Part shown: in pieces, positions 1-60,487 of the stretch | Numbering within the stretch: position 1 is the first letter of the stretch | Layout: the number at the start of each line of letters is the position of its first letter | IMG/VR virus record: IMGVR_UViG_3300018481_000002 | Coordinates: 87,199 to 147,685 of that record | Direction: 5' to 3' (one strand) | DNA: 60,487 bases | DNA from: a virus | Taxonomy: Duplodnaviria; Heunggongvirae; Uroviricota; Caudoviricetes | Position numbers and translations under genes: made by a program | The notes under the pieces: generated by a model | Seen by the model: only the letters and a program-made list of their open reading frames with translations | The model's database searches: none | Told to the model about the DNA's origin: nothing

Positions 1-1
1 C

Positions 2-289
2 CACGGTGGTCTCACGTTCGCCCGGGACTGCAACGAGAACGCACCCGAGGGACACGGCGTCTGTCACGTTCCCTACGAGGGTCGGGAGCCTGACGTGTGG
101 TGGTTGGGGTTCGACACGGCCCACTGCGGTGACGCGTCGCCCATGGACGCGGCGGATGGTGCCTACCCACTCACGATGCCTGAGTACAAGAGTGATGACA
201 CCTACAAGGACGAGGCGTACGTTCGCAACGAGGTAGAGAACCTCGCCAAGCAGCTGAAGGCGGTTGCAGATGATGTCCGTGTTGGATGA
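2..289 (+). CDS. Conserved phage hypothetical protein, 5'-truncated by window edge
   Basis: Frame 2 is open from base 2: HGGLTF...WWLGFDTAHCGD...YKDEAYVRNEVENLAKQL, a motif set common in phage hypotheticals. Confidence 0.7.
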   Translation, partial: HGGLTFARDCNENAPEGHGVCHVPYEGREPDVWWLGFDTAHCGDASPMDAADGAYPLTMPEYKSDDTYKDEAYVRNEVENLAKQLKAVADDVRVG

Positions 290-449
290 CGAAAAAACTG
301 ACTTCGGGACCAAGTGCGAGAAGTGCCCACACCCCGCCAGTCAGCATGACCTACAGCTCCAGGAGAACCCGAGCGACGACATGTTCGCTGCCGCCATGGC
401 ATGGGTCTGCCTGGACGACGAGTGTTCCTGTGTGATCGCTCCGGAGTAG
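270..449 (+). CDS. Small Cys/His-rich hypothetical protein
   Basis: CEKCPHPASQH...CLDDECSC; followed by a terminator. Confidence 0.5.
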   Translation: MMSVLDDEKTDFGTKCEKCPHPASQHDLQLQENPSDDMFAAAMAWVCLDDECSCVIAPE

Positions 450-469
450 GAAGACGCACCACCAAAGAG

Positions 470-501
470 CCCCGCCATCTACGGATTGGCGGGGTTTTTT
501 G
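470..501 (+). terminator. Rho-independent terminator
   Basis: CCCGCCA-N9-TGGCGGG followed by a T-run. Confidence 0.75.
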
Positions 502-647
502 CGCAGTTAACTGGAACAACAACTAGCAGTAGCGCCGTCAAGATCGCCGTCTCAGAAACAGACGTCCGTCTGAACCACGATTTCTGGCTTGGAAGCCGAA
601 CTTTGAGCGTGGATCTGCTGAAAATGGGCGGCGCGTTTTTAGTTGTT

Positions 648-875
648 TTAATTGCTCTTGTCGACGTTGCGTCCGACCAGGTAGCCACAGAGCACCCCGA
701 TCAGGCTCGCAACCATGTTCCCGATGGCCCTGGCAATCCTGTCGATGTCCGGTGCGTTGCCCATGGCTATCGCGATCCCGACTCCAATGGTTGCGAAGAT
801 CATCACGAACGCCACGACTAGAACGAGAACCAGGACGATGATGTCTGCCATCGGGCGGTCGCGAATGGGGGTCAT
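648..875 (-). CDS. Small 2-TM membrane protein (75 aa)
   Basis: MTPIRDRPMADIIVLVLVLVVAFVMIFATIGVGIAIAMG...; ATGA overlap with the stop of the upstream EEP gene. Confidence 0.7.
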   Translation of the reverse strand: MTPIRDRPMADIIVLVLVLVVAFVMIFATIGVGIAIAMGNAPDIDRIARAIGNMVASLIGVLCGYLVGRNVDKSN

Positions 876-1552
876 CGAACCGTCTTGGACGGCAGCGCGA
901 ACACGGTTGGGTGGTTGTCCGGGCGTGCGGGGTGTGGCTGCTCCCACCAAGTCAGCTGTCCGTCCAGCTTCGGGGAGAATGCCATCAGGTCGATGCGCGC
1001 TCCGATCCACTGGGCGTCGAAGCTTCCGTGCAGGTTCGCAGGGTCGGCTCGGATCAGCTTGTTGAAGTCGCCCATCGCCACGAAGGGGACCTTGGCTACC
1101 CGGATACGGGCGTTCAGGCTGGCCCCGAACACCGGGTAGAGGGTGTCGAACATGCGCAGCGGCGGCATGTGGACGCAGATCTCTAGGGTGTCTCCCCAAC
1201 CTGGGAGGTCCACGACAGCCCAGGGGAAGCCTCGGTCTCCGATGGCCTCGCCACGGTTGGAGCGGGCTGCATCACGGACGTTGGCGCGTCTGACCTTCAG
1301 GGAGTCGTGGACCAGGAGGGCTTCGCCGCAGTGGCCGGGCTTGTCGGTCTGGATGACGGTGTACCCGTCGAGCTTGACCTTCTGGGTCAGCTCTTGCACT
1401 GCCAGGATCTTCGCGCCTTCTCCCTTGCGGGTGATCTCCCGGATGTCTTCCATGTGGGCGGAGTGGGAGCGGGCGAAGTTTCCGTTGTGCTGGGCGTGGA
1501 CGACGCCCGCTGCCTGGTCCTGCTTGGAGGGGCGTTCCCTGGTGGCCTGCAT
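872..1552 (-). CDS. Endonuclease/exonuclease/phosphatase (EEP) family protein
   Basis: Motifs LAVQE, MGDFN, RID and DNHP in canonical EEP order. Confidence 0.8.
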   Translation of the reverse strand: MQATRERPSKQDQAAGVVHAQHNGNFARSHSAHMEDIREITRKGEGAKILAVQELTQKVKLDGYTVIQTDKPGHCGEALLVHDSLKVRRANVRDAARSNRGEAIGDRGFPWAVVDLPGWGDTLEICVHMPPLRMFDTLYPVFGASLNARIRVAKVPFVAMGDFNKLIRADPANLHGSFDAQWIGARIDLMAFSPKLDGQLTWWEQPHPARPDNHPTVFALPSKTVR

Positions 1553-1587
1553 GGTTGGTTGTCGGCCTGACCTGGGGGGAAAGGTAA

Positions 1588-1629
1588 CCGCCCCAGGTTG
1601 TCCCGTTTAAGAGACGGGGCCTGGGGCGG
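1588..1629. terminator. GC-rich hairpin between the tRNA-like gene and the EEP gene
   Basis: CCGCCCCAGG...CCTGGGGCGG inverted repeat. Confidence 0.45.
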
Positions 1630-1650
1630 CGTTCGTTCGCAACGAATAGC

Positions 1651-1721
1651 TTGCTCCGGTCGGAATCGAACCGACGGTCTCCGACGTCAGGGCCGGTGAG
1701 TTGCCATTACTCTACAGAGTT
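1651..1721 (-). tRNA. Degenerate tRNA-Gln(CTG)-like gene (probable pseudo-tRNA)
   Basis: Intact D arm (GAGT/ACTC) and T arm (GTCGG-TTCGATT-CCGAC); anticodon stem CCGGC/GTCGG with a 6-nt loop CCTGAC; top 2 acceptor pairs mismatched. Confidence 0.65.
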
Positions 1722-1747
1722 CTATGAAGTTGCTACTGGCTTGTATT

Positions 1748-1776
1748 TTGGATGGTTGTTCTGTGGATAATATAAA
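1748..1776 (+). promoter_or_regulatory. Housekeeping-sigma (sigma70-type) promoter
   Basis: TTGGAT-17-TATAAA in an AT-rich patch; overlaps a perfect DnaA-box TGTGGATAA (1762-1770) and a GTTCG half-site. Confidence 0.65.
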
Positions 1777-1990
1777 TGTTCGCCCCCAGTGGCGTTCAGT
1801 CCGGGAGACACCTACCGGGTAACAGCCGGTCGGGCCGCTGTTCCTACTAGCGAGGGCGTCAGTGGAACAACTGATCCCCGCTGCCGGTCGGCCTTGAGGC
1901 CCTTCCCCCGCAGCGGGGTCTCTTCAGTTGTTGGGATCGACTCTAGCATGTTCGGATTGCATCGAACACCTGAACGACTATGCTGCGTCT

Positions 1991-2260
1991 ATGAACGACT
2001 ACGTCAAGCCGATCCCCGAGCTGATCACAGAGCTCGCGAACAGATACGGTCTCGACGCCGAAGCCCAGGACACTCGGGCCCTGCTCCAAGGCTTCCTCAT
2101 CGGTGATCTCCTCAGACAGACCCGCCCCGAATACCGCGACAGGATCCTGCTGGCGACCGGCGTCGTCCAGGAAGCCGACGCTCAGGGCAACTACCTGGAC
2201 CACTTCTTCGTGGACTTCGAATCAGGGGCACGCATCCGCGTGACCGTGGAGGCTGTATGA
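1991..2260 (+). CDS. Hypothetical protein
   Basis: 89-aa ORF with phage-like codon usage (MNDYVKPIPELITELANRYG...). Confidence 0.7.
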   Translation: MNDYVKPIPELITELANRYGLDAEAQDTRALLQGFLIGDLLRQTRPEYRDRILLATGVVQEADAQGNYLDHFFVDFESGARIRVTVEAV

Positions 2261-2382
2261 AGTAGCGACACGCGTTCAAATGTTCGGATCCGCTCTGCAC
2301 ATAGGGTCTATCTTCTGACTGTGAGTAGCGAAGTAGAACTGGCCCAAAACCTGGGCCAGTTTCCCACCGCCATGGAGTCCCG

Positions 2383-2520
2383 ATGATGGATCGATGTGAA
2401 CGTTGCGACCAGCTCACCCAAGAGAAGGACTTCCGAGGGAGTCTTTGTGGTTGGTGTGCTGACGACCTGGAACGTTTGGCCCAAAGTTCGGGCCACAAGG
2501 ATGAGGAGCCGTTGTTTTGA
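2383..2520 (+). CDS. Small Zn-finger-like protein (45 aa)
   Basis: Read manually: MMDRCERCDQ...LCGWCADD; GGAG RBS; stop overlaps the next ORF. Confidence 0.55.
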   Translation: MMDRCERCDQLTQEKDFRGSLCGWCADDLERLAQSSGHKDEEPLF

Positions 2521-3143
2521 GCGAGATGGTGCGGGTTGCGATGGAGTGGCCCAAGGAAGTTAAGGAGACCGTCCGAGAGAAGGTGGGCCCCCGAGGCCTC
2601 ACCGAGTTCGTCCTCGACGCCGTCCATGATCGTCTGAACGGATCCGCGCTGGACTCCAAGGAGGAGATCCGCGAAGCCCGAGACGTTGCGCAGAAGCTGG
2701 CCGACCTGGTCATGAGCGACTCGGTCGACAAGAGTCTGACCTTGACCAGCATGCACCGACCCAGATGGCTAGATACCAACTCCTGGCCAGTCCCCGAGGT
2801 CGAGCCTGAGCCCGAGCCTGTGGCACCGGAGCCTGATCCTGTCCTTCCCGAGAAGCCAACTACTGAGGACCGTCTTGGCCATCAGCCAGACGACTTCTTC
2901 AAGAAGGTCATGAGGGCCGGGAAGCTGAACGACGGCGAAATCGACTACGTGCGAGACCATTTGAAGCCCGCATCTGACCTGGAAGCACAGGAAGCCATCG
3001 AGGTCATGGATGAGGTTGTCGCCATCGGTGAAGAGGCTCAACTGGCGCTGGATCCCGTCGCTGTCTTCGGAAAGCACGCTGAAGATCTCTGCCCCAGCTG
3101 CGGCGAACCGCGTGTGGACGGCGAGTGTTGGACTTGCGACTGA
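2517..3143 (+). CDS. Hypothetical protein, RHH-like N-terminus and C-terminal Zn ribbon
   Basis: VRVAMEWPKEVKETVR...LTEFVLDAV (ribbon-helix-helix-like); CPSC...CWTC. Confidence 0.7.
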   Translation: MSEMVRVAMEWPKEVKETVREKVGPRGLTEFVLDAVHDRLNGSALDSKEEIREARDVAQKLADLVMSDSVDKSLTLTSMHRPRWLDTNSWPVPEVEPEPEPVAPEPDPVLPEKPTTEDRLGHQPDDFFKKVMRAGKLNDGEIDYVRDHLKPASDLEAQEAIEVMDEVVAIGEEAQLALDPVAVFGKHAEDLCPSCGEPRVDGECWTCD

Positions 3144-3183
3144 ATCCAGACATCCGTCGAAACCCTGTGTCATGATGTGACCC

Positions 3184-3957
3184 ATGGGGCACCTGGAGCC
3201 AGAGATTCTCACCGATGAATGGCTTTCCTACAAGGACTCAGGTTCGATCGTCTCCCGCAACCAACTGGTCCTCCACTACACCTCCTTGGTGCGCTACGTC
3301 GCAGCCAAGGTCGGAGGACAGTTGGTTGCCTGGGTCGACCGAGACGACCTGATCTCCTACGGCATGTTCGGCCTTATCGACGCCATCGAAAAGTTCGACC
3401 TCGAAAAGGGCGTCAAGTTCGAGACCTACGCTGTCGTCAGGATCAGGGGAGCGATTCTGGACGAGATCCGGGCCCTGGACTGGGTCCCGCGATCCGTACG
3501 TTCCAAGGCCAGGGAAGTCGAGAAGGCCCAAGCAGAGGTAGAGATGCTCCTCGGTAGGCCCGCTGGCCAGCATGAGGTCGCTGAGTACCTGGGCATCCCC
3601 CTAGAGGAGTACTGGCAGCTGACCAGCGACTCCACCGCCTCCACCATCGAGAGCTACAACCGAGAGATCCTCGTAGAGGGAAACCAAGAGTCTTCCTTCG
3701 ACGTGAGCTTCGACCCAGGGTCTAACCCTGAGGATCTGGCCCAGGTCAAGGAAGTAGTGGAACTCGTTGGGGAGGCGATCAACCAGATGGATCAGATGTC
3801 CAAGACCATTCTCACGCTGTACTACCTGCATGAGATGAAGCTGGCTGAGATCGGCCAGATCTTCGGGGTGACAGAGAGTCGTGTTTGTCAGCTTCAGGGC
3901 CGCGCACTTCAGTCGCTGCGTACGGCCTTCAACCGTTCCGGCCTAGTAGCTGCGTGA
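3184..3957 (+). CDS. whiG: RNA polymerase sigma factor, FliA/WhiG (sigma28) family
   Basis: RNQLVLHYTSLVRYVA, DDLISYGMFGLIDAIEKFD, KFETYAVVRIRGAILDEIRALDWVPRSVR, and region 4 EIGQIFGVTESRVCQL. Confidence 0.93.
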   Translation: MGHLEPEILTDEWLSYKDSGSIVSRNQLVLHYTSLVRYVAAKVGGQLVAWVDRDDLISYGMFGLIDAIEKFDLEKGVKFETYAVVRIRGAILDEIRALDWVPRSVRSKAREVEKAQAEVEMLLGRPAGQHEVAEYLGIPLEEYWQLTSDSTASTIESYNREILVEGNQESSFDVSFDPGSNPEDLAQVKEVVELVGEAINQMDQMSKTILTLYYLHEMKLAEIGQIFGVTESRVCQLQGRALQSLRTAFNRSGLVAA

Positions 3958-4068
3958 ACGGTTGCTCCGAGTGCACTCCTGAGAAGACCTGCCGTTGGTG
4001 GTGTCCAGTGCACCTTGAGCACCATGTCGTTGTGACTATGGTGACCCACTGCATCGACACGTGGGAGC

Positions 4069-4566
4069 CTAGCCTCCGCGAGACCGGTTGAAGTTCTTCG
4101 CCTTCTTGAGGGGCGCGGTGTAGGCCTTGTTGAAGCCCCTGACCGCGACCTCGGTCTTCTTCATCTCCTGGACGAAGGTGCTTGTGGCAGCGGAGATTCG
4201 GGCGCTGGCTCTCTTCGTTTCTTCGATCCGCTGCTGCTTGATGGCTTCGAAGGAGAGATCCTTGGCGATGTCTCGGGCGATCCCGTTGATGTAGCTGATC
4301 CAGTCCCTCTTCGAGATGGTGTTGCTAGCCAGGTCCCACTCCGTGATGGTCCGCTCGGTGGTGACGATGATGCTGTAGGAACTGTGGAGGATCGCACCCA
4401 CACGGTAGGTCCCGTCTTCGTGGTGGATCACGCTGATGGCAAGTCTTCCGGTATCACCGACGATCAGACTGGCTCGGTTCAGGATCGGGTCCTTGATGTA
4501 CTTGCAGGTCAGCTCGATTTCTGTCTTCCGAGCAGCATCGCTGATCGGGTCGGTGGGAGTGTCCAT
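4069..4566 (-). CDS. Hypothetical protein
   Basis: About 165-aa ORF divergent from the gene at 4653; start uncertain. Confidence 0.6.
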   Translation of the reverse strand: MDTPTDPISDAARKTEIELTCKYIKDPILNRASLIVGDTGRLAISVIHHEDGTYRVGAILHSSYSIIVTTERTITEWDLASNTISKRDWISYINGIARDIAKDLSFEAIKQQRIEETKRASARISAATSTFVQEMKKTEVAVRGFNKAYTAPLKKAKNFNRSRGG

Positions 4567-4652
4567 GTACAGAGCATACCGAACATTCATACGAACTTGG
4601 TCCGGGAGCTCCAGATGTCGACACCTTCTTGTCATGAGAGGAGGTGACGACA

Positions 4653-5252
4653 ATGACTCGATACATCGATCCCAACAGTGGCGCAGCTCCTCAGCCTGGA
4701 GCCTGGGCTGGGGAAGAGGCTCAGGCTCACGGTTTCGCTCTCGCCAACGAGAACGAGGGCGTCGAGCAGGAGCGCCAGCTGAACGAGGCTGAAGATCTGC
4801 CCGAGGAGAAGAGCATCCAGGAGATCGCGGACGCGGCGGCTGAGGCCGACAAGGACCGCGAGAAGACGGAGGTTGAGGAGTACTTCGACCGCTACGCCGA
4901 GGCTGTTGGTAACCCCAACAAGGTTCTTGGTGAAGAGGACGAGGGCGACTCGGCTTCGAAGTTCGTGGCTGACCCCGGCGCGGAGGCTCGCGCCAGCGAC
5001 GCCAAGGCCCTGGAGACTCAGGGCGTCGAAGCTGGCAACGCTGGCTTCACGTGGCAGACCCCGGCTGAGGATGCTGACGCTGAGGCTTCCGAGGAGGATG
5101 CTGAAGAGGTCTCCGAGGAGGAGGGCTACGACCCGTCCCAGTACAGCGTGGACGAGGTGAACGCCTACCTTGAGGAGAACCCGGATGAGTACGACGCGGT
5201 GATTCAGTCCGAGAAGGACGGCAAGAACCGCAAGGGCATCGTCGGATCCTGA
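4653..5252 (+). CDS. Highly acidic protein with C-terminal ~40-aa helical motif
   Basis: GGAGG RBS; E/D-rich; ends YDPSQYSVDEVNAYLEENPDEYDAVIQSEKDGKNRKGIV. Confidence 0.8.
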   Translation: MTRYIDPNSGAAPQPGAWAGEEAQAHGFALANENEGVEQERQLNEAEDLPEEKSIQEIADAAAEADKDREKTEVEEYFDRYAEAVGNPNKVLGEEDEGDSASKFVADPGAEARASDAKALETQGVEAGNAGFTWQTPAEDADAEASEEDAEEVSEEEGYDPSQYSVDEVNAYLEENPDEYDAVIQSEKDGKNRKGIVGS

Positions 5253-5257
5253 CTCAC

Positions 5258-5300
5258 ACTGAGATCCCGTCCCTCCCTAGAAGGGGGACGGGATCTCAGT
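5258..5300. terminator. Bidirectional terminator hairpin between convergent genes
   Basis: ACTGAGATCCCGTCCC...GGGACGGGATCTCAGT. Confidence 0.75.
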
Positions 5301-5535
5301 GCTTCCAGTCTTCATGCAACCCGAACGAGGTCACGTAGGTCTCCCAGCCGGTGGCTTCCTCCCAGGAGACCTCCAGTTCGAGCATCCCCTCATCGAGGCT
5401 GTACAGGTAGTACCAGCACTTCTGGTCATCCAGCTTCTCGACGTCATATGGATGCGCGTCTGGATACCCCTTGTGCTTCATGAACTCCGAAGCGACAACA
5501 TCCTGTGGTTCGTCGCTCCACCGCAACTCACTCAT
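5296..5535 (-). CDS. Hypothetical protein
   Basis: 79-aa ORF, last of a 4-gene minus-strand operon with 4-bp overlaps. Confidence 0.75.
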   Translation of the reverse strand: MSELRWSDEPQDVVASEFMKHKGYPDAHPYDVEKLDDQKCWYYLYSLDEGMLELEVSWEEATGWETYVTSFGLHEDWKH

Positions 5536-5813
5536 GACTCCCTCGCTCGCTTGACTGCCTCGTGAGCACCTTCAAGCCCGACCTCTAGGACGAGACCGAA
5601 GGCGGCGAACTTGCTCGTGATCGGGTACAGCACCGTCTCCAGGGTGATCGGATCCAGGATCACCCCCCGCTCCTCCCAGGCGCTCAGCAGGTCCCTGACC
5701 TGGCTCAGGACATACGACTGGGTGTTCGGAGGGAGGTTCATCAGGCTGTGTGCCACCGCTGAAGGCAGAAGCCGGGCTACTTCCGGCAGAGCTGTGTTGT
5801 GGTCCATGTTCAT
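5532..5813 (-). CDS. Hypothetical protein
   Basis: MNMDHNTALPEVARLLP...; AGGAG RBS; overlaps both neighbours by 4 bp. Confidence 0.7.
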   Translation of the reverse strand: MNMDHNTALPEVARLLPSAVAHSLMNLPPNTQSYVLSQVRDLLSAWEERGVILDPITLETVLYPITSKFAAFGLVLEVGLEGAHEAVKRARES

Positions 5814-6340
5814 GCTCCTGGAAGTAGATCGGAAAGACCTCGGGCGAGGATCTTCATGCCTTCGATAGGGCCCAGCGCTTGCACGGCTTCCTGGTAGTAC
5901 GTCGCAATCGCGGTGCCTCCGACTGAATCGCAGAGGTGGGCGTACGGATCTCGGTCCCTCGGCATGACCAGGAAGCCGTTGGCGTACCGTTGGCGCTTCT
6001 TCTTCACTGTCCCTTGCGTCACCTTCATCGCCAGGTTCTTGAAGTTCCGCGCTTCGTAGAGCGTGACCTTCAAGAACTCGCGGTCGTTGTCGCTGAGTAG
6101 GGGGGAAGCCGACCTGATCGCGTAGATCAGGTCGGCTTGCTGTCTGGCCTCGTGCAGTTCCCTCTCTAGGAGAGAGTGCACGTTCTGAAGGTCCGAGTAA
6201 GCAGTCCGAAGCTGGGAGATGACCCTTTCGCTGTCGCATGCAGGGCATCCAGCTTGGAACGCCATGTACTTGAGGTCGTGGATCCCACAGTCGTACTGCG
6301 TGTAGTCGTAGTTCTTGGTCTTGTTGAATGCCATCTTCAC
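5810..6340 (-). CDS. Hypothetical protein with Zn-binding motif and coiled coil
   Basis: CGIH...CPAC followed by a heptad-rich segment. Confidence 0.75.
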   Translation of the reverse strand: MKMAFNKTKNYDYTQYDCGIHDLKYMAFQAGCPACDSERVISQLRTAYSDLQNVHSLLERELHEARQQADLIYAIRSASPLLSDNDREFLKVTLYEARNFKNLAMKVTQGTVKKKRQRYANGFLVMPRDRDPYAHLCDSVGGTAIATYYQEAVQALGPIEGMKILARGLSDLLPGA

Positions 6341-6789
6341 AGCAGCATCAGCTGGTTGTAGTCGAACTTGTCCCCAAGGGCGTCCTTGATGGTCACCATC
6401 GGACCTTCAAGGCCCAACAGCTTGCCGTTGTAGATCTTGGCGTACTTGGGGACCATCAGGTTCCCCGTGATGAAAGCTCTGCCCTTGTCAGTGAGACGCC
6501 AGTAGCCAGCACGGCCACCATGCATCCCGACACCGGTCTGTTCCTCCAGGAGACCCCAGTGGGCCAGCTTCCCTTCTTCGCGGGAGACGGCACCGATGGC
6601 GCGCACGTGAACCCACCCGTTCGGGCTAATCCGGTAGATGTGGATGAGCGACCTGGCCATCCCCGAGTTGATCTTGCGCTTGTAGATCTTGGCGTGCTGG
6701 CCACACAAGGGACAGTTGTCGCCCTTGTCGACCCTCGCACGCAGCCAGTTCTTCGCCTGCTCCAAGGTGGTAGACGGCGGGAAGTTCAT
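6337..6789 (-). CDS. Zn-ribbon plus winged-helix-like phage protein
   Basis: CPLCGQ...GYWRLTDKGRAF...FDYNQLM. Confidence 0.75.
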   Translation of the reverse strand: MNFPPSTTLEQAKNWLRARVDKGDNCPLCGQHAKIYKRKINSGMARSLIHIYRISPNGWVHVRAIGAVSREEGKLAHWGLLEEQTGVGMHGGRAGYWRLTDKGRAFITGNLMVPKYAKIYNGKLLGLEGPMVTIKDALGDKFDYNQLMLL

Positions 6790-6865
6790 GACAGCCTCCT
6801 AGGGCCTAGTTCCTAGGGAGAGCCTACAGCCGGACACCCCCCCAGCCGATGACCAGTCGGAGGTG

Positions 6866-7039
6866 ATGACGGTGATTCTGGTGATCTCGTTCATCTTGTT
6901 GTTGTTGGCGGGTCTCTGCTTCGCCCTTGCGGCTGCGCAGAAGAATCTCGGGACGGTCAACCTGATCGCCCTGGGCCTGCTTTTCTGGGTGGCGGTTCCG
7001 TTCATCCAGGTCTGCCAACGCATGGCAGACAAGTTCTGA
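6866..7039 (+). CDS. Small 2-TM membrane protein (57 aa)
   Basis: Read manually: MTVILVISFILLLLAGLCFALAAAQKNLGTVNLIALGLLFWVAVPFIQV...; GGAGG RBS. Confidence 0.7.
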   Translation: MTVILVISFILLLLAGLCFALAAAQKNLGTVNLIALGLLFWVAVPFIQVCQRMADKF

Positions 7040-7067
7040 CACGTATCCATAATGGAAGGAGCCAGAG

Positions 7068-7304
7068 ATGGCTGAGGATTTCAACCCGGAGGAGCACACC
7101 GCTCCCGAGGTCGTGGAGCATCTTGAGGATGCCTCCGATGAGGAGAAGAAGGCCGTAGGCGCGGCGGAGCTCCAGGGGAAGGGACGCAAGACCGTCCTTG
7201 AGGCTGCTGGCGTTGACCCCAACGCTCGCATGGACGCCTCTGGTCGAGTCCTGAACCCGTGGGAGGTCGACCCGCCGAAGGCCGACGCCGAGGCTGAGAA
7301 CTGA
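7068..7304 (+). CDS. Small acidic protein with the same helical motif as the C-terminus of 4653-5252
   Basis: FNPEEHTAPEVVEHLEDASDEEKKAVGAAELQGKGRKTVLEA; AAGGAG RBS. Confidence 0.8.
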   Translation: MAEDFNPEEHTAPEVVEHLEDASDEEKKAVGAAELQGKGRKTVLEAAGVDPNARMDASGRVLNPWEVDPPKADAEAEN

Positions 7305-7447
7305 TGTTGTTCCTTCTGTGGGTCATCGCCGTCGTTCTCGTGGTTTGGGGTATCTACTGCCTCATCCAGCGGCAGTTCCTCATGGGCGCAGTGTTGATCG
7401 TTTTGGGGTTGCTCGTCGGCCCCGGGGGTGTCAGTATCTTCACTTGA
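7304..7447 (+). CDS. GPGG-motif small membrane protein (47 aa)
   Basis: Read manually: MLFLLWVIAVVLVVWGIYCLIQRQFLMGAVLIVLGLLVGPGGVSIFT; TGATG coupling. Confidence 0.85.
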   Translation: MLFLLWVIAVVLVVWGIYCLIQRQFLMGAVLIVLGLLVGPGGVSIFT

Positions 7448-7458
7448 TGAGGGATTCC

Positions 7459-7510
7459 TGACGAACCGGCCCTCCTCCCTAGTGACGTGGGAGGGCCGGT
7501 TCGTTCATTT
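7459..7510 (+). terminator. Terminator hairpin
   Basis: GAACCGGCCCTCC...GGAGGGCCGGTTC followed by ATTT. Confidence 0.7.
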
Positions 7511-7572
7511 CAGGGCGCGCCGTACCGAACAAACGTCTGGATCGTTCTACTCTCAGAGCGGCAGGAGGACGG

Positions 7573-7809
7573 ATGCGCGTATCGAAGTACCCACAGCAGC
7601 GAGACGATGTTCTCGCGGCCATCAGGGATGCACAGCTTCGACATGGACTCGCTCCGTCAGTGCGGGACCTGGCGGCTCAGTTCGGAGTTGGTGTCGCCAC
7701 GATGCACTCCTACTTGCAGAAGCTTGCTGAAGAAGGGGTAGTGGAGTGGTCAAAGGGCAGGCACCGTTCCTTGAGATGCACCCTTCAGGGTTTCCAGGAG
7801 CAGAAGTAG
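7573..7809 (+). CDS. LexA-type winged-helix DNA-binding domain only (no peptidase domain)
   Basis: VLAAIRDAQLRHGLAPSVRDLAAQFGVGVATMHSYLQKLAEEGVVEWSKGRHRSL matches the LexA N-terminal pattern; 78 aa. Confidence 0.85.
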   Translation: MRVSKYPQQRDDVLAAIRDAQLRHGLAPSVRDLAAQFGVGVATMHSYLQKLAEEGVVEWSKGRHRSLRCTLQGFQEQK

Positions 7810-8297
7810 TCGGGGAGTCCATCTTCCTGAAGTTCTTCATCCCTGCCCTGACTGACCCCAAGGTGAAGATCCAGAACGAGGTCATGGCCAAGGAGCGGCC
7901 TCAGGCTCGTGTCGTTGTTCCCAAGGGTGGGGGGCGACCGTTCCCGCAGTTCTACACGCCACCGAAGACGCAGGCGTGGGAGGCCCATGTCGGCGAGCAG
8001 GCGCTCCTCCAGCTCAGGTCGGTTGATGCTGATTTCACGCTTCCGATCCACGACAAGCGGATTCTGGCGAGTGTCCGTTTCAACCTGACCAGGCCAGTGT
8101 CCTACCCGAAGACCGTGATTCACGCTGTCAAGAAGCCCGACATCGACAACCTGGTGAAGGCGATCCTGGACGGGATTGTGGCCGCGAGGATCATCGAAGA
8201 TGACAACCTGATCACCGACCTGGTGACCATCAAGAGGTACGCCGATGGGGCCCACCCCTCTGGTGTTGAGGTCGAGTTGACCTGTTTGGCTCTCTAG
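7746..8297 (+). CDS. rusA: RusA-family Holliday junction resolvase (start uncertain)
   Basis: KPDIDNLVKAILDG...EDDNLITDLVTIKRY catalytic motifs. Confidence 0.88.
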   Translation: MVKGQAPFLEMHPSGFPGAEVVGESIFLKFFIPALTDPKVKIQNEVMAKERPQARVVVPKGGGRPFPQFYTPPKTQAWEAHVGEQALLQLRSVDADFTLPIHDKRILASVRFNLTRPVSYPKTVIHAVKKPDIDNLVKAILDGIVAARIIEDDNLITDLVTIKRYADGAHPSGVEVELTCLAL

Positions 8298-8362
8298 GCG
8301 TGTCCGGCCCAATTCCTGGGCCAAACGACATCCGTGTTGTTTACTACTCCCATGGGGACACC

Positions 8363-9004
8363 ATGACGCAAACTCCCAACGGCAACGGGAACCCCTACGG
8401 CATCTCGTTGCACACAGTCACCACACCCACCGGTTCGAACTTGAACCTCCAGACCGCAGAAGAGGCGGACTGGTACGAGGACCGGCGCGACAGGTATCAG
8501 AAGGACAACCACTTCCCGAACGTCTCCGACCTCCAAGACCTCGACCGACTTCTAGGTCTGGAGGTCTTTTCGTACCGCTGGCAGCTGTGGATGGCCCAGG
8601 GGTTCGACTACCAGTACGCCAGAGTGGACGAGTCGGCCCTGAAGAACTCCATCAAGGAGTACTCGGTCGAGATCCGGCTCCTGAAGACCAACCTCGGCAT
8701 CGACAAGTCCACCCGTGACAAGGAGAAGGGCGAGAGTCTCTCTGACTACGTCGCCACTCTCCTCCAGCGGGCCAAGGAGTTCGGGTACCACCGGAACGAC
8801 CAGTACGAGCTGTCCGTCACTAAGTTCTACGAGCTTCGTTCAATGGTTATGACCTACGACCGGTGCGACGAGGAGGAGCGGGCGATGCTCGACCTCTCCC
8901 CAGAGAGCATCATCCAGTGGATCCGGGAGAAGGTCATCGCTGATTTCGATCAGCAGTCAGCAGCGTTCAAGAAGAACCAGGCCATCTGGGTCAAGACGAT
9001 CTGA
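8363..9004 (+). CDS. Hypothetical protein, candidate terminase small subunit
   Basis: Helical 213-aa ORF two genes upstream of TerL; function inferred from position only. Confidence 0.5.
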   Translation: MTQTPNGNGNPYGISLHTVTTPTGSNLNLQTAEEADWYEDRRDRYQKDNHFPNVSDLQDLDRLLGLEVFSYRWQLWMAQGFDYQYARVDESALKNSIKEYSVEIRLLKTNLGIDKSTRDKEKGESLSDYVATLLQRAKEFGYHRNDQYELSVTKFYELRSMVMTYDRCDEEERAMLDLSPESIIQWIREKVIADFDQQSAAFKKNQAIWVKTI

Positions 9005-9579
9005 TGGACGCCGACACGACTGGGGGGGCCGTGGAGGACCGGAAGAAGCCGAAGCGGATCCCTAGAGACGAACTGGAATCTAGGTACCCGTCACTGACAG
9101 TTCTGTCGGGACCTGCTAGCAAGGCCACCAAGACAGCTTGGGTAGCGGCTTTCAACGCACGTCCTGATGCGATGCACTCGCTGCTGGCGGACTTCATCAA
9201 GCAGGTCCACGCCCAACCTGGGCGCATCGGACAGCGGCCCATGCCCAAGGAAGAGCTCGTTGACTTCAACGCTCTCATCTACGGCGAGGCGAACGACCTG
9301 CCCCTCATGGAGGTCTTGCCCAAGCTGGTGACCATCAGCGAGCGCGCGTTCTGTGCACAGATCAAGATGAGCAGAGCCCAGTACCAGCGGATCCTCTCCG
9401 GGGCCTACGACCCAAACGTGTACGAGATCCGGAAGATCGCAGAGGCTGTGAAGAAGCCAGCTATCTACTTCATCGAGTACCGCAAAGCCATGGCGGTAGC
9501 TGCGTTCCTGAACCTTCTGGATGAGCGCCCTGGCATCGCGACCAGCCTCTACAGGACGTACCTCGAAGTTCGAATGTGA
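9004..9579 (+). CDS. XRE-like HTH protein
   Basis: SERAFCAQIKMSRAQYQRILSGAYDPNVYEIRKIAEAV. Confidence 0.7.
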   Translation: MDADTTGGAVEDRKKPKRIPRDELESRYPSLTVLSGPASKATKTAWVAAFNARPDAMHSLLADFIKQVHAQPGRIGQRPMPKEELVDFNALIYGEANDLPLMEVLPKLVTISERAFCAQIKMSRAQYQRILSGAYDPNVYEIRKIAEAVKKPAIYFIEYRKAMAVAAFLNLLDERPGIATSLYRTYLEVRM

Positions 9580-9611
9580 AAACTGACGCCTGTCAGAACC
9601 GAACATAGAGT

Positions 9612-11255
9612 ATGGCAATCCTCGCTGATCTCACCGAAGAGGAGCGGTACCTCTTCGCGATCCTTCAGGACCAGTCGGGCATCGACCAGGCTGAGTTCTC
9701 TTGGAAGGACGAGACCCAGGACGACGGAGTGTTCCGCTGTTGGGACTATCAGTACCCCTGGTACCGCACCCGCTCGAAGCACCAGATCGACCAGTGTGGA
9801 CGTGCCATCGGCAAGTCGGTGGGGATCCAGATGCGGGCGTGGGCGTTCGCGTTCACGAACCCTGACCAGGAGATGCTGATCACCGCCCCTGAGATGATCC
9901 ACCTCGACCCGGTGACCAAGCACATCGAAGATCGGATCCTTGGGTCTCGCCTCTCGGCTGAGTTCCTCAAGAAGTCGGGTATCTCCAACGGCATCAAGCA
10001 CCGACCGTTCGAAGTGTCCTTCCGGAACGGTGCGTCGATCAAGGGCCGCATCCCGCAGAAGGACGGTCGTGGCGTCAAGGGTATGCACCCCAAGAAGCTG
10101 GAGATGGACGAGGCTCAGGACTATCCGGAGCCAGGTTGGGTGGAGCTCATCGAAACCCTGAAGCAGGGCGATGAGGAGTCGACGTGGCGTGCCCATGGCG
10201 TGTCTCGTGGTGTTCGTGACCGCTACTACAAGCAGACCCAGCAGGGTTCAGGTTGGTTCGTTCACCGCATCACGGCGATGCACCGTCCCGACTGGACGGA
10301 CGCCGAGCGGAAGCAGAAGGCTGAGGACTACGGGTCCCGTGACCACCCGGACTACCGTCGAAACATCCTCGGCCTCCACGGTGACGCGTCTTCCGCGCTG
10401 TTCGTGCTGACCCGGCTGATGGCGTGCGTCGACCAGAACCCTGGTTCCTACTTCAACGCCACCGAGTACCACAAGGCCCCGAACGGTGTCCGCATCACCG
10501 AGGAGAAGCTGAACGACACGAAGCTTCCGATCGAGGAGCTGCTCGACTTCCCCGCACAGCACCGGGTGTACGAGCGGACCTGGGTGGGGATGGACGTCGG
10601 TATGACGAACCACCCCACGGAGATCCTGATCTTCGCGGAGGAGTACCCCTCCCGCACGGGTGGCAAGCAGCCTGACGTTCCAGACGTCCGTCTGAAGTGC
10701 ATCAGCCGCCTCCACCTGGAGCGCATCTCCAGCCCGGATCAGCGTCGGGTGCTGGAAGCGATTTGGGATTTCTACCGTCCCCAAGCGATTTCCATGGACC
10801 GCACCGGTCTCGGTCTGCCGATCTACCAGGAGATCCAGGCGTCTGCCCCTCCGGGCATGGTCGCCGCGATGCGGGCCTACAACTTCTCGGAGAAGATCAT
10901 CATCGGGTACGAGGACGTCGAGGAAGACGACTACTGGCGTGACCCGGACCAGCCGTATGGCGTGGAGATCAAGGCGAACGTGTTGGAGTACTCCTCTGAC
11001 ATGCTCCGCGAGATGGTCGACCTCCGTCAGATCCTGCTTCCGTGGGACACGGACATGATCCGAGAGTTCCAGGGCCAGACGTACGTGGTCAACAAGAGCA
11101 ACACCGACGCGTACGGCAAGAAGAAGTTCAACCAGGGCAAGTTCCACGCTCTCGACGCGGCGCGCATGGCGATCCTGGGCTACCGCCAGGAGAAGATCAA
11201 CGCGATGCAACAGCTGGTTCAGGATGAGCCGGTCTACGACATGTTCCTGGTCTGA
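9612..11255 (+). CDS. terL: Terminase large subunit
   Basis: Walker A CGRAIGKS, Walker B LEMDEAQD, nuclease motifs WVGMDVG, DRTGLG and HALDA. Confidence 0.92.
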   Translation: MAILADLTEEERYLFAILQDQSGIDQAEFSWKDETQDDGVFRCWDYQYPWYRTRSKHQIDQCGRAIGKSVGIQMRAWAFAFTNPDQEMLITAPEMIHLDPVTKHIEDRILGSRLSAEFLKKSGISNGIKHRPFEVSFRNGASIKGRIPQKDGRGVKGMHPKKLEMDEAQDYPEPGWVELIETLKQGDEESTWRAHGVSRGVRDRYYKQTQQGSGWFVHRITAMHRPDWTDAERKQKAEDYGSRDHPDYRRNILGLHGDASSALFVLTRLMACVDQNPGSYFNATEYHKAPNGVRITEEKLNDTKLPIEELLDFPAQHRVYERTWVGMDVGMTNHPTEILIFAEEYPSRTGGKQPDVPDVRLKCISRLHLERISSPDQRRVLEAIWDFYRPQAISMDRTGLGLPIYQEIQASAPPGMVAAMRAYNFSEKIIIGYEDVEEDDYWRDPDQPYGVEIKANVLEYSSDMLREMVDLRQILLPWDTDMIREFQGQTYVVNKSNTDAYGKKKFNQGKFHALDAARMAILGYRQEKINAMQQLVQDEPVYDMFLV

Positions 11256-11262
11256 GGTGCCC

Positions 11263-11442
11263 ATGGACGAGTACGAAGCGCTTGACGCTATCCAGGCTCT
11301 ACGCCAAGAGGCGGTTCTTGATCGGTTGAAGGAGGAGGACCCGCGTCTCTACGACTACAAGAACGGGCTCATCGACGGGCTGGACAAGGCATGGCTGGCT
11401 GTCTTCCAGGCGACGCGGAGGAAGCTTGTAAATGGTGCCTGA
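11263..11442 (+). CDS. Hypothetical protein
   Basis: 59-aa ORF with GAGG RBS, followed by a terminator. Confidence 0.65.
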   Translation: MDEYEALDAIQALRQEAVLDRLKEEDPRLYDYKNGLIDGLDKAWLAVFQATRRKLVNGA

Positions 11443-11447
11443 ACCAG

Positions 11448-11490
11448 TGAGGCCCCGGTCCTAGGTATGAGCTAGGGCCGGGGCCTCAAA
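11448..11490 (+). terminator. Terminator hairpin
   Basis: GAGGCCCCGGTCCTAG...CTAGGGCCGGGGCCTC. Confidence 0.65.
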
Positions 11491-11956
11491 CCTCCCCGAT
11501 AAGCGCTACGGGGTGGTTAGGTGGAAGGGAGGATTGACTACCTCCAAGGGGCTCCACGTTGTCAGGAGTTCGATTACCAACGTTACCCCACCTACGACAC
11601 GGCGCTACCCGATCTCGGATCAACAGACGGTCTGGCTACCGCCCCAGTTGAGCCTGGGCCGACCCTCAGCACTTGCAGTCGGGTCCCTACTCCTCTGTTC
11701 GAGGGAGGGTTTTCCGGTCCAGGGATGATCCTGTCGCAGACAATCCGTTACCTGCACGCCACGCGGTTCAACGTGTAGGCCCGGTTTCTGTCACTTCCCA
11801 GTTCGCCCGTCGGCTCCCTGTTGAAGAGAACAGTAGGGCGAACCTCGGTTCGAGGTCAAGCCGGTAGCCGAAATTTGTTCGGGCGAGCCTCCGCTGAGGC
11901 GTAACCAGAGCATGAAGACTGCATCTAGCAGGCATCTGGACCGAAGGAGAGAGCAA

Positions 11957-12349
11957 ATGGCTACCGTGAAGCTCATCGAAACGAACCCTCCCCCGGAGGG
12001 TCGTCAGCCGCGCGGGCTGACTCCTCTGGACACCTCACAGGTCCACTACGCCATCGGGCGGTCCATCGATCAGGTCCGTGACGAGATCGATGACGCCTTC
12101 GCAGCCATGAAGACCTTCTTCAACCGTGATCCAGACGAGATCCTCCGACTGTCCTCTGGACATAGCGCCCGGCTCAGTGAGCTGGCCGTGAAGATCCAAC
12201 GCATCGAGGACTTCCAGCGGGAGTGGAAGAACATCCGGGTCCGCGAGATCGAACCGGCCATCGCGGAGCTTGAGCGGCAACTTCGGACGGCCAGCCGTTT
12301 GCACGCGATCCGAGAGTTGGACTGGAAGATGGAAACGGGGGAGCGATGA
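11957..12349 (+). CDS. Hypothetical protein
   Basis: AAGGAG RBS; 130-aa helical ORF. Confidence 0.75.
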   Translation: MATVKLIETNPPPEGRQPRGLTPLDTSQVHYAIGRSIDQVRDEIDDAFAAMKTFFNRDPDEILRLSSGHSARLSELAVKIQRIEDFQREWKNIRVREIEPAIAELERQLRTASRLHAIRELDWKMETGER

Positions 12350-12540
12350 ACCATCCGATGGACTCGACCTACATCGAACGCCTCTTGGAGGCAGCTCGCA
12401 TTCGCAGTGCACAGAGGTGGGACGAGGCTCATCAACGGGTCCTGGACTCCTACGAGAAGTACGGCAAGGGGATGTCTCTTGAGTCCTACGACAAGTGGGC
12501 AAGGGACATCGTCGCCCTGACGATAGGGCCGAGACCGTGA
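12346..12540 (+). CDS. Hypothetical protein
   Basis: ATGA overlap; 64 aa. Confidence 0.65.
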   Translation: MNHPMDSTYIERLLEAARIRSAQRWDEAHQRVLDSYEKYGKGMSLESYDKWARDIVALTIGPRP

Positions 12541-12686
12541 AGTGCCCAGAGCCAGGGGGCGAACTGGACAAGACCAGGGCCATCAACTGCACGATGCGGC
12601 CCTGTGAGTGTCTGATGCAGGACTTCTACCGGTGGCAGGCAGAGAAGAAGGAGAGGCTCCGTGCTGGACCGCCTGGGTCGGAATGA
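12537..12686 (+). CDS. Small Cys-containing hypothetical protein
   Basis: GTGA overlap; MKCPEPGGELDKTRAINCTMRPCECLM. Confidence 0.5.
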   Translation: MKCPEPGGELDKTRAINCTMRPCECLMQDFYRWQAEKKERLRAGPPGSE

Positions 12687-12823
12687 CCCCAACGCTTGGG
12701 TTTGTGACTGCGAACACGCGGCCAACGCCCGGAGGTTGACTCAGGACACCGTGAAGATCCACAAGGAACTAGGCCGCTGCCCCAGCTGCGGCTCCACTTT
12801 CGTCGAACGATCTGGACAAGCCG

Positions 12824-14770
12824 ATGACTGACTACTACGACGACGATGACTTCGACCTCGACGGGGAGATCATCGATGTCGAGCCCGTTGACGAGTTCGA
12901 TGTGACCGAAGAGGGCTCCTTCACCGACGCCCACTACGGAGAGGTGTCCACAACCACCCGGCCCTCCATCCACTACATCAATGAATCTGGCATGCCCGAC
13001 GATGTGGTCTTCCGCCACCTCCGTAGCCGAGGATTCGAGAAGGCCGCGATCTCTCAGATCGAGAAGTGGTCCCAGTCGCTGAACTCCCCTCAGACCACAC
13101 AGACGCTGGACATGTTCAACCGGTCCCGCTGGCAGAACAACGACGTCCACGTACACGCCGTCATGAGCCGTGTCGCCTGGGCAGTCGAGAACGACGAGAC
13201 CCTCTCTACCCTCGCGGACGTGGTTGAGGGGCTCATGTGGCAGAAGTGCCGTTTCGAACTGATCGACTCTGACGAACAGGACATGTGGAACCAGTGGGCC
13301 GCTGACATCAACCTGGACAAGATGCTCCGGGAGATGGGCCGTGAAGAGTTCAAGCTGTCCCAGTTCTACGTCGGTCTCTGGTGGGGCACCCGCACGTACT
13401 CCGTCCAGGAAGAGCGCATCGATGACCGCATCGATGAATTCGAGCGGGAGCGCAAGAAGAAGGAGTACGAGGAGAAGGTCGAGGAACGCGAGGCGTTCAT
13501 CGCCGCCAACAAGGGCAATCCCGAGTTCGTCGCACCCCCCGAGCTGGCAGAACCGAACCTTGAGGGTCCTGGCCGTGGCAACCGCAAGCGGAAGAAGAAG
13601 TTCAAGGTCAAGGTCCCCACGGACTACACGATCTTCGACCCCACGAAGGTGCTCCCCGTTGGGACGCTCATGTTCGGACGGGAGCGGTTCGCGTACATCG
13701 CCACCCGTGGCGAAGATGAAGCGTTCGCGTCGGTCATGAACGGTGACACCGCAGACGACACCGTTCTACAGCTGATCGAGCGCAAGTACGAGCCGAACGA
13801 GATGGACAAGACGGCGTGTGCAGACCTCGGAGTCGACCACAACCGCCTGTGGCTGTTCCGCAAGGACGCCGTGTTCCGGCACTCCATGACCAGGGCCCAG
13901 TACGAGCGGTACTCCCCGGTCCGGTTGAAGACGATCCTGCCCCTCCTGGAGATGAAGCAGCACCTCAGGGCTTCCGACCGGGCTAGCCTGATCGGCAACA
14001 CGAACTTCATCGTGGTCATCACGAAGGGCTCCGACCGGCTCCCGGCGAAGCCCGCCGAGATCGCGAACCTCCAGGAACAAGCCAAGGTCATCGCCCGGCT
14101 GCCCGTCCTGATCGGTGACCACCGGTTGAAGGTGGAGATCGTGTCTCCGAGCACCGACAACACCCTGATCGATTCACGGCATCAGGTTTTGGACGCCCGT
14201 CTGGTTTTCGCGGCGCTCCGAACCTTCAGCCCGGTGACGCAGGGTGGCAACAGCTCCGGCGCAGGCGTGTCAGAGATGTCAAGGGTTGTGGCACAGGGCC
14301 TTGAGTCCAGACGCCACATGATCATGAGGTCCATCGAGAAGAACATCTTCAGGCAGGTCCTGGACCGCAACGAGGATGTTATCGACGAGTTCCCCAACTT
14401 GGCGTTCACGCCGAAGCGGATCACCTTGGAGTTCAACAACGACATCATGAACGGCATCCTCAAGCTGCGTGACCGTGGAGACATCTCCCGGGAGACAACG
14501 CTGGAGGAGCTTGACTTCGACCAGGACACCGAGGTGTTGCGTCGTGGTCGGGAGCGGGTGCTGTACGACCGGGTGTTCGAATCGACCACTCCGCACAGCT
14601 CCCCGACCTCCAACCCCTACGGCGCTCCTGGTCAGCTACCACCTGGCGGCAATCAGAACGTCCAAGGGAATGTGGGTCCCGCTGGTCAGCCACGCACCGA
14701 AGGTGGCCGTCCTCCAGGAGCCCAGGACAAGAAGCCGCGTGCAACCCCGACCCCAACGAGCCGAAAGTAA
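12824..14770 (+). CDS. Portal protein
   Basis: 648 aa, first large ORF after TerL and before the protease, scaffold and MCP; synteny-based. Confidence 0.8.
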   Translation: MTDYYDDDDFDLDGEIIDVEPVDEFDVTEEGSFTDAHYGEVSTTTRPSIHYINESGMPDDVVFRHLRSRGFEKAAISQIEKWSQSLNSPQTTQTLDMFNRSRWQNNDVHVHAVMSRVAWAVENDETLSTLADVVEGLMWQKCRFELIDSDEQDMWNQWAADINLDKMLREMGREEFKLSQFYVGLWWGTRTYSVQEERIDDRIDEFERERKKKEYEEKVEEREAFIAANKGNPEFVAPPELAEPNLEGPGRGNRKRKKKFKVKVPTDYTIFDPTKVLPVGTLMFGRERFAYIATRGEDEAFASVMNGDTADDTVLQLIERKYEPNEMDKTACADLGVDHNRLWLFRKDAVFRHSMTRAQYERYSPVRLKTILPLLEMKQHLRASDRASLIGNTNFIVVITKGSDRLPAKPAEIANLQEQAKVIARLPVLIGDHRLKVEIVSPSTDNTLIDSRHQVLDARLVFAALRTFSPVTQGGNSSGAGVSEMSRVVAQGLESRRHMIMRSIEKNIFRQVLDRNEDVIDEFPNLAFTPKRITLEFNNDIMNGILKLRDRGDISRETTLEELDFDQDTEVLRRGRERVLYDRVFESTTPHSSPTSNPYGAPGQLPPGGNQNVQGNVGPAGQPRTEGGRPPGAQDKKPRATPTPTSRK

Positions 14771-14773
14771 GAC

Positions 14774-15034
14774 ATGAACCTCGCCGTAACTACCTCTCAA
14801 GCTGTTCTTGACACGTCGATGTTCCCCGACAAGGAGGACAGGTCGCAGACGCTGATCCTCCAGAACATCGGGGCAGGAATCGTCTACGTCGACTTCATCA
14901 CTGGCGTCACTACTGCGCGAGGGATCAAGTTGGCCGTGGACGCTGTTCTGTCCATCCCTGAGTGGACGACGGCCATGACGGTCTACGTCATCGGCAGCGC
15001 CTCCGCTGACCTCAGGTACACGTTGGCAGGCTGA
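14774..15034 (+). CDS. Small beta-rich virion-type protein
   Basis: 86 aa (TLILQNIGAGIVYVDF...) in the head operon. Confidence 0.6.
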   Translation: MNLAVTTSQAVLDTSMFPDKEDRSQTLILQNIGAGIVYVDFITGVTTARGIKLAVDAVLSIPEWTTAMTVYVIGSASADLRYTLAG

Positions 15035-15036
15035 CC

Positions 15037-15780
15037 ATGCCGTACAAGGTGAAGGTGAAGGGCGACCAGTACTGCGTCGTGGTCTCCTCCGGCCCGAAGA
15101 AGGGTAAGGAGGTTGCCTGTCACGCCTCACGTGAGAAGGCCGTCGCCCAGGTCAGAGCCTTGTACGCCAACGACGCAGCTGAGTGGGCCCAGCTGCGTGA
15201 TGTCGCTCGGAAGTTCAGCGGAGAGCAGCGCAAGAAGGCGGCGGCTAAGGGTCAGGCCCAGAAGGATGGTTCGTACCCGATCAAGAACGCCCAAGATCTG
15301 AAGAACGCCATCCAGGCGTACGGCAGGTCCAAGAACAAGGCGGCCACCAAGGCGCACATCATCCGCCGAGCCAGGGCGCTCGGTCTGACGAAACTACTTC
15401 CGGAGGACTGGGTGAAGGACAAGGCTGAGTGGCTGCTTGAGTGCCCGGATTGCGCCAGGAGTTTCCTGGATGAGGCGTCTCTCCACGATCACTCCGAGGC
15501 AGTGCACACGTTCGAAGACATCCGGCGACTCGTCAACGAGGCTGTCCGTGAGAAGTACGGCAAGGCTGGGTCTTTCCAGGCCAGCCCTCCCATCCCCTCA
15601 ACCTGGGTGTGGGTAGACGACCTCGCTGAGGACTGGGTTGTGTACATGGTCGAGGAGGGTGTCGACTCGACGCTCTACAAGGCCTCGTACGCGATCACTG
15701 ACAACAAGGTCACCTTGGGGGAGCCCGCAGAGGTTCGTCGGCGCACCGTCTACGACTCTGTGAACTCCAGTGGCGGATGA
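15037..15780 (+). CDS. Multidomain head-associated protein with C2H2 Zn finger
   Basis: CHASREKAVAQVRALYAN module; DGSYPIKNAQDLKNAIQAYGR...RARALG module; CPDCARSFLDEASLHDHSEAVH. Confidence 0.7.
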   Translation: MPYKVKVKGDQYCVVVSSGPKKGKEVACHASREKAVAQVRALYANDAAEWAQLRDVARKFSGEQRKKAAAKGQAQKDGSYPIKNAQDLKNAIQAYGRSKNKAATKAHIIRRARALGLTKLLPEDWVKDKAEWLLECPDCARSFLDEASLHDHSEAVHTFEDIRRLVNEAVREKYGKAGSFQASPPIPSTWVWVDDLAEDWVVYMVEEGVDSTLYKASYAITDNKVTLGEPAEVRRRTVYDSVNSSGG

Positions 15781-16048
15781 AGAACGTGAACTGGACCCTT
15801 TCGAAGAGTTTGAAGAAGCCGTCGAACGTTTGTTTCGTAGGCTCGGCGAAGAAGGCCTCCTCTTCGACTGGGTTCTGGTGTCTCACCGACTCACGCCTGA
15901 ATCAGACGGGAGCGACACCCACATGACCGGGTACGTCGCCTCCCTCAGGCAACCGAACTACCGAACCCAGGGCCTACTGAAGTACGCCTTGACCATTGTC
16001 GATGAAGAAGTCAGAAGGGAGGTCCCCGATGGAGACGATGATCTTTGA
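15770..16048 (+). CDS. Hypothetical protein
   Basis: 92-aa ORF overlapping both neighbours. Confidence 0.65.
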   Translation: MADEERELDPFEEFEEAVERLFRRLGEEGLLFDWVLVSHRLTPESDGSDTHMTGYVASLRQPNYRTQGLLKYALTIVDEEVRREVPDGDDDL

Positions 16049-16829
16049 CAAGGGCCACTCCACGTACCTGGTGAACACTGCCCACCTGGTCAGGAAGGGC
16101 GACGAACTGGCCGACCTGGCAGCTGACACGACCGCGTCCTGGCAGATCGAGAAGTCGAACCCGTTCATCCAGTGGATCGCTGGGGACTTCGTGGAGTCGG
16201 ACAAGCCGAACTCGAACACTCAGTACTGGACATCCGGTGACCTGGCGATGTCTGAGTACACGATCCAGTACGCGCCACTGAACATGGTCCACAAGTTTCG
16301 GACACCCATCGGTTTCTTCGCGGCCACCAAGACGGTGAAGCTGGAGAAGGACGAGGCCGCCGAAGCTGTGCCGATGAAGATCCAGGCGCTCTCCGGCTTG
16401 TGGACCCACATCTTCCCGTTCGAGTCCGCCCAGGTGGAGGCCGCCGACGATGCTGGGCTGCTGTTCTACTCGATGGAGTGCCGTGGCACCCACCTGAAGT
16501 GCGGCTCTGACGAGGCCCTGGGCCTTGAGGGCTGCGGAGGAGAGTTCGACTACATGAATGTCGACTCCCACTGTGAGCACCTCCAGGAGCGTTCCTCGGT
16601 GCGGCACATCGTGAACCCCACCTTCCGTGGTGGGGCTTTGATCGTTCCCCCGGTGAAGCCGGGGTGGAAGAACTCGTCCGCCAGCATCCTCACTGACTCG
16701 GTGATGCTTGAGGCTGCGGCGTTCGCGGAAGAGAATGAAGCCCAGTTCAACAGTCTGGGTACAGAGATCAGTGCCACCGCTTGGGAGCACCTGATGGCTC
16801 AGGTCGTGGCGTCTGGAAAGGGAAACTGA
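16029..16829 (+). CDS. Prohead (capsid maturation) protease
   Basis: PLNMVH, YSMEC and FRGGALIVPPVKPGW motifs; located between portal and scaffold. Confidence 0.75.
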   Translation: METMIFDKGHSTYLVNTAHLVRKGDELADLAADTTASWQIEKSNPFIQWIAGDFVESDKPNSNTQYWTSGDLAMSEYTIQYAPLNMVHKFRTPIGFFAATKTVKLEKDEAAEAVPMKIQALSGLWTHIFPFESAQVEAADDAGLLFYSMECRGTHLKCGSDEALGLEGCGGEFDYMNVDSHCEHLQERSSVRHIVNPTFRGGALIVPPVKPGWKNSSASILTDSVMLEAAAFAEENEAQFNSLGTEISATAWEHLMAQVVASGKGN

Positions 16830-16987
16830 TGAGTGAGACAACCGGCAATGTGGATCTGGCCAACGAACCCGTTGATGTGGACTCTTCTGAGTTCATGGAC
16901 ACGGGTGTTCTTCACGAGAAGCGAGCAGTGGTCAAGGGAGTGCACGTCGTCAAGATCGAGACGGAAGATGGACGAGCAAACTCCTGA
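16829..16987 (+). CDS. Hypothetical protein
   Basis: TGATG coupling; 52 aa. Confidence 0.5.
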   Translation: MSETTGNVDLANEPVDVDSSEFMDTGVLHEKRAVVKGVHVVKIETEDGRANS

Positions 16988-17126
16988 GGCTGTTGAGTCG
17001 ACCGCTGAACTTTGGTGGCACCTTTTTGACCACCACAGTCTTGACGCACGTCAGATTCATGGGAACCCTCAAACCATGCACGCGTCCCTACATAACCTCC
17101 CTGGTGCGAGCGACCACTCCCACTGA
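16968..17126 (+). CDS. His-rich hypothetical protein
   Basis: MDEQTPEAVESTAELWWHLFDHH...; 52 aa. Confidence 0.5.
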   Translation: MDEQTPEAVESTAELWWHLFDHHSLDARQIHGNPQTMHASLHNLPGASDHSH

Positions 17127-17242
17127 CACCCAGATCGGGTGACTGGGACCCCTGAACGGCTCCAGCCCCCCTTTGGTAGTCGTTGCCCATCACCCGGTCT
17201 GGGCCCTTCCTTGACCTCCGGAACTCTCGACGCCCGTCGAAA

Positions 17243-17270
17243 TTTAATCCCACTAGAGGCACGTCGATGC
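17243..17270 (+). promoter_or_regulatory. Sigma28/WhiG-type late promoter (scaffold-capsid operon)
   Basis: TTTAAT-N14-GTCGATGC, ending 8 nt before the GTG start (leaderless geometry). Confidence 0.7.
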
Positions 17271-17277
17271 CCTTCAC

Positions 17278-18051
17278 GTGGAGACGGCGCAGGCGGTGAA
17301 GCTGCACGACGACCTTTTGGCGGGCATGCCAGACGGCGCACGGCATGACACCGACATCTGTCCCTTCTGTGTGGATAACGCACAGACCACGACGTCCCGG
17401 ATCCCTCCCGGCGATGCCGGTCCGGACGTGTCCGAGAACAAGTCAACGAGCACGGAGGGAGGGACGAACCCGACCATGAGCGACATTTCTCAGGAGGCGC
17501 ACGAAGCGCTTCTGCAGAAGGCTGTGGCGGACGCGGTCAAGGCGACCGAGTCTGCTCTTGCTTCGAAGACCGACGAGTTGGCTGCTGCCAAGTCGAAGGT
17601 TGAGGAGCTGGAGACCGAGAAGTCGACGCTTAACGCTGAGACTGACCGGCTCAACAAGGAGCTCGACACCGCCCAGGTCAAGCTGACGTCTGCCACGGAG
17701 GAGGTCGAGACCTTGAAGAAGGAGAAGACCGAGACCGAGGAGAAGGCCAAGCTTGCCGAGGTTGCTTCCAAGCGGAGCGACCAGGTGAAGAACCTGAAGC
17801 TGTTCCCCGACGAGTACGTCACCGAGAAGGCCTCCAAGTGGGCCGGTCTTACCGACGAGGCGTGGGGCGAGCAGCTGGAGGAGTGGAAGGCAATCAGGCC
17901 TGCTGCTCCCGAGGGCGACGAGACGAAGACGGACGCCGCTTCGGCCATGTCTGGCACCTCCGAGAACCTCACCAAGGAGGAGAAGCAGGATGCTGCTTCC
18001 CAGACCAAGGTCGGTTCGGCGCGGCGCGCTGCACTGAGCCTGGCGAACTGA
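17278..18051 (+). CDS. Capsid scaffolding protein
   Basis: Long coiled coil; lies upstream of the MCP. Confidence 0.8.
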   Translation: METAQAVKLHDDLLAGMPDGARHDTDICPFCVDNAQTTTSRIPPGDAGPDVSENKSTSTEGGTNPTMSDISQEAHEALLQKAVADAVKATESALASKTDELAAAKSKVEELETEKSTLNAETDRLNKELDTAQVKLTSATEEVETLKKEKTETEEKAKLAEVASKRSDQVKNLKLFPDEYVTEKASKWAGLTDEAWGEQLEEWKAIRPAAPEGDETKTDAASAMSGTSENLTKEEKQDAASQTKVGSARRAALSLAN

Positions 18052-18066
18052 GAGGAGGTGTAGCAA

Positions 18067-18606
18067 ATGTCCTATGGACGTAACTTCGGTATGCGGAGCT
18101 TCGAGAACGTCGTTCGCGATGCTCGTTCCCGAGTTCCGGCCACCGGCACCCCGTTCATCATCGGGGCTCCGGTCATGCTTGACGCCGCCAACCCAGGTCG
18201 CCTGAAGGCGGCCACGGAGGCCGCAGCCCCTAACCAGGGCTGTGGAATCGTGGTGTTCGAGCACATCCAGAACAAGTCGGACGCTCTGGTGACGAACCAC
18301 GACGACCCCTATGACAAGGTGCCTCTGGGTGTTTACGCCCAGATGATGCACGGCAAGGGGGCCAAGGTGTGGTTCAAGAACACCGCTTCGGTGACGCTGT
18401 ATGACGGTCGAGTTCGGGCCGCTTTCAGCTTCATCGTGGACACCATCGCTACCACCATGATCGGTAAGGGCCTGGTCCCTGATGGTGCTGGCAAGTGGCG
18501 TCTGACGGATGACAGTGCAACCGCTGACGTTGGAGGTGTTCGATGGCTGACTGTCGAACAGGCCAACCCGACTACGGGCCTCGTTGAAGCCCGCTTTGAG
18601 TTCTGA
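18067..18606 (+). CDS. Capsid decoration/cement-like protein
   Basis: 179 aa, beta-rich, between scaffold and MCP; GGAGG RBS. Confidence 0.65.
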   Translation: MSYGRNFGMRSFENVVRDARSRVPATGTPFIIGAPVMLDAANPGRLKAATEAAAPNQGCGIVVFEHIQNKSDALVTNHDDPYDKVPLGVYAQMMHGKGAKVWFKNTASVTLYDGRVRAAFSFIVDTIATTMIGKGLVPDGAGKWRLTDDSATADVGGVRWLTVEQANPTTGLVEARFEF

Positions 18607-18617
18607 GAGGAGGAGTC

Positions 18618-19544
18618 ATGAGTACTGATGTGAAGAAGATGGTTGACTCCTTCGGACGGACCAAGGAGGAGAACAAGGACCGCCTCGCGATCATGGAGGC
18701 GGCCAACGAGGAGGCTCGGGAGCACTGGGATGACCCCCAGTACCGCGCCGAGTTCGCTGCGGACCTGACGGAGTCGATCCTTGAGGGGTTCGACTACGAG
18801 ACGCTTGTCGATCAGTGGATCGAGACTGAGCGCACCGACTTCAACGGACGAATCTTCATCCGTGAGGCTGGCGGTCTCAAGGCGTTCTTCATGGCCCGTG
18901 GTGGCTACATCGAGGCGTCCGAGCTGACTGCTGAGCTGTCCGAGGTTCCTCGCGACATGCTCGGTGTTCACGTGTGGGAGTTCGAGGACAAGTTCCTCAC
19001 GAACTTCGCCGAGTCTGCTCAGACTCTTCGTGATCTCTCGATTCGCCGGATGGACGCGGAAGTTAACCGCCGCATCCACACGGTCTTGAAGGAGGCCCTC
19101 GCGGCTTCCTACACGACCACGGCTGCTGGTATCTCGCAGGCTGCGGTTGACGCCGCCATCGCGCGCGTCCAGGACGAGTCGGAGTCTGGCGAGGTGGTCA
19201 TCGTTGGCCGCCCGACCGTTGTGAACAAGCTGGCTGGCTTCACTGGTTTCGGCAACGAGACTCTTGAGGAGATCCGGCGCAAGGGCATGTTCGGCGTCTA
19301 CCACGGCGCTTCGATCATCACCCTGAAGAACTTCAAGGACGAGGATGGAGTCGCTTACATCCCGAACAACGAGCTGTGGATCATGGCTCGCGACACGGGC
19401 AAGTTCGCGTTCTTCGGCGGCCTGAAGAGCAAGGAATTCATGGAGCTTGACAACTGGTACTGGCACTACCTCGCGCGGCGGGACACCGGCATCATGGTGC
19501 ACCACCCCGAGCGTGCCCACCTGCTGATCGACTCCAGCATCTGA
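18618..19544 (+). CDS. Major capsid protein
   Basis: 308 aa, strong codon bias, GAGGAGG RBS, followed by a strong terminator. Confidence 0.85.
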   Translation: MSTDVKKMVDSFGRTKEENKDRLAIMEAANEEAREHWDDPQYRAEFAADLTESILEGFDYETLVDQWIETERTDFNGRIFIREAGGLKAFFMARGGYIEASELTAELSEVPRDMLGVHVWEFEDKFLTNFAESAQTLRDLSIRRMDAEVNRRIHTVLKEALAASYTTTAAGISQAAVDAAIARVQDESESGEVVIVGRPTVVNKLAGFTGFGNETLEEIRRKGMFGVYHGASIITLKNFKDEDGVAYIPNNELWIMARDTGKFAFFGGLKSKEFMELDNWYWHYLARRDTGIMVHHPERAHLLIDSSI

Positions 19545-19564
19545 GGCTAATCCCCTCGGCATGA

Positions 19565-19601
19565 GAAAGGCCCCCGGTCCTCACGGATCGGGGGCCTTTT
19601 C
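19565..19601. terminator. Bidirectional terminator (MCP operon and leftward GGY-NN array)
   Basis: GAAAGGCCCCCGG...CGGGGGCCTTTT. Confidence 0.85.
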
Positions 19602-19641
19602 CTTGCGCTACCGTTCGCACGCCTCTTGGGCTACCGAACGC

Positions 19642-19733
19642 ACACCTTGCCCTACCTAGCCAGGCCGAACCCGGCCCTGCCTAGCACTGCCTTGCCCAAC
19701 CTAGCCATTGCCTAGCCTGGACTTGCCGAGACC
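19642..19733 (-). ncRNA. GGY-NN pentamer array D (candidate guide RNA)
   Basis: Minus strand: ggtct(c) ggcaa gtcca ggcta ggcaa(t) ggcta ggttg ggcaa ggcag tgcta ggcag ggccg ggttc ggcct ggcta ggtag ggcaa ggtgt. Confidence 0.8.
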
Positions 19734-19736
19734 GAC

Positions 19737-19780
19737 AGAGTATCGAACACTTGAACGAAGGCCAAGTGTCGGGGTACTGT
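19737..19780. promoter_or_regulatory. Divergent overlapping promoters with an SOS-like box
   Basis: Plus: TTGAAC(19751)-18-TACTGT; minus: TTGGCC(19765)-17-TACTCT; box TCGAACACTTGAACGA at 19743-19758. Confidence 0.7.
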
Positions 19781-19785
19781 TCCTT

Positions 19786-19905
19786 CGCTTGGCGTAGCTA
19801 GGCGGGGCTTGGCAGGGCCTGGCACCGCATGGCTTGGCAGAACAAGGCTCGGCCTGGAGGGGCTCGGCTAGGCCCGGCAGGGTGGGGCAAGGCTAGGCAG
19901 GGTAT
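19786..19905 (+). ncRNA. GGY-NN pentamer array A (candidate guide RNA)
   Basis: 24 units in perfect 5-nt register; 19/24 start with GGY and 23/24 have a pyrimidine at position 3. Confidence 0.85.
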
Positions 19906-19919
19906 AACTAGATCAGCGA

Positions 19920-19996
<77 letters not shown>

Positions 19997-20002
19997 AGAC
20001 GA

Positions 20003-20047
20003 GGCGAGGCCGGGCAGGGCCTGGCACCGTGGGGCACGGCAAGGCAG
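20003..20047 (+). ncRNA. GGY-NN pentamer array B (candidate guide RNA)
   Basis: ggcga ggccg ggcag ggcct ggcac cgtgg ggcac ggcaa ggcag, starting 6 nt after the tRNA CCA. Confidence 0.75.
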
Positions 20048-20107
20048 GGGTTCCCCACCCGCCCTAACAGACGACGCTCCTATCTCGACTACCTAGTAGG
20101 AGGCGAC

Positions 20108-20314
20108 ATGAGGGGACTCTTCCCTGAGAAGGACCTGCCCAGAGCGTTGGGTGTGAAGGTCTTCGGTGAGCCCAAGGCGCAGGCTCAGATCAACAGCCCG
20201 GACAAGGCGGGTCCGACCATCGCCAGGGACAAGACGTGCTGGTGTGGCCGTCCGTATCCGCATGACTGGCTGGGCCAGGAGGACGGTGCCGCGCATCCGA
20301 GGTACCCGGACTGA
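20108..20314 (+). CDS. Small hypothetical protein (CWC...H motif)
   Basis: GGAGG RBS; 68 aa. Confidence 0.7.
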   Translation: MRGLFPEKDLPRALGVKVFGEPKAQAQINSPDKAGPTIARDKTCWCGRPYPHDWLGQEDGAAHPRYPD

Positions 20315-20320
20315 TTTCCC

Positions 20321-20358
20321 TCGAACACTTGCACGAGGTGGTTTGTAGCGTCTACAGT
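20321..20358 (+). promoter_or_regulatory. Promoter with an SOS-like box upstream of array C and the RAMP gene
   Basis: TCGAACACTTGCACGA overlapping TTGCAC-18-TACAGT. Confidence 0.7.
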
Positions 20359-20369
20359 GCACACACCAT

Positions 20370-20431
20370 GGCATGGCAGAGGCTCGGCTAAGCGCGGCAC
20401 TGCACGGCCAGGCAGAGGCACGGCAAGGCAA
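20370..20431 (+). ncRNA. GGY-NN pentamer array C (in the 5' leader of the RAMP gene)
   Basis: ggcat ggcag(a) ggctc ggcta agcgc ggcac tgcac ggcca ggcag(a) ggcac ggcaa ggcaa. Confidence 0.8.
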
Positions 20432-20462
20432 CAACCACACATGAAGCCATTGGAGGCTCAAC

Positions 20463-21044
20463 TTGAAGGTAACCATCGAGATTGACGGCACCCAGCCGCT
20501 TCTCATGCACGCAGACACCCTCGCGGACCCGCTGGACCCGCTGACCAAGGAGTTCAAGCGACTCTCCGGGAAGCGGTCCAAGACCGACGAGGACCACGAG
20601 GCCATGGCGGAGAAGGAGTTCCTCGCCAGCCTCTACCTCGATGACGGCGGCGAGATCTGCATCCCCGCAGCCAACATCAAGAAGTGCCTCATCGAGGGAG
20701 GCCGCATCACCAAGTCCGGGGCCAAGATCGAACGTGGCCTCACGCTCCTGGGCATCGACTTCGTCCTGAAGCACACCGGTCCGGCACTCCCGGCTGACCT
20801 GTACCAGGACCCGAAGTTCGTGGACAGGCGTTCCGTGAAGGTCGGCACCGCCCGCACCATGCGTGTCCGTCCCCGCTTCAACGACTGGTCCCTGCGAGTG
20901 GAGTGCGACATCGACCCCGCCGTGTGTTCCATCGATGACCTGAAGGACATCGCGACCAACGCCGGTTCCCTGGTGGGTCTCGGTGACCACCGCAAGATCG
21001 GCGGATACGGACGTTTCGTGGCGAAGGTGAGGAAGAACCCGTGA
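20463..21044 (+). CDS. Stand-alone RAMP / Cas7-like RNA-binding protein
   Basis: Beta1 VTIEIDGTQPLLMH, IPAANIKKCL helix and Gly-rich loop GLGDHRKIGGYGRF; GGAGG RBS, TTG start. Confidence 0.85.
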   Translation: MKVTIEIDGTQPLLMHADTLADPLDPLTKEFKRLSGKRSKTDEDHEAMAEKEFLASLYLDDGGEICIPAANIKKCLIEGGRITKSGAKIERGLTLLGIDFVLKHTGPALPADLYQDPKFVDRRSVKVGTARTMRVRPRFNDWSLRVECDIDPAVCSIDDLKDIATNAGSLVGLGDHRKIGGYGRFVAKVRKNP

Positions 21045-21553
21045 GGCCGTTCGCGCCGAAGGGTGAGCAGCCTGAGTGGCGGATGCTCTACGACCTGGTT
21101 ACGGGTTCGGCTGTAGACACGGTGTTCCCGTACGACGACTTCGACCGGGCGCTTGGTCGGGACTTCCGGGAGAACCGGACCCCCCTGGCCCGTGTACAGA
21201 AGGAACTCCTGCGGGAGGACAAGCGGGTCCTGGTCAACGTACGCGGCGTCGGGTACCGGATCGCTCAGGCTCGGGAGCACGGCGAACTGGCTGTGGGTCA
21301 GCGGCAGCGTGCCCGTCGTGCCGTGGACAAGGGTGTTCAGATCGTTGCTGGCGCTGACCAGTCCTCTCTGACCCCGAAGGAACGGCAGCGGCTGACGGAG
21401 ATCGAGGTCAACCTGCGTGCTCAGGCGAACATGCTTCGCCGGACTGAGGCTCGGGTGGCCGTTTTGGAGAAGTCCGCGAAGCATTCGGACGACCGTCTGG
21501 ACATGCTGCTGGCTGAACTGAAGCGGAAGGGCTTGGTCGAGACGATCGACTAA
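21041..21553 (+). CDS. Winged-helix-like plus coiled-coil protein coupled to the RAMP gene
   Basis: GTGA overlap; wing motif NVRGVGYRI; C-terminal heptads. Confidence 0.75.
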   Translation: MRPFAPKGEQPEWRMLYDLVTGSAVDTVFPYDDFDRALGRDFRENRTPLARVQKELLREDKRVLVNVRGVGYRIAQAREHGELAVGQRQRARRAVDKGVQIVAGADQSSLTPKERQRLTEIEVNLRAQANMLRRTEARVAVLEKSAKHSDDRLDMLLAELKRKGLVETID

Positions 21554-21562
21554 CCTGAGACC

Positions 21563-21656
21563 GAGGGTCTGTGCCCACGGCAGTAGACGGAACCCGAGCT
21601 TGCTACGGTCTTGCTCGGTGTCCGCTGCCGGGGGGCTCACGTGGGCACAGACCCTC
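21563..21656 (+). ncRNA. Long stem-loop RNA candidate
   Basis: Perfect 17-bp inverted repeat GAGGGTCTGTGCCCACG/CGTGGGCACAGACCCTC enclosing further nested stems. Confidence 0.55.
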
Positions 21657-21660
21657 ACTC

Positions 21661-21739
21661 GGGGCAGGATGGGTTCGACAGCGACGTAAGTCCGCATGCG
21701 GGACGCCGCTGGACCAGGGTTCGACTCCCTGCTGCTCCA
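21661..21739 (+). ncRNA. Minimal tmRNA-like RNA (tRNA-like domain only)
   Basis: 5' GGGGCAG-GATGGGTTCGAC; 3' GAC-CAGGG-TTCGACT-CCCTG-CTGCTCC-A; G3:U70 pair; no tag ORF or pseudoknots. Confidence 0.8.
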
Positions 21740-21895
21740 CGGGAGGAGATGCCCGAGAAGGAACCTGGTGTCCAGTCTGGGTCGCTCCCACGCTGAAACA
21801 CGCTGAACCAGGATCCATCCAGAGGGAAAGGCGCAGGTTCTAGACTCCCTGTGCTGGATACGCTGGGGGTCTACTGGCCAGCTCTCCTCTCTCCT

Positions 21896-21968
21896 GCGCC
21901 TTTAGCTCAATTGGTAGAGCAGCTGGCTCTTAACCAGCGTGTTCGGGGTTCGAGTCCCCGAAGGCGTA
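21896..21968 (+). tRNA. tRNA-Lys (CTT)
   Basis: Canonical cloverleaf; anticodon loop CTCTTAA. Confidence 0.95.
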
Positions 21969-21969
21969 C

Positions 21970-22104
21970 GTGAACGAAATCCAGAAGTTTTGGCATCGAT
22001 GGTTCGGGATCGGATGGCCCGACCCTGAGGACATCCACGCCTTGGAACGTGACCTAAGATCCGTTGCCTGGCCAGAAGACGACGACCAGAGGCCCACCGA
22101 CTGA
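21970..22104 (+). CDS. Possible small protein (44 aa)
   Basis: Read manually: MNEIQKFWHRWFGIGWPDPED...; no clear RBS. Confidence 0.35.
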   Translation: MNEIQKFWHRWFGIGWPDPEDIHALERDLRSVAWPEDDDQRPTD

Positions 22105-22116
22105 ACGGAGTCACTC

Positions 22117-22524
22117 ATGGGCTCCGTACTTGTATCCAGCACTTGTCACTACTGCGGGGACAAGGCCACCACTGACGACCACGTGGTTCCCCGGTCCCTG
22201 CTGCCCAAGCCCCAGTCCCTCCTGCCGTACTGGTTCCGCGCCATGAACGTAGTCCCGGCCTGCGCCCCCTGTAACGGTGCCAAGGCCAACCACCGCTCCG
22301 ACTGCCACTGCACCCAGTGCGTACGCGCCTGGGGCTCCGCTGCCGCGCTCTACGGCATCGTTGAGCCTGAGCCGGTGTCCGTGTTGGAACTGCGCCGCGA
22401 ACTGGTCCGTGTGCAGAACCGCAACCGCAAGCGGCAGCGAAACAACGAGAGCAGACGAAGGCGTGTGCGCGAGGAATACAAGAGACGGTTCGGGTCCTAC
22501 CCGCCCTCTCGCGCGCGCCAGTAG
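22117..22524 (+). CDS. HNH endonuclease
   Basis: CHYC...DHVVP...NVVPACAPCNGAK; the 3' end overlaps tRNA-Arg. Confidence 0.88.
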   Translation: MGSVLVSSTCHYCGDKATTDDHVVPRSLLPKPQSLLPYWFRAMNVVPACAPCNGAKANHRSDCHCTQCVRAWGSAAALYGIVEPEPVSVLELRRELVRVQNRNRKRQRNNESRRRRVREEYKRRFGSYPPSRARQ

Positions 22525-22587
22525 CTCAGCGGACAGAGCAACCGCCTTCTAAGCGGATGGTCGCGGGTTCAATCCCCGCCTGGCGTA
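22515..22587 (+). tRNA. tRNA-Arg (TCT)
   Basis: Canonical cloverleaf; anticodon loop CTTCTAA. Confidence 0.93.
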
Positions 22588-22793
22588 CCTCCGGGCTCGA
22601 TCATCACAGACTCCCAACGACCTGCCTTGATCAGCCCTACCCGTCGCTTGCGGATCTCTCCCTCTTCGTTCTCGTACTCCTCTGTGAGCACGATGTTGCC
22701 GTCCTCGTCTTCGCGCCAACCATCGGCCTCACCGAAGACGTCGATGGCCCCTTCGCTCAGATCGTTCGCTGTGTAGCGCACCCGGACTCCCAT
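22569..22793 (-). CDS. Small acidic hypothetical protein
   Basis: 74-aa ORF convergent on tRNA-Arg. Confidence 0.6.
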   Translation of the reverse strand: MGVRVRYTANDLSEGAIDVFGEADGWREDEDGNIVLTEEYENEEGEIRKRRVGLIKAGRWESVMIEPGGTPGGD

Positions 22794-22914
22794 GCCCGAG
22801 GTATCGGCGATTCATTCAGACGGATGTTGGAACCGAAGTTCTCCTGGAACAGGAAAAGTACGTGCACACCTTCCCCGGTGCACGTCAGGGATACGCCAGG
22901 AACAGGAGCAGGAA

Positions 22915-23502
22915 ATGTCTGGATCGATCACCCAGGAAGACAGGGACTTTGTCGAGACCTGGGAGCACATCTCCCCCCAGCAGTGGGGGATCATCCGCTT
23001 CGATGCCCGTGGAGACGAGCGTCCAGAAGTGATCAGTGGTCGTCAGACCTTCAAGATCACCTCGGAGGAGCGCATCGTCACGCAGGACCGGATCCGGCAG
23101 TCTGTGAACGACCCCTTCTTGAACGGGTCGTTCCGACCGGTTGTGGTGCCTGACTCGGTCACCGTGGAGTCCAACCCGAACGCTCTCTCCGATGAGGAGA
23201 TCGTCAGGATCCTCACTGCCAGCGATGTCGCCTGGGAGCAGTGGATGGACACCATCGACTCGGTCGCGACGGTACGCCGGATGATCGACCTCGCTGACGA
23301 CAACGACGACGTGTCAACGAAGCGGTATCGAGAGCTTGAGCGGAAGCTGGAAGCTGTCCGTGGCCGTGTGCAGATCTCCACCAACGACCCGGCGTTGAAG
23401 AGTTTCCTCAGCGACCGCCCGTCGTTGCAGGAGAACAACGCCACGGCTAGCGGCGGAGCGAACCCCCGCCGTCGTGGTGGTCTGTCGTCGGACTACCGCT
23501 GA
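22915..23502 (+). CDS. Virion morphogenesis hypothetical protein
   Basis: AGGAG RBS; first gene of the head-tail joining block. Confidence 0.7.
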   Translation: MSGSITQEDRDFVETWEHISPQQWGIIRFDARGDERPEVISGRQTFKITSEERIVTQDRIRQSVNDPFLNGSFRPVVVPDSVTVESNPNALSDEEIVRILTASDVAWEQWMDTIDSVATVRRMIDLADDNDDVSTKRYRELERKLEAVRGRVQISTNDPALKSFLSDRPSLQENNATASGGANPRRRGGLSSDYR

Positions 23503-23556
23503 GCGAATCGAGGCGTGCCTCCCGCCGATGCCTACTTGACCCGAGGAGGAAAACAG

Positions 23557-24069
23557 ATGGCCGTCGAACTGTCTGACGATCAGTACATCCTTTCCCTGAA
23601 GAGGGAAGTAACCCCTCTTGGGTCTACTTTGTATGGCGCGGTTGCTGACGACGACTGGGTCGGGTACCTGACTGACGCGTTCTGGGAGGCGCGCCTCGAT
23701 GGCTTCATGGAGAACTACTCTGCTGACGAAGATGGCACGATTGAGAGTACGGATGGCGGCTCTGATTTGGACCGCAAGTACGTCGCACTCATCGTCCTCT
23801 ACGCAGGAATCAGGGTCCTCCGAAACCAGATCCTGAACATGAACACCGGCTTCCGTGCGAAGGCTGGGCCGGTGGAGTTCGAGCAGGAGAACTCGGCAAC
23901 GATGCTGGCTGAGATGTTGAAGCAGCTTCGTCTGATGAAGGACCGGCTCCTGGAGGAGTTGGAAGATGCTGAGGCTGGCACCAGCACTCTCGCTCTGGAC
24001 GCGTTGAGTACGCGCATCCTGTACCCGGCGTCGTACTGGGGTTCGCCCGAACTCACTGCGGGGTGGTAA
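23557..24069 (+). CDS. Head-tail adaptor/connector (putative)
   Basis: GAGGAGG RBS; helical 170 aa; synteny-based. Confidence 0.65.
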   Translation: MAVELSDDQYILSLKREVTPLGSTLYGAVADDDWVGYLTDAFWEARLDGFMENYSADEDGTIESTDGGSDLDRKYVALIVLYAGIRVLRNQILNMNTGFRAKAGPVEFEQENSATMLAEMLKQLRLMKDRLLEELEDAEAGTSTLALDALSTRILYPASYWGSPELTAGW

Positions 24070-24072
24070 CGC

Positions 24073-24561
24073 ATGGCCGAGCCGAACCCGAGCCTTGGCT
24101 ACAGCGTCGCCTTCGATGGTGACGGCTTCCGGAACGCGATCCGCTTCGCCATGCAGATGGGTCTGAACCCGGATCCTGACAGGCGTCCGATCTTCATCAT
24201 GAAGAGCACTGGGCGTACCTACTGGAAGAACAACGTGCAGCTGATGACAGCTCCACGTGTGGATAGAGACGGGCGACCCTTCGACCCGGATGTCGAGGTT
24301 CGCAAGGAAGAAGATCAGCAGATCTCGGTGGACTGTGCCATCGAGATCGAACGAGCAGAGGCCGAGGAGTTGCCGGTAGGCACGTTCAGGCCAACTCGAC
24401 TCGTGGCGACCCTCCTTGACCAGCAGTACGTGTTGGTCAAGGACTGCCGCGAGCTGATCTACAACGGTGACCGTTACCTCTACGCCTATGAGCCGGAGAG
24501 CAACGGTCTGTTCGACGTGGGGGTCTACACAATGGTCTTCTACGTCAAGGAAGAGACCTGA
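24073..24561 (+). CDS. Head closure/stopper protein (putative)
   Basis: Beta-rich 162 aa following the adaptor; synteny-based. Confidence 0.6.
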   Translation: MAEPNPSLGYSVAFDGDGFRNAIRFAMQMGLNPDPDRRPIFIMKSTGRTYWKNNVQLMTAPRVDRDGRPFDPDVEVRKEEDQQISVDCAIEIERAEAEELPVGTFRPTRLVATLLDQQYVLVKDCRELIYNGDRYLYAYEPESNGLFDVGVYTMVFYVKEET

Positions 24562-24562
24562 G

Positions 24563-25111
24563 ATGGTGATGTTGAGCCAGAACAAGTGGGGCTGTATCAC
24601 GAACGCCGACTCCAACATGCTGCGTTGGTGGACCATCGGCCCGGTGCAGCTTCAGCTTCGTACGGGCCCGGCTGGGTTCGTCTTGGCGCATCAGGCGTTG
24701 TGGTTCCACGAGGAGATCGAGCGCCTGTGGCCGCAGATGATGCCGGATCACGACGACCACGGCTGGGGGCAGCGGTACATCGGCAGCACGAACGTTCCCA
24801 GCAACCACTGGTCAGCGACCGCCATGGATTTGAACGCCCGTCTGCATCCTCAGGGCCAGGAGCCAGAGGATGCCTTCACGTCCAAGCAGGTCAAGTGGAT
24901 CCGCACGCGCATGGAGACCAAGTACGACGGGATCATGAAGTGGGGTGGGGACTTCACCACGACTCCTGACCCGATGCACTACGAGTTGCGGGACAAGACT
25001 GACTACCCGGCGAGCAAGGTCCGCGAGGTTGCTCTTGAGTGTGTGCAGACGCCTGTCGGAAAGCGGCTGATCAAGCAGCAGTCCAAGCCTGTGTTGTGGG
25101 AGAAGTGGTGA
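24563..25111 (+). CDS. M15-family Zn peptidase (endolysin catalytic domain)
   Basis: SNHWSATAMDLNARLHP and WGGDF...DPMHYE motifs. Confidence 0.85.
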   Translation: MVMLSQNKWGCITNADSNMLRWWTIGPVQLQLRTGPAGFVLAHQALWFHEEIERLWPQMMPDHDDHGWGQRYIGSTNVPSNHWSATAMDLNARLHPQGQEPEDAFTSKQVKWIRTRMETKYDGIMKWGGDFTTTPDPMHYELRDKTDYPASKVREVALECVQTPVGKRLIKQQSKPVLWEKW

Positions 25112-25115
25112 AGAA

Positions 25116-25757
25116 GTGACCTACGTTCGTCACCGCGACCGCATGGTCCAGGAGTCCGTCTTCGATGACCTCCGGAACACGCTGATCGCCTGCCGGTGGA
25201 TGTCTGGGACAACCAGCCGTGAAGTGATCGACCCCTACGACGTGGGTGGTGGATGGCAGATCGTCACCACCACCAGCTCCGAGGTGCTGCGCCTACTCGG
25301 TACTCGCGAGGATGGCACCACCCTGGCTGAGGTGGTTTTGATCGACTACTTCCCCGAGACCAGCGGCAACACCGACGAAGCTGGCGGTAGCCGTAAGACA
25401 GAACTGAACACGCTCGCTGTTGATACGGGCGTACCGGGTGACGCGGTCCCCATCGAACTGGGTTCCAACCTGGTGGAGCAGCCCTACACGTTCTCCTTCG
25501 CCCTGTACGCCGCCTCCGATGCTGTGGCGTTGGCCCTGATGAACGACCTCAGGGACCGGTATTCGGGGAAGCTGGTCAGCGACGACAACCTGAACTTGCT
25601 GAACTTCAACGACCCCTCCTTCGATGCGGACACTCCACCGGTCTACCGGATGGAGATCGATGCGTTCAGGTACGCCAGGAACGCCGAGATGGCTACGCCG
25701 TGGGATGTGAACCTCTACTTCGCTGAGCTTGAGCTCATGGATGTGGTTGACCCCTGA
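25116..25757 (+). CDS. Tail terminator-like neck protein (putative)
   Basis: 213 aa in the neck block; synteny-based. Confidence 0.55.
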   Translation: MTYVRHRDRMVQESVFDDLRNTLIACRWMSGTTSREVIDPYDVGGGWQIVTTTSSEVLRLLGTREDGTTLAEVVLIDYFPETSGNTDEAGGSRKTELNTLAVDTGVPGDAVPIELGSNLVEQPYTFSFALYAASDAVALALMNDLRDRYSGKLVSDDNLNLLNFNDPSFDADTPPVYRMEIDAFRYARNAEMATPWDVNLYFAELELMDVVDP

Positions 25758-25954
25758 TGTGGGAGTGGTTGGAGGAGTTCAGATCGGAGGGGCCGCTGTG
25801 GCCCTTTCTGCTGTTCCCGCTGGCCGTGGTCCTCTTCAGGATCGCTCGGTGGCTTGAACTGCCCGACTCTGTCCCCGACACCCTCCTAGGAACTGGAACT
25901 GTGGAGGATGTTCATGAGCGTGCCAGTAAGGGATTTCCTGAAGCGTCGGCGTGA
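25757..25954 (+). CDS. Possible small membrane protein
   Basis: TGATG coupling; one hydrophobic segment; overlaps the next ORF. Confidence 0.4.
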   Translation: MWEWLEEFRSEGPLWPFLLFPLAVVLFRIARWLELPDSVPDTLLGTGTVEDVHERASKGFPEASA

Positions 25955-26186
25955 CCGAGTTGTGGGATCCATTTTGGGGTACGCGGAACGTGAGATTTTC
26001 AAAGATCTTTCCGCTGAGCAGCGTGAGGGGCTGCGTCAGGCGGTCATCGAGGCAGTGAACGGTTACCACGACTCTGTACTGGACCTGGTGAAGGCTGAAG
26101 ACAGCACGCGTAACGATCGGGTTGTTGAGCTTCTGGAGGATCTTCACTCCAAGATGCGCAGCGGCCAGCGTGTCGCGAATTTCTGA
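25914..26186 (+). CDS. Hypothetical protein
   Basis: GGAGG RBS 7 nt upstream; helical 90 aa. Confidence 0.7.
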   Translation: MSVPVRDFLKRRRDRVVGSILGYAEREIFKDLSAEQREGLRQAVIEAVNGYHDSVLDLVKAEDSTRNDRVVELLEDLHSKMRSGQRVANF

Positions 26187-26192
26187 CGGATG

Positions 26193-26220
26193 TTCATTCC
26201 GTTGTTCGTCTATCCGATGA
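26193..26220 (+). promoter_or_regulatory. Sigma28/WhiG-type late promoter (tail tube operon)
   Basis: TTCATT-N14-TCCGATGA in a 60-bp intergenic gap. Confidence 0.7.
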
Positions 26221-26246
26221 CCAGCCATGAAGGGTGGTGAAGAGCG

Positions 26247-26924
26247 TTGAAGATGACAGTTGTGATCCGGCCAGGGAAGAACGATTCCCTCGGACGCGAC
26301 ATGCACCGACGCGTTGCCGCCTTCACTGCTCAGGTCGAGACGGCGCGGAACACGTCCGCGCAGATCGCCACCCAGTCCTCTCTGAGCTACATCAAGCGCA
26401 AGCGCCCAGTTGCTCCCCCGCGCCTGGGCCGCAACCAGGAACACATCAAGGACGTCATCAAGTGGCGACCAGTTCCGTCGCTCCCCTCTGGTGTGGGTCT
26501 GAACGTGACCGAACTGAACAACCGTGCCAAGCACTGGATCATCCAGGAGATCGGCACCGGTAGCCGGGCCACCGTAAAGGTGGCTGGCCGTCCAAACCCC
26601 AAGGGCCGTCCGACCGTGGGGTCTGCGTACGTGAAGACCGTGAAGTCCCAGGTGGGACGTCGGGTCAGCAACGCGCTGGTGTTCGCCACCGGCCCTGGTG
26701 GCAAGTGGGTGAAGCCCAAGAAGGGTGCCACCAACCAGCAGCTGTACCTGCGGTCCAACATCAAGAAGGTTCCGTACACCAACAACCGAAGTCAGCCCGG
26801 CATCATCATCGGCAAAGAGATCGATGGCCAGCACTTCGTCAGGCTTGGTGGACACACAGGCTTCCGTGAGTACCGAAGGTCGGTCTACGCGGCAGCGCGG
26901 CAGCAGTTCCGGAGGAACAGGTGA
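26247..26924 (+). CDS. HK97-gp10-like tail completion protein
   Basis: Basic protein with HWIIQEIGT motif, immediately upstream of the major tail protein. Confidence 0.6.
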   Translation: MKMTVVIRPGKNDSLGRDMHRRVAAFTAQVETARNTSAQIATQSSLSYIKRKRPVAPPRLGRNQEHIKDVIKWRPVPSLPSGVGLNVTELNNRAKHWIIQEIGTGSRATVKVAGRPNPKGRPTVGSAYVKTVKSQVGRRVSNALVFATGPGGKWVKPKKGATNQQLYLRSNIKKVPYTNNRSQPGIIIGKEIDGQHFVRLGGHTGFREYRRSVYAAARQQFRRNR

Positions 26925-26995
26925 GGGACTTGTTCCAAGGAGCGTGCGTCGTGAGTACATGCCCATGCCTAGAAGAATGGAGGTGAGATAGGCAC

Positions 26996-28528
26996 ATGGC
27001 GATCAAGGCAGGACAGATCCTGCACGTGATGAACCAGTTCGTCGTCGACCGCATTCAGACGGCAGGCCCCGGCGACCTGAACATCCCGCAGGAGAAGGTC
27101 TACGAGCTGGGTAACTACCAGTCGGTGGGCATCGTTCGCGACGTTCCGGACCTGTCTTTCAACCTTGAGTGTCTCGACGTAGACACTGAGGTTGAGGCGC
27201 TGCTCGTTGGCCGGACGGATCCCTACGGGGACACGACCAGCACGAAGTACGAGCTGGCCCTGAACAAGGCCGTCGACATCGTCAGCCCGTGGAAGACGCC
27301 CTATGGGGAGTTCGCTGCGGTCAACGGTGTGGCTGTCCCGGGCCTGGCCCTGGAGAGCGCGTCCTACCGTTACGGGCTTCAGGAGAATGCGGGAGAGACC
27401 TTCACCCTCAACGGTGACGCGATCTACTACACCCCTGGACACCCGTGGCAGGACGTTTTTGTCGGCGACGGTTCGACTGTCGCTTACGCGTTCGACAACG
27501 GTCCGGCGCTTCTGTACTCCGAGGGTGGCACGAGCTTCTACGCTCTGTCGGTCTCGGTGAATGGTGTGCGTTTGACTCAGATCCCGCGTGCGGACTTGGC
27601 GGCTGCGACTACGGCTGGTGACACTGAGGTGTACGCACCGCAGACCACGGCTACCGCTGGTATCGAGTTTGCGATTGCTCCGGCTCTCAACGCGGTCATC
27701 AGCGTTGTCTACGCTTCGGCGGTCGACGGTGACTACCCGCAGACTGGGGTTACTCCGTACGGCACGGGTACTGGCCACCTCACTCACCAGAGTGTGGCGG
27801 TCAAGCCTGCGGCTATCCGGGGTAAGGACATCGACGTCTACTTTGCGACGTTGAGTGCTGTTGGTGGCGGTGTCACCAACAAGGCGCTGACGTCCAACGT
27901 GGCGACGATCACCACTTCGACTTCGCACGGTCTCACGACTGGCGACCTGGTTGTGGTGGCCATCGGTGACGCGGTGTTTGACGGCACCTACACGGTGGCT
28001 TCGACGCCGACCGGTACCACGTTCACTTACGCCAGGACCAACGCGAATGTCACTTCGACGGCTGCGACTGGTACTGCGAGTGAGTCGATCGAATCTCGTT
28101 GGCCCGACGTTCAGTCGGCCACCGTCGAGTGGCGGGTCACCCTGGAGGAGGACTACGAGTTCGGTAACGCTCGCGCGGTCTCGCGTGAGGCGACCGATGT
28201 TCCGGCTGTGACCGGGTCCATCGAGATCCGTCCTCGGTCCGTGGAGGCGTTCTTCGCGCGTCTGCGGCAGATCACGGGTGTTGCTGCTGGCCAGGTCATC
28301 GGCCCGCAGTCCTCGGTTGTTGGTGCCCTTCGTATCGAGCTCCGCAACCCGGAGTCCGGTGGTTCCACCGCTGTCGCGGCTGGTACCGTGCTGAAGACGC
28401 ACTACATCCCGGATGCTCGCTTCACGATCCCTGGCTACTCTGGCCAGGTTCAGCAGAAGCTGAATGTTACGGTCAATTTTGAGTCTGACGGTGGCGTTCT
28501 GGAGGTCTTCAAGGGCCCCCGAGCCTGA
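26996..28528 (+). CDS. Major tail (tube) protein with inserted accessory domains
   Basis: 510 aa, strong codon bias, followed by a terminator; internal ATITTSTSHGLTTGDLVVV...FDGTYTV...TTFTY module. Confidence 0.8.
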   Translation: MAIKAGQILHVMNQFVVDRIQTAGPGDLNIPQEKVYELGNYQSVGIVRDVPDLSFNLECLDVDTEVEALLVGRTDPYGDTTSTKYELALNKAVDIVSPWKTPYGEFAAVNGVAVPGLALESASYRYGLQENAGETFTLNGDAIYYTPGHPWQDVFVGDGSTVAYAFDNGPALLYSEGGTSFYALSVSVNGVRLTQIPRADLAAATTAGDTEVYAPQTTATAGIEFAIAPALNAVISVVYASAVDGDYPQTGVTPYGTGTGHLTHQSVAVKPAAIRGKDIDVYFATLSAVGGGVTNKALTSNVATITTSTSHGLTTGDLVVVAIGDAVFDGTYTVASTPTGTTFTYARTNANVTSTAATGTASESIESRWPDVQSATVEWRVTLEEDYEFGNARAVSREATDVPAVTGSIEIRPRSVEAFFARLRQITGVAAGQVIGPQSSVVGALRIELRNPESGGSTAVAAGTVLKTHYIPDARFTIPGYSGQVQQKLNVTVNFESDGGVLEVFKGPRA

Positions 28529-28535
28529 CCTAGTC

Positions 28536-28574
28536 AACCGAACCCCGTTCCTCGCTGAGGGACGGGGTTCGGTT
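28536..28574 (+). terminator. Terminator hairpin
   Basis: AACCGAACCCCGT...ACGGGGTTCGGTT. Confidence 0.75.
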
Positions 28575-28611
28575 CATTCCGGATGGTGTTACCTAATGTT
28601 GATGACGTGGA

Positions 28612-28639
28612 TCTAATCTCAGGGTTGCGGTGTCGATCT
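28612..28639 (+). promoter_or_regulatory. Sigma28/WhiG-type promoter (leaderless)
   Basis: TCTAAT-N14-GTCGATCT ending 7 nt before the ATG at 28646, which has no RBS. Confidence 0.6.
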
Positions 28640-28645
28640 CAGACC

Positions 28646-29764
28646 ATGAAGCACCCCATCTATGCCGTGATCGGCGTCGTGTTGTCCACGCTGCTCTGCG
28701 TCGTAGGCTTCTCCCAAGCCACGTCAGCAAAGCCAGGTGACACGAAGGCGGCGAGGAGACCGTCGCCTACGAGAACCGTGACGGTGACAGCTACCGTCCC
28801 CGGTCCGACCGTGACAGCAACAGTGACCGCGACAGCTACGGTTACTGCGACTGTCACCGCGACTGTGACTGCGTCGCCGTCCCCCACGGCCACCCAGACG
28901 ACCCCCACGTCCACTCCTACTTCGACCCCCACGAGTCCGGGGACGGCGTTCCCCAACTTGGACACGACAGGTGTTCCAGCTGGATGGGTTCCCACCTCGA
29001 CTCGGACGACCAACCTGGTCATCAGCACCCCAGGGACAGTTGTGACGGATGTCCGTTTGGACAACAGCGCCAACATCATCGTGAACGCCGCGAATGTCAC
29101 CTTGCGGCGGGTCCATCTGCGTGGCGGCTACATCGAGAACTTCGCGGGGTCCACCTGTCACAACGGGCTACTGATCGAAGACTCCACCCTTGAGCCACCG
29201 GTCGGCCAGAGTGCCTACCCGGTCGAACGCTGGCGGATCGGAACAGGTGGCTACACCGCTCGTGGTGTCGAGCTGATCAACGCCCCAGACGGCTACCGGG
29301 TGGGTGGCGACTCTGGTGGATGTGGTCCAGTGACCATCGAGAACTCCTTCATCTCGGTCAAGCCTCCCCAGACCTGTGGGGACTGGCACGGTGACGGCAT
29401 CCAGGGCTACGACGGACCCCACGTGAACGTCCTGAACACGACCATCGACATGGACGCAACCGGGTGTGGTGGCACCGCGCCGTTCTTCGTTCCTTCAGGG
29501 CAGGGCAACACCTCGGCCACCGTCGACCGGCTTCTGATCGCAGGACCCAACGGGAACTATTCGTTCCGCATGGGCGTGCCAGGAACTGTGAACCACCTGC
29601 GGATCGAGAACAACGGTTGGTCCTACGGTCCGTTGGATGTGAAGTGCTCGGTCATCCCTTCGTGGGAGGCGAAGATCGTTGGTCCGGTAGATCGTACGGC
29701 GGGCGGCTATGCCGAACCTGCCACGGTGCGAGACCAGCCGTGCAACACGGAGGGCGGTTCCTGA
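28646..29764 (+). CDS. Secreted protein with Thr/Pro linker and right-handed beta-helix (pectin lyase-like) domain
   Basis: Signal peptide MKHPIYAVIGVVLSTLLCVVGFSQATSA; (TVTA)n linker; VTIENSFI...HGDGIQ beta-helix pattern. Confidence 0.75.
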   Translation: MKHPIYAVIGVVLSTLLCVVGFSQATSAKPGDTKAARRPSPTRTVTVTATVPGPTVTATVTATATVTATVTATVTASPSPTATQTTPTSTPTSTPTSPGTAFPNLDTTGVPAGWVPTSTRTTNLVISTPGTVVTDVRLDNSANIIVNAANVTLRRVHLRGGYIENFAGSTCHNGLLIEDSTLEPPVGQSAYPVERWRIGTGGYTARGVELINAPDGYRVGGDSGGCGPVTIENSFISVKPPQTCGDWHGDGIQGYDGPHVNVLNTTIDMDATGCGGTAPFFVPSGQGNTSATVDRLLIAGPNGNYSFRMGVPGTVNHLRIENNGWSYGPLDVKCSVIPSWEAKIVGPVDRTAGGYAEPATVRDQPCNTEGGS

Positions 29765-29771
29765 TCCAACC

Positions 29772-29810
29772 TCGAACGGCCCATCCCTTGACCCGGGGAT
29801 GGGCCGTTCG
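29772..29810 (+). terminator. Terminator hairpin
   Basis: CGAACGGCCCATCCC...GGGATGGGCCGTTCG. Confidence 0.7.
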
Positions 29811-29915
29811 TTATGTTGTTCGACTGTTGTCTAGCACTCGAAAGGAGGTTCGATGTGGGAGTCCGAAACTAGGGGCGACCAGGGACAGCCCCTGGTTTAG
29901 CCCCTTGGAGGACAA

Positions 29916-30107
29916 GTGGCTGGCAACAACAAGGCGGCTAGCCGTCGCGCTAAGGATCAGGCGATGGCTGAACGTCTCCGCAAGCTCGGCGTGCGTCGCA
30001 CTTCTGGTGCGTGCCCCATGGGTTGCGGTGCCCAGGTTGGACTTGGTGGTCAGGGACTCTTGAACCACCTGCGTATGTGTGGAGGACCGAAGAAGCGCCG
30101 CGTCTGA
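29916..30107 (+). CDS. Small basic Zn-finger-like protein
   Basis: GGAGG RBS; CPMGC...LLNHLRMC; K/R-rich. Confidence 0.7.
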   Translation: MAGNNKAASRRAKDQAMAERLRKLGVRRTSGACPMGCGAQVGLGGQGLLNHLRMCGGPKKRRV

Positions 30108-30114
30108 ACGCGAG

Positions 30115-30146
30115 GAAAGGCCCCGGATCGAAACCCGGGGCCTTTC
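30115..30146. terminator. Bidirectional terminator
   Basis: GAAAGGCCCCGG...CCGGGGCCTTTC; also closes array E. Confidence 0.8.
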
Positions 30147-30148
30147 TC

Positions 30149-30235
30149 ATGCCTCGCTTCGCCTCTGCATCGCCAAGCCTTGCCTACGCCGTGGCACGCC
30201 TTGCCAAACCTTGCCGGGCCGGGCCACGCAATGTC
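30149..30235 (-). ncRNA. GGY-NN pentamer array E (orphan candidate guide RNA)
   Basis: gacat tgcgt ggccc ggccc ggcaa ggttt ggcaa ggcgt gccac ggcgt(a) ggcaa ggctt ggcga tgcag(a) ggcga agcga ggcat; fills the space exactly between a stop codon and a terminator. Confidence 0.8.
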
Positions 30236-30595
30236 TCATCGCACGTTGCTGTACAGGGAGGTCCCTGCGACAAACTGCCCCTTCCAGTTCCAGTTGTTCA
30301 TGACCCAGGACTGGAACTCGTGGTCATCCAGTTCGACGTGGTCCTCGACCTCCATCTCCAACCTGGCGATCACCAGGTCGTAGGAGTCGAGGTAGTGCTT
30401 CGGCTTCGGGAGTTCGCTGAGCGGCGTCAAGGTGATGACACCCTCCTTGGTGGCCAGGTCTGAGGCCTTCTTCAGAGCCTTGGTGGCCTCCTTCTTCCAG
30501 ACCTTCTTGGCCTTCTCGAACTCCTTCTTGTGCTCTTCGCGGTTCGTCTTCAGCTTCGTCAACAGGTCGTCTTTGCTGACCTTGGTTAGATCCAC
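30236..30595 (-). CDS. Conserved phage hypothetical protein
   Basis: LLTKLKTNREEHKKEF...YDLVIARLEM...ELDDHEFQSWVMNNWNWK; GAGGAGG RBS. Confidence 0.8.
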   Translation of the reverse strand: MDLTKVSKDDLLTKLKTNREEHKKEFEKAKKVWKKEATKALKKASDLATKEGVITLTPLSELPKPKHYLDSYDLVIARLEMEVEDHVELDDHEFQSWVMNNWNWKGQFVAGTSLYSNVR

Positions 30596-30774
30596 TCTGC
30601 CTCCTCAGGCATCTAAAGGGTGGGCGACCTAACAGCTAGCACTCTCTCTGGTCCTGTCGGAGACCGTCGAGAGCCTGGGTCTTGGAGCGGGGGAGCTCCG
30701 CAGGGTCCCTGGTTTGCCGCCCGTCTACTACGGGCCCTTTTTCGAACCTTCATTCTAGCACTCTGTGGGCCAGA

Positions 30775-30802
30775 TTCATTCCCCCGCCAAGGCTGTCGAT
30801 GA
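30775..30802 (+). promoter_or_regulatory. Sigma28/WhiG-type late promoter (chaperone-tape measure operon)
   Basis: TTCATT-N14-GTCGATGA. Confidence 0.72.
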
Positions 30803-30865
30803 CCCGTCGAAGCTACCGACCGGAAGTGCGTGGTCGGCTGGCCAGGAACAGAGACAGGACGGGCT

Positions 30866-31786
30866 ATGACCTCAAGGAACATCCGCGCACGCAGGATGCT
30901 CAGCGATCTCTTCGCTGAAGGCGTCGAAATCCGTTTCGGACGAGACGAAGAAGGCAACAGCTGGGGTAAGATCGGCCCCTTCCTCGATAGCCGAGGTGAC
31001 CGGGCAGCACTGCCCGACGACCAGGTGGCTATGTACATCCGTCCTGCTGACCCTCTCCAGAGGGACATGTCGATGCGGGAAGCCAACGCTCGCCGTGCCC
31101 GTGCTCTCGTCAGGGCCAAGCGCGACAAGGACTCCGAAGAGCACCTCACTATTGTCGCGTTTCTTACCGACATGTCTGACGAGACACTTATCGATTATAT
31201 TTTGATGGGTGATACGCAGTATCGGCAGGCCGAAGCTGAACGCGAGATCCTCGCCATGGATGAGTGGAAGGAAATGGACGCGTATCAGGATGCGATGCGG
31301 CAGTTCGACAACGTCCCCGTCGAGGACCTGGCCGACAACGAGGAGTGGGAAGCGCTCCTGGAGTTGGACCGGAAGTACGGCAAGCAGCTGACTGACCGCG
31401 AGAAGGAACTGCGGGACGCTCAGCGTGAGGTGCTGCGGATGCAGACCAACGCAGGGCAGCGGCAGGAACTGGAAAACAAGGCCTTGGAGCGTCGGGCTGA
31501 GCTGGTAGGTACGCAGGCGTTCATGGACGAGTACGAGCTGTGCATGCAGTTCTACTCAGTGAGGGACGTGGACGACAACTCGAAGACGTTCTTCGATAAG
31601 CCAGAGGAGCTAGCACAGCAACCTCAGGTGGTACGGGACACGATCAATGAAGCTCTCCTGCCGTTCATCACAGACGTGGAGTCGGCAAAAAACTCGCGAA
31701 GGGCGGTGTCTGGCTCGGAGCCGTCAGAGCCGCCCAGCAAGCCGGAGACTTCAGAGCCCTCTACCCCCGAGGCGCAGACCGCCTGA
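30866..31786 (+). CDS. Tail assembly chaperone (gpG-like)
   Basis: Between MTP and TMP; carries a slippery site near its 3' end. Confidence 0.8.
   Translation: MTSRNIRARRMLSDLFAEGVEIRFGRDEEGNSWGKIGPFLDSRGDRAALPDDQVAMYIRPADPLQRDMSMREANARRARALVRAKRDKDSEEHLTIVAFLTDMSDETLIDYILMGDTQYRQAEAEREILAMDEWKEMDAYQDAMRQFDNVPVEDLADNEEWEALLELDRKYGKQLTDREKELRDAQREVLRMQTNAGQRQELENKALERRAELVGTQAFMDEYELCMQFYSVRDVDDNSKTFFDKPEELAQQPQVVRDTINEALLPFITDVESAKNSRRAVSGSEPSEPPSKPETSEPSTPEAQTA
31687..31693 (+). other. -1 programmed ribosomal frameshift site A-AAA-AAC
   Basis: In-frame GCA AAA AAC; the -1 frame is open (KKLAKGGVWLG...TDIPWFLQVAVEQ...) through to the stop at 32046. Confidence 0.88.
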
Positions 31787-32046
31787 CAGACATCCCGTGG
31801 TTCTTGCAGGTGGCCGTGGAACAAGCACTGACGATCATCAGCTGGATGCAGAATCTTCCTGAAGATGAGATCCCTCCGGAGCACTTGTGGGAGGACACAG
31901 AGGGACTGGAACTGTGGTGGAAAGCCGTCGATGTTAAGCGTAAGGACGGAGCATCCATCAGTAGGGGACCGACTGATCACGCCCAAGACGATCAAGGCCC
32001 GCAACAGACCGAGAACGACTACGCGCGGTTCTTGAAGCGAGGGTAG
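31688..32046 (+). CDS. Frameshift extension of the tail chaperone (gpGT-like C-terminus)
   Basis: The -1 frame includes the ORF 31804-32046 and ends just before the TMP. Confidence 0.82.
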
Positions 32047-32049
32047 GCA

Positions 32050-35000
32050 GTGGCCAGTAAGGACGACTTCTTCGTCACTTTCGGCTCGAACGCCAAGGAG
32101 TGGGCGGCGGGTCTTGAGGCTCAGCTGAAGCCTGCCCGCAAGTCTGTGCAGAACCTTCAGAACCTGCTTGACGCTGCCACGAAGAGCGCTGGTGGCATCA
32201 CTGAGGAGATGTCCCGGGCTCTGGGTCACTCTCTCCCGAAGGACACCAGGCCGCCTCCGGCGACACGGACTCACGTCACCGCTGCTCAGGGGCTTGGGGA
32301 GCTGACGAACGAGGTCGCTGCTGTTGTTGCCGCGTTGAAGACGATCCCTGCGTCGGTTGCCAACGTGAAGCGGAGCCTCACCCAGCACGCGAATGACCTG
32401 GACTCCAACAACCGTGTCCAGCAGCGGCAGGGTGCTGGTGGGTTGTTCCAGCAGGGCAAGGTTTCGTCTGCTGAGAATGCGGTCAACAACTCCTTGAACC
32501 GTCTTCTCAAGGGCGGCATCGACGTCAACATTCCTGACCCTGCACGGCTTGTCCCGCAAATGAACATCCGTTCAGTTGGGATGGACGCGATCCAGAAGTC
32601 TCAGATCGACCGGATCGTGAAGGCCATCGAACGGCAGACCAAGGACCTGACGAAGGCCTTGAAGAACGTGAAGGTCACCGACGGGCCCACGGGCGGAGGT
32701 GGCGGTGGCGGTACTGCCATCGCTGAGACTGCTCCGCTGAAGAACAAGACTGGGAAGAAGCCTTCCACGAAGAAGCTCCCCGAGGTGGTCGAGGCCGAGA
32801 AGGCTTTGGACGCCCGTCGAAAGGAGCTGGTCGACCTTGAGAAGAAGATCGTCGGGCTCACCACGGCGATCTCGGGTGGAGCGAAGGTTGACTCGTCTGA
32901 GTTGGACAAGCTGAAGGCTCAGCGCACCGCGAAGGCGAAGGAAGTTGCTGCGCTGGAGCGGCTGGACACCACCATCACCAGGGGTGACCAGAAGAAGGCA
33001 CGTAGGGCCCAGGCCGCTGCTGAACGTGCAGCGCAAGAGCAGAAGCTGAACGAGGCCCGTGAGCGGGGTCTGTCGGCGTTCAACACGTTGATGGACCCGA
33101 ACTTCGGTATCGGTCAGGTCGGCAAGGGGAAGGGTCTCCTCAAGGGGAAAGACCTTCGGTACATGGCCGATGTCATGTCCACGGTTGGGACACCCGTCAG
33201 TTACGGCAAGAAGACCACCAACGACCAGCTGGTGGAGCGTCTCCTGGCTGGCCGCGCGTCTCACATCCAGGCTTACGGGTCAGTTCCGCCTGACCAGCTG
33301 ACTGGCCGCATCAAGGGGAAGCCTGACCAGATCTCCAAGGCGGTGGTGAAGCTCTTCAACGACATCGAGTCCGCCATCGAGTTGGCTGATGAGCAGATCA
33401 ACGCGAAGGCGATCACCGCGCTGAACACGGCGACTGGTGGTGGACGTGCCAGCGGTATCGGCAAGTCCCGCACCGAGTACGGTGCCGCGTTCTTCGATGA
33501 CGCGTTGCCGTTGTCCCGTGGTGCCGGTGGTCTCACCTCTGAGGTGGACGCTGCACGGAACATCCTGAAGCAGCTGCCTGACATCACCGGGTTCGCCACG
33601 GAGAACCTGCGGCGCAAGAAGTTCGACCCGTACAGCCCGGAGATGATGTCTGGGGTCGAGGGTGGCGGCACTAGGGCCACTGCGTTCCGGCTGCTGATCC
33701 GGGCGTTGCGTGATGAGACGACGAGGATCGACGAGCTCGTCGACACCTACGCGGACTTGAAGCGGTCCATCGATGCGAACGACCCGAAGTCGATCCAGTC
33801 GTACCTGAACCGTTTCGACGCCCGTCGAGAAGAGGGACGTCTCAAGGCAACTGACACCCCGGAGGCTGAGCAGGACGCGATCCGGCGTCTGGCAGCGAAC
33901 CAGCGTGCCATCAACGACATCGAGCGTCAGTATGGCGACTTGTTCAGCGACCCGAAGTTCCTTGAGGGTCGGGAGCGCCGTCGTGATTCCCGCATGGAGT
34001 ATGAGGAGCGGCAGAACCAGGGTCGCTACCAGCTCACCGACTATGACGCTATCCAGCAGGCGTACGGCCAGGCTGTCGTCGGTCTCAGGAACGCCATCGG
34101 TTCCCGCGAGACCATCTCCAACCTTCCTGGTCTGCGATACCACGAGCGTGGCGAGTTCCAGGGCCGTCTGAGCCCGAGGGACCCCCGTGACCGGGCCATC
34201 TCCAACGAAGACCTGAAGACGCTGAACAGCACGTTCTCCCAGTTCCAACGGTCGGCCAGAACTGTCCTGACTGGCGTGAAGAAGGGCGAGACCCTCGACA
34301 CCAAGGGTCTTGCCCAGGCCATGGACTTCATGGAGACGTCCGCGAACAACTTCGCGAACAAGCTGTTCAGCCTGTTCGGTACTGGTCCCACCGTTGAGGG
34401 GCTGATCGGTCAGAAGCCGACCAACGAGACTGTCATCGCTGACGAGACTGAGCGTCTCGCCACCTTGGACAAGTTGGAGCAAGAGCGCGCTCGGAAGATG
34501 AAGGCTGCTCCTGCGGAGAAGTTGGCTCGGGCGGAGTACACGGAGGCGCAGACCAAGGAGCAACTCGCTGCCGCGAAGAAGCGGGAGCGTGAGGTTTCGA
34601 AGCGTCTGACTGAGACGAGTGCTCTGGCTGCTGCGAGCTACGCGCAGCTGACCCAGGCGCAGAAGACTGAGTACGACAAGCATGTGGCGTTGGCTGTTGC
34701 GTTGGAGCAGCAGGCTGATGCGGTTCGTCAGCAGATCTCTGCGCAGAGCAACATCACCAAGCAGGTCAACCCGCAGGGGAAGCTTGAGTACTCCCCGAAC
34801 GAGCTTCCTCCGAGCGCCACCAAGGAGCAGCAGCTTGAGAGAGAGGTCACCAGCGACCTGATCCAGCAGTACGCGCGGCTGAAGGGTGAGGCTGGCGCTG
34901 CTCGCGCGGCTGCTGGTCGCGCAGGTGCGACGGTAACTACGACATCCGTCGAAACCCGGAAGATGACTGCTGCCGAGCGGAAGTACGCCGCGAAGCTGGA

Positions 35001-38000
35001 AGAGTCCATCTCCGCCTTGGAGGCTCGCGACCGAGCCTTGCAGGACGAGGCAAACGCTGTCCGGTACACCAAGCTGCCTTCTGGTGTGATGCCCGGAACT
35101 GAAGGGCAACCCATCAGTCGGCTCCGTGGGCGTAACGCCGCAGCGGACGTTCTGGGTTACGAGCTTGGTACTACAGGCGCTCAAGATGCTGCCAAGAGCC
35201 AACGACAGTTCCGTGCCGAGGCAGCGAAGGTCGAACAGGAACTGCACAAGCTTCAGCGTGAACTCGCTACGTTCAACGCCCAGTTCGACGCCAAGCCTGA
35301 CAACGTCAAGATCGACCGAAAGGCTGGCCTGTACCCCGGGCTGGTGGGTGACCTGGAAGGTGAGGCCAAGGACGCCGCTGAGGCGGTTGACCTTCTCACC
35401 AAGGAACTGCCGGGTCTGGAGAAGGCGACCGTCAACGCCCGGAACGCTGTCGCCCGCGCCGAGAAGGCCAAGTACGCCACCCCAGAGGCACGGTTCGACT
35501 ACAGGACCCAGTTGTACGCGGAGCGCGACAAGCTTCGGAAGGACCAGCCGTACACGAAGGCTGACATCTCTAAGTACCAGTCTGAGTTCGACGCTCTCGG
35601 GTTCAGCAACCAGCAGCGTGGGGCCCTGAGGGGTCAGATCACGAAGGCTGAGAAGAAGGGCGACACTGAGAGGGCCACTGCTCTGCGTGAGCAGTTGCGG
35701 ATCAGGGAGTCTGAGGTCGCTGCTGCCAGGGCGATCCTGGATCAGGCCATCAAGACCCGTGCCCGTCTTGGGCAGATCGACGCCGAGATCAAGAAGACCC
35801 TCTCCATGGATGAGGGCACGTACAAGGGCGACGAGAAGGTCGAGACTCGCACCTCCAACCGTCAGGTGGAGGATACAAACAAGCGTCTGATTGCTGCGAA
35901 GAAGAGGGAGATCGCTGCTGCGGAGGAGAACCGCAAGGCGCTCCTCCAGATCCGTGCAGACGAGAAGGCTCTCCCGAAGGGCGAGAAGCTTGCCCCTGAG
36001 GTGTCGGCTGACCGGAAGGCACGCCAGCAGCAGCCTTGGACCAAGGAGCAGCTCCGGACGATGCGTCGAGAGTTGCGTGACTTGGAGCGCGGCGGTGACG
36101 GCAGCGGGTTCGGGGGCGGTCCTGGTGGCACCGGTACGGCTGGTCGTGGCCCTGGTGGCAGCGACGGGTCGTTCAACATCCTGCGTCAGATCTTGAACCG
36201 GTTGAACGGGATCCACGCCACTCTCCGCAGTGGGTTGGGTAGCGGCACTACCAGGTCGAACGAGCCGACTAGCGCGTTCACTGGTGCTGGTGTCCGCAAG
36301 ACCGCTTCCCCTGAGGAGTTGGCGGCGGCGAAGAGCGACGACGAGGCGACGCGGTTGCGTGCTATCGCTGAGCAGCGTGCCCGTGCGCAGCGGTTTGGTG
36401 GTGCCTCTTCTGCTGAGGTCAAGGCAGCCAACGATGAGCACGCGAAGCGGATCAAGATCACCCGCGACCAGTACCGCGAGAGTCTCCGTCTGGCGCAGGC
36501 GATGGCGACTGTGTCCAAGGAGACCCGCAAGGAAGCTGAGGAACTGCACCGTCTGAACTTGGCTGGTGCAGACAACGCGACCATCGCGGCCCAGCAGGTG
36601 AGGGTCTACAACTCGGTCCAGCGGGATCTTCAGCCTCAGGATCTGCCGTTGACTGCCCGACGTGGCGTGGCGGGCACCATCATCAAGGGTGCCCAGCCTC
36701 GGGTCACTGACAACGAGATCGTTGACATCGAGAAGGCCGCCCAGTCCATGACTGGGTTCCGTGACGTGGGTGCCTCTGCTGCGGAGAACTTCCAGGACGG
36801 GTTCGCCCAGATCTTCCCCGGCAAGTCGTTCTGGTCTCGTGTCATCAACACGACGGGTACGTTCATCGTCCGTAACTTCGCTGCCGGTCTGGTCTTCGGT
36901 CTGACCAACGCGCTTCAGCAGGTGTTGGACCAGGCCATTCAGACTGAGGCGACATTCATCCGGGTGTCAGCGGCGTTGGAGTCCACCAACACTGAAGTTG
37001 GGGGCTTGCGTGGCGAGCTTCAGGCCATCTCCACTGACTACGGTGTCGCCCTCAACGACGTGTACACCACCGCTGCTGGGTTGGCTGGTCTCTTCACCGA
37101 CACTACCGAGCTGGCGGGAGCCACCCGTGTTGTCGCCCAGTTGCAGACCATTTCCGGTGGAGCCCTCAACGCTACGGAAGCTATGGGTGTCTTGGCGTCG
37201 ACACTCTCCGCGTTCCAAGCGCTCCCGGGTGATGACGTTGGAGCCAACCTTCTCCCTCAGGGCATTGAGGGCATGGAACGCGTCGCTGACGTTCTGACGG
37301 TCATCCAGAACCGGTTGGGTACCAACATTGAGGTCACCGCCGAGGGCGTCTCGCGTATGTCTGGTTTGGCCCGGCAGATGAACCTCTCCCTTGAGGAGAC
37401 CGCAGTCTTCACTGCTCAAATTTCGAAGCAGACCAACCAGACCGGTGCGGCAGCTGGTGAGCAGTTCTCTCGTATCCTCGGCGCGCTGTCCACGGGTCGT
37501 GGTCGCGGTGCAGTTGTCGAGGCGATCGGGCCCCAGGCTGAGGAGGCTCTGGCCGCTTCCGACTATGGACAGGTGTTTAGACTCATCATCTCCGGATGGG
37601 ATGACCTGTCCGACGCTCAGAAGCGCAACCTGACGGTGTCTCTTGCCGGGCAGCGACAGGCGGCCGCCTTCAACGCTTTGGTCAACAACGAAACTGCGGT
37701 CCTCAACACGTTGACCCACGCAGAGAACGCTAGTGGTGAAGCCACCGACCGTATGGCCAAGTTGATGGCCACCCTGAACAAGCAGATCGACGTCCTGGGC
37801 ACTAACCTCCAAAACCTGGCATCGAACCTGATCCGGTCTGGTCTGCTGAACTTCCTGGGCATTGTTCTGAAGCTCGCCAACGCGGTCTTCGGCACCATCA
37901 ACAACGGTCTGACTGCGATGAACGACTTCGCAGACAACAACGCCTTCGTCGGGTTCCTGCGCGACACCATCACCACGATGCTCGGATTCGCGGTGGCAGC

Positions 38001-41000
38001 GAAGCTTCTGATGACCGCCCTGAACGGCATCCGGACCACCATGGCCCAGTACCGGAAGAACCCTGCCGGGTTCACCGAGGCCATGGGTGGTCCCATGGGT
38101 GCAACCCACCGTGACCCCTTCGGTGACGCCGCCGAAAAGGAACGCCAGCGACGTACTGGGTTCGGGGCGTACGGAGCCTCTGGGGGGCCAGGGTCCCTCA
38201 CCAGGCAGGGCCAGGACATCAACCGTGCCCCCATCACGCGGGGCGTCGCGTTCGCCCTCGACAAGACCGTGGGTGCTGCCGGTACGGGGCTTGCCAGGCA
38301 GATCACCAACGTGGGCGACAAGGTTGCTGCCAGTGGTAACCGGATGTTCGCAGCCATCGGACGTGCCATCCAACGTGATGGCGCGGCTCTCGGTAACGCC
38401 GCCACAGCCTTGCGCGAAGGAACCGCTGGAGGCAGATTCGCTGGCCTCCAGAACGCTCCCAGCGGCACCTACGGCAGAACCAGCATTCGAGGTGGGCTGG
38501 ACACGTACGCCGCGAGCGGGAACAGGGGTGCAGCGGTCGCCGGGAAGTTGTCGACCAGCCTGAACAAGATGGCTGCCTCTGGTGTCGGTGCCGACGCGGC
38601 GATGATCGCACTTTCGACGGGCATCCTGGCTGTGATGTCCTCCGCCCAGAGGCACGCCCAGATCTCTCGTGAACTGGACGCTGGCTACAAGGCCTCCTTT
38701 GCTGACCCAGCCAAGGCACAGGCTGGACTCACCAACGAGGATCCGTACTTCGGAAAGAATTACGAAGCTTTCGACGAGAACTTCACCCAGTTCCTGGATC
38801 ACGCCAGCAACTGGGACAAGGGCATGGCTCTTGTTGGTGCCCGCTTCACCAACGGCATCCGAGGGTTCTTGGACCCATCCGTGGCTCTCTCGCGGGAGTT
38901 CGGTACCACCAGAGACTTCAGCGACACCTACGGGCGCGATGAGGCGCAGGCCATCAACGACAGGGCAACCGCAGGGCTGAAGAGCTTCTCTGGGAGGGAG
39001 GGCGTCACCAGTAAGGGGTTGCTGGCCTTGCAGGAGAGCTACAACCAGGAACTCATGGACGCTGCCACGCGGATCATGGAAGACAAGGAATCTTCAGACG
39101 CTCAGAAGCAGGCCGCTCTCGCCATGTTCGAGCAGGCTCGCTACAACATCGGGGAGACCACCAACAACCTGCTGAGCACGCTCGACGGTATGGGCGGCTT
39201 GATCGCGCTGACCACAGACCAGATCCAGAACATCACCGAACTTACCTCGACGCTGGCCTCGACCCAGGGCCTTACCCAGGTTGCTGGCGTGGATCTGCGT
39301 CCCACCATCGAGGCGATGATGGAGGAGACGGGTGCCCAAGAAGGGACCAGGCTCTACAGCTTGTTGGAACGTCTCGGTGAGGGAGGTAACGACTCCGTTG
39401 ACGTGGCGATCCTGAACCGTCAGATCTTGCGTGAACAGGTCAAGGAGCTCCAGAACATCTGGCTGACCAAGTTGCGTTCTGGTTCCGCTGAGCCAGATGA
39501 ACTGGACAACATCAAGAGCCAACTCCAAGGTGCCATGGCTCAACTGGCCTCCTCCAACGACCAAGTCATCGACGGACTGTTGGAGAGCGGACGTCTGATG
39601 GCTGGCGAGCAGGCCAACGCTGGCAACTTCGAAGGTGCCATGGACACCTACGCCGACGCCATGCGTGCTGCTGAGAGGAAGTTCGAGCGGAACGCCCGCA
39701 AGGTCCGCGAGGAGCAGGAGAAGCAGGGCGACTTCGCTGGCCGTGTTGGTGGGTTCCTGGGCGGCATCGGTGAGGGCCTCGGTGGGCTTGCGGACAGGCT
39801 TCGTGGGGAACGTCCCCTGCCTCAGAGGCGGCAGCGGCGGGTACAGCGGCCACCGGCAACGAGTGGTCCTGCTAGTGGTGCCGCCAGCTTCCTGGATAGT
39901 CTCCGCGACCGGCTTTCGGGTGCGGAAGATGCGCTTACCCCGGAGCCGGAGCCGCCCAACGCTCAGGAGGAGAAGAAGGGCAACGCTGAACGGCGCAAGC
40001 ACAACGCCAGGATGCAAGCCATCTTCCAGGCGATGGCTGACCTGGCGATCTTCAACGCCACCAAGGACATCACCTTGCAGATCGCGCAGACTGCTGACGC
40101 TGGCCTCCGGGCCGCTCTGGAGAGCGACAAGGCCAGGATGGTCGCTGATCTGACTGGAACCTTGGCGTCTGGTGGTGCGATCCCTGGTATCGACAAGGAT
40201 CTGGCTGAGATCTGGGGTCCGATCTCCATCGACTACAAGGAGGTCTTCGACTCGCAGGTCAACGCTGAGTCGGCTCGGGTGTCGGCGGTTCAGGCCCAAG
40301 AGGCTGCGGCTGACCAGGCCAAGGCTGATGCTGCGACGGCCCGCCAGGACGCGGCAGCCCTGCGTCAGGCTCAGCTTGGTGTGAGCCAGGCTTGGGCGGA
40401 CGCTCGTGGCGACGCTGTGGCTTCGGCCAGGGTCCAGGTGGCGATGGCGAAGGCCGCGATGGCTGCTGCCAGGGCTGAACTTGCTGCCGCTACCACCGCC
40501 TCTGAAAGCGCCCAGGCGCGTATCGCGATCCTGAGTGCCCAGGCCCAGCTGATCGGGGCTATGGCGGCGGTCCAGCAGGCTCAGACGGACCTTGTGCAGT
40601 CGCAGTATGAGGTGAGCATCGCGCTCGCTGAGGCTGCCGGTAAGACGGTCCTCGCTGCCCAGCGGAGCCTCGCGGCGGCTCGTGCAGCGTTGAGTTCGGC
40701 CATGAAGCGGTCGGGTGGCAAGGCAACCGCTGAGGTGAACGCGGCGAAGGCCGAGGTCATCCGCGCTGAGGCTGCTGCCCGTGACGCGAAGCTTCAGGAT
40801 CAGCTCGACACCATCGACTTCAACCTGGAGATGGACAAGATCACCGCATCGTCTGCCATCGCTGCGCTGCGGAACATCTTGAAGACGAACGAGCTGACCA
40901 AGGAACAGCGCCGCTCCCTCATGCTCCAGATCAAGGGCATGGAAGAGGAGATGGCGGACTCCCAGTGGAACTTCGGGAACGTCAAGCTCCCCACTCCGTA

Positions 41001-41286
41001 CCAGATGCGCCGGTATGGGGAGGAGCAGTTGAAGGCTGCTGGGGTTGCTGGGTCCGGTGGCGGCAAGCGGCCTCCGCGTCAGCGGTTCGATGACGGTGGT
41101 GTGGCGGACTTCTCCAACGGGAACAAGAACAAGAAGTTCCCCAGTGAGGTGTCCATGTCGGAGACCACTCAGAACATCAACTTCTACGTCAACGGCGCGG
41201 ACACAGCGAAGGTCAAGAAGATCATCGAGGATGTGACCGGCAAGAACAGCCGCACCGTGACCACGAGTCCCCGTAGGAGGGTCTGA
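32050..41286 (+). CDS. Tape measure protein (3078 aa)
   Basis: Ala-rich helical giant ORF after the chaperones; TMP core-like segment (TEATFIRV...STDYGVALNDV...SGALNATEAM). Confidence 0.92.
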   Translation: MASKDDFFVTFGSNAKEWAAGLEAQLKPARKSVQNLQNLLDAATKSAGGITEEMSRALGHSLPKDTRPPPATRTHVTAAQGLGELTNEVAAVVAALKTIPASVANVKRSLTQHANDLDSNNRVQQRQGAGGLFQQGKVSSAENAVNNSLNRLLKGGIDVNIPDPARLVPQMNIRSVGMDAIQKSQIDRIVKAIERQTKDLTKALKNVKVTDGPTGGGGGGGTAIAETAPLKNKTGKKPSTKKLPEVVEAEKALDARRKELVDLEKKIVGLTTAISGGAKVDSSELDKLKAQRTAKAKEVAALERLDTTITRGDQKKARRAQAAAERAAQEQKLNEARERGLSAFNTLMDPNFGIGQVGKGKGLLKGKDLRYMADVMSTVGTPVSYGKKTTNDQLVERLLAGRASHIQAYGSVPPDQLTGRIKGKPDQISKAVVKLFNDIESAIELADEQINAKAITALNTATGGGRASGIGKSRTEYGAAFFDDALPLSRGAGGLTSEVDAARNILKQLPDITGFATENLRRKKFDPYSPEMMSGVEGGGTRATAFRLLIRALRDETTRIDELVDTYADLKRSIDANDPKSIQSYLNRFDARREEGRLKATDTPEAEQDAIRRLAANQRAINDIERQYGDLFSDPKFLEGRERRRDSRMEYEERQNQGRYQLTDYDAIQQAYGQAVVGLRNAIGSRETISNLPGLRYHERGEFQGRLSPRDPRDRAISNEDLKTLNSTFSQFQRSARTVLTGVKKGETLDTKGLAQAMDFMETSANNFANKLFSLFGTGPTVEGLIGQKPTNETVIADETERLATLDKLEQERARKMKAAPAEKLARAEYTEAQTKEQLAAAKKREREVSKRLTETSALAAASYAQLTQAQKTEYDKHVALAVALEQQADAVRQQISAQSNITKQVNPQGKLEYSPNELPPSATKEQQLEREVTSDLIQQYARLKGEAGAARAAAGRAGATVTTTSVETRKMTAAERKYAAKLEESISALEARDRALQDEANAVRYTKLPSGVMPGTEGQPISRLRGRNAAADVLGYELGTTGAQDAAKSQRQFRAEAAKVEQELHKLQRELATFNAQFDAKPDNVKIDRKAGLYPGLVGDLEGEAKDAAEAVDLLTKELPGLEKATVNARNAVARAEKAKYATPEARFDYRTQLYAERDKLRKDQPYTKADISKYQSEFDALGFSNQQRGALRGQITKAEKKGDTERATALREQLRIRESEVAAARAILDQAIKTRARLGQIDAEIKKTLSMDEGTYKGDEKVETRTSNRQVEDTNKRLIAAKKREIAAAEENRKALLQIRADEKALPKGEKLAPEVSADRKARQQQPWTKEQLRTMRRELRDLERGGDGSGFGGGPGGTGTAGRGPGGSDGSFNILRQILNRLNGIHATLRSGLGSGTTRSNEPTSAFTGAGVRKTASPEELAAAKSDDEATRLRAIAEQRARAQRFGGASSAEVKAANDEHAKRIKITRDQYRESLRLAQAMATVSKETRKEAEELHRLNLAGADNATIAAQQVRVYNSVQRDLQPQDLPLTARRGVAGTIIKGAQPRVTDNEIVDIEKAAQSMTGFRDVGASAAENFQDGFAQIFPGKSFWSRVINTTGTFIVRNFAAGLVFGLTNALQQVLDQAIQTEATFIRVSAALESTNTEVGGLRGELQAISTDYGVALNDVYTTAAGLAGLFTDTTELAGATRVVAQLQTISGGALNATEAMGVLASTLSAFQALPGDDVGANLLPQGIEGMERVADVLTVIQNRLGTNIEVTAEGVSRMSGLARQMNLSLEETAVFTAQISKQTNQTGAAAGEQFSRILGALSTGRGRGAVVEAIGPQAEEALAASDYGQVFRLIISGWDDLSDAQKRNLTVSLAGQRQAAAFNALVNNETAVLNTLTHAENASGEATDRMAKLMATLNKQIDVLGTNLQNLASNLIRSGLLNFLGIVLKLANAVFGTINNGLTAMNDFADNNAFVGFLRDTITTMLGFAVAAKLLMTALNGIRTTMAQYRKNPAGFTEAMGGPMGATHRDPFGDAAEKERQRRTGFGAYGASGGPGSLTRQGQDINRAPITRGVAFALDKTVGAAGTGLARQITNVGDKVAASGNRMFAAIGRAIQRDGAALGNAATALREGTAGGRFAGLQNAPSGTYGRTSIRGGLDTYAASGNRGAAVAGKLSTSLNKMAASGVGADAAMIALSTGILAVMSSAQRHAQISRELDAGYKASFADPAKAQAGLTNEDPYFGKNYEAFDENFTQFLDHASNWDKGMALVGARFTNGIRGFLDPSVALSREFGTTRDFSDTYGRDEAQAINDRATAGLKSFSGREGVTSKGLLALQESYNQELMDAATRIMEDKESSDAQKQAALAMFEQARYNIGETTNNLLSTLDGMGGLIALTTDQIQNITELTSTLASTQGLTQVAGVDLRPTIEAMMEETGAQEGTRLYSLLERLGEGGNDSVDVAILNRQILREQVKELQNIWLTKLRSGSAEPDELDNIKSQLQGAMAQLASSNDQVIDGLLESGRLMAGEQANAGNFEGAMDTYADAMRAAERKFERNARKVREEQEKQGDFAGRVGGFLGGIGEGLGGLADRLRGERPLPQRRQRRVQRPPATSGPASGAASFLDSLRDRLSGAEDALTPEPEPPNAQEEKKGNAERRKHNARMQAIFQAMADLAIFNATKDITLQIAQTADAGLRAALESDKARMVADLTGTLASGGAIPGIDKDLAEIWGPISIDYKEVFDSQVNAESARVSAVQAQEAAADQAKADAATARQDAAALRQAQLGVSQAWADARGDAVASARVQVAMAKAAMAAARAELAAATTASESAQARIAILSAQAQLIGAMAAVQQAQTDLVQSQYEVSIALAEAAGKTVLAAQRSLAAARAALSSAMKRSGGKATAEVNAAKAEVIRAEAAARDAKLQDQLDTIDFNLEMDKITASSAIAALRNILKTNELTKEQRRSLMLQIKGMEEEMADSQWNFGNVKLPTPYQMRRYGEEQLKAAGVAGSGGGKRPPRQRFDDGGVADFSNGNKNKKFPSEVSMSETTQNINFYVNGADTAKVKKIIEDVTGKNSRTVTTSPRRRV

Positions 41287-41744
41287 TGGCAGCCCAACTG
41301 TTCCAGCGGGTGTCAGAGCACCTTTTGAACGGACGTCTGAACTTCGGGACGCACACCATCAGCGGCATCTTGATCACCACTGATGTCTCGGATGCAACGC
41401 TGAACGGGACCGGTACGCAAAGCCTTCAGGAGAGTCAGTGGATCAGCGAGTGGTCGTCGGTCATCCCCACGATGGCAGGCAACGTGGTCGACATCGGAGC
41501 CGCCATCGTCCGGACGGGTTCCGTGTTCGCCGTTACCGGCGACTCGCTCAGTGCTGACTTCGACCACCCAGGAGTCGACACCATCTACGGGGTCATCTTC
41601 TTCAGGGACTCCGGCACCACCAGCACGTCACCAGTCCTTGTCATCGAAATGTTCGATGCACCCATCGACCTGACCGGCATGATCCTGTTCGGCTACAAGC
41701 TTCCAACTGAGGGCCTTTTCGACCTGGCCCTGACTACCACCTAA
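41286..41744 (+). CDS. Tail-associated structural protein
   Basis: TGATG-coupled to the TMP; beta-rich. Confidence 0.6.
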   Translation: MAAQLFQRVSEHLLNGRLNFGTHTISGILITTDVSDATLNGTGTQSLQESQWISEWSSVIPTMAGNVVDIGAAIVRTGSVFAVTGDSLSADFDHPGVDTIYGVIFFRDSGTTSTSPVLVIEMFDAPIDLTGMILFGYKLPTEGLFDLALTTT

Positions 41745-41756
41745 GGAGAACCACAG

Positions 41757-42164
41757 ATGACTATCCGCCTCTCTATCGCGGCTCGCAACGCTGCTCTCAA
41801 CGCTGTTGCGGCACGCGTTGACAACGGGGCCTCCAACGGAACGCTGAAGATCTACACGGGTTCCCAGCCTGCTAACGCTGACACGGCGGCCTCAGGGACT
41901 TTGCTGGTCACCATCGCTCTCGCCGACCCGTCCTTCGAGTCTCCGGCAACCGGGGTGATGGCTATGGACGCGGATCCAGATCTGACCGGCACCGCTGTTG
42001 CGACTGGTACAGCTGGTTGGGCGCGAGTGGCTGACTCGGACAGCAACTCGGTCTACGACGGCACCGTGGGCACGTCAGGTGTGGACTTCACCATCAACAC
42101 CACGTCCATCGTGACCGGCCAAGTGATCACTCTGGCTACGTCTGCGTTGACCTTCCCCGTGTGA
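41757..42164 (+). CDS. Minor virion protein
   Basis: ARNAALNA...TLKIYTGSQPA...GTAGWAR pattern typical of actinophage virion proteins; AAGGAG RBS. Confidence 0.7.
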   Translation: MTIRLSIAARNAALNAVAARVDNGASNGTLKIYTGSQPANADTAASGTLLVTIALADPSFESPATGVMAMDADPDLTGTAVATGTAGWARVADSDSNSVYDGTVGTSGVDFTINTTSIVTGQVITLATSALTFPV

Positions 42165-42165
42165 G

Positions 42166-44079
42166 ATGAGCTATTCATCGGAGGTCTTGGCTGACTCCCC
42201 CGAGTTCTACTGGAGGTTGGGGGACGCTGGCCCGACCCTTCAGGACGCGACGGCGAACAACCGTGACGGCAGCATCCTCGCGTCACGGGATGTGTACTAC
42301 CCCTGGGACGGAACCACACGAACCTTCTACTACAACACCGAGCCGGAAGCTGACGGCCTGATCCCAGGGGACGCCGACAAATCCCTCTACATGAGGAGCG
42401 GTTACCTCCAAAGTGCCTTTTCCACGGGCTGGACGTTGACCGACAACTACACCTTCGAGTTTGTCTTCTCCGTGCCGCCGATCAACTACGTGGACTGGGG
42501 CGGCGGGGTCATCTCTGAGTACGAGGTCGACCAGTTCAACCTCGCGATCAACCGTAATGGTCACTGGGCTGTGTACGTGTACGGCGGTGCTAGCACCATC
42601 ACCAATGTCCGACACCAGGTGACGTGCACTGCGCTTCCTCCCCCCGCGAGCGGCTACAGCAGCGCCATGTTCGTGCTGCAGAGCGACGCGCCTGGCGCGG
42701 TGCCGAACCGGCCCTATGCGCCCCAGAGGCGGCATGTTGTTGTTCGGGTCAACGGGACCCCTGGCGTCAACTTGGCGAACCAGATCTTCATGGACGGAGT
42801 GGAACTCGCCGCAGCGTCGCCCACCCTCAAGACGAAGTGGACTGGCTACTCCGGAGCCACGAGTGTCTCCCCGTCTGTAGACAGCACGGGCCACTTCACC
42901 ATCGAAGGCAGCATGGTCTACCTCGATGAGGTCGCCTACTACCCCACTGCCCTCAGCGACGCCCGTATCCGCGCACACGCCGTCGAGATCGCCGCGAAGA
43001 TCAACGGGCCCACGCTTCTCCAGGGCACCGGTAGCGGAACCCAGGGTCAGACGAGGGCATGGACAGGTGTGGCCTCGCTGATCAACCCCGTCACCGTGAA
43101 TACGGGAACCGCCCCGAACATCGCAAGGTGGACGAACGTAGCGGACCTGCGTATCCCGGTGGAGATCTTCACTGGCACCACGGCGAACACGGCACGGTTC
43201 ACTCAGGTATCCACTCTCAGCGCAGAGCCTGTCGCGCTCTACGAGTCGACCTCCGACACTCCGCGCATCGGCCTCTCTTCGCACAGTGGGTTCGCCATTG
43301 TTCCTGCTGGCATGACCATGACGGTGCTCGATCCAGATCAGCGACGCTCCCCCACCACGTTGACCGTCGCCCTCTCTGGTGCCATCCCAGATGACATGGT
43401 GTCCTTCACTGTCAACGGCGGAACGCCTCGGCTTGTCCAAGCTGACTGGTCAGGGAACATTCCGCTCGTCAACATCGACGTCCCGAGTTCGGTGGGAGTG
43501 GGGAGCCACACGGTAGAGGCTTCCTCCGGCACTGGCGTGTACCTACGTGTCGCTGAGTCGCCGTTCACCATCGAACTGGTTCCTGAGCCGCAGTTCTTCC
43601 CGGCCCCCGACGAGGTTGTCGTAGATGTTCCTGCCGCAGCCCAGCCCACTGGTCGCAAGTGGGTGTTCCAGGACCTCATGCCTGGCGGCCTCGGTAGTTG
43701 GGTGCTGCCTCGCAACCCCAGCCAGTCGGGCCTCCCGGTGGTACGTCGAGTCCTAGAGCCGGTGCACACCACCGCCCGCACTGGGGTCCACCACATCTTC
43801 GAGTCCCGTACCGATGTGACCGAGTGGCAGTTCGGTGGGCTGGTCTGCACCCAGGAGGAACAGCAGCAACTGGAAGCGTTCGCCGCTTTGAACAGGCGTT
43901 TCTACATCATCGACCACCTGAACCGTGCTTGGGTGGCGACGATCTCCAACCTGGAAACCGTCCCGCGTCTCAGGACTCTGATCGGTTTGGCTGGAGAAGC
44001 TGCGGAACTGTCCGACTGGGTAGCCGACAACACGGTCACTGCCACCGTGTACGGCTCAACCTGGTACACCCCGACGTGA
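42166..44079 (+). CDS. Minor tail protein: LamG/ConA-like lectin domain plus distal-tail-like C-terminus
   Basis: YSSEVLADSPEFYWRLGD...LDEVAYYPTALSDARIRAH; C-terminal WVLPRNPS. Confidence 0.72.
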   Translation: MSYSSEVLADSPEFYWRLGDAGPTLQDATANNRDGSILASRDVYYPWDGTTRTFYYNTEPEADGLIPGDADKSLYMRSGYLQSAFSTGWTLTDNYTFEFVFSVPPINYVDWGGGVISEYEVDQFNLAINRNGHWAVYVYGGASTITNVRHQVTCTALPPPASGYSSAMFVLQSDAPGAVPNRPYAPQRRHVVVRVNGTPGVNLANQIFMDGVELAAASPTLKTKWTGYSGATSVSPSVDSTGHFTIEGSMVYLDEVAYYPTALSDARIRAHAVEIAAKINGPTLLQGTGSGTQGQTRAWTGVASLINPVTVNTGTAPNIARWTNVADLRIPVEIFTGTTANTARFTQVSTLSAEPVALYESTSDTPRIGLSSHSGFAIVPAGMTMTVLDPDQRRSPTTLTVALSGAIPDDMVSFTVNGGTPRLVQADWSGNIPLVNIDVPSSVGVGSHTVEASSGTGVYLRVAESPFTIELVPEPQFFPAPDEVVVDVPAAAQPTGRKWVFQDLMPGGLGSWVLPRNPSQSGLPVVRRVLEPVHTTARTGVHHIFESRTDVTEWQFGGLVCTQEEQQQLEAFAALNRRFYIIDHLNRAWVATISNLETVPRLRTLIGLAGEAAELSDWVADNTVTATVYGSTWYTPT

Positions 44080-44089
44080 GGAGGAACCG

Positions 44090-44476
44090 ATGAGTGTTGT
44101 TCGTTGGACCCTCACCGAGAAGGGCACCGCGACCACGTGGACGATGCCGTTGAACCCCAACGAGATGACGGCGCTTCCCGTGGTGAAGAACCTGCTCACC
44201 GTGAGCACACCGCAACAGCCTTTTCCGGCGACGTTCATGGGACAGCCCAACGCCCAGGAGATCTCTTGGGGTGGGGTGATTCTGACCCAGTCGCACTACG
44301 ACAACCTGGTGCTCTGGTCGCGTAAGCCTGGTGTGATCGTGGTCGAAGACCATCTTGGACGGTCGTTTGAAGTTCTGATCATCAGCTTTGAACCCGATCC
44401 TCCTCCAGGACGCGCGGCTGACGATCTCAAGCAGAAGTACACGATCACGGCCCTCTTTCTTCGGAGACTGACATGA
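44090..44476 (+). CDS. Distal tail-like protein
   Basis: WTMPLNPNEM motif resembling the C-terminal domain of the previous gene. Confidence 0.6.
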   Translation: MSVVRWTLTEKGTATTWTMPLNPNEMTALPVVKNLLTVSTPQQPFPATFMGQPNAQEISWGGVILTQSHYDNLVLWSRKPGVIVVEDHLGRSFEVLIISFEPDPPPGRAADDLKQKYTITALFLRRLT

Positions 44477-46797
44477 GAGTTGTACCGGTCGCGATGACCG
44501 ACGCATGGAAGGCCGAAGACAAGACCGGCGACCAGCGTCCGATCGTTCGCGCCACCATCAGCCAGGTCAAGCTGAAGAGGTTCCCCTACGACACACGCTG
44601 GGCTCCGGGTGGTGACATCGACTGGGAGGAAGCGAAGAACCGCACCGGGTACTTCACGACCCTCCTGTTTGGTGTTGACCAGGAGGTCCGAGAGATTCGA
44701 AACATCCGTTCATATGGGTGGAGTCGGTCCACGGAGAACGATGTCGCTGAGTGCACCCTCACGATCTTGAACACTGAGGTGAGCCCGTTGGGCATCCAGG
44801 AGCGTGAGGAACACGAAGGTGACTTCGACATGCCTGGCTTCTTCTCCCCCAACCGAGGCGGTGCTGAGGCCGTGTCTCGTTGGGGGTACGTCGCATCGGG
44901 TTGGGAGGAGCTCTACATCCCTGACCGGATCGTGAAGACCTACGAGGGTTACGGCATCGACACCAACGTGGCCCCTGGCTTGGACGAGAACCTCATGCAG
45001 TCCGGCACATGGCTGATCGACCGGGTGAACATGACCGCTACCGGGGACATCGTGTTGAGCATGCGTGACCTCGGTCGGCTGCTCATCGACCAGGTTGTGT
45101 TCCCGCCCGTGATCCCTTACGAGGAGTACCCGCTCTACTGGTCGAAGATCCGTAGCGAGATGGTTCCCGCCAGGGCTCCCACAGGTGGCTCCTGGTCGGG
45201 GAAGTTGGTCGACAAGGGGACCGCTAGCTCGTCCAACGACTACTACGACATCGAACTGGACCCCACTACCGGCAGGAACTATGTCGATGAGAACGGTGGC
45301 GTCCATGGGCACTTCGCCAAGGATGCAGTCACCGCCCTCACCAGCGGGAACGCCGTCGACCCCGACGATCCTGAGCCGTACTGGCTGTCCACAGGCCAGG
45401 AGACCCGATGGAGCAAGGTTTGGTGGGAGTTCGAGTTCAACAACCCACGGGATCTCGCTGCTCTCAGGTTGTCGGTGGTGGGTGGTCCCTACCGGATGTA
45501 TGTGTCACTTCAGAATGAAGATGGAGAGTGGGTTGGTCCCAAGCGGATCCCCTACAACGTCACCACGAAGGATGTGGACGTCGAGGCTGGCAAGAAGCAG
45601 ATCCTGAACAAGGTGGCCGACCGTGCGAAGAAGTTCGATGTCGTCTTCAAGAAGGTGTACGCCGACATCAAGAAGGTGCGGCTCACCTTCACCCGTCTGT
45701 GGGACAGCCGTACCTCCATCGACTACCCGTGGCGTGCTGGACTGAAGAACATCGAGGTCTACTGGGGCGACAAGCCCGACATGGGGTTCGGGATGGGCGA
45801 GGTCGCGAGGGTCCTGGGTAACTACAAGGACTACACCGACATCGTGAAATGGACGTGTGCCTGGGGTGGGTTCTTCTGGCCTGGGCATGGCACCGAAGAT
45901 GTCGATGGTGACGCCCGTGAGGACTACATCAGGCTCGGATGGACCTCACCTGGCAGCGGAGTCAACCTCAAGCGGTGGGTCAAGTGGGCCAGCCCTGACT
46001 CCAGGATGGCCAAGGGACGAGTCTGGGGTGACTTCATGCAGACCGGCACCGCTGGACTCGTGGATCTGACGGTGGACCTGTTCGACAAGCAACCGCTGCT
46101 GGACATCATCAGCTACGTCCGTGACATCACCGGATTTCTGTTCTTCATCGATGAGCAGGGCGCAGCTATCTGGCGGATGCCGAACATCTTCAAGCACGGC
46201 AACTACCTGTCCCCTTCGTCGCTGGGTGCACCCACTCGTGCCCGGTCTTCGTCGTTCGTGACCATCGATGAGAACGAGACGTTGCTCGACTGGAGTGTGG
46301 AGATCTCCTCGGAGTCCAACCGTGAGGTCATCTTCGTCGCGAACTTGGTGGGTGACTACGGGGTCGCGGTGACCGGCTACGCGCCTGCGAACGCTGGGCT
46401 TCGGCGTACCGCTGGGTGGACGGACACCCACTTCGCCTCCAAGCAGGAGTGTCGGATCCTGGCTGACATGATCGCCACCCGTCAGATGCACGCCTACCGT
46501 AGAGGGAAGCTTCGTATCCCGGGCTACCCGGCGATCCAGATCGATGACCAGGTCCGGATCTTTGAACGGGTGACGGGTGAGACGTACTTCCACTACGTCC
46601 TGGGTGTCGACTGTGAGCTGAACATGGAGACCGGCGAGTGGTACTACGATTTGGAGACCCACTGGCTCGGTGAAGATCCGTCTTCGCTGGTGGTGGAGAC
46701 TACCGCCTTGGCCACCACCACCCAGAACTACTTGAACGAACTGGGGATGGACGACGCCAACAACGGCGTGGAGTCCAGTGTGGAGGATCAGACGTGA
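44473..46797 (+). CDS. Baseplate hub / tail tip protein
   Basis: 774 aa; C-terminal IPGYPAIQIDDQVRI pattern typical of hub proteins; synteny. Confidence 0.7.
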   Translation: MRVVPVAMTDAWKAEDKTGDQRPIVRATISQVKLKRFPYDTRWAPGGDIDWEEAKNRTGYFTTLLFGVDQEVREIRNIRSYGWSRSTENDVAECTLTILNTEVSPLGIQEREEHEGDFDMPGFFSPNRGGAEAVSRWGYVASGWEELYIPDRIVKTYEGYGIDTNVAPGLDENLMQSGTWLIDRVNMTATGDIVLSMRDLGRLLIDQVVFPPVIPYEEYPLYWSKIRSEMVPARAPTGGSWSGKLVDKGTASSSNDYYDIELDPTTGRNYVDENGGVHGHFAKDAVTALTSGNAVDPDDPEPYWLSTGQETRWSKVWWEFEFNNPRDLAALRLSVVGGPYRMYVSLQNEDGEWVGPKRIPYNVTTKDVDVEAGKKQILNKVADRAKKFDVVFKKVYADIKKVRLTFTRLWDSRTSIDYPWRAGLKNIEVYWGDKPDMGFGMGEVARVLGNYKDYTDIVKWTCAWGGFFWPGHGTEDVDGDAREDYIRLGWTSPGSGVNLKRWVKWASPDSRMAKGRVWGDFMQTGTAGLVDLTVDLFDKQPLLDIISYVRDITGFLFFIDEQGAAIWRMPNIFKHGNYLSPSSLGAPTRARSSSFVTIDENETLLDWSVEISSESNREVIFVANLVGDYGVAVTGYAPANAGLRRTAGWTDTHFASKQECRILADMIATRQMHAYRRGKLRIPGYPAIQIDDQVRIFERVTGETYFHYVLGVDCELNMETGEWYYDLETHWLGEDPSSLVVETTALATTTQNYLNELGMDDANNGVESSVEDQT

Positions 46798-47195
46798 ATC
46801 GGACTGAGGAAGCCCGCCGCGCTGCATTGAACCGCAACGCCGAGAACAAGGCTCGCATGGCGTTCGCTAGTGGAACCTTCTTCTGTGACGGCGAGGGCTT
46901 GGCCGAGTTCGAAGATGCCATCGAGTTCGGGCTTGCCTTTCTTGAACGTCCGTTTGTTTTCACTGGCGTCAACTTCGACTTGGATCTCTTCGACCTGGAT
47001 GACGGCTTCACTCCGCCCCACATCACCGCGTATGTCGTCGATTGGGAGGTCAACGAGCAGGGCTTCTACACAGCCGCCTGGTGTGCAGCACTTGTGGAGT
47101 GGGGTTTTGCCCCCACGCCTGAGGGTGAGTTTGAGATCGACTTCACGTTCCGGGGGATCGCCATGAAGGACGTGGATCCTGAGGTGCGCGCCTGA
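46794..47195 (+). CDS. Minor tail protein
   Basis: Coupled to the hub gene; YVVDW...FYTAAW beta pattern. Confidence 0.6.
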   Translation: MNRTEEARRAALNRNAENKARMAFASGTFFCDGEGLAEFEDAIEFGLAFLERPFVFTGVNFDLDLFDLDDGFTPPHITAYVVDWEVNEQGFYTAAWCAALVEWGFAPTPEGEFEIDFTFRGIAMKDVDPEVRA

Positions 47196-48490
47196 TGGTT
47201 ACCAAGATCCTCCGACCCACTGGGACCCTCACACTGAACACACCGGGTCCCATCAACGTCGTGGGCACCACTCCGGTAGGTGACGACGATTTTGACACCT
47301 ACATGGATTTCGAGCCCCACGTTGCAGCTACGACTGTCGGTCTGGAGCCGTTGGTCGGCTACGAGCTTGGGGACCCGATCAGGCTCTACGTGCAACTCTC
47401 CGTAGAGGAGTCCGAGCCGGGGTTTGCAGGCACTGGTGAGTTCTTCATTGCCACCGACGCTGGGCAGTCCAACAACGAGATCGCCGGGTTCTCGGACGGA
47501 TCCGGTTCGGGCTACGCCTTCGGCATCGGCCTGGAGGTCCAGGGCTCGCTGATCGTCAAGAACCTCAACCTCACGCCGTTCGGCACGACCATGGCCGAGC
47601 TGGTGGAGGCGTTGGAAGACGGCGCGTTCCTCGACTTCAACTCGTTCTCTTGGCTGGAAGGGTCGATCCCCCCGGTGTTCCGCGTCTATGACGTGTGGAT
47701 CCAGGTTGGTGAGGATGAGGAGTACGTCCCGCTTGTTGAGGGTTTCGAGAATGCTGCCACTGGTGCGGTACTCAACACCACCAACACTGACATCCACCAC
47801 TTCAGTCATATCCCCGCCCAGATTTTCGCGGCGTCCGCGCCCCGTCACTCGGGGGCGCGGGCGATGAGCGCTATGAGTGGAACCTTCGAGGACTTCCTGT
47901 ACGGCTACGAAGACGGTGGAACTCATCCGATCTATGGGAAGCGGGATGTCTTTCAGTGGTGGTGGTTCCGGTGGGACGACGAAGATGTCGAGGTCGTTCC
48001 TCATGACGAAAACTGGGGCATGTGGTTCACCACGATTGGGACCACTCCAGGTGACGCTGAGTATGAGATTTTCCGTGTCGTGACGGCACCCAGTAACGAG
48101 GATCCGGAAGACCCCACGACGGAGGATCATGTCCGTAGGTTCTCCTTCGAGTCACCTGAGTCAGACGCTCCGGTGTACCAGAAGTTCTTTACCATCCCTC
48201 GGTTGACTTGGGTGAAGTTCGAGATGCAGTTCACGAAGTCGGATGGTGATTGTCGACTGCGAGTCGTTAATGACGCAGATGCGGTTTATCTCGATCACAC
48301 TTGGGATTGGCCCAGTCCTGTGTCCACCGATCTGGCGTTCGCTTTCCATCAGTGGCACATCGACAATTTCGACTTCGGTGCGCCTTACGGCTTGTACTAC
48401 ACGTGGTACGACGACTTCAACATTCTCACTGAGGTCTCTGTCGAGGGAAACCTTGGCCGAACCCACAGCGACTTCCTGAGTAGGCGATGA
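47195..48490 (+). CDS. Minor tail / receptor-binding-like protein
   Basis: 431 aa, acidic and beta-rich. Confidence 0.6.
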   Translation: MVTKILRPTGTLTLNTPGPINVVGTTPVGDDDFDTYMDFEPHVAATTVGLEPLVGYELGDPIRLYVQLSVEESEPGFAGTGEFFIATDAGQSNNEIAGFSDGSGSGYAFGIGLEVQGSLIVKNLNLTPFGTTMAELVEALEDGAFLDFNSFSWLEGSIPPVFRVYDVWIQVGEDEEYVPLVEGFENAATGAVLNTTNTDIHHFSHIPAQIFAASAPRHSGARAMSAMSGTFEDFLYGYEDGGTHPIYGKRDVFQWWWFRWDDEDVEVVPHDENWGMWFTTIGTTPGDAEYEIFRVVTAPSNEDPEDPTTEDHVRRFSFESPESDAPVYQKFFTIPRLTWVKFEMQFTKSDGDCRLRVVNDADAVYLDHTWDWPSPVSTDLAFAFHQWHIDNFDFGAPYGLYYTWYDDFNILTEVSVEGNLGRTHSDFLSRR

Positions 48491-48515
48491 TGAACATGAG
48501 TGAAGGAGCAACCTG

Positions 48516-49403
48516 ATGGCTCGCATCCGTGCGGACTTCGTCTTCGGGACGACAACCGCTGGTATCGATGATGATGACACCACGCTGGCGTCTGCGGAGC
48601 TGGCTCGCTTGCCCGCAGTGGCGTCTCCGCACTATGCCGTGTTGACTCTGCACGACGCCGGTACTGGTGACTACGAGATCGTGTATGTCACCGCTCACAC
48701 CGCGTCTGCCACTTCCGCCACGATCACTCGCGGTGAAGAAGGGTCAACGGCACAGTCCTGGGCATCGGATGCAAAGTGGGTACATGGTCCTACCGCCCTC
48801 GATGCGACCAGTGGTGTCCTTGGGATTCCCACGTTGGTAGGTGTGTCTACTCCTCACTACGCCACCAACAACACGTCTACTGTCAACCTGCCCACTGGGC
48901 TTGAAGATGGTGACATTCTCGTTGGATTCACTGCGTCGAAGGACGCCTCATTGTGGGGTTCCGGGGCACCAGGGGGTTGGAAGCTCCTCGCCAGGACAAC
49001 CAACACGTGGGGTGACTCGGCGGTTCTTGTTCGTAGTGCCTTGGCTACCGACAGCGGTGACCCGGCTGTCTTCACGTTCGACAACAACTGCACTCACAGT
49101 GCTCATGTTGCGGCGATTCGTGGTGCGACACTGGCTGACTTCGGGGCCTACACCACTATCAACACTGATGTCGGTAGCGTGCAACCGGACGGGCTGAGGG
49201 GTGGGAAGGCGATCTTGGGGTTCCATGCCTCCTATGCGGGTGGTGCGACTCTGACGGGTCCGAACACTGCGCTCAGCAGTATCGATGAGGCAGGCCACGA
49301 ATCTGCGATGTACCTAGAGGTGCGTGATTTTGGGGTGGGATCCATTCTCATGTCCAACTCACCGGCAACCAAGATGGCCTACGCGGCACTAGTGATGCAG
49401 TGA
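48516..49403 (+). CDS. Minor tail protein
   Basis: YEIVYVTAH...ATITRGEEGSTAQSW motif; GGAG RBS. Confidence 0.65.
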   Translation: MARIRADFVFGTTTAGIDDDDTTLASAELARLPAVASPHYAVLTLHDAGTGDYEIVYVTAHTASATSATITRGEEGSTAQSWASDAKWVHGPTALDATSGVLGIPTLVGVSTPHYATNNTSTVNLPTGLEDGDILVGFTASKDASLWGSGAPGGWKLLARTTNTWGDSAVLVRSALATDSGDPAVFTFDNNCTHSAHVAAIRGATLADFGAYTTINTDVGSVQPDGLRGGKAILGFHASYAGGATLTGPNTALSSIDEAGHESAMYLEVRDFGVGSILMSNSPATKMAYAALVMQ

Positions 49404-49418
49404 CGGGGTGAAGCGAAC

Positions 49419-50150
49419 GTGACCTACGCCGGAACCACCTATGGAGGCTCTCCTTACTCAGGTTTCATGGAGGAGGCGGAGGATACAATCGCGGCCGCAA
49501 CCGGCACCGCCGAACTGACCCTCAGCGGCCTCGGTGGCGGATCTGCGCTCTACCTCAGCGACGACTACAACCGCACAAACAACGCCACCACTCCTGGTTC
49601 GCCTCTCGTGGGCGGCCCCTATACGGTCGTGACGGGCGTCTTCGGAATCAACACCAACGCCCTCTACACAACCACCACGGCAACCACCAACCACTTGACC
49701 TTCCCAGGTGCAGTGAACGTGGACATGACGTTCACCCTCAACGTCTTCAGCGCCTCAGGTGCTGGAGTGATCTACCGATACGTCGACGCCAGCAACTACT
49801 GGACATATCTTCTGACTGCTAACGAAGTGGTCTTCCAACGGAACTCGGCGGGGACCTTCGTAAACGTTAACCGAAGCGGTGTGATCCAGACGTTCCTCAC
49901 AACCGACACCTTCAGGGTGGAGGCCCGGAACAACATGATGTACGGCTACTTCAACGGCAGACTGGTACTCACACAGAAGGATCACTACTACGGCAACGGA
50001 GCAACCACGATGGGTGTCGTCCTTCGGAACACCGCAGTCCGCTTCAACGGCCTCACCGTGATTGGTGCCGACAGCACGTTGCCCGTTGCGGATGGTTTTC
50101 TCTACCGGGGGCGGGCCACCAAGGCCGACGATGTGGCAGGAGTTGCCTGA
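49419..50150 (+). CDS. Minor tail protein, lectin-like
   Basis: SDDYNR...FRYVDASNYW...FRVEAR beta-sandwich pattern. Confidence 0.6.
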   Translation: MTYAGTTYGGSPYSGFMEEAEDTIAAATGTAELTLSGLGGGSALYLSDDYNRTNNATTPGSPLVGGPYTVVTGVFGINTNALYTTTTATTNHLTFPGAVNVDMTFTLNVFSASGAGVIYRYVDASNYWTYLLTANEVVFQRNSAGTFVNVNRSGVIQTFLTTDTFRVEARNNMMYGYFNGRLVLTQKDHYYGNGATTMGVVLRNTAVRFNGLTVIGADSTLPVADGFLYRGRATKADDVAGVA

Positions 50151-51082
50151 TGGCGACCGCGTACACCGAGTTCGACTGCCTCGGTACTGACCTGATGACC
50201 AACCTGACATCGGCGATCCTCGCTTCGGGAGACTGGTCTCGACCGAACAGCGGCAGCCTTCCCACCTTGTTCACTGCCACCACCACCCGTGGCGCTCAGA
50301 TGGCACTCGACCTGAACACCACCGCGTTCACCGTGTCGCTGATCAACGCCACCTTCTACCGTTCGCATGACGGGACCACAGCTGTTGACGGCGTGACCCG
50401 TTTCCTTCGCCACAAGACGGGCGCGACCGGATCCCTGGCAGCCAACACGTACCACGGCATCGTCAGCGCAGGAAAGGAACACCTGTTCATTTCCGTTGAG
50501 GGTCCTCGGATCGGTGAAGCCAACCCGGACAGCGCAACCGTTGGCAGCAACCGCATGTACTTCTTCATGAGCGATCTGGTCCCGTACTTCCCCGCAGACA
50601 CCACTCCGACCATCGTCTCTTTCGGAGCTACCGCGAACGCTGCCGGAGCGACCTGGTTGACGCACGGCATGGCTTGGGCTCACCGAAACGGTGCTAACAC
50701 CACGTCTTGGCAGCCTGGGAAGGTCATCTCTTTGGACTGGCCCAACGGAAACTCGGCCTCACTGCACCTGAACTCGCGCCTTGAGGCCAGCCTCGATGGA
50801 GACGATCAGCAGCACTGGCCCTACCTGTACGTCGACAACACCGAGGGCCTTCGAGGGCGGCTGTCGTCGTTCTTCTACCTGGGCTACAACTACGCCACCA
50901 CCCTTGACGTACCGGTCCCTCAGGAAGGCCAGATCGTCACCATCGACGGCCTGCAGTACAAGGCGCTGGCGGTTCACAAGGGCGACGCGAACGTCAACAC
51001 CTACGGTGCCTTCGGTGGTGCAGTAACCTCCACTTCTGTCACCTACTGGGTTTCTCCCATCATCGCTGTCCCATACGCGTAG
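50150..51082 (+). CDS. Minor tail protein
   Basis: 310 aa, TGATG-coupled. Confidence 0.6.
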   Translation: MATAYTEFDCLGTDLMTNLTSAILASGDWSRPNSGSLPTLFTATTTRGAQMALDLNTTAFTVSLINATFYRSHDGTTAVDGVTRFLRHKTGATGSLAANTYHGIVSAGKEHLFISVEGPRIGEANPDSATVGSNRMYFFMSDLVPYFPADTTPTIVSFGATANAAGATWLTHGMAWAHRNGANTTSWQPGKVISLDWPNGNSASLHLNSRLEASLDGDDQQHWPYLYVDNTEGLRGRLSSFFYLGYNYATTLDVPVPQEGQIVTIDGLQYKALAVHKGDANVNTYGAFGGAVTSTSVTYWVSPIIAVPYA

Positions 51083-51088
51083 GCCGCT

Positions 51089-52729
51089 ATGGCTAAGCGT
51101 CTGTATCTGCCGAGGACCTACCTCTCTGCGATCTCCCCCTCCTCGTGGGACGCGACCTGGCACCTCACTGCCGGTGTCACCGTCAACCGGGCTGTCATGC
51201 ACCCGGTCGGGGACACCACTGCCTACCTCCTCCGACCCAAGAGCGTCGCTGATAACCCCACCAGGATCTTGGTTGCGGCGTGGGTCACCGACCCGCTCGC
51301 CGCAGGCACCATCGACGGGACGCTGACCTGGGCTGTTGCCCACCGGGCCTCCAACAACCTCTCCAACGACTTTCCCAGGATCATCGTCCGACTCATGTCG
51401 AACGACCTCACGGTGGAGAGAGCCGTGCTCGCCACCGATCAGTCGGCTAGCGAGTCGGGAATCGCTGGTGAAGGTGTCCACATCGACCTGAACCCGACGC
51501 TGGCGTCGACGTCCATCACAGCGGGCGACCGCATCGTGATCGAAGCCGGTGGATCCCAAGCTCAAACATCCGCTGACTCGTCTCACTACAGCCACGTCTG
51601 GGCTGGAAGCCCTGCCTACACGTACAAGAAGGGCGACCCAGCGAACGCGGCTGGCGACTTCCAGTTCACCACCGAGTACGTCTCTGCGACGAACCGACCC
51701 TGGGTGGAGTTCTCCGCTGACCTGACGTTCATCACGTACCCACCCGAGCGTCTTGGGCGTACGGGCACCGACACCACGCTTACTTTCACTTGGGATCCGT
51801 CCTACCAGGGCGACGAACCTGAGGGGTACGAGGTCCGCATCGATGGTGGAACGGCCATCGATGTGGGGACGGATCTCTTCTACGAGTTCACCGGCCTAAC
51901 CGAGTCGACCCACTACCTCTTGGAAGTTCGGGCCTACAACGACGCCGGGACCACAGCCTGGTCAGTTATCCACGGTGACACCTGGGCTAGTGATTTTGAA
52001 CCCCCGTTTGATTACCGGGGCACCCAAGTTCCGTATACGGGTGTTGTTTGGAAGAGCACCGTCGCGCTCCTCGGCAACGGGTCGCTTACTCTCACGGCTT
52101 CTGGTGTGCAGACGGCCAGCCCTGGCGGATCTGGATCCCTGTCTCTTTCGGGTACTGGTGTTGGACGCGGTGCCCCAACCGGCCAAGCAAATCTGACCCT
52201 TACTGGAACTGGAGCGGTTCGCTCCCCTGCGGCAGCCACTGGTTCGCTGGAACTTTCAGGTAGCGCAGCGGTCGCAGTCCCGAGCGCCGCTACCGCCTCG
52301 CTGAGCCTGTCCGGAACAGCGGCTGTCACCACAGGGGTAACCGGAACTGGCAGCCTGAGCCTCACCGCCACAGGTGCTGCGAGCGATGGTGTTGAAGAGG
52401 CAACCGGTACTGGGTCGCTGGAGCTCACAGGGGCAGCAGCTGTTTCTGCTGGTCCTTCAGGTACCGCGTTCCTGGTTCTGACGGGCGTCAATATCCCCAG
52501 TCCTGTCGACGGAACCGGCAGTCTCGCCCTGTCTGCCACTGGCGTGGCGTTGGCTTCTGTCACGGTCACGGGAACTGGTTCTCTCCAGTTGGCTGGCACT
52601 GGAACAGCTCTGGTGTCTCAACCTGTGACAGGTACCGGCACCTTGGTGCTCTCCGCTGTGGGAACCGTGGCAGAGGGCCCCCACATCAGTAAGGTCCACC
52701 GCAGGGCCAGCGCTTTCGTAGGAGGTTGA
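51089..52729 (+). CDS. Tail fiber/spike-like protein with FN3 domain and Gly/Thr/Ala repeats
   Basis: LTFTWDP...GYEVRIDG...YEFTGLTESTHYLLEVRAYNDAG (FN3); about 10 [GA]TGSLxL[ST]G repeats. Confidence 0.72.
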   Translation: MAKRLYLPRTYLSAISPSSWDATWHLTAGVTVNRAVMHPVGDTTAYLLRPKSVADNPTRILVAAWVTDPLAAGTIDGTLTWAVAHRASNNLSNDFPRIIVRLMSNDLTVERAVLATDQSASESGIAGEGVHIDLNPTLASTSITAGDRIVIEAGGSQAQTSADSSHYSHVWAGSPAYTYKKGDPANAAGDFQFTTEYVSATNRPWVEFSADLTFITYPPERLGRTGTDTTLTFTWDPSYQGDEPEGYEVRIDGGTAIDVGTDLFYEFTGLTESTHYLLEVRAYNDAGTTAWSVIHGDTWASDFEPPFDYRGTQVPYTGVVWKSTVALLGNGSLTLTASGVQTASPGGSGSLSLSGTGVGRGAPTGQANLTLTGTGAVRSPAAATGSLELSGSAAVAVPSAATASLSLSGTAAVTTGVTGTGSLSLTATGAASDGVEEATGTGSLELTGAAAVSAGPSGTAFLVLTGVNIPSPVDGTGSLALSATGVALASVTVTGTGSLQLAGTGTALVSQPVTGTGTLVLSAVGTVAEGPHISKVHRRASAFVGG

Positions 52730-52730
52730 G

Positions 52731-53957
52731 ATGGCACTGCTGCCGTGGAACGAACCGATTCACCTTGGGGCGGACGATGACATGAAGCAGTACGAGGTCG
52801 AAGGGGATATGTGCCTCCTGCCCAGCGGCATCATCATCGTAATGGTGCAGGAGAGTGGTTGGTATCGCACTCCGATGTGGGCCATCAGACCAACCTCGCC
52901 ACCAACGGTTGGGCCGATGTGTTTCTCAGGAAACCAGTACGGCGAAGAAGACGGCGGCTTCGAGATCCACTTCGACGACATCAACTTCGCAGTTCCGTGT
53001 GGAGAGAACACCTTCGCCATCATGGGGGAGGCGGCCAGTGGCCCGGACTTCGACAATGGGGCGGTAGCCATCATTTTGGACGTGGATCCAGATACTTTGG
53101 TGATCACCCAGCGAGTGGTCGTCAAGGCACCATGGACCGAGTACTACTCGGATGAGTGCAACGCCGCGACGTGGCAGGGCGACAAAGTGGTGATCATGCC
53201 AGCCCAGATCGGCATCACCTCCGGTGGTGCTCGACTGGGTATCGTGACTGCCAGTGGCGGCTTCTCCACGCTCGACGTGATCTACGAAGAGTCCCCATCT
53301 GCACGTCCTGGCACCTTCACTGTGGTGGGTGACCGTGGCCTGTTCGCCAAGAGTGACGGTACCGAGTTGTATGGCTTTGATCTTCCCGGTGGCGGTGGGG
53401 TCAACTCAGTGCCGTGGCCCGGTTGGGGGTCATGGAGCGACCAGTCGTGCCCCTTGGACGATGGCACCGCTGCCTTCTTGATCAGCAAGATTCCCGGCAC
53501 TGGTGGCTCTTCGGCACACAGTCAGCCTTGGGTCCTGATCGTGGATCCAGTAAGTCTGGAGATCTTGCATGAGTACTCGTTGCCCTTCTTTGCACGCGAG
53601 ATCGGATTCACGGGTGGCTGGTACTCAAACGTTCGTTCCATCAGTCAGCTGCCGGACGGAAACCTCCTCGTTGGGTTGGTCGTCGGGTCGAACTACTTCG
53701 TCCATGTGTTCGAGATCGATGGCACCTCGGTCGTACACCAGGAGGTGGTTCCGGACTTCTCAGGCTCTTTCGGTGCGAACACCTTCGTGTACCAGGCCGT
53801 TCCTACCGGTCTACCCAATGGGATCGCGGTGATGAAGATCCATCAGCGTGGGGATGGCCTGTACGGAGCCTGGTACACCCAGACCTACAGGGGCGTCGCC
53901 AACGGGCGGCTTGACCGCACGGAGCGACGGTTTGTGCACAGGGCGGACCGGGACTAG
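52731..53957 (+). CDS. Beta-propeller-like minor tail / receptor-binding protein
   Basis: 408 aa of repeated short beta strands; last gene of the tail block. Confidence 0.55.
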   Translation: MALLPWNEPIHLGADDDMKQYEVEGDMCLLPSGIIIVMVQESGWYRTPMWAIRPTSPPTVGPMCFSGNQYGEEDGGFEIHFDDINFAVPCGENTFAIMGEAASGPDFDNGAVAIILDVDPDTLVITQRVVVKAPWTEYYSDECNAATWQGDKVVIMPAQIGITSGGARLGIVTASGGFSTLDVIYEESPSARPGTFTVVGDRGLFAKSDGTELYGFDLPGGGGVNSVPWPGWGSWSDQSCPLDDGTAAFLISKIPGTGGSSAHSQPWVLIVDPVSLEILHEYSLPFFAREIGFTGGWYSNVRSISQLPDGNLLVGLVVGSNYFVHVFEIDGTSVVHQEVVPDFSGSFGANTFVYQAVPTGLPNGIAVMKIHQRGDGLYGAWYTQTYRGVANGRLDRTERRFVHRADRD

Positions 53958-53960
53958 GCG

Positions 53961-53988
53961 TTCATCTGGTCTTTCTTGACACCGATGG
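53961..53988 (+). promoter_or_regulatory. Sigma28/WhiG-type late promoter (lysis cassette)
   Basis: TTCATC-N14-ACCGATGG in a 65-bp gap before the holin. Confidence 0.68.
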
Positions 53989-54022
53989 ACCCTAGACTGA
54001 CCCCTTTGAACAGGAGTTTGAA

Positions 54023-54307
54023 ATGGCTGAAAGCAGCAACCCCTTCACTCTGGTGCCCGCGATGGCCCGCAAGTACGTCTACGGGCTGTACGGCGCGGCT
54101 GCTCTCGCCGTCGCCTGTGTGGACGTGGGCTACGGAGCCGCTTCCGCTGCGGACCCGACCTGGCTGGCCGTATCGCAGGCCGTGATCGCGTACCTCGCGG
54201 TCCCTGTCGGTGTGCTGGCCGCGTCCAACACCCCGGCGTCGGCTGCTGAGGTTGCGGAGGCGATCCAAGACGTCCCTCCCAACCCGCCCAACCCCAACGT
54301 GCCCTGA
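54023..54307 (+). CDS. Holin (actinophage type)
   Basis: Two TM segments; ARKYVYG...VLAASNTP; AGGAG RBS. Confidence 0.75.
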   Translation: MAESSNPFTLVPAMARKYVYGLYGAAALAVACVDVGYGAASAADPTWLAVSQAVIAYLAVPVGVLAASNTPASAAEVAEAIQDVPPNPPNPNVP

Positions 54308-54315
54308 GTGTCGAA

Positions 54316-54762
54316 ATGCCCTTCTCCGGTCTGCTGCGATATGCAGACCCGCTGCAAGCTGGGCGGCACCCCTTCCAGACGTACATGTGCTTTCTGTGCG
54401 TCGTGGCTGGGTTCCCGCTCCTCTTCGGCGAGCCCAACGCTGGGTCGGTGGAGGCTTCTCTTCCAGGGTGGATGGCAGCCGCATGGGGTTGTTGTCTGAC
54501 GTTAGGGGCGATTCTGACACTCGTCGGTTCTTACTGGCGGCGTGACTGGTTGGACGCTCTGACCATCGAACGCATCGGCCTTACTGGCGTGGGCGGGGGT
54601 GCGTTCCTGTACGGCTTGATCATCCTGGCTCAGTTCTCGTGGGGCGGCGTCCTCGCTGGGTTCATCGTGCTCGGGTTTGGTCTCGCCTGCCTTAGCAGGT
54701 CCCGTGACATCGGAAAGGTGATCAAGCGCGGTATTCGCCTTAAGGAAGAAGGCCGTCTGTGA
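54316..54762 (+). CDS. 4-TM membrane protein (lysis-associated)
   Basis: Four hydrophobic segments; follows the holin. Confidence 0.7.
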   Translation: MPFSGLLRYADPLQAGRHPFQTYMCFLCVVAGFPLLFGEPNAGSVEASLPGWMAAAWGCCLTLGAILTLVGSYWRRDWLDALTIERIGLTGVGGGAFLYGLIILAQFSWGGVLAGFIVLGFGLACLSRSRDIGKVIKRGIRLKEEGRL

Positions 54763-55103
54763 ACCTGAATCAGGGTCTTGAGCTGATGGTTGCCGTTGGT
54801 CTTGGCGCTGTGTTGGTTGAGGTGCTGCGTGCAATCTTCCAACGCAACAAGGTCAAGGGCGACACTGCTGCGATCCTGTCTGCTGCCGCTCGCGAGTTGG
54901 TTGAACCGCTCCACAACGAACTGGCTCGCGAGCGGCAGGAGCACGCTGCGGACATGCTCATGGAGCGTGAGAAGGTCAAGCAGCTGCGGGTTGAGTTGGA
55001 CGCTGCTCTTGACGACATGAGGACCCTGCGGCGCATGGTGGAGGCCCTGCAAGACGAGAACGCCAAGTACCGTTCCAGGTTCGGTCCTCTCCCCACGGTC
55101 TAG
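54759..55103 (+). CDS. Membrane-anchored coiled-coil protein (lysis-associated)
   Basis: N-terminal TM segment, then heptads; GTGA overlap. Confidence 0.7.
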   Translation: MNLNQGLELMVAVGLGAVLVEVLRAIFQRNKVKGDTAAILSAAARELVEPLHNELARERQEHAADMLMEREKVKQLRVELDAALDDMRTLRRMVEALQDENAKYRSRFGPLPTV

Positions 55104-55111
55104 CCCACGCC

Positions 55112-55203
55112 TGTGGACGGACCTGTGGAGAACACAAATTTTCTGTGGAGAACTGACCGTTTTCCGGAGAACACTTGCGCCTGACGCCCGCCAGAGGTAG
55201 AAC
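55112..55203 (+). repeat. DnaA-box-like direct repeats plus promoter; candidate replication origin
   Basis: TGTGGACGG (55112), TGTGGAGAA (55124 and 55144), TCCGGAGAA (55163); TTGCGC-17-TAGAAC. Confidence 0.5.
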
Positions 55204-55354
55204 AAGCACACCGGTCACTGGGGTCTCTCGTGTATCAAAGGCCGGTACTCACCAAGGGATGATCTTCGGGCGCGCCAACGCCCAGTTAGGCCTTACAACC
55301 TATGCCGCTATCACTTAACGCACGTCTGTCGGTGCCTCCTGGCAGAGTCCAGCC

Positions 55355-55507
55355 ATGCTGACCAAGTGGGGCAGACGGATCGTGTGTCACGGCTCGATCA
55401 TCTGCTGCCAGTACGTCGACAGCCCGCAGTGCAACAGCGGTTACCGTGACCCGCACTGGTTGGGCCGTTGGTACTGGAACAAGTACGTCGCGGACCGTGA
55501 CTCCTGA
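55355..55507 (+). CDS. Small Cys/Trp-rich protein (50 aa)
   Basis: Read manually: MLTKWGRRIVCHGSIICCQYVDSPQC...; TGATG-coupled to the nuclease. Confidence 0.55.
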   Translation: MLTKWGRRIVCHGSIICCQYVDSPQCNSGYRDPHWLGRWYWNKYVADRDS

Positions 55508-56307
55508 TGCAGGTACGCCAGAGCGACCTCAAAACGTGGATGAAGTGTCCACTGCAGTACCGCTACCGGCACATCGATGGACTCCAGGAGGAGCAGGCTG
55601 GGTCTTCGATCTTCGGGTCGATCATCCACGACTGCGTTCTGTACATGGAGGAGAACGCCGACCTCCCAGGAGCTATCGAGAGGTTCAAGAAGTTCTGGCT
55701 CGACCCTTCGGAACTTGATCCGACGTACCGCGTTGACTACTACGTGCGTGGGACCAACTGGAAGAAGTTCATGGAGGATGGGCCCCGCGTACTCACTGAC
55801 TGGTGGTCGGTCATCTCCTGGGAGACGGACCTGGTACTTGCCAGGGAGCACACGTTTGATGTGCCCATCGGAAATGGACACACGTTGCATGGCACTGTCG
55901 ACAAGTTGGTGGTCCGCTACAGGGCCAAGACCGACGAGAACGTGCTGCTGATCTCCGACTACAAAACCAACAAGAAGACACCTACTTACGACTACCTCGA
56001 AGAAGACCTTCAGTTCTCGGCGTACGCCTACGCATCTACACGGCCCGAGTTCTGGACCGGGCTCCACCCAGGGGCGTTCGAGAAGTACCAAGACCTACCG
56101 CGCTACGGGGAGTGGGTCCAGTTGACCGTTCCCAGGCGGATGGACGCTGGGATCCGTTCCGAGCGGCACTACAACCGGTTGACCATGGCGGTGAACGCTC
56201 TCGCTGACTCTGTCGCGATGCGGATCTTCGTCCCGAACATCTCCGGTGAGAGCTGCCGGTACTGCGAGTTCCGCAAGCAGTGCGGGCTCCCCGAGTTGAT
56301 GGACTAG
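55507..56307 (+). CDS. PD-(D/E)XK RecB/Cas4-like exonuclease
   Basis: CPLQY, GSIIH, GTVDKL, ISDYKT, QFSAY and CRYCEFRKQC. Confidence 0.88.
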   Translation: MQVRQSDLKTWMKCPLQYRYRHIDGLQEEQAGSSIFGSIIHDCVLYMEENADLPGAIERFKKFWLDPSELDPTYRVDYYVRGTNWKKFMEDGPRVLTDWWSVISWETDLVLAREHTFDVPIGNGHTLHGTVDKLVVRYRAKTDENVLLISDYKTNKKTPTYDYLEEDLQFSAYAYASTRPEFWTGLHPGAFEKYQDLPRYGEWVQLTVPRRMDAGIRSERHYNRLTMAVNALADSVAMRIFVPNISGESCRYCEFRKQCGLPELMD

Positions 56308-56322
56308 AAGAAGGAGACGAAA

Positions 56323-57897
56323 GTGACAGGCAATCTGTTCAAGCGGACGGGAGCGGAAGACTTCCCGACCAAGCTGAAGGTGATGGTCTCCGGACCACCG
56401 AAGTCCGGGAAGACGACCCTGCTGGGCACCATCCCGAACCTCATCGTTTTGGACACCGAGCCAAACGCCAACAACCTGGCGTCCATCGCTCACCTCGACG
56501 TGCCCTACGTGACGATCACCAACACCGACGACCTCCGTCAGGTCGCGTTCATGCTCAAGGACCCCACGCTGCGCAAGCAGGTCGCTGCACAGTACGGGTG
56601 GACTGACGTGGGTGGTGTCGCCATCGACACTCTGGACTCACTCCAGAAGATCATGAAGGTCGAACGCATGAAGGAGCAGCGTTCCACCACGTTCGCCCGC
56701 GACGACTGGGGTTGGCTGAAGACCGAGATGGAAGCCATCGTGGAGATGTTCACGTCGCTCCCGATGCACACCATCTTCACGATGCACACCAAGACCAAGG
56801 AGATGGGCAAGGGCGACGACTCCTACACCATCGTCCTCCCAGGGCTGGAAGGCTCCATCGCAGAGTCCATCGCGGGCATGGTGGGGTACTCGATGCTGGC
56901 GTACCGCGACGAGCAGATCGCCGCTGACGGCAGCAAGTACACGGCGTACTGGTTGCAAACCGAAGGCGACGCAACGCACGACTTCCTCGGTACCCGTACC
57001 GCTGGTCGTCTGCCGACCATCATCGAGCCCAACATGAAGACCCTGTACGACGCAGTTATGGCCGGGCGTCCGAAGAAGGCAGCCATCCCGGTTGATGACG
57101 TGCCGCTGCCCGACGCGACCGAGGAAGTGGCCCAGAGTCCGGGCCAACCTGACGAGCCCATGGAGGCCCTGGAGGCGTCCGTTGCGGTCATGACTGAGGC
57201 TCCTGTTGCCAAGCCTGCTGACGAAGAGCCGGTCAACCTGGCGGCCATGACTCACGTGAAGAAGGTCTACGACGCGATCGGCCAGGCCTTCCCCGAGGAG
57301 AAGGTCCAGGCGATGAAGATCGGCGCTGCCAGGGAGCTTGTGAAGGTCTGGCGGGCTATCCAGCAGGACTCCGCCGAGGGCAAGACGCAGGACCCGAACA
57401 GCGAGATGCTCGCGTACCTGAACGGGCTCGATCTCCTTGCTGAGCAGGGTGTTGAGAAGGAAACGGCCCCGACGGCCGCCACTCCCTCTCTTGACGGGAC
57501 CATCGACGCTGTTCGTGCCTACGTTGGTGACGATCTCACGCTCGCGCAGGAGGCATACGAGAAGGAACTGGCACGCGAGAAGCCTCGAAGTTCTTTGATC
57601 ACGTGGTTGGAAAACATGGGCGTGAAGGTTCAGACGTCCGTCGAAACCACTGGTCCAGAACAGCCTGTCGAGACAGTTACTCAGCCCAGTGGGACTGCCG
57701 ATGCAGAACCCACTGAGGAGCAGGCTGTCGAGACACTGAAGGAGACCCTCGGAGCGGAACGGATCATCGAGAAGGATGTGACGCCATGCGAGGCATGTGG
57801 GGACCCAATCGATGATGAAGATCTTGCTCAGCTGGGCCTGAAGAGGTTCGACAAGGTCTACTGCGTCAAGGACTACCTGGCGCAGATCAGGAAGTAG
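56323..57897 (+). CDS. AAA_24 / Sak4-like ATPase (recombinase) with extended C-terminus
   Basis: Walker A GPPKSGKT, Walker B VAIDT, DDWG; C-terminal CEAC...C Zn motif. Confidence 0.82.
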   Translation: MTGNLFKRTGAEDFPTKLKVMVSGPPKSGKTTLLGTIPNLIVLDTEPNANNLASIAHLDVPYVTITNTDDLRQVAFMLKDPTLRKQVAAQYGWTDVGGVAIDTLDSLQKIMKVERMKEQRSTTFARDDWGWLKTEMEAIVEMFTSLPMHTIFTMHTKTKEMGKGDDSYTIVLPGLEGSIAESIAGMVGYSMLAYRDEQIAADGSKYTAYWLQTEGDATHDFLGTRTAGRLPTIIEPNMKTLYDAVMAGRPKKAAIPVDDVPLPDATEEVAQSPGQPDEPMEALEASVAVMTEAPVAKPADEEPVNLAAMTHVKKVYDAIGQAFPEEKVQAMKIGAARELVKVWRAIQQDSAEGKTQDPNSEMLAYLNGLDLLAEQGVEKETAPTAATPSLDGTIDAVRAYVGDDLTLAQEAYEKELAREKPRSSLITWLENMGVKVQTSVETTGPEQPVETVTQPSGTADAEPTEEQAVETLKETLGAERIIEKDVTPCEACGDPIDDEDLAQLGLKRFDKVYCVKDYLAQIRK

Positions 57898-57930
57898 ACA
57901 GCGCTCACTCACTGGAACAGGAGACGATTC

Positions 57931-58467
57931 ATGGCAAAGATCACCTTGGAAGAGCAGCCGGATTTTCTGGTCTTCCCGCCCGACACCATCCTTGAACTCA
58001 AGATCGAGGAGTGCAGTGTGCAGACCTTCACCGGTCCGCGCGGGCCGTTTGACAAGCTGGCATTCAAGTTCAAGATCCTCGGGATCCAGGCTGTAGGGGA
58101 CGGATCCCCGGTCGAGAAGTACGAGGAGATGATCACCGAAACCATCTTCGGTTCGGTGCCCTTCAAGTTCACCGACAACCCCGAGAACCGCCTACGTCAG
58201 TGGGCGGAGGCCATCTTCCGTCAGGAGCTGGCGGTCGGGTTCGAACTGGACACGGATCTGTTTGAGGGCCGCACTGTTCGTGGCCTGACGAGCACCTACA
58301 TCCCCAAGGCCAGGGCAGGCGAGACTAGCCGTGGTCCTCGGCATCAGGTGGAGAGCCTGCTGCCCATCGGGAAGGTGCAACTGTCCGCACAGGTGCCTGA
58401 GGCACCGCCTGTCGCGGTCGGGGCGAACCCGTGGGGCGACAACCAGGCTGAAGAGCCGCCCTTCTGA
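57931..58467 (+). CDS. Single-stranded DNA-binding protein (putative)
   Basis: OB-like beta pattern; acidic tail NPWGDNQAEEPPF; follows the recombinase. Confidence 0.7.
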   Translation: MAKITLEEQPDFLVFPPDTILELKIEECSVQTFTGPRGPFDKLAFKFKILGIQAVGDGSPVEKYEEMITETIFGSVPFKFTDNPENRLRQWAEAIFRQELAVGFELDTDLFEGRTVRGLTSTYIPKARAGETSRGPRHQVESLLPIGKVQLSAQVPEAPPVAVGANPWGDNQAEEPPF

Positions 58468-58475
58468 GCAGTACG

Positions 58476-58510
58476 GAGGCCCCAGCGCGCCAACGCCGGG
58501 GCCTCCTGCC
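58476..58510 (+). terminator. Terminator-like hairpin
   Basis: GGAGGCCCC...GGGGCCTCC. Confidence 0.55.
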
Positions 58511-58615
58511 ACTCATCCATGCCGCTACCACTTAGACGGAGGAATCAGTGTCAAACCAAGTGAATCCGAACATTGCCTTCGGCGCAACCTCACTCAACAA
58601 GTTTGGTGAGGTCTG

Positions 58616-60487
58616 ATGGCCAAGCTTCGGCTGGTCACAGCACCCAAGCCAAACTCCAAGGTCGCCACTCACCGTGCTTCCGCGACAGAAGGCGAAGCCG
58701 CCTACAAACTCCTTGAGAACCAAGGCTTCACCATCCGTGGACCCAAGAACAAGCAGTACGAACTCCGTTGCCCCTTCCACGAGGGACCCGGATCTCTGGA
58801 ACCTCGCAAGAGTCCTAACTTCTACATGAACGCTGAGACATCCGTCTACTTCTGCCAGTCCGCATCATGTGGTGAAAAGGGCAACCTCCAGACCCTAGAG
58901 CGGTTCTTCGGCATCGACTTCGATGACGACGCATGGAAGGTCCAGTTTCGTGACCGCGAGTCACGACTGAAGGAGTACGAACTCAACCTCACCAAGGCTC
59001 TCCGTCAACCCTTCTACGACCACGGCCTCACCGACACCACCATCGAACGGTTCCGTCTCGGCTACTGGCCAGAGCACACCAACGACGCTGGCCGTACCGT
59101 CCCAGGGCGCTACGTCATCCCCTACCTTGAGAACAGGCGTCCAAAGTTCTTCAGGTTCTACAGCCCTGACGGAGACCCTCGCTTCAAGTACACCTGGGAA
59201 GACGGTGCAGAGGGGACCCTCTTCAACCCTGGTGACGCCATGGGTGACCCGCAGTTCGGCATCTCTGTCCTCTGCGAGGGTGAGCAGAAGGCCATGCTCC
59301 TCACCCAGATGGGCTACGCAGCAGTGGCTGTGCCCGGCGCGAGCCAGTGGAAGGACGAGTACCAGGCAGCGTTCACCCACGCCAAGCGGATCGTGGTCTG
59401 CTACGACAACGACAACCCTGAACACCCGTCCAATAACTACGACAAGCCTGACCGCAAGTGCGTCAAGTGCTCTGGTCGTGGACTCCCAGCCTGCATCGGA
59501 CACAACCCCGGCCAGGAAGCAGCCCTGAAGCGTGTCGAGCAGCTCGGCTGGAGGGCCAAGAACGTCGTCCTCCCGCTCCCCGACGAAGACACCAAGAAGA
59601 CAGACGTCAACGAGTACTTCGTCAGGGACAACCACTCAGGAACTGACTTCGCTGAGCTGGCAACCGGGAAGCGTCAGACACCGTTCAAGGTGCTGTCGCT
59701 GGGTGAGATCATCGCGAACCCACCTGAAGATACCGAGTTCATCATCGAGGATGGGATCCTCTCCAGAGGTGGACGGCTCCTCATCGCAGGGAAGCCGAAG
59801 GTTGGCAAGAGCATCCTGGTCAACAACCTGGCCTTGTCGCTGTCCTCAGGGAAGAGGTTCCTCTCCGCTGGGTCGTTCAAGGGCTTCACTGTGGAGTCTC
59901 CGACCCGCACACTGCTGTTGGACAGGGAGCTGTCGAAGAACTCTCTCTTGAAGCGGCTCCAGGGCCTCATCGCTGACAAGCCCGGGTACGCCGCCGCCGA
60001 AGAGAACCTGCTGATCGACCACGACCACCTGATCCGTCTCGACCAGCCGAACGCCTACGAGACGCTGATCCAGTTGATCGAGCAGAACGGTGCAGAGGTC
60101 TGCATCCTCGACACCGCCTACAAGTTCTTCGGAGACGTGGAGGGATCCTCTTCGCTGAAGAAGGGGTTCGACGTGTTGGACAAGATCATCCACGAAACTG
60201 GATGCTCGTTCGTTCTCACACACCACATCAAGAAGTCCCAGGGCTCCAGTGGTGGCCGCCAGGCCGCCGACTACGCCGACCCTGACAACGTGGCTGGGTC
60301 GTTCCTCTGGACTGGTTGGCCGAACGCCACGATCCTGATCAACTTCCTGAACCGCAGCGTGGAAAACCCGTTCAACGCGGTCGCTACCTTCACGGCCTTC
60401 CGTGACGCTGCACCGCCCGAGCCGGTGATCCTGCACCGCGACCGGACTTCCATCTCCTACACCGCCATCGAGACGTTCTCTCACGAA
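58616..60487 (+). CDS. Primase-helicase fusion, 3'-truncated by window edge
   Basis: Translated manually (absent from the ORF track because there is no stop): Zn finger CPFH, TOPRIM LCEGE/YDND, Walker A GKPKVGKS, Walker B ILDT, THH (AAA_25/RepA-like SF4 helicase). Confidence 0.9.
   Translation, partial: MAKLRLVTAPKPNSKVATHRASATEGEAAYKLLENQGFTIRGPKNKQYELRCPFHEGPGSLEPRKSPNFYMNAETSVYFCQSASCGEKGNLQTLERFFGIDFDDDAWKVQFRDRESRLKEYELNLTKALRQPFYDHGLTDTTIERFRLGYWPEHTNDAGRTVPGRYVIPYLENRRPKFFRFYSPDGDPRFKYTWEDGAEGTLFNPGDAMGDPQFGISVLCEGEQKAMLLTQMGYAAVAVPGASQWKDEYQAAFTHAKRIVVCYDNDNPEHPSNNYDKPDRKCVKCSGRGLPACIGHNPGQEAALKRVEQLGWRAKNVVLPLPDEDTKKTDVNEYFVRDNHSGTDFAELATGKRQTPFKVLSLGEIIANPPEDTEFIIEDGILSRGGRLLIAGKPKVGKSILVNNLALSLSSGKRFLSAGSFKGFTVESPTRTLLLDRELSKNSLLKRLQGLIADKPGYAAAEENLLIDHDHLIRLDQPNAYETLIQLIEQNGAEVCILDTAYKFFGDVEGSSSLKKGFDVLDKIIHETGCSFVLTHHIKKSQGSSGGRQAADYADPDNVAGSFLWTGWPNATILINFLNRSVENPFNAVATFTAFRDAAPPEPVILHRDRTSISYTAIETFSHE

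Follow-up and report, generated by a model that had tools for sequence, protein, structure and literature searches.

Back-to-back vrRNA arrays in a phage VIPR locus with a candidate SOS-box-like operator across both predicted promoters

Two guide-like repeat arrays, D on the minus strand and A on the plus strand, face away from each other around a spacer of ~50 bp in a viral genome from IMG/VR. On balance, we think it probable that they are two separate vrRNA genes, transcribed from overlapping promoters under one SOS-box-like operator, within a VIPR locus. VIPR was described in 2026 as a CRISPR-related DNA silencer made up of a lone RAMP protein (Vipr), usually a vap gene, and vrRNAs (bioRxiv 10.64898/2026.04.26.720920,.720927, and 2026.10.15.759431; here referred to as the VIPR preprints). 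According to the same preprints, a vrRNA typically consists of 9 to 16 YNNGG repeats (at least 4) followed by a tail, each Vipr protomer binds one repeat and hides its GGY, and the NN bases pair with DNA such that every third base is skipped; targets were accepted there under this 1-nt-skip rule when at least 80% of NN matched. Vipr itself is a minimal RAMP with an RRM core, a G-loop, and a thumb, and vap1 of type II systems is predicted to bind DNA (VIPR preprints). These preprints make no mention of LexA, SOS, vrRNA promoter architecture, or the control of vrRNA or vipr expression, and the operator would be the first clue to how VIPR guides are switched on.

The analyzed window (the whole stretch of DNA under study, 60,487 nt) spans bases 87,199 to 147,685 of a 147,685-bp record that has direct terminal repeats and 61.6% G+C; coordinates below are those of the window unless marked as genome positions. 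Homologues of its major capsid gene (MCP) number in the hundreds, at 66 to 90% identity, in soil metagenomes, and the phage host is probably an actinobacterium because one such homologue lies in a contig binned as Nonomuraea. The VIPR locus occupies a variable region after the capsid gene. Among more than 30 relatives with capsids 66 to 90% identical, none has a VIPR locus after MCP, the cargo there being tRNAs and Lsr2, HNH, and Endo VII genes, and no orthologue of the D/A spacer was found. The only close relative with a VIPR locus (L004; 1,076 bp; Vipr 86% identical) begins inside the tRNA. The gene order is vrRNA D, vrRNA A, tRNA-Met, vrRNA B, a 68-aa ORF, vrRNA C, vipr, and vap, and the features to which we refer are as follows.

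18618-19544: major capsid gene (MCP), PF27364/YonB-type
19559-19606: G+C-rich hairpin after MCP, an inverted repeat with a plus-strand terminator call and an 11-bp stem in the minus-strand fold
19607-19643, minus strand: 3' tail of vrRNA D, 37 nt, an imperfect 23-nt tandem duplication (TRF period 23)
19644-19734, minus strand: array D, the repeat tract of vrRNA D, 17 NN-GGY units plus a degenerate first unit
19737-19765, minus strand: predicted promoter P_D, with -35 TTGGCC (19765->19760), a 17-nt spacer (19759->19743), and -10 TACTCT (19742->19737)
19743-19758: SOS-box-like candidate operator TCGAACACTTGAACGA, divided as TCGAAC-ACTT-GAACGA
19751-19780, plus strand: predicted promoter P_A, with -35 TTGAAC (19751-19756), an 18-nt spacer, and -10 TACTGT (19775-19780)
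19784-19903, plus strand: array A, the repeat tract of vrRNA A, 23 NN-GGY units plus a degenerate first unit
19920-19996, plus strand: tRNA-Met (CAU), called by ARAGORN and at 65.5 bits by the Rfam tRNA model
20001-20050, plus strand: array B, 10 units
20108-20314, plus strand: small Cys-containing ORF of 68 aa between arrays B and C
20321-20336: second SOS-like box TCGAACACTTGCACGA, over the -35 of P_C/P_vipr
Plus strand: predicted promoter P_C/P_vipr, with -35 TTGCAC (20329-20334), an 18-nt spacer, and -10 TACAGT (20353-20358)
20368-20429, plus strand: array C, 12 units, leader of vipr
20463-21044, plus strand: vipr, 193 aa, a lone RAMP protein (the "RAMP" ORF)
21041-21553, plus strand: vap1-like accessory gene, 170 aa, overlapping the vipr stop codon
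7573-7809: 78-aa winged-helix protein
30183-30237: orphan array
Genome 77.1-78.5 kb: five further arrays
Genome 16083-16598, minus strand: tyrosine recombinase gene

The sequence-only reading had called the arrays guide-like, and the comparison with VIPR bears this out, as the GGY/NN repeat is that of VIPR vrRNAs and the adjacent RAMP protein is a full-length homologue of the Vipr of phage SUSP1. With phmmer, the ORF at 20463-21044 matched SUSP1 Vipr (PDB 36pp_D) with an E value of 9.1e-38 (residues 3-189 against 4-189; 41% identical). The SUSP1 residues that contact GGY (G1, G2, and Y3), namely, H17, R138, D177, and R179, correspond to H16, R136, D175, and R177 here, and W178 is replaced by His. 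We found 113 Vipr homologues in all, one of them 76% identical; a search for Vipr in IMG/VR by peptide patterns returned nothing. The 170-aa vap1-like protein is 57% and 50% identical to the products of the post-vipr genes of loci L006 and L005, respectively, 30% identical to LittleE gp33 and MakoManhole gp77 ("DNA binding protein"), and 29% identical to the product of the post-vipr gene of Felixounavirus Alf5 (E=7.6e-9); E values across these five range from 3.5e-66 to 7.6e-9, and a vap1-like neighbor is kept beside vipr in six other loci. No Pfam or PHROG match was obtained for the 68-aa ORF (20108-20314). Vipr, the vrRNA repeat, and vap are all present, and arrays A (23 units) and D (17 units) exceed the published 9 to 16. 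Judged from homology and gene content, 19559-21553 is a complete type-II-like VIPR locus, and arrays A and D are probably vrRNA genes of that system.

Both arrays lie where the earlier reading had placed them. In array A, GGY is perfect in 19 of 23 units, and the units carry 11 distinct NN dinucleotides; array D has nine distinct dinucleotides and one 6-nt unit, and GGY is perfect in 15/17. Across the 173 units of the genome's ten arrays, the unit logo is N N G(0.87) G(0.97) Y(0.96), and the ten period-5 arrays observed compare with 0 to 1 in shuffled genomes. All ten arrays have terminal units in common, AAGGC and then ARGG (A/G-R-G-G), which looks like a shared 3' mark. Array A closes with AAGGC TAGGC AGGGT, and array D closes with AGGGC AAGGT. 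Because an AAGGC unit also occurs inside A, the sequence suggests that this array comprises two guides, of 12 and 11 units.

The regions that follow the two arrays differ. The earlier reading had array D directed toward a bidirectional MCP terminator, and the order of features agrees: the array is followed by its 37-nt tail, which folds as a hairpin (CGUUCGG...CGAACGG), and then by the hairpin at 19559-19606. That hairpin appears to serve as the terminator for MCP on the plus strand, where it is followed by TTTTCCTT, and it probably also terminates vrRNA D on the minus strand, where it is followed by TTTCTC. The minus-strand RNA from 19735 to 19545, including the tail hairpin and terminator, folds at -96.8 kcal/mol (z = -4.3). 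Array A is followed after 16 nt by tRNA-Met, which directly precedes array B, and RNase P cutting at the tRNA (19920) probably sets the 3' end of A. An Rfam scan of 19400-22700 found tRNAs and a mini-tmRNA and nothing else, and a scan of 11350-12000 gave no significant match. With their own rare predicted sigma70-like promoters (see below), a tail and terminator after D, a tRNA at the end of A, and shared end units, A and D look like discrete RNA genes, as had been proposed, rather than neutral repeats.

Decoded as guides, array A reads TT GT TA GG TT AG CT AC AT TT AG AA TC CT GG TC TA CC AG GG AA TA AG, and array D reads TC AA CA TA AT TA TG AA AG TA AG CG TC CT TA AG AA. We searched for targets of both as NNx strings. 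Neither the genome of this phage nor 270 kb of relatives contained matches better than those for shuffled unit order; in IMG/VR, GTDB genomes, and JGI metagenomes, exact 9- to 10-unit seeds were matched only over the seed length, at chance level and in DNA of 32 to 47% G+C. The orphan array at 30183-30237 has 19 of 24 NN matches, in codon register, to 28430-28492 of the window, a borderline result against the shuffle control.

The promoter hexamers claimed previously, TTGAAC-18-TACTGT on the plus strand and TTGGCC-17-TACTCT on the minus strand, are present base for base, and each array does start just after its -10, with the first unit 4 to 8 nt on for A and 3 to 7 nt on for D. Array A begins with a degenerate TTCGC at 19784, and its first clean unit is TTGGC at 19789; the first GGY units of array D are CGGTC (19734->19730) and TCGGC (19729->19725). 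The two promoters overlap such that either -35 sits within the spacer of the other, and transcription starts are predicted at ~19787 for P_A and at about 19730-19732 for P_D. We scanned both strands of the 147,685-bp genome for a loose actinobacterial promoter form, TTGNNN-N16-18-TANNNT, and found only 15 sites, 3 of them on the minus strand, P_D included. For five of the 15, a GGY array (A, C, D, E2, or E4) starts 3 to 10 nt after the site; at a density of 5e-5 per nt per strand, the chance of a match in a given 25-nt window is ~1e-3. A scan with the E. coli consensus (threshold, 9/12) called no promoter at the A/D spacer, and our promoter predictions draw on the looser actinobacterial form together with its rarity and placement. 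Aligned with each other, P_A and P_C agree at 15 of the 16 bases of the box and at 5 of the 6 bases of the -10, but the stretch between box and -10 agrees at only ~2 of 16.

These observations bear on the possibility that array D arose as an inverted copy of a plus-strand array and is now decaying, either silent or transcribed by chance, with fortuitous minus-strand hexamers. Related loci have no opposite-strand array, D contains the 6-nt unit, the first units are degenerate, and the target search was negative, all as this account would have it. Yet perfect GGY is retained in nearly all D units, the array ends with the family AAGGY mark followed by a structured tail and a terminator, and the promoter match for D, placed 3 to 7 nt before the first unit, has only two counterparts on the minus strand in 148 kb. 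We therefore consider decay of D highly improbable. We give next to no credence to the proposal that the pentamer arrays act as DNA, whether as phased protein-binding sites or as structural DNA around the promoter. Their 5-bp phasing is half a helical turn, and a 51-nt imperfect inverted repeat surrounds the D/A spacer, but this inverted repeat is merely one motif on opposite strands, the GGY orientation is strand specific and in every case behind a promoter, vipr itself is found 560 bp downstream of array A, and the published biochemistry for identical repeats is RNA based. Two other ideas were dropped along the way: TRAP-like RNA-binding sites in leaders or DNA iterons, as the Vipr match and the VIPR preprints explain the repeat, and antisense pairing of A with D, as both transcripts are GGY rich.

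A single box had been said to overlap both promoters, and it does: 19743-19758 covers the -35 of P_A and equals the 17-nt spacer of P_D minus one base. The near-identical box reported at the promoter of the RAMP gene is likewise present, at 20321-20336, with the same placement over the -35 (TTGCAC-18-TACAGT). The Streptomyces venezuelae LexA consensus is tCGAAC-N4-GNNCGa, derived from ChIP-seq and SPR (PMC9380542), and both boxes match it at every specified base, the presumed actinobacterial host being assumed to share this LexA specificity. In the window, this consensus has 4 matches against 0.28 expected, and none of 100 shuffles reached 4. The narrower form CGAACA-N3-G[AC]ACG also occurs four times, against 0.13 expected, and all four occurrences are intergenic (1963, 2273, 19744, and 20322). 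Of the 15 promoter-like sites, 5 are overlapped by a box (four boxes in all), compared with 0.07 expected. P_A and P_C have the box over their -35 elements; the copy at 11839, a perfect CGAAC-N4-GTTCG palindrome, lies in a promoter spacer. A search of IMG/VR for the exact box gave 41 matches, none adjoining an array, which is chance level, and the canonical CGAAC-N4-GTTCG was absent from 238 kb of relatives.

The close relative L004 offers a comparison for the vipr promoter. Its box is TCGAACTATTGCTCGG, with changes at N4, at NN, and at the last base, whereas TCGAAC, G, and CG are kept, as is the -10 TACAGT. At P_A and P_C, where box and -35 overlap, promoter function could account for part of the conservation of the box.

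There may be no operator at all, in which case the 16-mer would be an extended -35 that P_A and P_C share through recent promoter duplication, its SOS likeness a coincidence, the vrRNAs constitutive or early, and the finding one more VIPR locus. The box does include the -35 hexamer at both of these promoters, and it is absent from other VIPR loci. Against a mere extended -35, the box fills the spacer rather than the -35 at three promoter-like sites, namely, P_1957, P_D, and a promoter on the minus strand (11859->11830). In L004, the free positions have changed but TCGAAC, the half-site that precedes the -35, has not, and the enrichment statistics oppose coincidence. We regard this explanation as quite unlikely, and co-regulation of A and D through the box as plausible from its position, its recurrence at other promoters, and its match to the LexA consensus.

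For the protein that would bind the boxes, host LexA is the simplest and most likely candidate. A lysogenic state in which LexA control would be relevant is possible because the phage encodes a tyrosine recombinase. A less likely candidate is a LexA-like winged-helix protein of 78 aa encoded by the phage itself (7573-7809), for which the best Pfam match is LexA_DNA_bind (32.6 bits, above the cutoff). If it were the reader of the boxes, they would belong to a phage timing or immunity circuit with no damage response, and control would not follow DNA damage. Several observations fit such a circuit. The 78-aa protein has no cleavage domain, and no Peptidase_S24 occurs anywhere in the genome; the four intergenic boxes (CGAACA-YYT-GMACG) are more alike than the LexA consensus demands; and a CGAACA half-site lies upstream of the 78-aa gene, at 7525. 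The LexA-like assignment is weak, however, with GntR at 29.6 bits and PDB matches to various wHTH proteins at E values of only about 0.002 to 0.03; the 78-aa domain is monomeric, with no evident dimerization part; and the boxes also fit host LexA perfectly. We consider it unlikely that this protein, and not host LexA, reads the boxes.

Under the favored arrangement of two vrRNA genes and one operator, the events that we infer, from transcription starts through repressor identity and SOS induction to silencing and its targets, would run as follows. Host housekeeping RNA polymerase would read D and A outward from start sites ~56 bp apart. The D transcript (~170 nt) would run into its own hairpin tail and the hairpin terminator of the capsid gene, and the A transcript (~130 nt) would run into tRNA-Met, the maturation of which would free its 3' end; transcription from P_A may continue through the tRNA and array B. 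The paralogous promoter P_C would drive array C, which runs into the ribosome-binding site of vipr, followed by vipr and vap. By homology with SUSP1, Vipr protomers would coat the GGY repeats and present NN for 1-nt-skip pairing with DNA. A LexA-type dimer on the box at 19743-19758 and on its twin would shut P_A, P_D, and the vipr promoter at once, and DNA damage or loss of the repressor would switch on guides and effector together.

The full proposal, that the phage ties an RNA-guided silencer to the host SOS response, with the shared LexA operator and its twin at vipr-vap keeping the system off until damage occurs, is one that we advance tentatively and to which we give less than an even chance. 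If true, guides and effector would appear as rival prophages or satellites awaken on the same damage signal and these competitors start replicating. It would provide the first regulatory logic for VIPR and the first LexA-controlled guide-RNA genes, and binding by host LexA would couple phage-phage RNA-guided silencing to the damage response that induces its likely targets. In this compact model, one operator and two promoters within a 30-bp core would serve a pair of guide RNAs, and a paralogous operator-promoter would serve the effector. The locus also widens the range of vrRNA gene architectures and indicates that type-II-like VIPR occurs in large uncultured actinophages.

Several features are shared with the type II VIPR of SUSP1 and other Felixounaviruses. 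These have a lone Vipr RAMP of ~190 to 200 aa with a vap1-like gene directly after it and GGY/NN pentamer vrRNAs both upstream and elsewhere in the locus, one of them in the vipr leader; as in Felixounavirus Alf5, the vrRNAs here follow a putative sigma70 (HrdB/SigA)-type promoter. Unlike SUSP1-type VIPR, the locus described here has a vrRNA gene on the opposite strand, overlapping back-to-back predicted vrRNA promoters, and a candidate SOS-box-like operator, along with AAGGC-ARGG as the common array end; A is followed by a tRNA and D by a hairpin and a predicted terminator. By inspection, a pseudoknot tail of the SUSP1 type is not recognizable here. SUSP1 is an Escherichia phage, whereas the host here is probably an actinobacterium, and the arrays have 17 and 23 units compared with 9 to 16.

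Closer parallels are found in cultured actinophages. In the Gordonia phages MakoManhole and Trine and the Mycobacterium phages LittleE and prophiBWHA-1, GGY arrays flank vipr-vap. MakoManhole Vipr is 47% identical to the Vipr described here, and vap homologues from cultured actinophages are 26 to 30% identical. The LittleE array is preceded by a sigma70-like promoter, TTGCGC-17-TACGGT, and a 41-nt tRNA-like minihelix comes after every MakoManhole array (at 1651, 2984, and 3102 of locus L077), a parallel to tRNA-Met here. In all four of these loci, unlike here, every array is co-oriented with vipr. Around their arrays and vipr genes there is no CGAAC-N4-GNNCG box; the one that occurs in Trine lies 430 bp into the following gene. 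Metagenomic VIPR loci with a 65%-identical Vipr also have neither a box nor an opposite-strand array. Because other VIPR loci are without the box and the opposite-strand array, the divergent pair and the SOS-like control appear to be lineage specific.

The SOS box of Mycobacterium tuberculosis is TCGAAC-N4-GTTCGA, and where divergent promoters overlap with one repressor site, a single operator gives joint control of both transcripts. The D/A locus resembles actinobacterial LexA promoters in having a 16-bp motif with all specified bases, placed over core promoter elements. Real S. venezuelae sites typically have a left half (TCGAACA) that is strong and a right half that is weaker, and they include prophage genes induced ~500-fold (PMC9380542); the box described here shares this strong-left, weak-right form. 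Unlike the actinobacterial LexA promoters, it lies in a phage genome, serves non-coding guide RNA genes by our prediction, and is one box for two divergent promoters. Relative to the VIPR preprints, what is new is the opposite-strand vrRNA with its own predicted terminator, the overlapping divergent predicted promoters, the putatively tRNA-delimited guides, and, as a hypothesis for regulation, the SOS-box-like operator. Unlike ordinary divergent pairs, both predicted products here are guide RNAs of one effector, and the -35 elements lie within each other's spacers.

Nearly all of the ten GGY arrays (pentamer tracts encoding the vrRNA guides; window 19644-20429 and 30183-30237, genome 77147-78448) finish with an AAGGC unit followed by A/G-R-G-G, apparently a conserved mark of the array 3' end. 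The terminus is looser in arrays A, C and D and in the lone array at 30183-30237, where, for example, one unit intervenes or AAGGT/AAGGC comes last. AAGGC units are also found inside the long arrays A, E1 and E2, where they may be boundaries between several guides. Small Cys-rich ORFs with CxxC-type motifs lie immediately 3' of GGY arrays at window 20108-20314 and at genome positions ∼77315 and ∼77637, so that the arrays also serve as 5' leaders of these ORFs.

SOS-like boxes (matches to the Streptomyces venezuelae LexA consensus or its CGAACA form) recur elsewhere in the window and are listed here together with other sites and genes of the phage:

Window 1957-1984: SOS-like box within this stretch, occupying the spacer of TTGCAT-16-TATGCT, immediately ahead of the start codon of the 89-aa gene
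Window 1991-2260: 89-aa gene, with an SOS-like box on either side
Window 2272-2287, minus: SOS-like box in the intergenic region next after the 89-aa gene
Window 7573-7809, plus: 78-aa winged-helix protein; top Pfam match, LexA DNA-binding domain (32.6 bits)
Window 11859 to 11830, minus: promoter-like site TTGACC-18-TACTGT
Window 11839-11852: perfect palindromic SOS box CGAACCTCGGTTCG in the spacer of that site; the consensus is that of Streptomyces and may not be the host's
Genome 16083-16598 (outside the window), minus: tyrosine recombinase (Phage_integrase, 99 bits)

A CGAACA half-site at 7525 precedes the winged-helix gene by ∼45 nt, and no S24 peptidase domain occurs in the genome. The TTGACC-18-TACTGT site falls in a 470-bp stretch (window 11443-11911), flanked by a terminase-like gene on one side and the following late gene on the other, that has no convincing ORF and matches no Rfam family; from its sequence, it may encode an SOS-controlled noncoding RNA. 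The recombinase is carried by a 148-kb phage with terminal repeats, which may be temperate or may use the enzyme for dimer resolution.

In relatives by capsid gene (L007, L008, L051-L071, and L083-L094), the region downstream of that gene is a cargo hot spot holding tRNAs, Lsr2, HNH or Endo VII genes, or small ORFs; in none of them does VIPR (the RAMP protein Vipr, vap, and vrRNAs) follow it. Upstream of the tRNA cluster of L052, a CGAACA-TAG-GAACG box lies within a promoter-like site, and in L083/L084 a CGAACA half-site occupies a promoter spacer.

Features were also noted in the VIPR loci of two cultured actinophages:

Mycobacterium phage LittleE (NC_042322) 2170-2374, strand opposite annotated CDS gp35: GGY arrays overlapping gp35
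Gordonia phage MakoManhole (PQ184807) 1651-1691, 2984-3024, and 3102-3142: 41-nt tRNA-like minihelix, composed of an acceptor stem and a T-arm

The LittleE arrays are preceded by a TTGCGC-17-TACGGT promoter, and gp35 probably represents misannotated vrRNA genes. In MakoManhole, the identical minihelix follows every vrRNA array, which suggests that guides are cut out by tRNA-processing enzymes; the position of tRNA-Met between arrays A and B of the present phage is similar.

What the first reader, a model, noticed from the sequence alone, without database searches (positions are those of the whole stretch)
19786..19905. Decoded NN strings are non-repetitive and AT-rich, as expected for information-carrying guides
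Seen NN series. A: tt gt ta gg tt ag ct ac at tt ag aa tc ct gg tc ta cc ag gg aa ta ag at (30/48 A+T). D (17 units): aa ca ta aa ta tg aa ag ta ag cg tc ct ta ag aa gt (24/34). E: at gt cc cc aa tt aa gt ac gt aa tt ga ag ga ga at (22/34). C: at ag tc ta gc ac ac ca ag ac aa aa. The surrounding genome is GC-rich, and slippage would homogenise a simple microsatellite, yet NN stays diverse while GGY stays fixed. Inference: the targets are AT-rich sites such as promoters or foreign phage DNA. With a 1-nt skip the code would be blind to codon wobble positions. A, C, D and E also contain occasional non-GG units, and C, D and E contain 6-nt units that could mark register shifts or guide boundaries.
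Basis: partly seen in the sequence, partly recalled or inferred. Interest (0 to 1): 0.85.

Follow-up and report, generated by a model that had tools for sequence, protein, structure and literature searches.

The report
Phage VIPR guide-RNA arrays, target unknown
The five-base repeat is a guide-RNA gene of a phage VIPR system, a CRISPR-like RNA-guided DNA-silencing machine first described in 2026, so its varied two-letter slots probably carry targeting information, but their mild A+T bias is normal for such arrays and no target was found.

Summary

It is one of ten such arrays in a 147.7-kb phage. They lie around a gene (window 20463-21044) whose product matches the solved SUSP1 Vipr protein over its full length (E 1e-37). 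Four of the five checked GGY-reading residues are kept. The arrays are therefore vrRNAs of a VIPR system, described in three 2026 bioRxiv preprints. This scan has met VIPR arrays before on other DNA. "Information-carrying guides" is supported by homology.

"AT-rich, hence AT-rich targets" is only weakly supported:
- NN is 58-60% A+T and close to uniform base use.
- 81 other viral loci average 50% A+T, and this phage sits about 1 SD above their trend.
- Family-wide the bias fits reading codon positions 1-2 and skipping the GC-rich wobble base. This phage's own NN use does not look codon-like.

One-base-skip searches of its own genome, IMG/VR, metagenomes and 185,579 genomes gave no target above chance.

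A relative's vrRNA does match 22/22 NN positions in the capsid gene of two other phages.

New member of a known kind.

The parts
19784..19903 (+). vrRNA array A (the finding): 24 NNGGY units, all 5 nt, 5 with a degenerate triplet. It ends in aaGGC-taGGC-agGGT.
19633..19735 (-). vrRNA array D, read on the minus strand: 17-21 units, two of them 6-nt units. It runs into the bidirectional terminator.
19568..19600 (.). GC-rich hairpin terminator. It closes the capsid gene on the + strand and probably the array D transcript on the - strand.
   Evidence: + strand called by the scan; the - strand reading is inferred from the sequence
19737..19780 (.). Back-to-back promoter-like hexamers. TTGAAC(19751-19756)-18-TACTGT(19775-19780) fires into A. 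On the minus strand TTGGCC(19760-19765)-17-TACTCT(19737-19742) fires into D. Both are inferred and fall below the E. coli consensus threshold.
   Evidence: read. The strict scan finds none. The motif TCGAACACTTG[A/C]ACGA[A/G]G recurs before array C and in relative L134.
19920..19996 (+). tRNA-Met(CAT) lying between arrays A and B. It may act as a processing punctuation through RNase P and RNase Z (inferred).
19996..20050 (+). vrRNA array B: 11 units. It shares the segment GGCAGGGCCTGGCACCG with array A.
20108..20314 (+). Small ORF (68 aa, Cys/His-containing) between arrays B and C. Function unknown.
20329..20358 (+). Promoter-like TTGCAC-18-TACAGT ahead of array C. It is conserved in relative L134, whose Vipr is 86% identical.
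20368..20429 (+). vrRNA array C: 12 units, directly upstream of vipr. About half of its NN units are shared with the orthologous array in L134.
20463..21044 (+). vipr gene (193 aa, TTG start, GGAGG ribosome-binding site). It encodes a RAMP/Cas7-like protein.
   Evidence: - phmmer against PDB chain 36pp_D (SUSP1 Vipr): E 1e-37 over residues 4-189.
- Profile A1: E 1.6e-63.
- AlphaFold2 model: pLDDT 96.8.
- Foldseek top hits are Csm3/Cas7.
- It is the only copy in the genome.
21041..21553 (+). Candidate vap accessory gene (170 aa). Its start overlaps the vipr stop. The model shows a winged-helix-like N-terminal domain followed by long helices.
   Evidence: - It follows vipr in four relatives at 32-61% identity.
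- AlphaFold2 model: pLDDT 83.7.
- The weak Foldseek hits are all winged-helix DNA binders.
- No Pfam match.
30151..30237 (-). vrRNA array E (17 units), on the minus strand between the stop of a minus-strand ORF and a hairpin terminator at about 30103-30140.

Best explanation
**What it is.** The tract is a vrRNA gene of a phage-borne VIPR (Viral Interference Programmable Repeat) system of the SUSP1-like (type II-like) kind.

**Shown here.**
- A 147.7-kb phage with direct terminal repeats carries a single vipr gene (window 20463-21044).
- A conserved winged-helix-like gene follows it as the candidate vap.
- The genome holds ten NNGGY arrays. Four lie just upstream of vipr (D, A, B, C). One lies 9 kb downstream (E). 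Five lie 29-30 kb upstream, outside the window.

**Inferred from the published SUSP1 and P. fulva work.**
- The arrays are transcribed. A and D would come from back-to-back promoter-like sites and C from its own.
- One Vipr protomer binds per pentamer. It locks G1, G2 and Y3 and presents the two N bases.
- The filament pairs those NN with double-stranded DNA that carries the same dinucleotides separated by one skipped base. It forms an R-loop triplex that blocks transcription of a competing mobile element.

**The NN strings.**
- NN varies because it is the address, and GGY is fixed because it is the protein handle.
- The last two or three units (consensus AAGGC-RRGG) are probably handle, not guide.
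- The A+T level of NN (58-60%) is what such arrays usually show in GC-rich phages. On its own it does not identify the targets, which remain unknown.
For: **Vipr homology.**
- P0001 matches SUSP1 Vipr (PDB 36pp) at E 1e-37 over the full length, and the profile at E 1.6e-63.
- Of the five checked residues that read GGY in the cryo-EM structure, four are kept: H17, R138, D177 and R179 correspond to H16, R136, D175 and R177. All four are invariant or nearly so in 19-45 homologues. The fifth, W178, is His here.
- The model has pLDDT 96.8 and a Csm3/Cas7 fold.

**Repeat anatomy.**
- It fits published vrRNAs: GGY conserved, NN at high entropy, internal degeneracy (paper).
- There is no self-target at one-base skip, as published.

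**Accessory gene.** The syntenic winged-helix-like gene fits vap.

**The code works in this Vipr clade.**
- A vrRNA of relative L131 pairs 22/22 NN with the major head gene of two other viral contigs.
- The skipped bases fall on wobble positions.
- The two targets differ only at skipped bases.

**Family-wide NN composition.** It tracks codon positions 1-2.
Against: - No target was found for any of this phage's ten guides.
- No RNA data exist to show that the arrays are transcribed or processed.
- There is no SUSP1-like 40-nt pseudoknot tail after the arrays. I found only a conserved terminal AAGGC-RRGG, and a short ACACAT motif in 3 of 10 arrays.
- 23% of units have a degenerate triplet.
- Several arrays are longer (17-31 units) than the published 9-16.
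- Several arrays run straight into the ribosome-binding site of small ORFs, so some may have another or an additional role.
- W178 of SUSP1 Vipr is His here.
Confidence: 0.88

Rival explanations
1. The arrays are real vrRNAs, and the reader's specific inference also holds. This phage's guides are aimed at non-coding, A+T-rich DNA (promoters, operators or host repeat elements used as decoys) rather than at wobble-aligned coding sequence.
For: - Own NN use is not codon-like (r = 0.10, against a median of 0.83 if drawn from codon positions 1-2; chi-square p = 5e-11).
- TA units are 6.8%, against 2.6% expected (p = 0.0015).
- Arrays A and D score -2 to -10 bits under coding models, and D would contain four Tyr/stop codons in 19.
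- In-frame coding targets with 58% A+T at positions 1-2 would imply a genome of roughly 34% GC. This is my estimate from the standard relation between GC1/GC2 and genome GC.
- Non-coding REP decoy targets are published for satellite vrRNAs.
Against: - No such target was found.
- The A+T level is within the normal spread of arrays in phages of similar GC (z about 1; 13-19% of loci are as high).
- Only 190 units are available.
- Among the genomic models, codon positions 1-2 still fit better than genome or intergenic dinucleotides (4.05 against 4.20-4.25 bits per unit).
Confidence: 0.25
2. Some of the ten arrays, especially the degenerate ones without a tail motif, are not targeting guides. They would be decoy or sponge RNAs, or decaying copies. 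They still bind Vipr, or double as 5' leaders through which Vipr binding controls the small ORFs that follow.
For: - Arrays G1 and G5 (outside the window) end in gaGGA/gaGGG, which is also the Shine-Dalgarno sequence of the next ORF. G2, G4 and B also precede small ORFs.
- 23% of units are degenerate.
- No targets were found.
- Redirecting Vipr with solo vrRNAs is published.
Against: - High NN entropy with no repeats is not expected of decaying duplicates.
- Array C is kept in a relative together with its promoter.
- A relative's arrays of the same style have a bona fide target.
Confidence: 0.15
3. NN are mere spacers in a binding array for a multimeric RNA-binding protein of the TRAP or CsrA type. 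That protein would read the triplet at 5-nt spacing to control translation or termination. This was my reading before I met the VIPR literature.
For: - The period-5 triplet with a 2-3 nt spacer is the geometry of TRAP sites (my own knowledge).
- The arrays sit in 5' leaders.
Against: - The adjacent protein is a RAMP homologous to Vipr, for which NN-dependent DNA targeting has been shown by reprogramming and cryo-EM.
- The triplet is GGY, not GAG/UAG or GGA.
- A relative's NN string matches a capsid gene 22/22, which spacers would not do.
Confidence: 0.03
4. It is a DNA-level feature: a slippage microsatellite, iterons or a packaging site, or G-quadruplex-forming DNA.
For: - GG every 5 nt could form two-tetrad quadruplexes.
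- The arrays lie next to the capsid gene.
Against: - NN entropy is about 3.9 of 4 bits, with C/T fixed after GG.
- Orientation always follows the promoter-like site or the local transcription direction.
- Ten dispersed arrays fit a packaging site poorly.
- The same arrays in more than 120 viral contigs co-occur with Vipr-type genes where I checked.
Confidence: 0.02

Closest known systems
Type II VIPR systems of Escherichia phage SUSP1 and a Pseudomonas fulva prophage (Vipr + vrRNA + Vap1). Sources: bioRxiv 10.64898/2026.04.26.720920, 10.64898/2026.04.26.720927 and 10.64898/2026.10.15.759431.
   Same: - The Vipr protein is of the same length, about 40% identical over its whole length, and keeps four of the five checked GGY-contact residues.
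- The vrRNAs are NNGGY pentamers in the intergenic DNA flanking vipr, one of them directly upstream.
- A small DNA-binding-like accessory gene lies right after vipr.
- The system is phage-borne.
- There is no self-targeting.
- Some vrRNAs lie far from vipr, comparable to 'solo' vrRNAs.
   Different: - Arrays have 11-31 units, against 9-16.
- No 40-nt pseudoknot tail is recognisable.
- vrRNAs are scattered over three regions of a 148-kb genome, mostly with their own promoter-like sites, and alternate with small Cys-rich ORFs.
- A tRNA-Met sits between two arrays.
- The candidate vap has no detectable sequence match to anything solved.
- W178 is replaced by His.
- Targets are unknown.
Class 1 CRISPR effector backbones (Cas7/Csm3 filaments on crRNA)
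   Same: - The RAMP fold: Foldseek top hits are Csm3 and type VII Cas7, E about 2e-6 and TM about 0.5.
- One protomer binds per fixed step of the guide, with periodic flipped bases.
   Different: - There are no CRISPR repeats or spacers and no cas1/cas2.
- The guide is interrupted every 2 nt by a 3-nt protein-bound motif.
- The target is read with one base skipped in three.
TRAP (trp RNA-binding attenuation protein) binding sites in Bacillus leaders
   Same: Triplets are repeated at 5-6 nt spacing in an RNA leader, with one protein subunit per triplet (my own knowledge).
   Different: - The triplet is GGY, not GAG/UAG.
- The protein partner is a RAMP, not TRAP.
- In VIPR the spacers carry the specificity.

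Membership tests
VIPR system | A Vipr protein (minimal RAMP with an RRM core, G-loop and thumb) encoded next to the repeats | tested here: met
   - The window 20463-21044 product matches SUSP1 Vipr (36pp_D) at E 1e-37 over residues 4-189. The profile gives E 1.6e-63.
- The AlphaFold2 model has pLDDT 96.8, and its best PDB folds are Csm3/Cas7.
VIPR system | Residues that read G1, G2 and Y3 of the repeat are conserved (SUSP1 H17, R138, D177, W178, R179) | tested here: met
   H16, R136, D175 and R177 are aligned and are invariant or nearly so in the homologues. W178 is His176 here.
VIPR system | Tandem pentamers with conserved GGY and hypervariable NN, at least 4 units, in intergenic DNA around vipr | tested here: met
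   - There are ten arrays of 11-31 units.
- G2 is conserved in 94% of units and Y3 in 96%.
- NN entropy is 3.83-3.91 of 4 bits.
VIPR system | A vap accessory gene in an operon with vipr (a predicted DNA binder in types II, VI and VII) | tested here: inconclusive
   - A 170-aa gene overlaps the vipr stop.
- It is syntenic in four relatives.
- The model shows a winged-helix topology plus long helices. The Foldseek hits are weak (E 0.04-0.2) but are all winged-helix DNA binders.
- No Vap1 sequence was available for comparison.
VIPR system | A conserved structured 3' tail after each repeat tract (a pseudoknot in the SUSP1 clade) | tested here: not met
   - No shared 40-nt tail was found.
- Only the terminal AAGGC-RRGG (8 of 10 arrays) and ACACAT (3 of 10) are shared.
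- Relatives L130 and L131 have 15-20-nt separators of the form ..ACACA..CTTCC.
- The tail is said to be clade-specific in the paper, so this does not exclude membership.
VIPR system | NN strings match natural DNA targets under the one-base-skip rule, above a shuffled background | tested here: inconclusive
   - For this phage's guides, matches in its own genome equal the shuffled null.
- Held loci gave none.
- Six IMG/VR seed scans gave two hits. One did not extend at all. The other extended by only one further unit, to 21/22.
- The 185,579-genome scan gave none.
- The metagenome hits are at chance level.
- For relative L131 the test is met, with 22/22 in a capsid gene.
VIPR system | vrRNAs are expressed as roughly 100-nt RNAs and co-purify with Vipr | not testable with these tools
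   It needs small-RNA sequencing and a Vipr pull-down.
CRISPR array | Direct repeats of 23-50 bp separated by unique spacers of similar length, with cas1/cas2 nearby | tested here: not met
   Only a 5-nt periodicity is present. The locus holds just vipr and one accessory gene.
TRAP-type RNA-binding array | GAG/UAG triplets with 2-3-nt spacers, bound by a TRAP ring protein | tested here: not met
   The triplet is GGC/GGT in 77% of units. The neighbouring protein is a RAMP. I did not search the genome for a TRAP-family gene.

The most novel reading that the evidence does not exclude
This phage's VIPR is a variant in two respects.
- Its guides address non-coding or unusually A+T-rich DNA (promoters, operators or repeat decoys) rather than wobble-aligned genes.
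- Its vrRNAs are made as separate promoter-driven units, punctuated by a tRNA and by small Cys-rich ORFs, without the pseudoknot tail. The tRNA-processing enzymes would then define the vrRNA ends.
Probability: 0.2. Interest if true: 0.55.

Novelty: new member of a known kind. Interest (0 to 1): 0.3.

Why it matters
**Why VIPR matters.** VIPR is months old as a concept and has been characterised only in two proteobacterial systems.

**What this locus adds.**
- It shows the same machinery in a large GC-rich phage with a different layout: ten scattered arrays, long guides, a tRNA between guides and no obvious tail.
- A relative from the same Vipr clade gives an independent, purely computational confirmation of the one-base-skip, wobble-blind code, through its match to a rival capsid gene.

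**A rule of thumb for later readers.**
- NN slots of VIPR arrays sit near 50% A+T whatever the genome's GC content.
- 'AT-rich NN in a GC-rich genome' is therefore a signature of the family, not evidence about the targets.

**An annotation point.** Such arrays can be mis-annotated as protein-coding genes. An example is gene 48 of Mycobacterium phage Donkeykong.

Tried and rejected
**1. First reading.** I first read the arrays as a TRAP-like RNA-binding array with NN as spacers. I dropped this after the earlier-findings lead to VIPR, which I then checked against the papers and the PDB.

**2. Rfam, window 19400-20600, E up to 10.** Only the tRNA and terminator-like noise were found.

**3. Self-targets.** I scanned all ten guides at skips of 0, 1 and 2. 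The best scores equal the shuffled nulls. Skip-3 'hits' are the arrays themselves.

**4. Windows of 12 units against 1.2 Mb of held viral loci.** The result equals the null.

**5. Exact one-base-skip seeds of 9 units in IMG/VR.**
- Seeds from G1, A (two), D, B and E gave 0, 0, 0, 0, 1 and 1 hits.
- The G1 hit does not extend (30/62; a 35% GC contig).
- The E hit extends to 21/22. It lies in a Gly-rich repeat protein of a provirus, and no other guide converges on that provirus.
- I treat this as marginal, at roughly p = 0.1.

**6. Larger collections.**
- An 11-unit seed of A against 185,579 genomes gave no hit.
- A 10-unit seed of G2 against metagenomes gave no hit.
- A 9-unit seed of B against metagenomes gave 34 hits in about 12 independent groups. 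These include the conserved LTGTK motif of [2Fe-2S] subunits and an out-of-frame site in a PEP-utilising enzyme gene.
- None extends to the flanking units, and the number is about what chance predicts.

**7. Protein-level scan.** I scanned 117 held proteins, mostly Vipr homologues, for codon-compatible matches, to test whether guides aim at rivals' vipr genes. The result equals the null.

**8. Host identification.**
- A Vipr pattern search in genome contigs found nothing.
- No WhiB gene is present.
- The host stays unknown.

**9. Sequencing runs.** No RNA holder is listed. The DNA holders come from one coded study with no organism given.

**10. Limits.** Exact seeds miss targets with mismatches inside the seed. 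I could not pattern-scan the GenBank phage collection.

Full report
**What is in the sequence**

Window 19784-19903 consists of 24 consecutive 5-nt units of the form NNGGY. So are the A+T counts of 30/48, 24/34 and 22/34.

The window is the last 60 kb of a 147,685-bp IMG/VR phage record with direct terminal repeats and 61.6% GC. The genome holds ten such arrays:

| Array | Strand | Position |
|---|---|---|
| D | - | window 19633-19735 |
| A | + | window 19784-19903 |
| B | + | window 19996-20050 |
| C | + | window 20368-20429 |
| E | - | window 30151-30237 |
| five more | + | genome 77152-78441, just before the window starts |

A five-unit GGCNN pattern with at most 1 mismatch occurs 43 times, against 0 for its reversed control. 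Over 190 units the triplet is G/G/Y in 86%/94%/96% of units. Eight units are 6 nt long.

**Context**

- All arrays are intergenic.
- Arrays A and D diverge from a 45-bp stretch that holds back-to-back promoter-like hexamers. Array C has its own promoter-like site. These sites fall below the E. coli consensus scan.
- They do share the motif TCGAACACTTG[A/C]ACGA[A/G]G, which is conserved in a relative.
- Array D ends at the bidirectional terminator of the capsid gene.
- Array A is followed after 16 nt by tRNA-Met, and array B begins at the tRNA's 3' end.
- The arrays outside the window sit between promoter-like sites and the ribosome-binding sites of small Cys-rich ORFs.

**What it is**

My first reading was a TRAP-like protein-binding RNA. 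A look-up of earlier findings of this scan pointed to VIPR, and I checked that lead myself. Three 2026 bioRxiv preprints describe these systems:

- Vipr is a roughly 20-kDa minimal RAMP.
- It polymerises on vrRNAs made of alternating GGY/NN, with one protomer per repeat.
- The NN bases pair with double-stranded DNA that carries the same dinucleotides separated by one skipped base.
- This silences rival phages, prophages or satellites.

The ORF directly after array C (window 20463-21044, 193 aa) fits Vipr on every test I could run:

- It matches the solved SUSP1 Vipr chain 36pp_D at E 1e-37 over its whole length. A profile of 45 homologues gives E 1.6e-63.
- The residues reported to read G1, G2 and Y3 (H17, R138, D177, R179) align with H16, R136, D175 and R177. 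These are invariant or nearly so in the family. W178 is His here.
- The AlphaFold2 model has pLDDT 96.8, and its best PDB folds are Csm3/Cas7.
- It is the only vipr in the genome.

The next gene, which overlaps the vipr stop, has these properties:

- It follows vipr in four relatives.
- It models as a winged helix plus long helices.
- This fits a DNA-binding vap, though I could not compare it with Vap1.

The finding is therefore a vrRNA array of a VIPR system. This scan has already reported such arrays on other genomes.

**Are the NN strings 'as expected for guides'?**

Non-repetitive: yes.
- All 16 dinucleotides occur, and entropy is 3.83-3.91 of 4 bits.
- No run of four or more NN units recurs between arrays.

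A+T-rich: only relative to the genome.
- NN is 60% A+T, or 57.8% without the last three units of each array. Those terminal units are dominated by a conserved AAGGC.
- The genome is 38.4% A+T and other intergenic DNA is 39.6%.
- The core NN use cannot be told from uniform (p = 0.16).

I then asked whether this is special. A pattern scan of IMG/VR returned more than 120 viral contigs with such arrays. In 81 of them (3,109 strict units):

- NN averages 50.5% A+T.
- NN A+T follows 0.81 - 0.50 x GC, so it exceeds the flanks by 8-21 points in GC-rich contigs.
- The first N is G>A>T>C, like codon position 1. The second N is flat, like position 2.
- NN use correlates with codon positions 1-2 in the sense direction (r = 0.63). 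It does not correlate with genome dinucleotides (r = -0.07) or with the other two frames.

The family-wide A+T excess is thus what the published wobble-skipping code predicts for coding targets. This phage lies only 1.0-1.3 residual SD above the trend.

Its own NN use, however, is not codon-like:
- r = 0.10, with chi-square p = 5e-11 against its own codon positions 1-2.
- TA units are 6.8%, against 2.6% expected.
- Arrays A and D score below uniform under coding models.

**Target search**

- Own genome: the best matches at skips of 0-2 equal the shuffled nulls.
- Held loci: equal to the null.
- Exact 9-unit seeds in IMG/VR from G1, A (two), D, B and E gave two hits. One does not extend.
- The other is a 21/22 match of E in a Gly-rich repeat protein of a provirus. 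No other guide converges on that provirus. I rate it marginal.
- An 11-unit seed of A in 185,579 genomes gave no hit.
- Metagenome seeds gave either nothing or a chance-level set that does not extend.
- A codon-compatibility scan of Vipr homologues gave the null.

These scans require a perfect seed and cannot reach GenBank phages. The negative result is therefore weak.

**A positive control from a relative**

In an all-against-all seed-and-extend scan, one vrRNA of contig L131 stood out. L131's Vipr is 55% identical to this phage's, and the contig carries a 3.2-kb tandem vrRNA array.

- The vrRNA pairs 11 consecutive units, 22/22 NN, with the major head protein gene (phrog_2522) of two other viral contigs.
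- The skipped bases fall on codon wobble positions, and the two targets differ only at skipped bases.
- I estimate the chance expectation for the 2.1-Mb local database at about 6e-4.

This shows three things for this clade. The code holds. The last two units (AAGGC-ATGGG) are handle rather than guide.

**Differences from the published type II systems**

- Arrays have 11-31 units, against 9-16.
- No 40-nt pseudoknot tail is present. Only the terminal AAGGC-RRGG and a short ACACAT motif recur.
- The arrays are scattered, promoter-driven units that alternate with small ORFs.
- A tRNA lies between two arrays.

**Verdict**

- 'Guides' is supported by homology to a system characterised in 2026.
- 'AT-rich targets' is not established.
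- This is a new member of a known, very recent kind.

Noticed in passing
L131:9558-9625 (vrRNA); targets at about L009:747-782 and L082 (minus strand, about 1137 from the reverse-complement start): - A vrRNA of a relative, whose Vipr is 55% identical, matches 22/22 NN positions under the one-base-skip rule.
- The target is the major head protein gene (phrog_2522) of two other viral contigs.
- The match is in frame with wobble positions, and the two targets differ only at skipped bases.
- The last two units of the vrRNA do not pair.
   Followed up: yes
L175 = NC_051648.1 34487-39598 (Mycobacterium phage Donkeykong): - RefSeq 'gene 48, hypothetical protein' (36870-37256) is really a roughly 350-bp NNGGC array.
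- The C-terminal 190 aa of gene 49 is a Vipr homologue (profile E 1.4e-16, G-loop GVGDWRP).
- 138 Mycobacterium phage records matched the query. That query also contains a tRNA, so I do not know how many of them matched the array itself.
- The array lies in the immunity/early region, beside the repressor, antirepressor and excisionase genes.
   Followed up: partly
window 19904-19996: tRNA-Met(CAT) lies 16 nt after array A, and array B starts at its 3' end. RNase P and RNase Z could therefore cut out the two vrRNAs. That would be a tRNA counterpart of the published hammerhead-punctuated arrays.
   Followed up: no
genome 77152-78441 (8.8-10 kb before the window start): - Five further arrays of 16-31 units alternate with small Cys-rich ORFs of the CxxC...CxxC type.
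- In two of these arrays the last units (gaGGA, gaGGG) double as the Shine-Dalgarno sequence of the next ORF.
   Followed up: partly
window 30151-30237 (array E); G001:C1:47729-47754 (L170:3575-4969 ORF): Guide E matches 21/22 NN over 11 units in a provirus gene for a Hint-like, Gly-rich beta-helix protein. The match is wobble-aligned, but it lies in a low-complexity repeat and no other guide hits that provirus. I judge it marginal.
   Followed up: yes
window 19806-19826 and 20013-20033: Arrays A and B share the 17-nt segment GGCAGGGCCTGGCACCG, including the same degenerate unit. This suggests partial duplication between guides.
   Followed up: no
window 19744-19762, 20322-20340; L134 about 95-115: The motif TCGAACACTTG[A/C]ACGA[A/G]G recurs upstream of arrays A and C and in a relative. 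Before A it forms an imperfect palindrome (ACACTTG...CAAGTGT) spanning both -35-like boxes, so it may be an operator.
   Followed up: no
L131:6450-9629: A 3.2-kb uninterrupted run of about 35 tandem vrRNAs of 12-30 units each, separated by 15-nt blocks of the form GGACCCAnnnGCTTTC. It lies on a 101-kb contig that also carries a WhiB gene.
   Followed up: partly

Follow-up and report, generated by a model that had tools for sequence, protein, structure and literature searches.

The phage genome and its accessory island

The DNA analysed here (the window) is a stretch of 60,487 nucleotides, which forms the last 60 kb of a complete IMG/VR virus record of 147,685 bp. The genome has direct terminal repeats of 123 bp and a G+C content of approximately 61%, and it encodes a terminase, the large terminase being 41% identical to that of a mangrove-soil phage. 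No close cultured relative of the phage was found. In addition, a tyrosine integrase (PF00589, 99.3 bits) is encoded at genome positions 16083–16598 on the minus strand, and given this gene the phage may be temperate. Four tRNA genes are present in the genome: Leu-CAA, Met-CAT, Lys-CTT and Arg-TCT. A further, weak tRNA match of 39 bits, which is above the Rfam cut-off, lies at window positions 1651–1721 on the minus strand. Its acceptor stem ends in two mismatched pairs and the region of the anticodon arm carries a deletion; the match is not called by ARAGORN and may be a degenerate or unusual tRNA. Separately, one open reading frame of 3,078 amino acids occupies window positions 32050–41286 on the plus strand.

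The element under study is located in an accessory island together with tRNA genes. The features of this island are as follows, where TLD denotes the tRNA-like domain of tmRNA and R1 and R2 are covariance models described below:

19546–22920, plus strand: lineage-specific accessory island of 3.4 kb, holding the mini-tmRNA, three tRNAs, an HNH endonuclease and two ORFs
19920–19996, plus strand: initiator-like tRNA-Met (CAT), from ARAGORN and Rfam (65.5 bits, with a mismatch at pair 1:72)
21563–21656, plus strand: very stable hairpin with perfect arms of 17 bp (−70.2 kcal/mol, z −6.59; 0/200 shuffles as stable)
21661–21739, plus strand: TLD-only mini-tmRNA gene of 79 nt including the discriminator A, matched by RF00023, R1 and R2; its pattern is expected by chance 0.00 times
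21896–21969, plus strand: tRNA-Lys (CTT), 156 nt downstream of the mini-tmRNA, from ARAGORN and Rfam
22117–22524, plus strand: HNH endonuclease ORF between tRNA-Lys and tRNA-Arg (PF01844, 21.6 bits against a cut-off of 21.4; PHROG HNH families)
22515–22589, plus strand: tRNA-Arg (TCT) at the end of the island, from ARAGORN and Rfam

The order within the island is the initiator-like tRNA-Met, two ORFs (PHROGs 4652 and 5926), the hairpin, the mini-tmRNA, tRNA-Lys, the HNH endonuclease and tRNA-Arg. The neighbouring ORFs gave no known function in Pfam or PHROGs, and a search for relatives via the upstream ORF (20463–21044) returned none. The tRNA-Met has a C1·A72 mismatch atop its acceptor stem and a GGG/CCC run in its anticodon stem. 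The hairpin, which has a structured loop of 66 nt and is unique in the genome, begins 10 nt past the stop codon of the ORF upstream, and 4 nt lie between its end and G1 of the mini-tmRNA. It may terminate transcription of the upstream genes or serve in processing of the RNase III type. A scan beside the mini-tmRNA gene found neither a sigma-70-like promoter nor an intrinsic terminator, and the 3′ spacer (21740–21895) has no significant structure (z −1.63) and no Rfam match.

The extent of the island comes from a comparison with 21 related phage loci, which were found via a conserved protein encoded at window positions 18618–19544 and are 66–87% identical in that protein. Where the flanks are present in these relatives, the counterparts of window positions ~19545 and ~22925 are only 220–470 bp apart, which identifies 19546–22920 as a lineage-specific insertion. 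The mini-tmRNA is absent from 21 of the 21 related loci and is therefore dispensable for the phage lineage. The whole records of the five largest relatives, including one of 144 kb that is 98% complete, also lack it. Other tRNAs are found at the same site, which is hypervariable and flanked by a conserved gene on either side, in other relatives (Arg-CCT; Trp and Met; Gln, Met and Pro), and the mini-tmRNA behaves as phage tRNA genes do, being accessory, mobile and variably present.

Sequence and structure of the mini-tmRNA

The whole element (21661–21739, plus strand) reads GGGGCAG-GATGGGTTCGA-CAGCGACG-TAAGT-CCGCATGCGG-GA-CGCCGCTG-GAC-CAGGGTTCGACTCCCTG-CTGCTCC-A, and it is divided into the following parts:

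21661–21667, plus strand: 5′ strand of the acceptor stem, GGGGCAG, which forms 7/7 pairs with 21732–21738 and has G3 at 21663
21668–21678, plus strand: D-loop analogue GATGGGTTCGA (as RNA, GAUGGGUUCGA) with no D stem, aligned to the RF00023 consensus GAucuGGaUUCGAC
21679–21686, plus strand: 5′ strand of the P2a helix, CAGCGACG, which pairs with 21704–21711 through seven pairs and one A·C mismatch
21687–21691, plus strand: A-rich 5′ bulge UAAGU (family consensus NAAR, from family alignments and motif counts)
21692–21701, plus strand: P2b capping hairpin CCG-CAUG-CGG, common to phage DS6A (CCGCACGCGG), with 3/3 pairs covarying in the family
21704–21711, plus strand: 3′ strand of the P2a helix, CGCCGCUG, the partner of 21679–21686
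21712–21714, plus strand: GAC linker, which together with G21711 gives the tmRNA GGAC motif before the T arm (RF00023 alignment)
21715–21731, plus strand: T arm CAGGG-UUCGACU-CCCUG with 5/5 pairs
21732–21739, plus strand: 3′ strand of the acceptor stem, CUGCUCC, and the discriminator A, with U70 at 21736 and A at 21739

A sequence-only reading made before this analysis had described a mini-tmRNA with its parts in non-permuted order, and its anatomy is borne out. The tmRNA-type 5′ end GGGGCAG without a D stem, the GAC, the perfect T arm (5/5 pairs) and the fully paired acceptor stem (7/7) with G3:U70 and discriminator A are all found, in an order that is not permuted. The P2-like helix CAGCG/CGCTG around a 23-nt region is also present and extends further, to eight positions with one A·C mismatch. 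P2a, the bulge and P2b stand where a tRNA has its anticodon arm. The third acceptor pair is G21663:U21736, which is the G3:U70 pair recognised as an alanine identity element for alanyl-tRNA synthetase (AlaRS). CCA is not encoded, as CGG follows the discriminator, and the three neighbouring phage tRNA genes likewise lack an encoded CCA.

The comparison with the Rfam tmRNA model, which that reading had proposed as a check, supports the assignment. RF00023 matches 21661–21742 at 55.6 bits (E 3.8e-19), the gathering score being 47, and this is the single tmRNA-like match in the phage genome. Here, the D-loop analogue carries the tmRNA hallmark GGNUUCGAC and the T loop is the tmRNA-type GUUCGANUC loop, both aligned at high posterior probability. 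The alignment spans model positions 1–374, of which 304 are deleted with 13 nt in their place, and the earlier statement that the message and pseudoknots are missing thus holds. A pattern built on the architecture gave one match in the window and none in 100 shuffles.

The 79 nt contain no messenger module, that is, no resume codon, tag reading frame or stop codon, and they offer no sequence from which the pseudoknots PK1–PK4 could form. As all of these are lacking, the mini-tmRNA is unable to do the messenger half of trans-translation. A tag frame of zero length, with the UAA in the bulge (GUAAG) as a stop codon supplied in trans, was considered and rejected as a family feature, as any stop triplet is present in the bulge of only 43 of 100 family members. 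It is also disfavoured by the position of the bulge, only 8 bp from the TLD.

A canonical tRNA-Ala was rejected as well: the element has no D arm and no alanine anticodon arm, ARAGORN is silent and the best match in the Rfam tRNA clan is tmRNA. ARAGORN calls neither a tRNA nor a tmRNA at 21661–21739. A plain minimum free energy fold did not recover the tRNA-like fold and the stability of the element is ordinary (z −1.29); this fold being uninformative, the support for the element comes from homology and covariation and not from folding energy.

A family of phage copies and its covariation

Relatives of the element were sought in a viral contig collection with a degenerate pattern, which fixed only GGGG, UCGAC, the T loop and CUCCA and which returned at least 120 loci. 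A narrower scan for the acceptor type GGGGCAG gave 41 loci, only six of which are among the first 120 listed, and this small overlap of the two scans (6/41) indicates a family of at least several hundred contigs. More than 150 mini-tmRNA loci with 123 distinct sequences were collected. In all of the listed loci (at least 120) there is a register in which the acceptor stem is paired 7/7 and the T stem 5/5, where the search pattern had fixed only four acceptor pairs (1–4, including G3:U70) and no T-stem pair. The discriminator is A in all family members and the GAC linker is nearly invariant in the alignments. UCGAC is also invariant, but this was fixed by the search pattern.

The 123 distinct sequences listed include a short class of approximately 62–65 nt, which has a P2 hairpin only, and a main class of approximately 75–82 nt with P2a, bulge and P2b, to which the window element and that of DS6A belong. 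CCA is encoded in 36 of these 123 sequences, and a tRNA gene is within 500 nt in 23 of the 152 loci listed. The nearest relative of the window element among the matches listed is 84% identical. The exact-sequence pattern of the element was not found in viral contigs, and megablast and blastn searches of 50,697 phage records gave only short T-arm matches. One complete phage contig of 135,953 bp (IMGVR_UViG_3300027749_000047) has two different mini-tmRNA copies, at L085:6175–6254 and L175:8192–8271; their flanks differ and their P2b hairpins differ by compensatory changes, CCGCATGTCGG versus CCACACGTTGG.

Two covariance models were built. The first (R1), made from 18 members, recovered 98 full-length copies at 43–92 bits and gave 88.5 bits for the window element as compared with approximately 27 bits for genuine tRNA-Ala genes; tRNA-Ala genes and the ends of bacterial full-length tmRNAs together fall at 25–28 bits. 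The second (R2), made from 17 other phage copies with the window sequence excluded, gave 83.5 bits (E 1.6e-19) for the window element and 65.7 bits for DS6A, while the controls scored 14–15 bits (the window's own tRNAs) and 23.6 bits (the end of the full-length tmRNA of phage Kumao). In the 144-kb relative described above, the single weak match to R1 (25 bits) lies at L147:1501–1649 (G001:C1, ~134.47–134.62 kb). This tRNA-like sequence has a T arm and a perfect GGUGGCG/CGCCACC acceptor stem and is not called by ARAGORN, which places a tRNA-Pyl with the suppressor-type anticodon CTA directly after it.

The pairing of the proposed helices was evaluated across 100 family members, in an alignment that was fitted to the model and in which acceptor pairs 1–4, including G3:U70, were fixed by the search pattern. 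Standard pairs occupy 96.6% of cells as compared with 67.1% in shuffles, none of 500 shuffles being as high, and controls with slid partners are paired in 39–54% of cells. In the T arm, 100% of cells are paired. Changes on both sides occur in 17 of 22 pairs: 6/7 in P2a, 3/3 in P2b, 4/5 in the T stem and 4/7 in the acceptor stem, where they are chiefly in pairs 5–7. These compensatory changes, seen across more than 100 phage copies, indicate selection on the RNA fold.

These data bear on two readings in which the element is not a working RNA gene. In the first, a full-length phage tmRNA has lost its middle and what is left is a decaying, non-functional pseudogene. Full-length tmRNAs do exist in phages (Kumao; Bxz1-like phages, PMC4131195) and close relatives of the phage are without the element, and yet this reading is very improbable: 123 distinct sequences, found in diverse phages, have the same compact architecture and are intact in their pairing, the two paralogous copies on one phage contig differ by compensatory P2b changes, and the window copy is intact in its acceptor, T and P2b stems, with one A·C mismatch in P2a only.

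In the second, 21661–21739 is no RNA gene and is instead an attP site, or its remnant, that came from the 3′ end of an ssrA or tRNA gene of the host; an att-site remnant was the outcome that the sequence-only reading had itself named as telling against it. The phage does encode a tyrosine integrase, and tmRNA genes are frequent integration targets (PMC11915505). Nevertheless, an att fragment holds only the 3′ part of its target, whereas both halves of the TLD are present here, with the 5′ acceptor strand, the D-loop analogue and a perfectly paired acceptor stem. In addition, the sole integrase is ~92 kb away, and compensatory changes run through more than 100 phage copies. A scan of bacterial genomes with the T arm and the 3′ strand of the acceptor stem matched only tRNA-Ala genes and full-length, low-GC Bacteroidales tmRNAs, giving no bacterial mini form and no clue to the host; the Bacteroidales concerned are unlikely hosts. 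Integration is thus an extremely improbable origin, and both the att-remnant and the pseudogene readings are rejected.

With a high degree of confidence, 21661–21739 is a real mini-tmRNA gene. Its sequence is best explained by a functional phage gene whose product, a tag-less mini-tmRNA of the DS6A type, consists of the TLD only and is predicted to be expressed and processed.

Proposed role during infection

The SmpB family (PF01668) is absent from the complete phage genome and also from five other mini-tmRNA phages that are at least 92% complete. As there is no phage gene for SmpB, the RNA must use the SmpB of the host. A serine recombinase, a CCA-adding enzyme, Pth and an RF-1/ArfB homologue were likewise sought in the phage genome and not found. 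When all ORFs of the phage were compared by tblastn with 120 mini-tmRNA-bearing loci, only three weak matches resulted. The phages that carry the RNA are thus almost without protein similarity to this one, and no conserved protein partner of this phage travels with the RNA.

The main reading, to which a probability of approximately 0.45 is given, is that the RNA is a dominant-negative competitor of host tmRNA and acts by titrating SmpB. Competition of this type would be expected of an RNA that lacks the whole messenger module. The mini-tmRNA would be transcribed together with the neighbouring tRNA genes and matured by host tRNA enzymes, with RNase P acting at the 5′ end and 3′ trimming followed by CCA addition. 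Host SmpB would bind the mature RNA and host AlaRS would probably charge it with alanine. SmpB would then be titrated and stalled ribosomes may also be occupied by the RNA, such that proteins made at the time of infection would escape the ssrA degradation tag. All of these steps, from expression and maturation through SmpB binding and charging to the host effect, are predictions.

Published work on related molecules is in line with this mechanism. SmpB binds the TLD, and a 63-nt TLD construct has been crystallised with SmpB (PMC3929946). In addition, strong inhibition of tmRNA is reported for a TLD-like molecule, chargeable or not, and is perhaps due to SmpB titration (Mao et al. 2009, as relayed in PMC4131195 and PMC11915505). 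A pure SmpB sponge needs no charging, yet the acceptor stem and G3:U70 are strictly conserved, which hints at a role for charging; the invariance of G3:U70 is partly built in by a search pattern that fixed G3 and U70. The dispensability of the element in its lineage, where it is absent from all 21 related loci, also speaks against titration.

If charging does matter, the RNA could be a rescuer that adds no tag. Here, the alanine-charged RNA would enter stalled ribosomes with host SmpB and EF-Tu and take over the nascent chain, adding one alanine or, through repeated rounds, several, after which the peptidyl-RNA would drop off or be hydrolysed. Ribosomes would be freed during infection and phage proteins would not be marked for degradation. 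A TLD fragment together with SmpB is active on ribosomes in vitro, where it supports A-site entry, peptidyl transfer and even template-free polyalanine synthesis (Shimizu and Ueda 2006, as relayed in PMC3929946). Selection for charging would fit the 7/7 acceptor pairs and the discriminator A of all members, although the first four pairs were fixed by the pattern. Mitochondrial and some plastid tmRNAs have no tag frame and are nonetheless conserved together with SmpB (PMC11915505). The rescuer has difficulties of its own, however. As no stop codon is offered there is no defined release step, the phage has no Pth or ArfB-like factor, and the in vivo effect of a similar molecule, as summarised in PMC4131195, is inhibition of tmRNA independent of chargeability. 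Tag-less rescue is rather doubtful as the function. Under either titration or tag-less rescue, ssrA tagging during infection would be avoided.

A different set of targets is host defence or RNA-decay factors that recognise the TLD of tmRNA, for which the RNA would be a decoy or cofactor. Candidates are RNase R, which is a partner of tmRNA–SmpB, the defence proteins of CoCoNuT types II and III-A, which have SmpB-like domains, and tRNA- or tmRNA-cleaving nucleases. In CoCoNuT, the CnuH proteins have SmpB-like OB folds for which tmRNA binding is predicted (PMC11090510). AcrIIIA1, an anti-CRISPR of phages, works with tRNA fragments and with tmRNA fragments of ~90 nt that bind RNase R (PMC11662646). 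The location of the gene, in a variable accessory island with an HNH endonuclease, is typical of phage–host conflict genes. Even so, such a role is quite improbable, since no defence or anti-defence gene was identified beside the mini-tmRNA and nothing in the sequence separates a decoy from SmpB titration.

The functional interpretation in the sequence-only reading is partly supported. Its two main ideas, SmpB sequestration and rescue without tagging, are both already in the literature for the TLD-only RNA type. Its third, a decoy for tmRNA-cleaving toxins, received no direct support.

Nearly all bacteria have trans-translation, which is a target for drugs. If phages use a compact RNA to block or hijack it, this would show how viruses handle the translation quality control of the host and also the flood of non-stop mRNA that comes from RNase-type defences, and it would provide a ready-made inhibitor scaffold. 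In a broader reading, which is unlikely, phage mini-tmRNAs are a large and nearly unannotated class of counter-defence RNAs, in which the bulge and P2b may add a function beyond soaking up SmpB. The window copy would then be recently acquired, mobile anti-defence cargo in a tRNA/HNH island. Such RNAs could possibly act on ribosomes that mRNA-cleaving host defences have stalled, where nascent chains would be released or would receive untemplated alanine tails. They could also possibly be decoys or triggers for RNase R or for CoCoNuT defence proteins, which have SmpB-like domains.

The window adds three points to what is known of these RNAs. First, the gene is movable cargo in a hypervariable tRNA island and is missing from 21/21 related loci. 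Second, there is strong covariation for the module of P2a, bulge and P2b that is common to DS6A. Third, mini-tmRNA genes are overlooked by ARAGORN and in GenBank records such as that of DS6A, so that phage annotations under-report them; mini-tmRNA genes are common but unannotated in phages.

Comparison with known systems

The TLD-only phage RNA is not a new type and has been known since DS6A (2009, 2014 and 2025). A tmRNA of "Mycobacterium phage DS6A (TLD only)" is listed by Hudson, Lau and Williams 2014 (PMC4131195). It corresponds to tmID 11587 of the tmRNA Website and to Mao et al. 2009 (RNA Biol 6:355). The 2025 tmRNA database paper repeats the DS6A form and adds CDS-less plastid forms of ~65 bp (PMC11915505). 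The same Rfam model located the DS6A element at JN698994:28478–28560 with 43.2 bits. It is unannotated in the GenBank record and sits between gp33 and the DNA polymerase III gene.

The two RNAs have much in common. Both are phage-encoded, ~80 nt long and not permuted, with a complete TLD, G3:U70 and a discriminator A, and in both a short hairpin with a CCGCAYGCGG cap closes P2 and an A-rich bulge is present. Neither has a tag frame, pseudoknots or an encoded CCA, they align end to end, and both are recognised by R1 and R2. They differ in sequence, with ~60% identity over the aligned stretch and compensatory changes in the P2a and T stems; in P2a, for example, CAGCG/CGCTG in the window corresponds to CCGCCG/CGGCGG in DS6A through paired changes. 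Their carriers differ also, as DS6A is a 60.6-kb phage of Mycobacterium tuberculosis and the window phage is uncultured and 147.7 kb in size. The copy in DS6A lies by gp33 and the DNA polymerase III gene, whereas that in the window lies in an accessory island with tRNA and HNH genes.

Standard tmRNA (SsrA, RF00023) shares with the window RNA the acceptor stem with G3:U70, the GGNUUCGAC loop, the GGAC junction, the T arm and the base of P2. This applies also to its full-length phage forms, which occur in Bxz1-like phages (PMC4131195) and in Kumao, where the RNA is 407 nt. The window RNA differs from these by the loss of 304 of 374 model positions and with them the resume codon, tag frame, stop codon and PK1–PK4. 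The CDS-less organellar tmRNAs, known from jakobid and oomycete mitochondria and from the ~65-nt plastid genes of Mallomonadaceae (PMC11915505), resemble the phage form in having little beyond the TLD, no tag frame and a presumed SmpB partner. Many of them, however, have a permuted or highly derived form, and a dedicated SmpB occurs alongside them, whereas the phage form depends on that of the host. Unlike the organellar tmRNAs, the phage form is likely to be antagonistic rather than housekeeping.

The closest counterparts made in the laboratory are synthetic TLD fragments, such as the 63-nt TLD of T. thermophilus (PDB 2CZJ; PMC3929946), in which the 5′ and 3′ ends of tmRNA are joined via a capped P2a. 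Fragments of this kind are bound by SmpB, accept alanine and show activity on ribosomes in vitro (PMC3929946). They are laboratory constructs, whereas the phage RNAs are a natural class of ~79 nt, which adds to this design a conserved A-rich bulge and the P2b hairpin.

What the first reader, a model, noticed from the sequence alone, without database searches (positions are those of the whole stretch)
30149..30595. Orphan GGY-NN array 10 kb from the RAMP, filling a 3' UTR exactly
Seen: 17 units start at the base after the stop codon of 30236-30595 (minus strand) and end 2 nt before a bidirectional terminator, inside a moron block between the MTP and the chaperone. Inference: guides are dispersed and can act in trans, and can be acquired attached to passenger genes. 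More may exist outside this window.
Basis: partly seen in the sequence, partly recalled or inferred. Interest (0 to 1): 0.72.

Follow-up and report, generated by a model that had tools for sequence, protein, structure and literature searches.

The report
Lone VIPR guide RNA gene
This five-base repeat run is a stand-alone guide-RNA gene of the phage's VIPR system (a CRISPR-like, RNA-guided DNA-silencing system described in 2026), and its code spells the conserved end of the phage family's main tail-tube gene, including the phage's own copy 1.7 kb away.

Summary
On the minus strand, 30235-30149 is a 5-nt periodic GGYNN array: 12 exact GGY units, 4 one-off units and two +1 slips. It runs from the stop codon of the 119-aa gene to a strong bidirectional hairpin.

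The kind is known. It is a vrRNA-type array of a VIPR system (three 2026 bioRxiv preprints). The phage's 193-aa ORF at 20463-21044 matches the solved SUSP1 Vipr protein (E 9e-38). Solo vrRNAs away from vipr were published in October 2026.

New here:
- Read by the published 1-nt-skip rule, units 1-12 match the phage's own major tail tube gene at 28448-28482 in 21 of 24 positions. The match is in codon register. No shuffle of 3000 reached it.
- The orthologous site is the best hit in all seven relatives tested. None matches better than self.
- No other array of this genome has such a self hit.

"Acquired with a passenger gene" is not supported. In nine other contexts the gene's homologues sit in tight early operons without arrays, so the gene was relocated here.

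There is no RNA evidence. This scan noted the same "solo guide beside its near-target" pattern earlier on other phage DNA (e1-5360538, e1-5347215). Verdict: a new member of a known kind, with an open self-targeting question.

The parts
30165..30230 (-). Guide part of array E: 13 GGYNN units (TGCGT ... TGCAG) with one extra A at 30185. NN code: GT CC CC AA TT AA GT AC GT AA TT GA AG.
   Evidence: Read directly; periodicity statistics; target match. GGCAG/TGCAG is the usual last unit of arrays in this phage and in relative L001.
30108..30164 (-). Probable 3' tail of the RNA: A + GGCGA AGCGA GGCAT + GA + 14-bp hairpin (30146-30113). An outer stem GCGAG/CUCGC draws units 15-16 into the structure. 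The hairpin also serves as a bidirectional terminator.
   Evidence: Fold, MFE and centroid. The 17-mer GGCATGAGAAAGGCCCC plus hairpin occurs only twice in the genome, here and after the capsid gene next to array A.
30236..30595 (-). 119-aa gene of unknown function (phrog_34511) whose 3' UTR is the array. It is relocated from the early region.
   Evidence: The model is a long helix plus a small alpha/beta part with no PDB match.
30752..30760 (-). Candidate extended -10 promoter TGCTAGAAT for the cassette. Unverified.
   Evidence: Read directly. Unchanged in the ~96% identical variant of run X1, although the intergenic region carries 18 substitutions. The consensus scan found no sigma-70-type site on the minus strand.
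28448..28494 (+). Near-cognate site of guide E in the phage's own major tail tube gene (codons VQQKLNVTVNFESDGG). NN pairs fall on codon positions 1-2 and the skipped base on the wobble position.
   Evidence: 21/24 for units 1-12, 21/26 for units 1-13, 24/32 for all 16. Nulls: 0 of 3000, 3 of 3000 and 1 of 1500 shuffles.
26996..28528 (+). Major tail tube protein gene (510 aa), the gene that holds the target site.
   Evidence: Foldseek: T1, FCWL1, P74-26 and T5 tail tubes. Atlas lead: Phage_tube_2.
20463..21044 (+). Vipr (RAMP) gene, the only one in the 147.7-kb genome and the presumed partner of E.
   Evidence: phmmer against PDB 36pp_D 'SUSP1 Vipr protein', E 9.1e-38. H17, K33, R138, D177 and R179 are conserved; W178 is His (residues from 10.64898/2026.04.26.720927). 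Single copy.
29916..30107 (+). Convergent 63-aa ORF that ends 5 nt before the shared hairpin.

Best explanation
Array E is a solo vrRNA gene of the phage's own VIPR system.

Inferred: it is transcribed on the minus strand as the 3' end of the mRNA of a relocated 119-aa gene and ends at a strong hairpin. About 13 GGYNN units are each bound by one Vipr protomer, made from the single vipr gene 9.1 kb away. The last three units plus the hairpin form the 3' cap.

Shown: under the published rule (the NN of each unit pairs, and one target base is skipped) the guide spells, in codon register, the conserved C-terminal motif VQQKLNVTVNFE of the major tail tube gene. This is the best site in the phage's own genome (21/24) and in every relative tested (18-21/24).

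Inferred: the Vipr-E filament binds this DNA and blocks transcription at the end of the tube gene, and so into the tail genes behind it, in genomes of this phage family. I cannot decide whether that serves to exclude co-infecting relatives or to regulate the phage's own tail operon, because the self site matches as well as any relative's.
For: (1) The array is real and of GGYNN type. It satisfies the published vrRNA definition: YNNGG tandem repeats, at least 4 units, internal degeneracy frequent (10.64898/2026.04.26.720920).

(2) A Vipr with five of the six residues named in the structure paper conserved is encoded in the genome, once.

(3) Target.
- Units 1-9, which involve no slip, already pick window 28448 as the genome's best site (15/18). 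The three units after the first +1 slip then match 6/6 in the same register.
- Units 1-12 give 21/24. Unit-order shuffles give a mean of 16.7 and a maximum of 20; 0 of 3000 reach 21.
- Almost every 9-, 12- or 13-unit sub-window of E selects the same site.
- The match is wobble-aligned, as reported for natural VIPR targets.
- In seven other phages the best hit within each 4.6-13 kb locus is the orthologous site.
- The eight other arrays scanned (D was not) have no above-null self hit.

(4) A ~95% identical variant of the array in runs X1 and X2 has four substitutions. Two are C/U exchanges at Y3, one is A>G restoring a GG, and one is in an NN. No G of a GGY is lost.

(5) Solo vrRNAs acting with a Vipr encoded elsewhere are shown experimentally for SUSP1 and its satellites.
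Against: - There is no RNA evidence: no RNA holder is listed. Transcript ends, processing and Vipr binding are all inferred.
- There is no promoter-like site directly before the array, and the cassette promoter is unverified.
- The array has two +1 slips and four degenerate units, so one continuous filament is an assumption. Only the target match across the first slip supports it.
- The arrays of this phage share no conserved 3' tail like the SUSP1 pseudoknot tail, which in SUSP1 is treated as needed for complex formation.
- The guide boundaries were chosen after seeing the match. With all 16 units the match is 75%, below the papers' 80% cut-off.
- No allele matches better than self among 120 close homologues and 148 cluster representatives. 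The Gln-Gln codons opposite units 2-3 (CC CC) were Gln-Gln in almost all of them. A weapon-with-self-immunity logic is therefore not shown.
Confidence: 0.6

Rival explanations
1. Relic or decoy. E is a decaying vrRNA array, or a Vipr sponge, that still binds Vipr but no longer directs it anywhere useful. The tube-gene match is a fossil of a former target.
For: Two register slips; 4 of 16 units degenerate; no shared tail. Only 75% NN match over all units, and units 13-16 match at chance level, 3/8. No better target found anywhere. Decoy roles for solo vrRNAs are published.
Against: The array persists, with GGY-preserving changes and one consensus-restoring change, in a variant seen in two studies. 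Degeneracy of this order is also seen in the large arrays next to vipr and at the strand switch. The core match of 17/18 over units 4-12 is too good for an abandoned guide.
Confidence: 0.2
2. Cis-acting 3' UTR. The repeats are a Vipr-binding platform that stabilises or regulates the mRNA of the 119-aa gene, and they do not act as a guide.
For: The array fills the 3' UTR exactly and has no promoter of its own. Other arrays of this phage lie directly in front of ribosome-binding sites, for example D before vipr, so cis effects on mRNAs are conceivable.
Against: Nine homologous genes elsewhere do without any array. A cis role does not explain the codon-registered match to the tube gene.
Confidence: 0.08
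3. Not an RNA element: a chance GC-rich periodic stretch or a DNA-level structural spacer beside a terminator.
For: None beyond its small size and the lack of expression data.
Against: 0 of 5000 shuffles reach its GGY count or its 5-nt spacing. The same unit type occurs in ten other arrays of a genome that encodes Vipr.
Confidence: 0.03

Closest known systems
Solo (orphan) vrRNAs of F5 satellites and SUSP1-family phages (bioRxiv 10.64898/2026.10.15.759431)
   Same: A GGYNN guide array encoded away from any vipr-vap operon and expected to load onto a Vipr made elsewhere. Its predicted target is wobble-aligned in a conserved coding sequence of a competing or related element.
   Different: Those sit on satellites or on VIPR-null phages, at the old vipr locus, and carry the conserved SUSP1 pseudoknot tail. 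E sits in a VIPR-positive phage, 9 kb from vipr in the tail module, as the 3' UTR of an unrelated gene. It ends in a terminator hairpin, and its best match includes the phage's own genome, whereas published self-match scores were lower than non-self.
Canonical vrRNAs of type II VIPR (Escherichia phage SUSP1, P. fulva prophage; bioRxiv 10.64898/2026.04.26.720920 and .720927)
   Same: 9-16 GGY/NN repeats followed by a structured 3' end. The Vipr of this phage aligns to SUSP1 Vipr over its whole length (E 9e-38), with the G1, G2 and Y3 contact residues kept except W178 (His here).
   Different: No pseudoknot tail is recognisable. There are 6-nt units (+1 slips) inside the array. The gene after vipr (170 aa) has no tblastn match in the phage collection, so type II membership is not shown. 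The papers report no self-target at or above 80% NN match.
Virus-borne mini-CRISPR arrays used in conflicts between related viruses
   Same: A virus carries a very small guide locus, without the effector genes beside it, whose guide matches conserved genes of close relatives.
   Different: Those use contiguous spacers and host Cas proteins, and they avoid exact self matches. Here the code is gapped, the effector is the phage's own, and self is matched as well as relatives.
3'-UTR-derived bacterial small RNAs such as CpxQ or SroC
   Same: A regulatory RNA that shares the terminator of an upstream mRNA and needs no promoter of its own.
   Different: Those act by contiguous RNA-RNA pairing with Hfq. 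E would guide a RAMP filament to DNA. Processing from the mRNA is only inferred here.

Membership tests
VIPR vrRNA | Tandem YNNGG/GGYNN pentamers, at least 4 units, internal degeneracy allowed (methods of 10.64898/2026.04.26.720920) | tested here: met
   12 exact and 4 near units; 0 of 5000 shuffles reach the count or the spacing.
VIPR vrRNA | A Vipr (minimal RAMP) protein available to bind it | tested here: met
   193-aa ORF at 20463-21044 against PDB 36pp_D, E 9.1e-38; single copy in the genome. Binding itself was not tested.
VIPR vrRNA | GGY conserved while NN vary between related copies | tested here: inconclusive
   Only one variant lineage is available (runs X1 and X2). It has 4 substitutions: 2 Y-to-Y, 1 restoring GG, 1 in NN. 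No GG is lost. The sample is too small.
VIPR vrRNA | Natural target with at least 80% NN match under the 1-nt-skip rule, usually wobble-aligned in a coding sequence | tested here: met
   87.5% for units 1-12 and 81% for units 1-13, wobble-aligned, in the tube gene. Only 75% if all 16 units are counted.
VIPR vrRNA | Expressed as a small RNA of about 100 nt that co-purifies with Vipr | not testable with these tools
   No RNA run holds the stretch. The contigs laid are DNA or of uncertain kind.
Type II VIPR (SUSP1 clade) | Invariant 3' tail with pseudoknot after the repeats | tested here: not met
   The sequences after the eleven arrays share no common tail. E and A end at terminator hairpins, and the others run into ribosome-binding sites or a tRNA.
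Type II VIPR (SUSP1 clade) | vap1 accessory gene next to vipr | tested here: inconclusive
   A 170-aa gene overlaps the vipr stop (21041-21553, phrog_5926), but it has no tblastn match in the phage collection. I did not confirm that SUSP1 is in that collection.
Solo vrRNA | Encoded without vipr and vap genes beside it | tested here: met
   9.1 kb from vipr. The neighbours are the tube gene, unknown cargo genes, the gene before the tape measure and the tape-measure gene.

The most novel reading that the evidence does not exclude
A VIPR-positive phage keeps a guide directed at a conserved site of its own essential tail tube gene, placed 1.7 kb from that site. There are two possible readings. In the first, VIPR is used for self-regulation: an RNA-guided roadblock at the end of the tube gene controls transcription into the cargo block and towards the convergent cassette. 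In the second, guide and target allele form a linked pair that must be inherited together when mosaic relatives recombine. Both would extend VIPR from inter-element warfare to self-directed control. They would also imply that Vipr filaments read through 6-nt units.
Probability: 0.22. Interest if true: 0.7.

Novelty: new member of a known kind. Interest (0 to 1): 0.45.

Why it matters
VIPR was described only in 2026, and its natural biology is known from one E. coli phage-satellite pair. This locus adds four things:
- a solo guide inside a VIPR-positive, probably actinobacterial, 148-kb phage;
- a guide that rides on the 3' UTR of an unrelated gene;
- a statistically solid, wobble-aligned match to an essential structural gene that the phage itself carries;
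- a natural test of whether an extra base between repeat units is tolerated.

If the self match is functional, it contradicts the published observation that vrRNAs avoid their own contig. It would then point either to self-regulation or to linkage between guides and resistant or tolerated target alleles. This scan has now noted that pattern in three phages.

Tried and rejected
- Relatives by DNA: no match in the phage collection for 29400-31900. Protein-pattern scans of viral contigs with the 306-aa and 119-aa proteins found no relatives.
- Target search outside the family: the exact core pattern AANYTNAANGTNACNGTNAANTTNGA in metagenome and viral contigs gave mostly low-GC chance hits. The flanks added nothing, and the only family members found score 24/32, like self.
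- A target model with an extra skipped base at each slip gave only null-level hits.
- Units 10-16 alone gave null-level hits.
- RNA evidence: no RNA holder listed. One run labelled RNA-Seq is probably DNA and holds only fragments.
- Rfam: nothing at the array.
- The model of the 119-aa protein has no PDB match, and the atlas gave no usable hit.
- An internal promoter in the 3' end of the 119-aa gene: only a poor TACAGC with no -35 (read by eye); the scan found none.
- The GAGTGCTAG motif (three copies on the minus strand): one copy is mutated in the X1 variant, so I do not treat the motif as a conserved signal.

Full report
**1. Observation**

The minus strand after the TGA stop of ORF 30236-30595 reads GACAT TGCGT GGCCC GGCCC GGCAA GGTTT GGCAA GGCGT GCCAC GGCGT A GGCAA GGCTT GGCGA TGCAG A GGCGA AGCGA GGCAT GA. 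A 14-bp hairpin follows at 30146-30113.

Twelve units are exact GGY. Four are one base off. Two extra A's shift the register twice.

Against 5000 dinucleotide-preserving shuffles:
- The GGY count is 12 versus 6.5+-1.4.
- The number of spacings of exactly 5 nt is 7 versus 0.44.
- No shuffle reaches either value.

A scan of the whole 147,685-bp genome, of which the window is 87199-147685, finds eleven such arrays. Four lie around a tRNA-Met next to ORF 20463-21044. Five lie at a strand-switch region at genome 77165-78438. E stands alone.

**2. What kind of thing it is**

I checked this myself.

Three 2026 preprints describe Viral Interference Programmable Repeat systems. A minimal RAMP protein, Vipr, polymerises along a vrRNA made of GGY/NN pentamers, one protomer per unit. 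The NN pairs base-pair with DNA while one target base per unit is skipped. The skipped base usually falls on the codon wobble position. Binding silences transcription.

The 193-aa ORF at 20463-21044 matches the solved SUSP1 Vipr protein (PDB 36pp_D) over its whole length at E 9.1e-38. The residues that the structure paper names for G1, G2, Y3 and the skipped base are conserved (H17, K33, R138, D177, R179), except W178, which is His. It is the only Vipr in the genome.

E is thus a vrRNA-type array 9.1 kb from its presumed protein. That makes it a 'solo vrRNA' in the sense of the October 2026 preprint, which found such RNAs on satellites and on VIPR-null phages.

**3. Surroundings**

The 510-aa protein upstream (26996-28528) folds like siphophage tail tubes: T1, FCWL1, P74-26 and T5. 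The 306-aa gene downstream precedes the 3078-aa tape-measure gene.

Between these two genes every relative carries different cargo:
- a TIG-domain protein;
- an endonuclease VII;
- tRNA-like sequences;
- an M23 peptidase;
- inverted genes.

None of them has an array there.

The 119-aa gene has homologues in nine other contexts. In all of them it lies inside a tight co-directional operon with the next gene 3-15 nt away. In the 144-kb relative it follows a RuvB-like gene in the early region. Our genome keeps the flanking genes there but has its only copy of the 119-aa gene in the tail module, inverted.

The hairpin module GGCATGAGAAAGGCCCC... occurs only twice in the genome: next to E, and after the capsid gene next to array A.

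The cassette was therefore assembled in this lineage from the phage's own parts. The gene is not a habitual carrier of arrays.

A ~95-96% identical copy of the cassette (array, gene and the gene downstream) is present in contigs of run X1. The same array variant and scattered fragments of the neighbouring sequence are present in run X2, from a different study.

**4. Target**

I applied the published rule: NN joined by one wildcard, both strands.
- Units 1-9 involve no slip. Their best site in the genome is window 28448 (15/18).
- Read straight on, the three units after the first extra A match 6/6 at the next three codons.
- Units 1-12 give 21/24. Unit-order shuffles give a mean of 16.7 and a maximum of 20 in 3000.
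- Units 1-13 give 21/26 (3 of 3000 shuffles reach it).
- All 16 units give 24/32 (1 of 1500 unit shuffles and 0 of 1500 base shuffles reach it).

The site encodes VQQKLNVTVNFESDGG, 26 codons from the end of the tube gene. The NN pairs sit on codon positions 1-2.

In seven other family members, some distant, the best hit within each fetched locus is the orthologous site, at 18-21 of 24.

The eight other arrays scanned (D was not) give only null-level self hits.

Units 14-16 match at chance. They fold into an outer stem of the hairpin. TGCAG/GGCAG is the usual last unit of arrays in this phage family. I therefore read units 1-13 as the guide and the remainder as the 3' tail.

The guide boundary was chosen after the fact. 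The site itself does not depend on that choice.

**5. Self or non-self?**

I searched 120 close homologues and 148 cluster representatives of the tube protein's C-terminus. No allele could match better than the phage's own clade.

The codons opposite units 2-3 encode Gln-Gln (CAx) in almost all of these homologues, while the guide has CC CC. The own-site mismatches at Leu (CTG, not TTR) and Ser (TCT, not AGY) are shared by most relatives.

By the papers' 80% criterion, E (units 1-13) would therefore hit the phage's own gene as well as its relatives'. The first VIPR paper found no self hit at or above 80%. The second found self scores lower than non-self scores.

I cannot tell whether 3-5 mismatches spare the target. 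The preprints that I read give no mismatch tolerance.

After finishing this analysis I found that two earlier notes of the scan describe solo guides lying beside near-targets in other phages. My result agrees with them. It does not test them.

**6. Mechanism, with status**

Shown:
- the array type and its statistics;
- Vipr in the genome;
- the codon-registered near-cognate site;
- the relocation of the gene;
- the conservation of the GG positions in one variant lineage.

Inferred:
- transcription from a promoter upstream of the 119-aa gene. The candidate is TGCTAGAAT at 30760-30752, which is unchanged in the variant;
- termination at the hairpin;
- release or protection of a ~120-nt RNA;
- loading of about 13 Vipr protomers;
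- read-through of a 6-nt unit;
- binding at the tube gene and a transcriptional roadblock.

**7. Rivals**

- A relic or decoy array (0.2) fits the slips and the lack of a better target. It fits poorly with the 17/18 core match and with the GGY-preserving changes.
- A purely cis-acting UTR element (0.08) does not explain the target match.
- Chance (0.03) is excluded by the statistics.

**8. Novelty**

The class and the solo form are published, so this is a new member of a known kind. The points worth an experiment are:
- the self match;
- the 3'-UTR ride;
- the 6-nt units;
- the absence of a SUSP1-type tail.

Noticed in passing
L001:16629-17321 (144-kb relative contig) and genome 77165-78438: The relative carries a divergent Vipr (230 aa) directly before its strand-switch arrays. 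It is 27% identical to this phage's Vipr and matches PDB 36pp at E 5e-7. Our genome has five large arrays at the equivalent place but no such gene, only the SUSP1-like Vipr at window 20463. So those arrays have either lost their cognate protein or share the other one.
   Followed up: partly
L151:2384-2770 and L152 (Mycobacterium phage Donkeykong, NC_051648.1 36870-37969): Annotated 'gene 48, hypothetical protein' is in fact a run of about 340 nt of GGCNN pentamers with -1 slips. The next gene, gp49, matches the divergent Vipr of L001 (44% identity, E 3e-40). This is a VIPR system in a cultured M. smegmatis phage whose guide array is mis-annotated as a CDS.
   Followed up: partly
window 19558-19610 (+) and 30153-30100 (-): A terminator module of about 55 nt (GGCATGAGAAAGGCCCC, loop, GGGGCCTTTCCTYGCG) occurs exactly twice in the genome. 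Each copy abuts a GGYNN array, but with the array on opposite sides.
   Followed up: partly
window 29839, 30644, 30763 (minus strand): The 9-mer GAGTGCTAG occurs three times, all on the minus strand within 1 kb around the cassette and nowhere else in the genome. One copy is mutated in the X1 variant. Its function is unknown.
   Followed up: partly
window 20365-20432 (array D) and L001:17363-18476: Register slips are common in this phage family. Array D shows +1 slips (GGCAG A GGC). The relative's arrays show -1 slips (GGCAGGCAAGG), which look like the 'staggered arrays with 1-nt overlap' named in the VIPR paper.
   Followed up: no
window 21661-21742 (+): Rfam scores a very short tmRNA (RF00023, 55.6 bits; gathering score 47) between the vap-like gene and tRNA-Lys.
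   Followed up: no
window 1651-1721 (-): Rfam finds a fourth tRNA (39 bits) that ARAGORN did not report.
   Followed up: no
L149:6423-7414: A more distant relative also has an inverted two-gene insert directly after its tube gene. The place behind the tube gene is therefore a recurrent landing site for minus-strand cargo.
   Followed up: no
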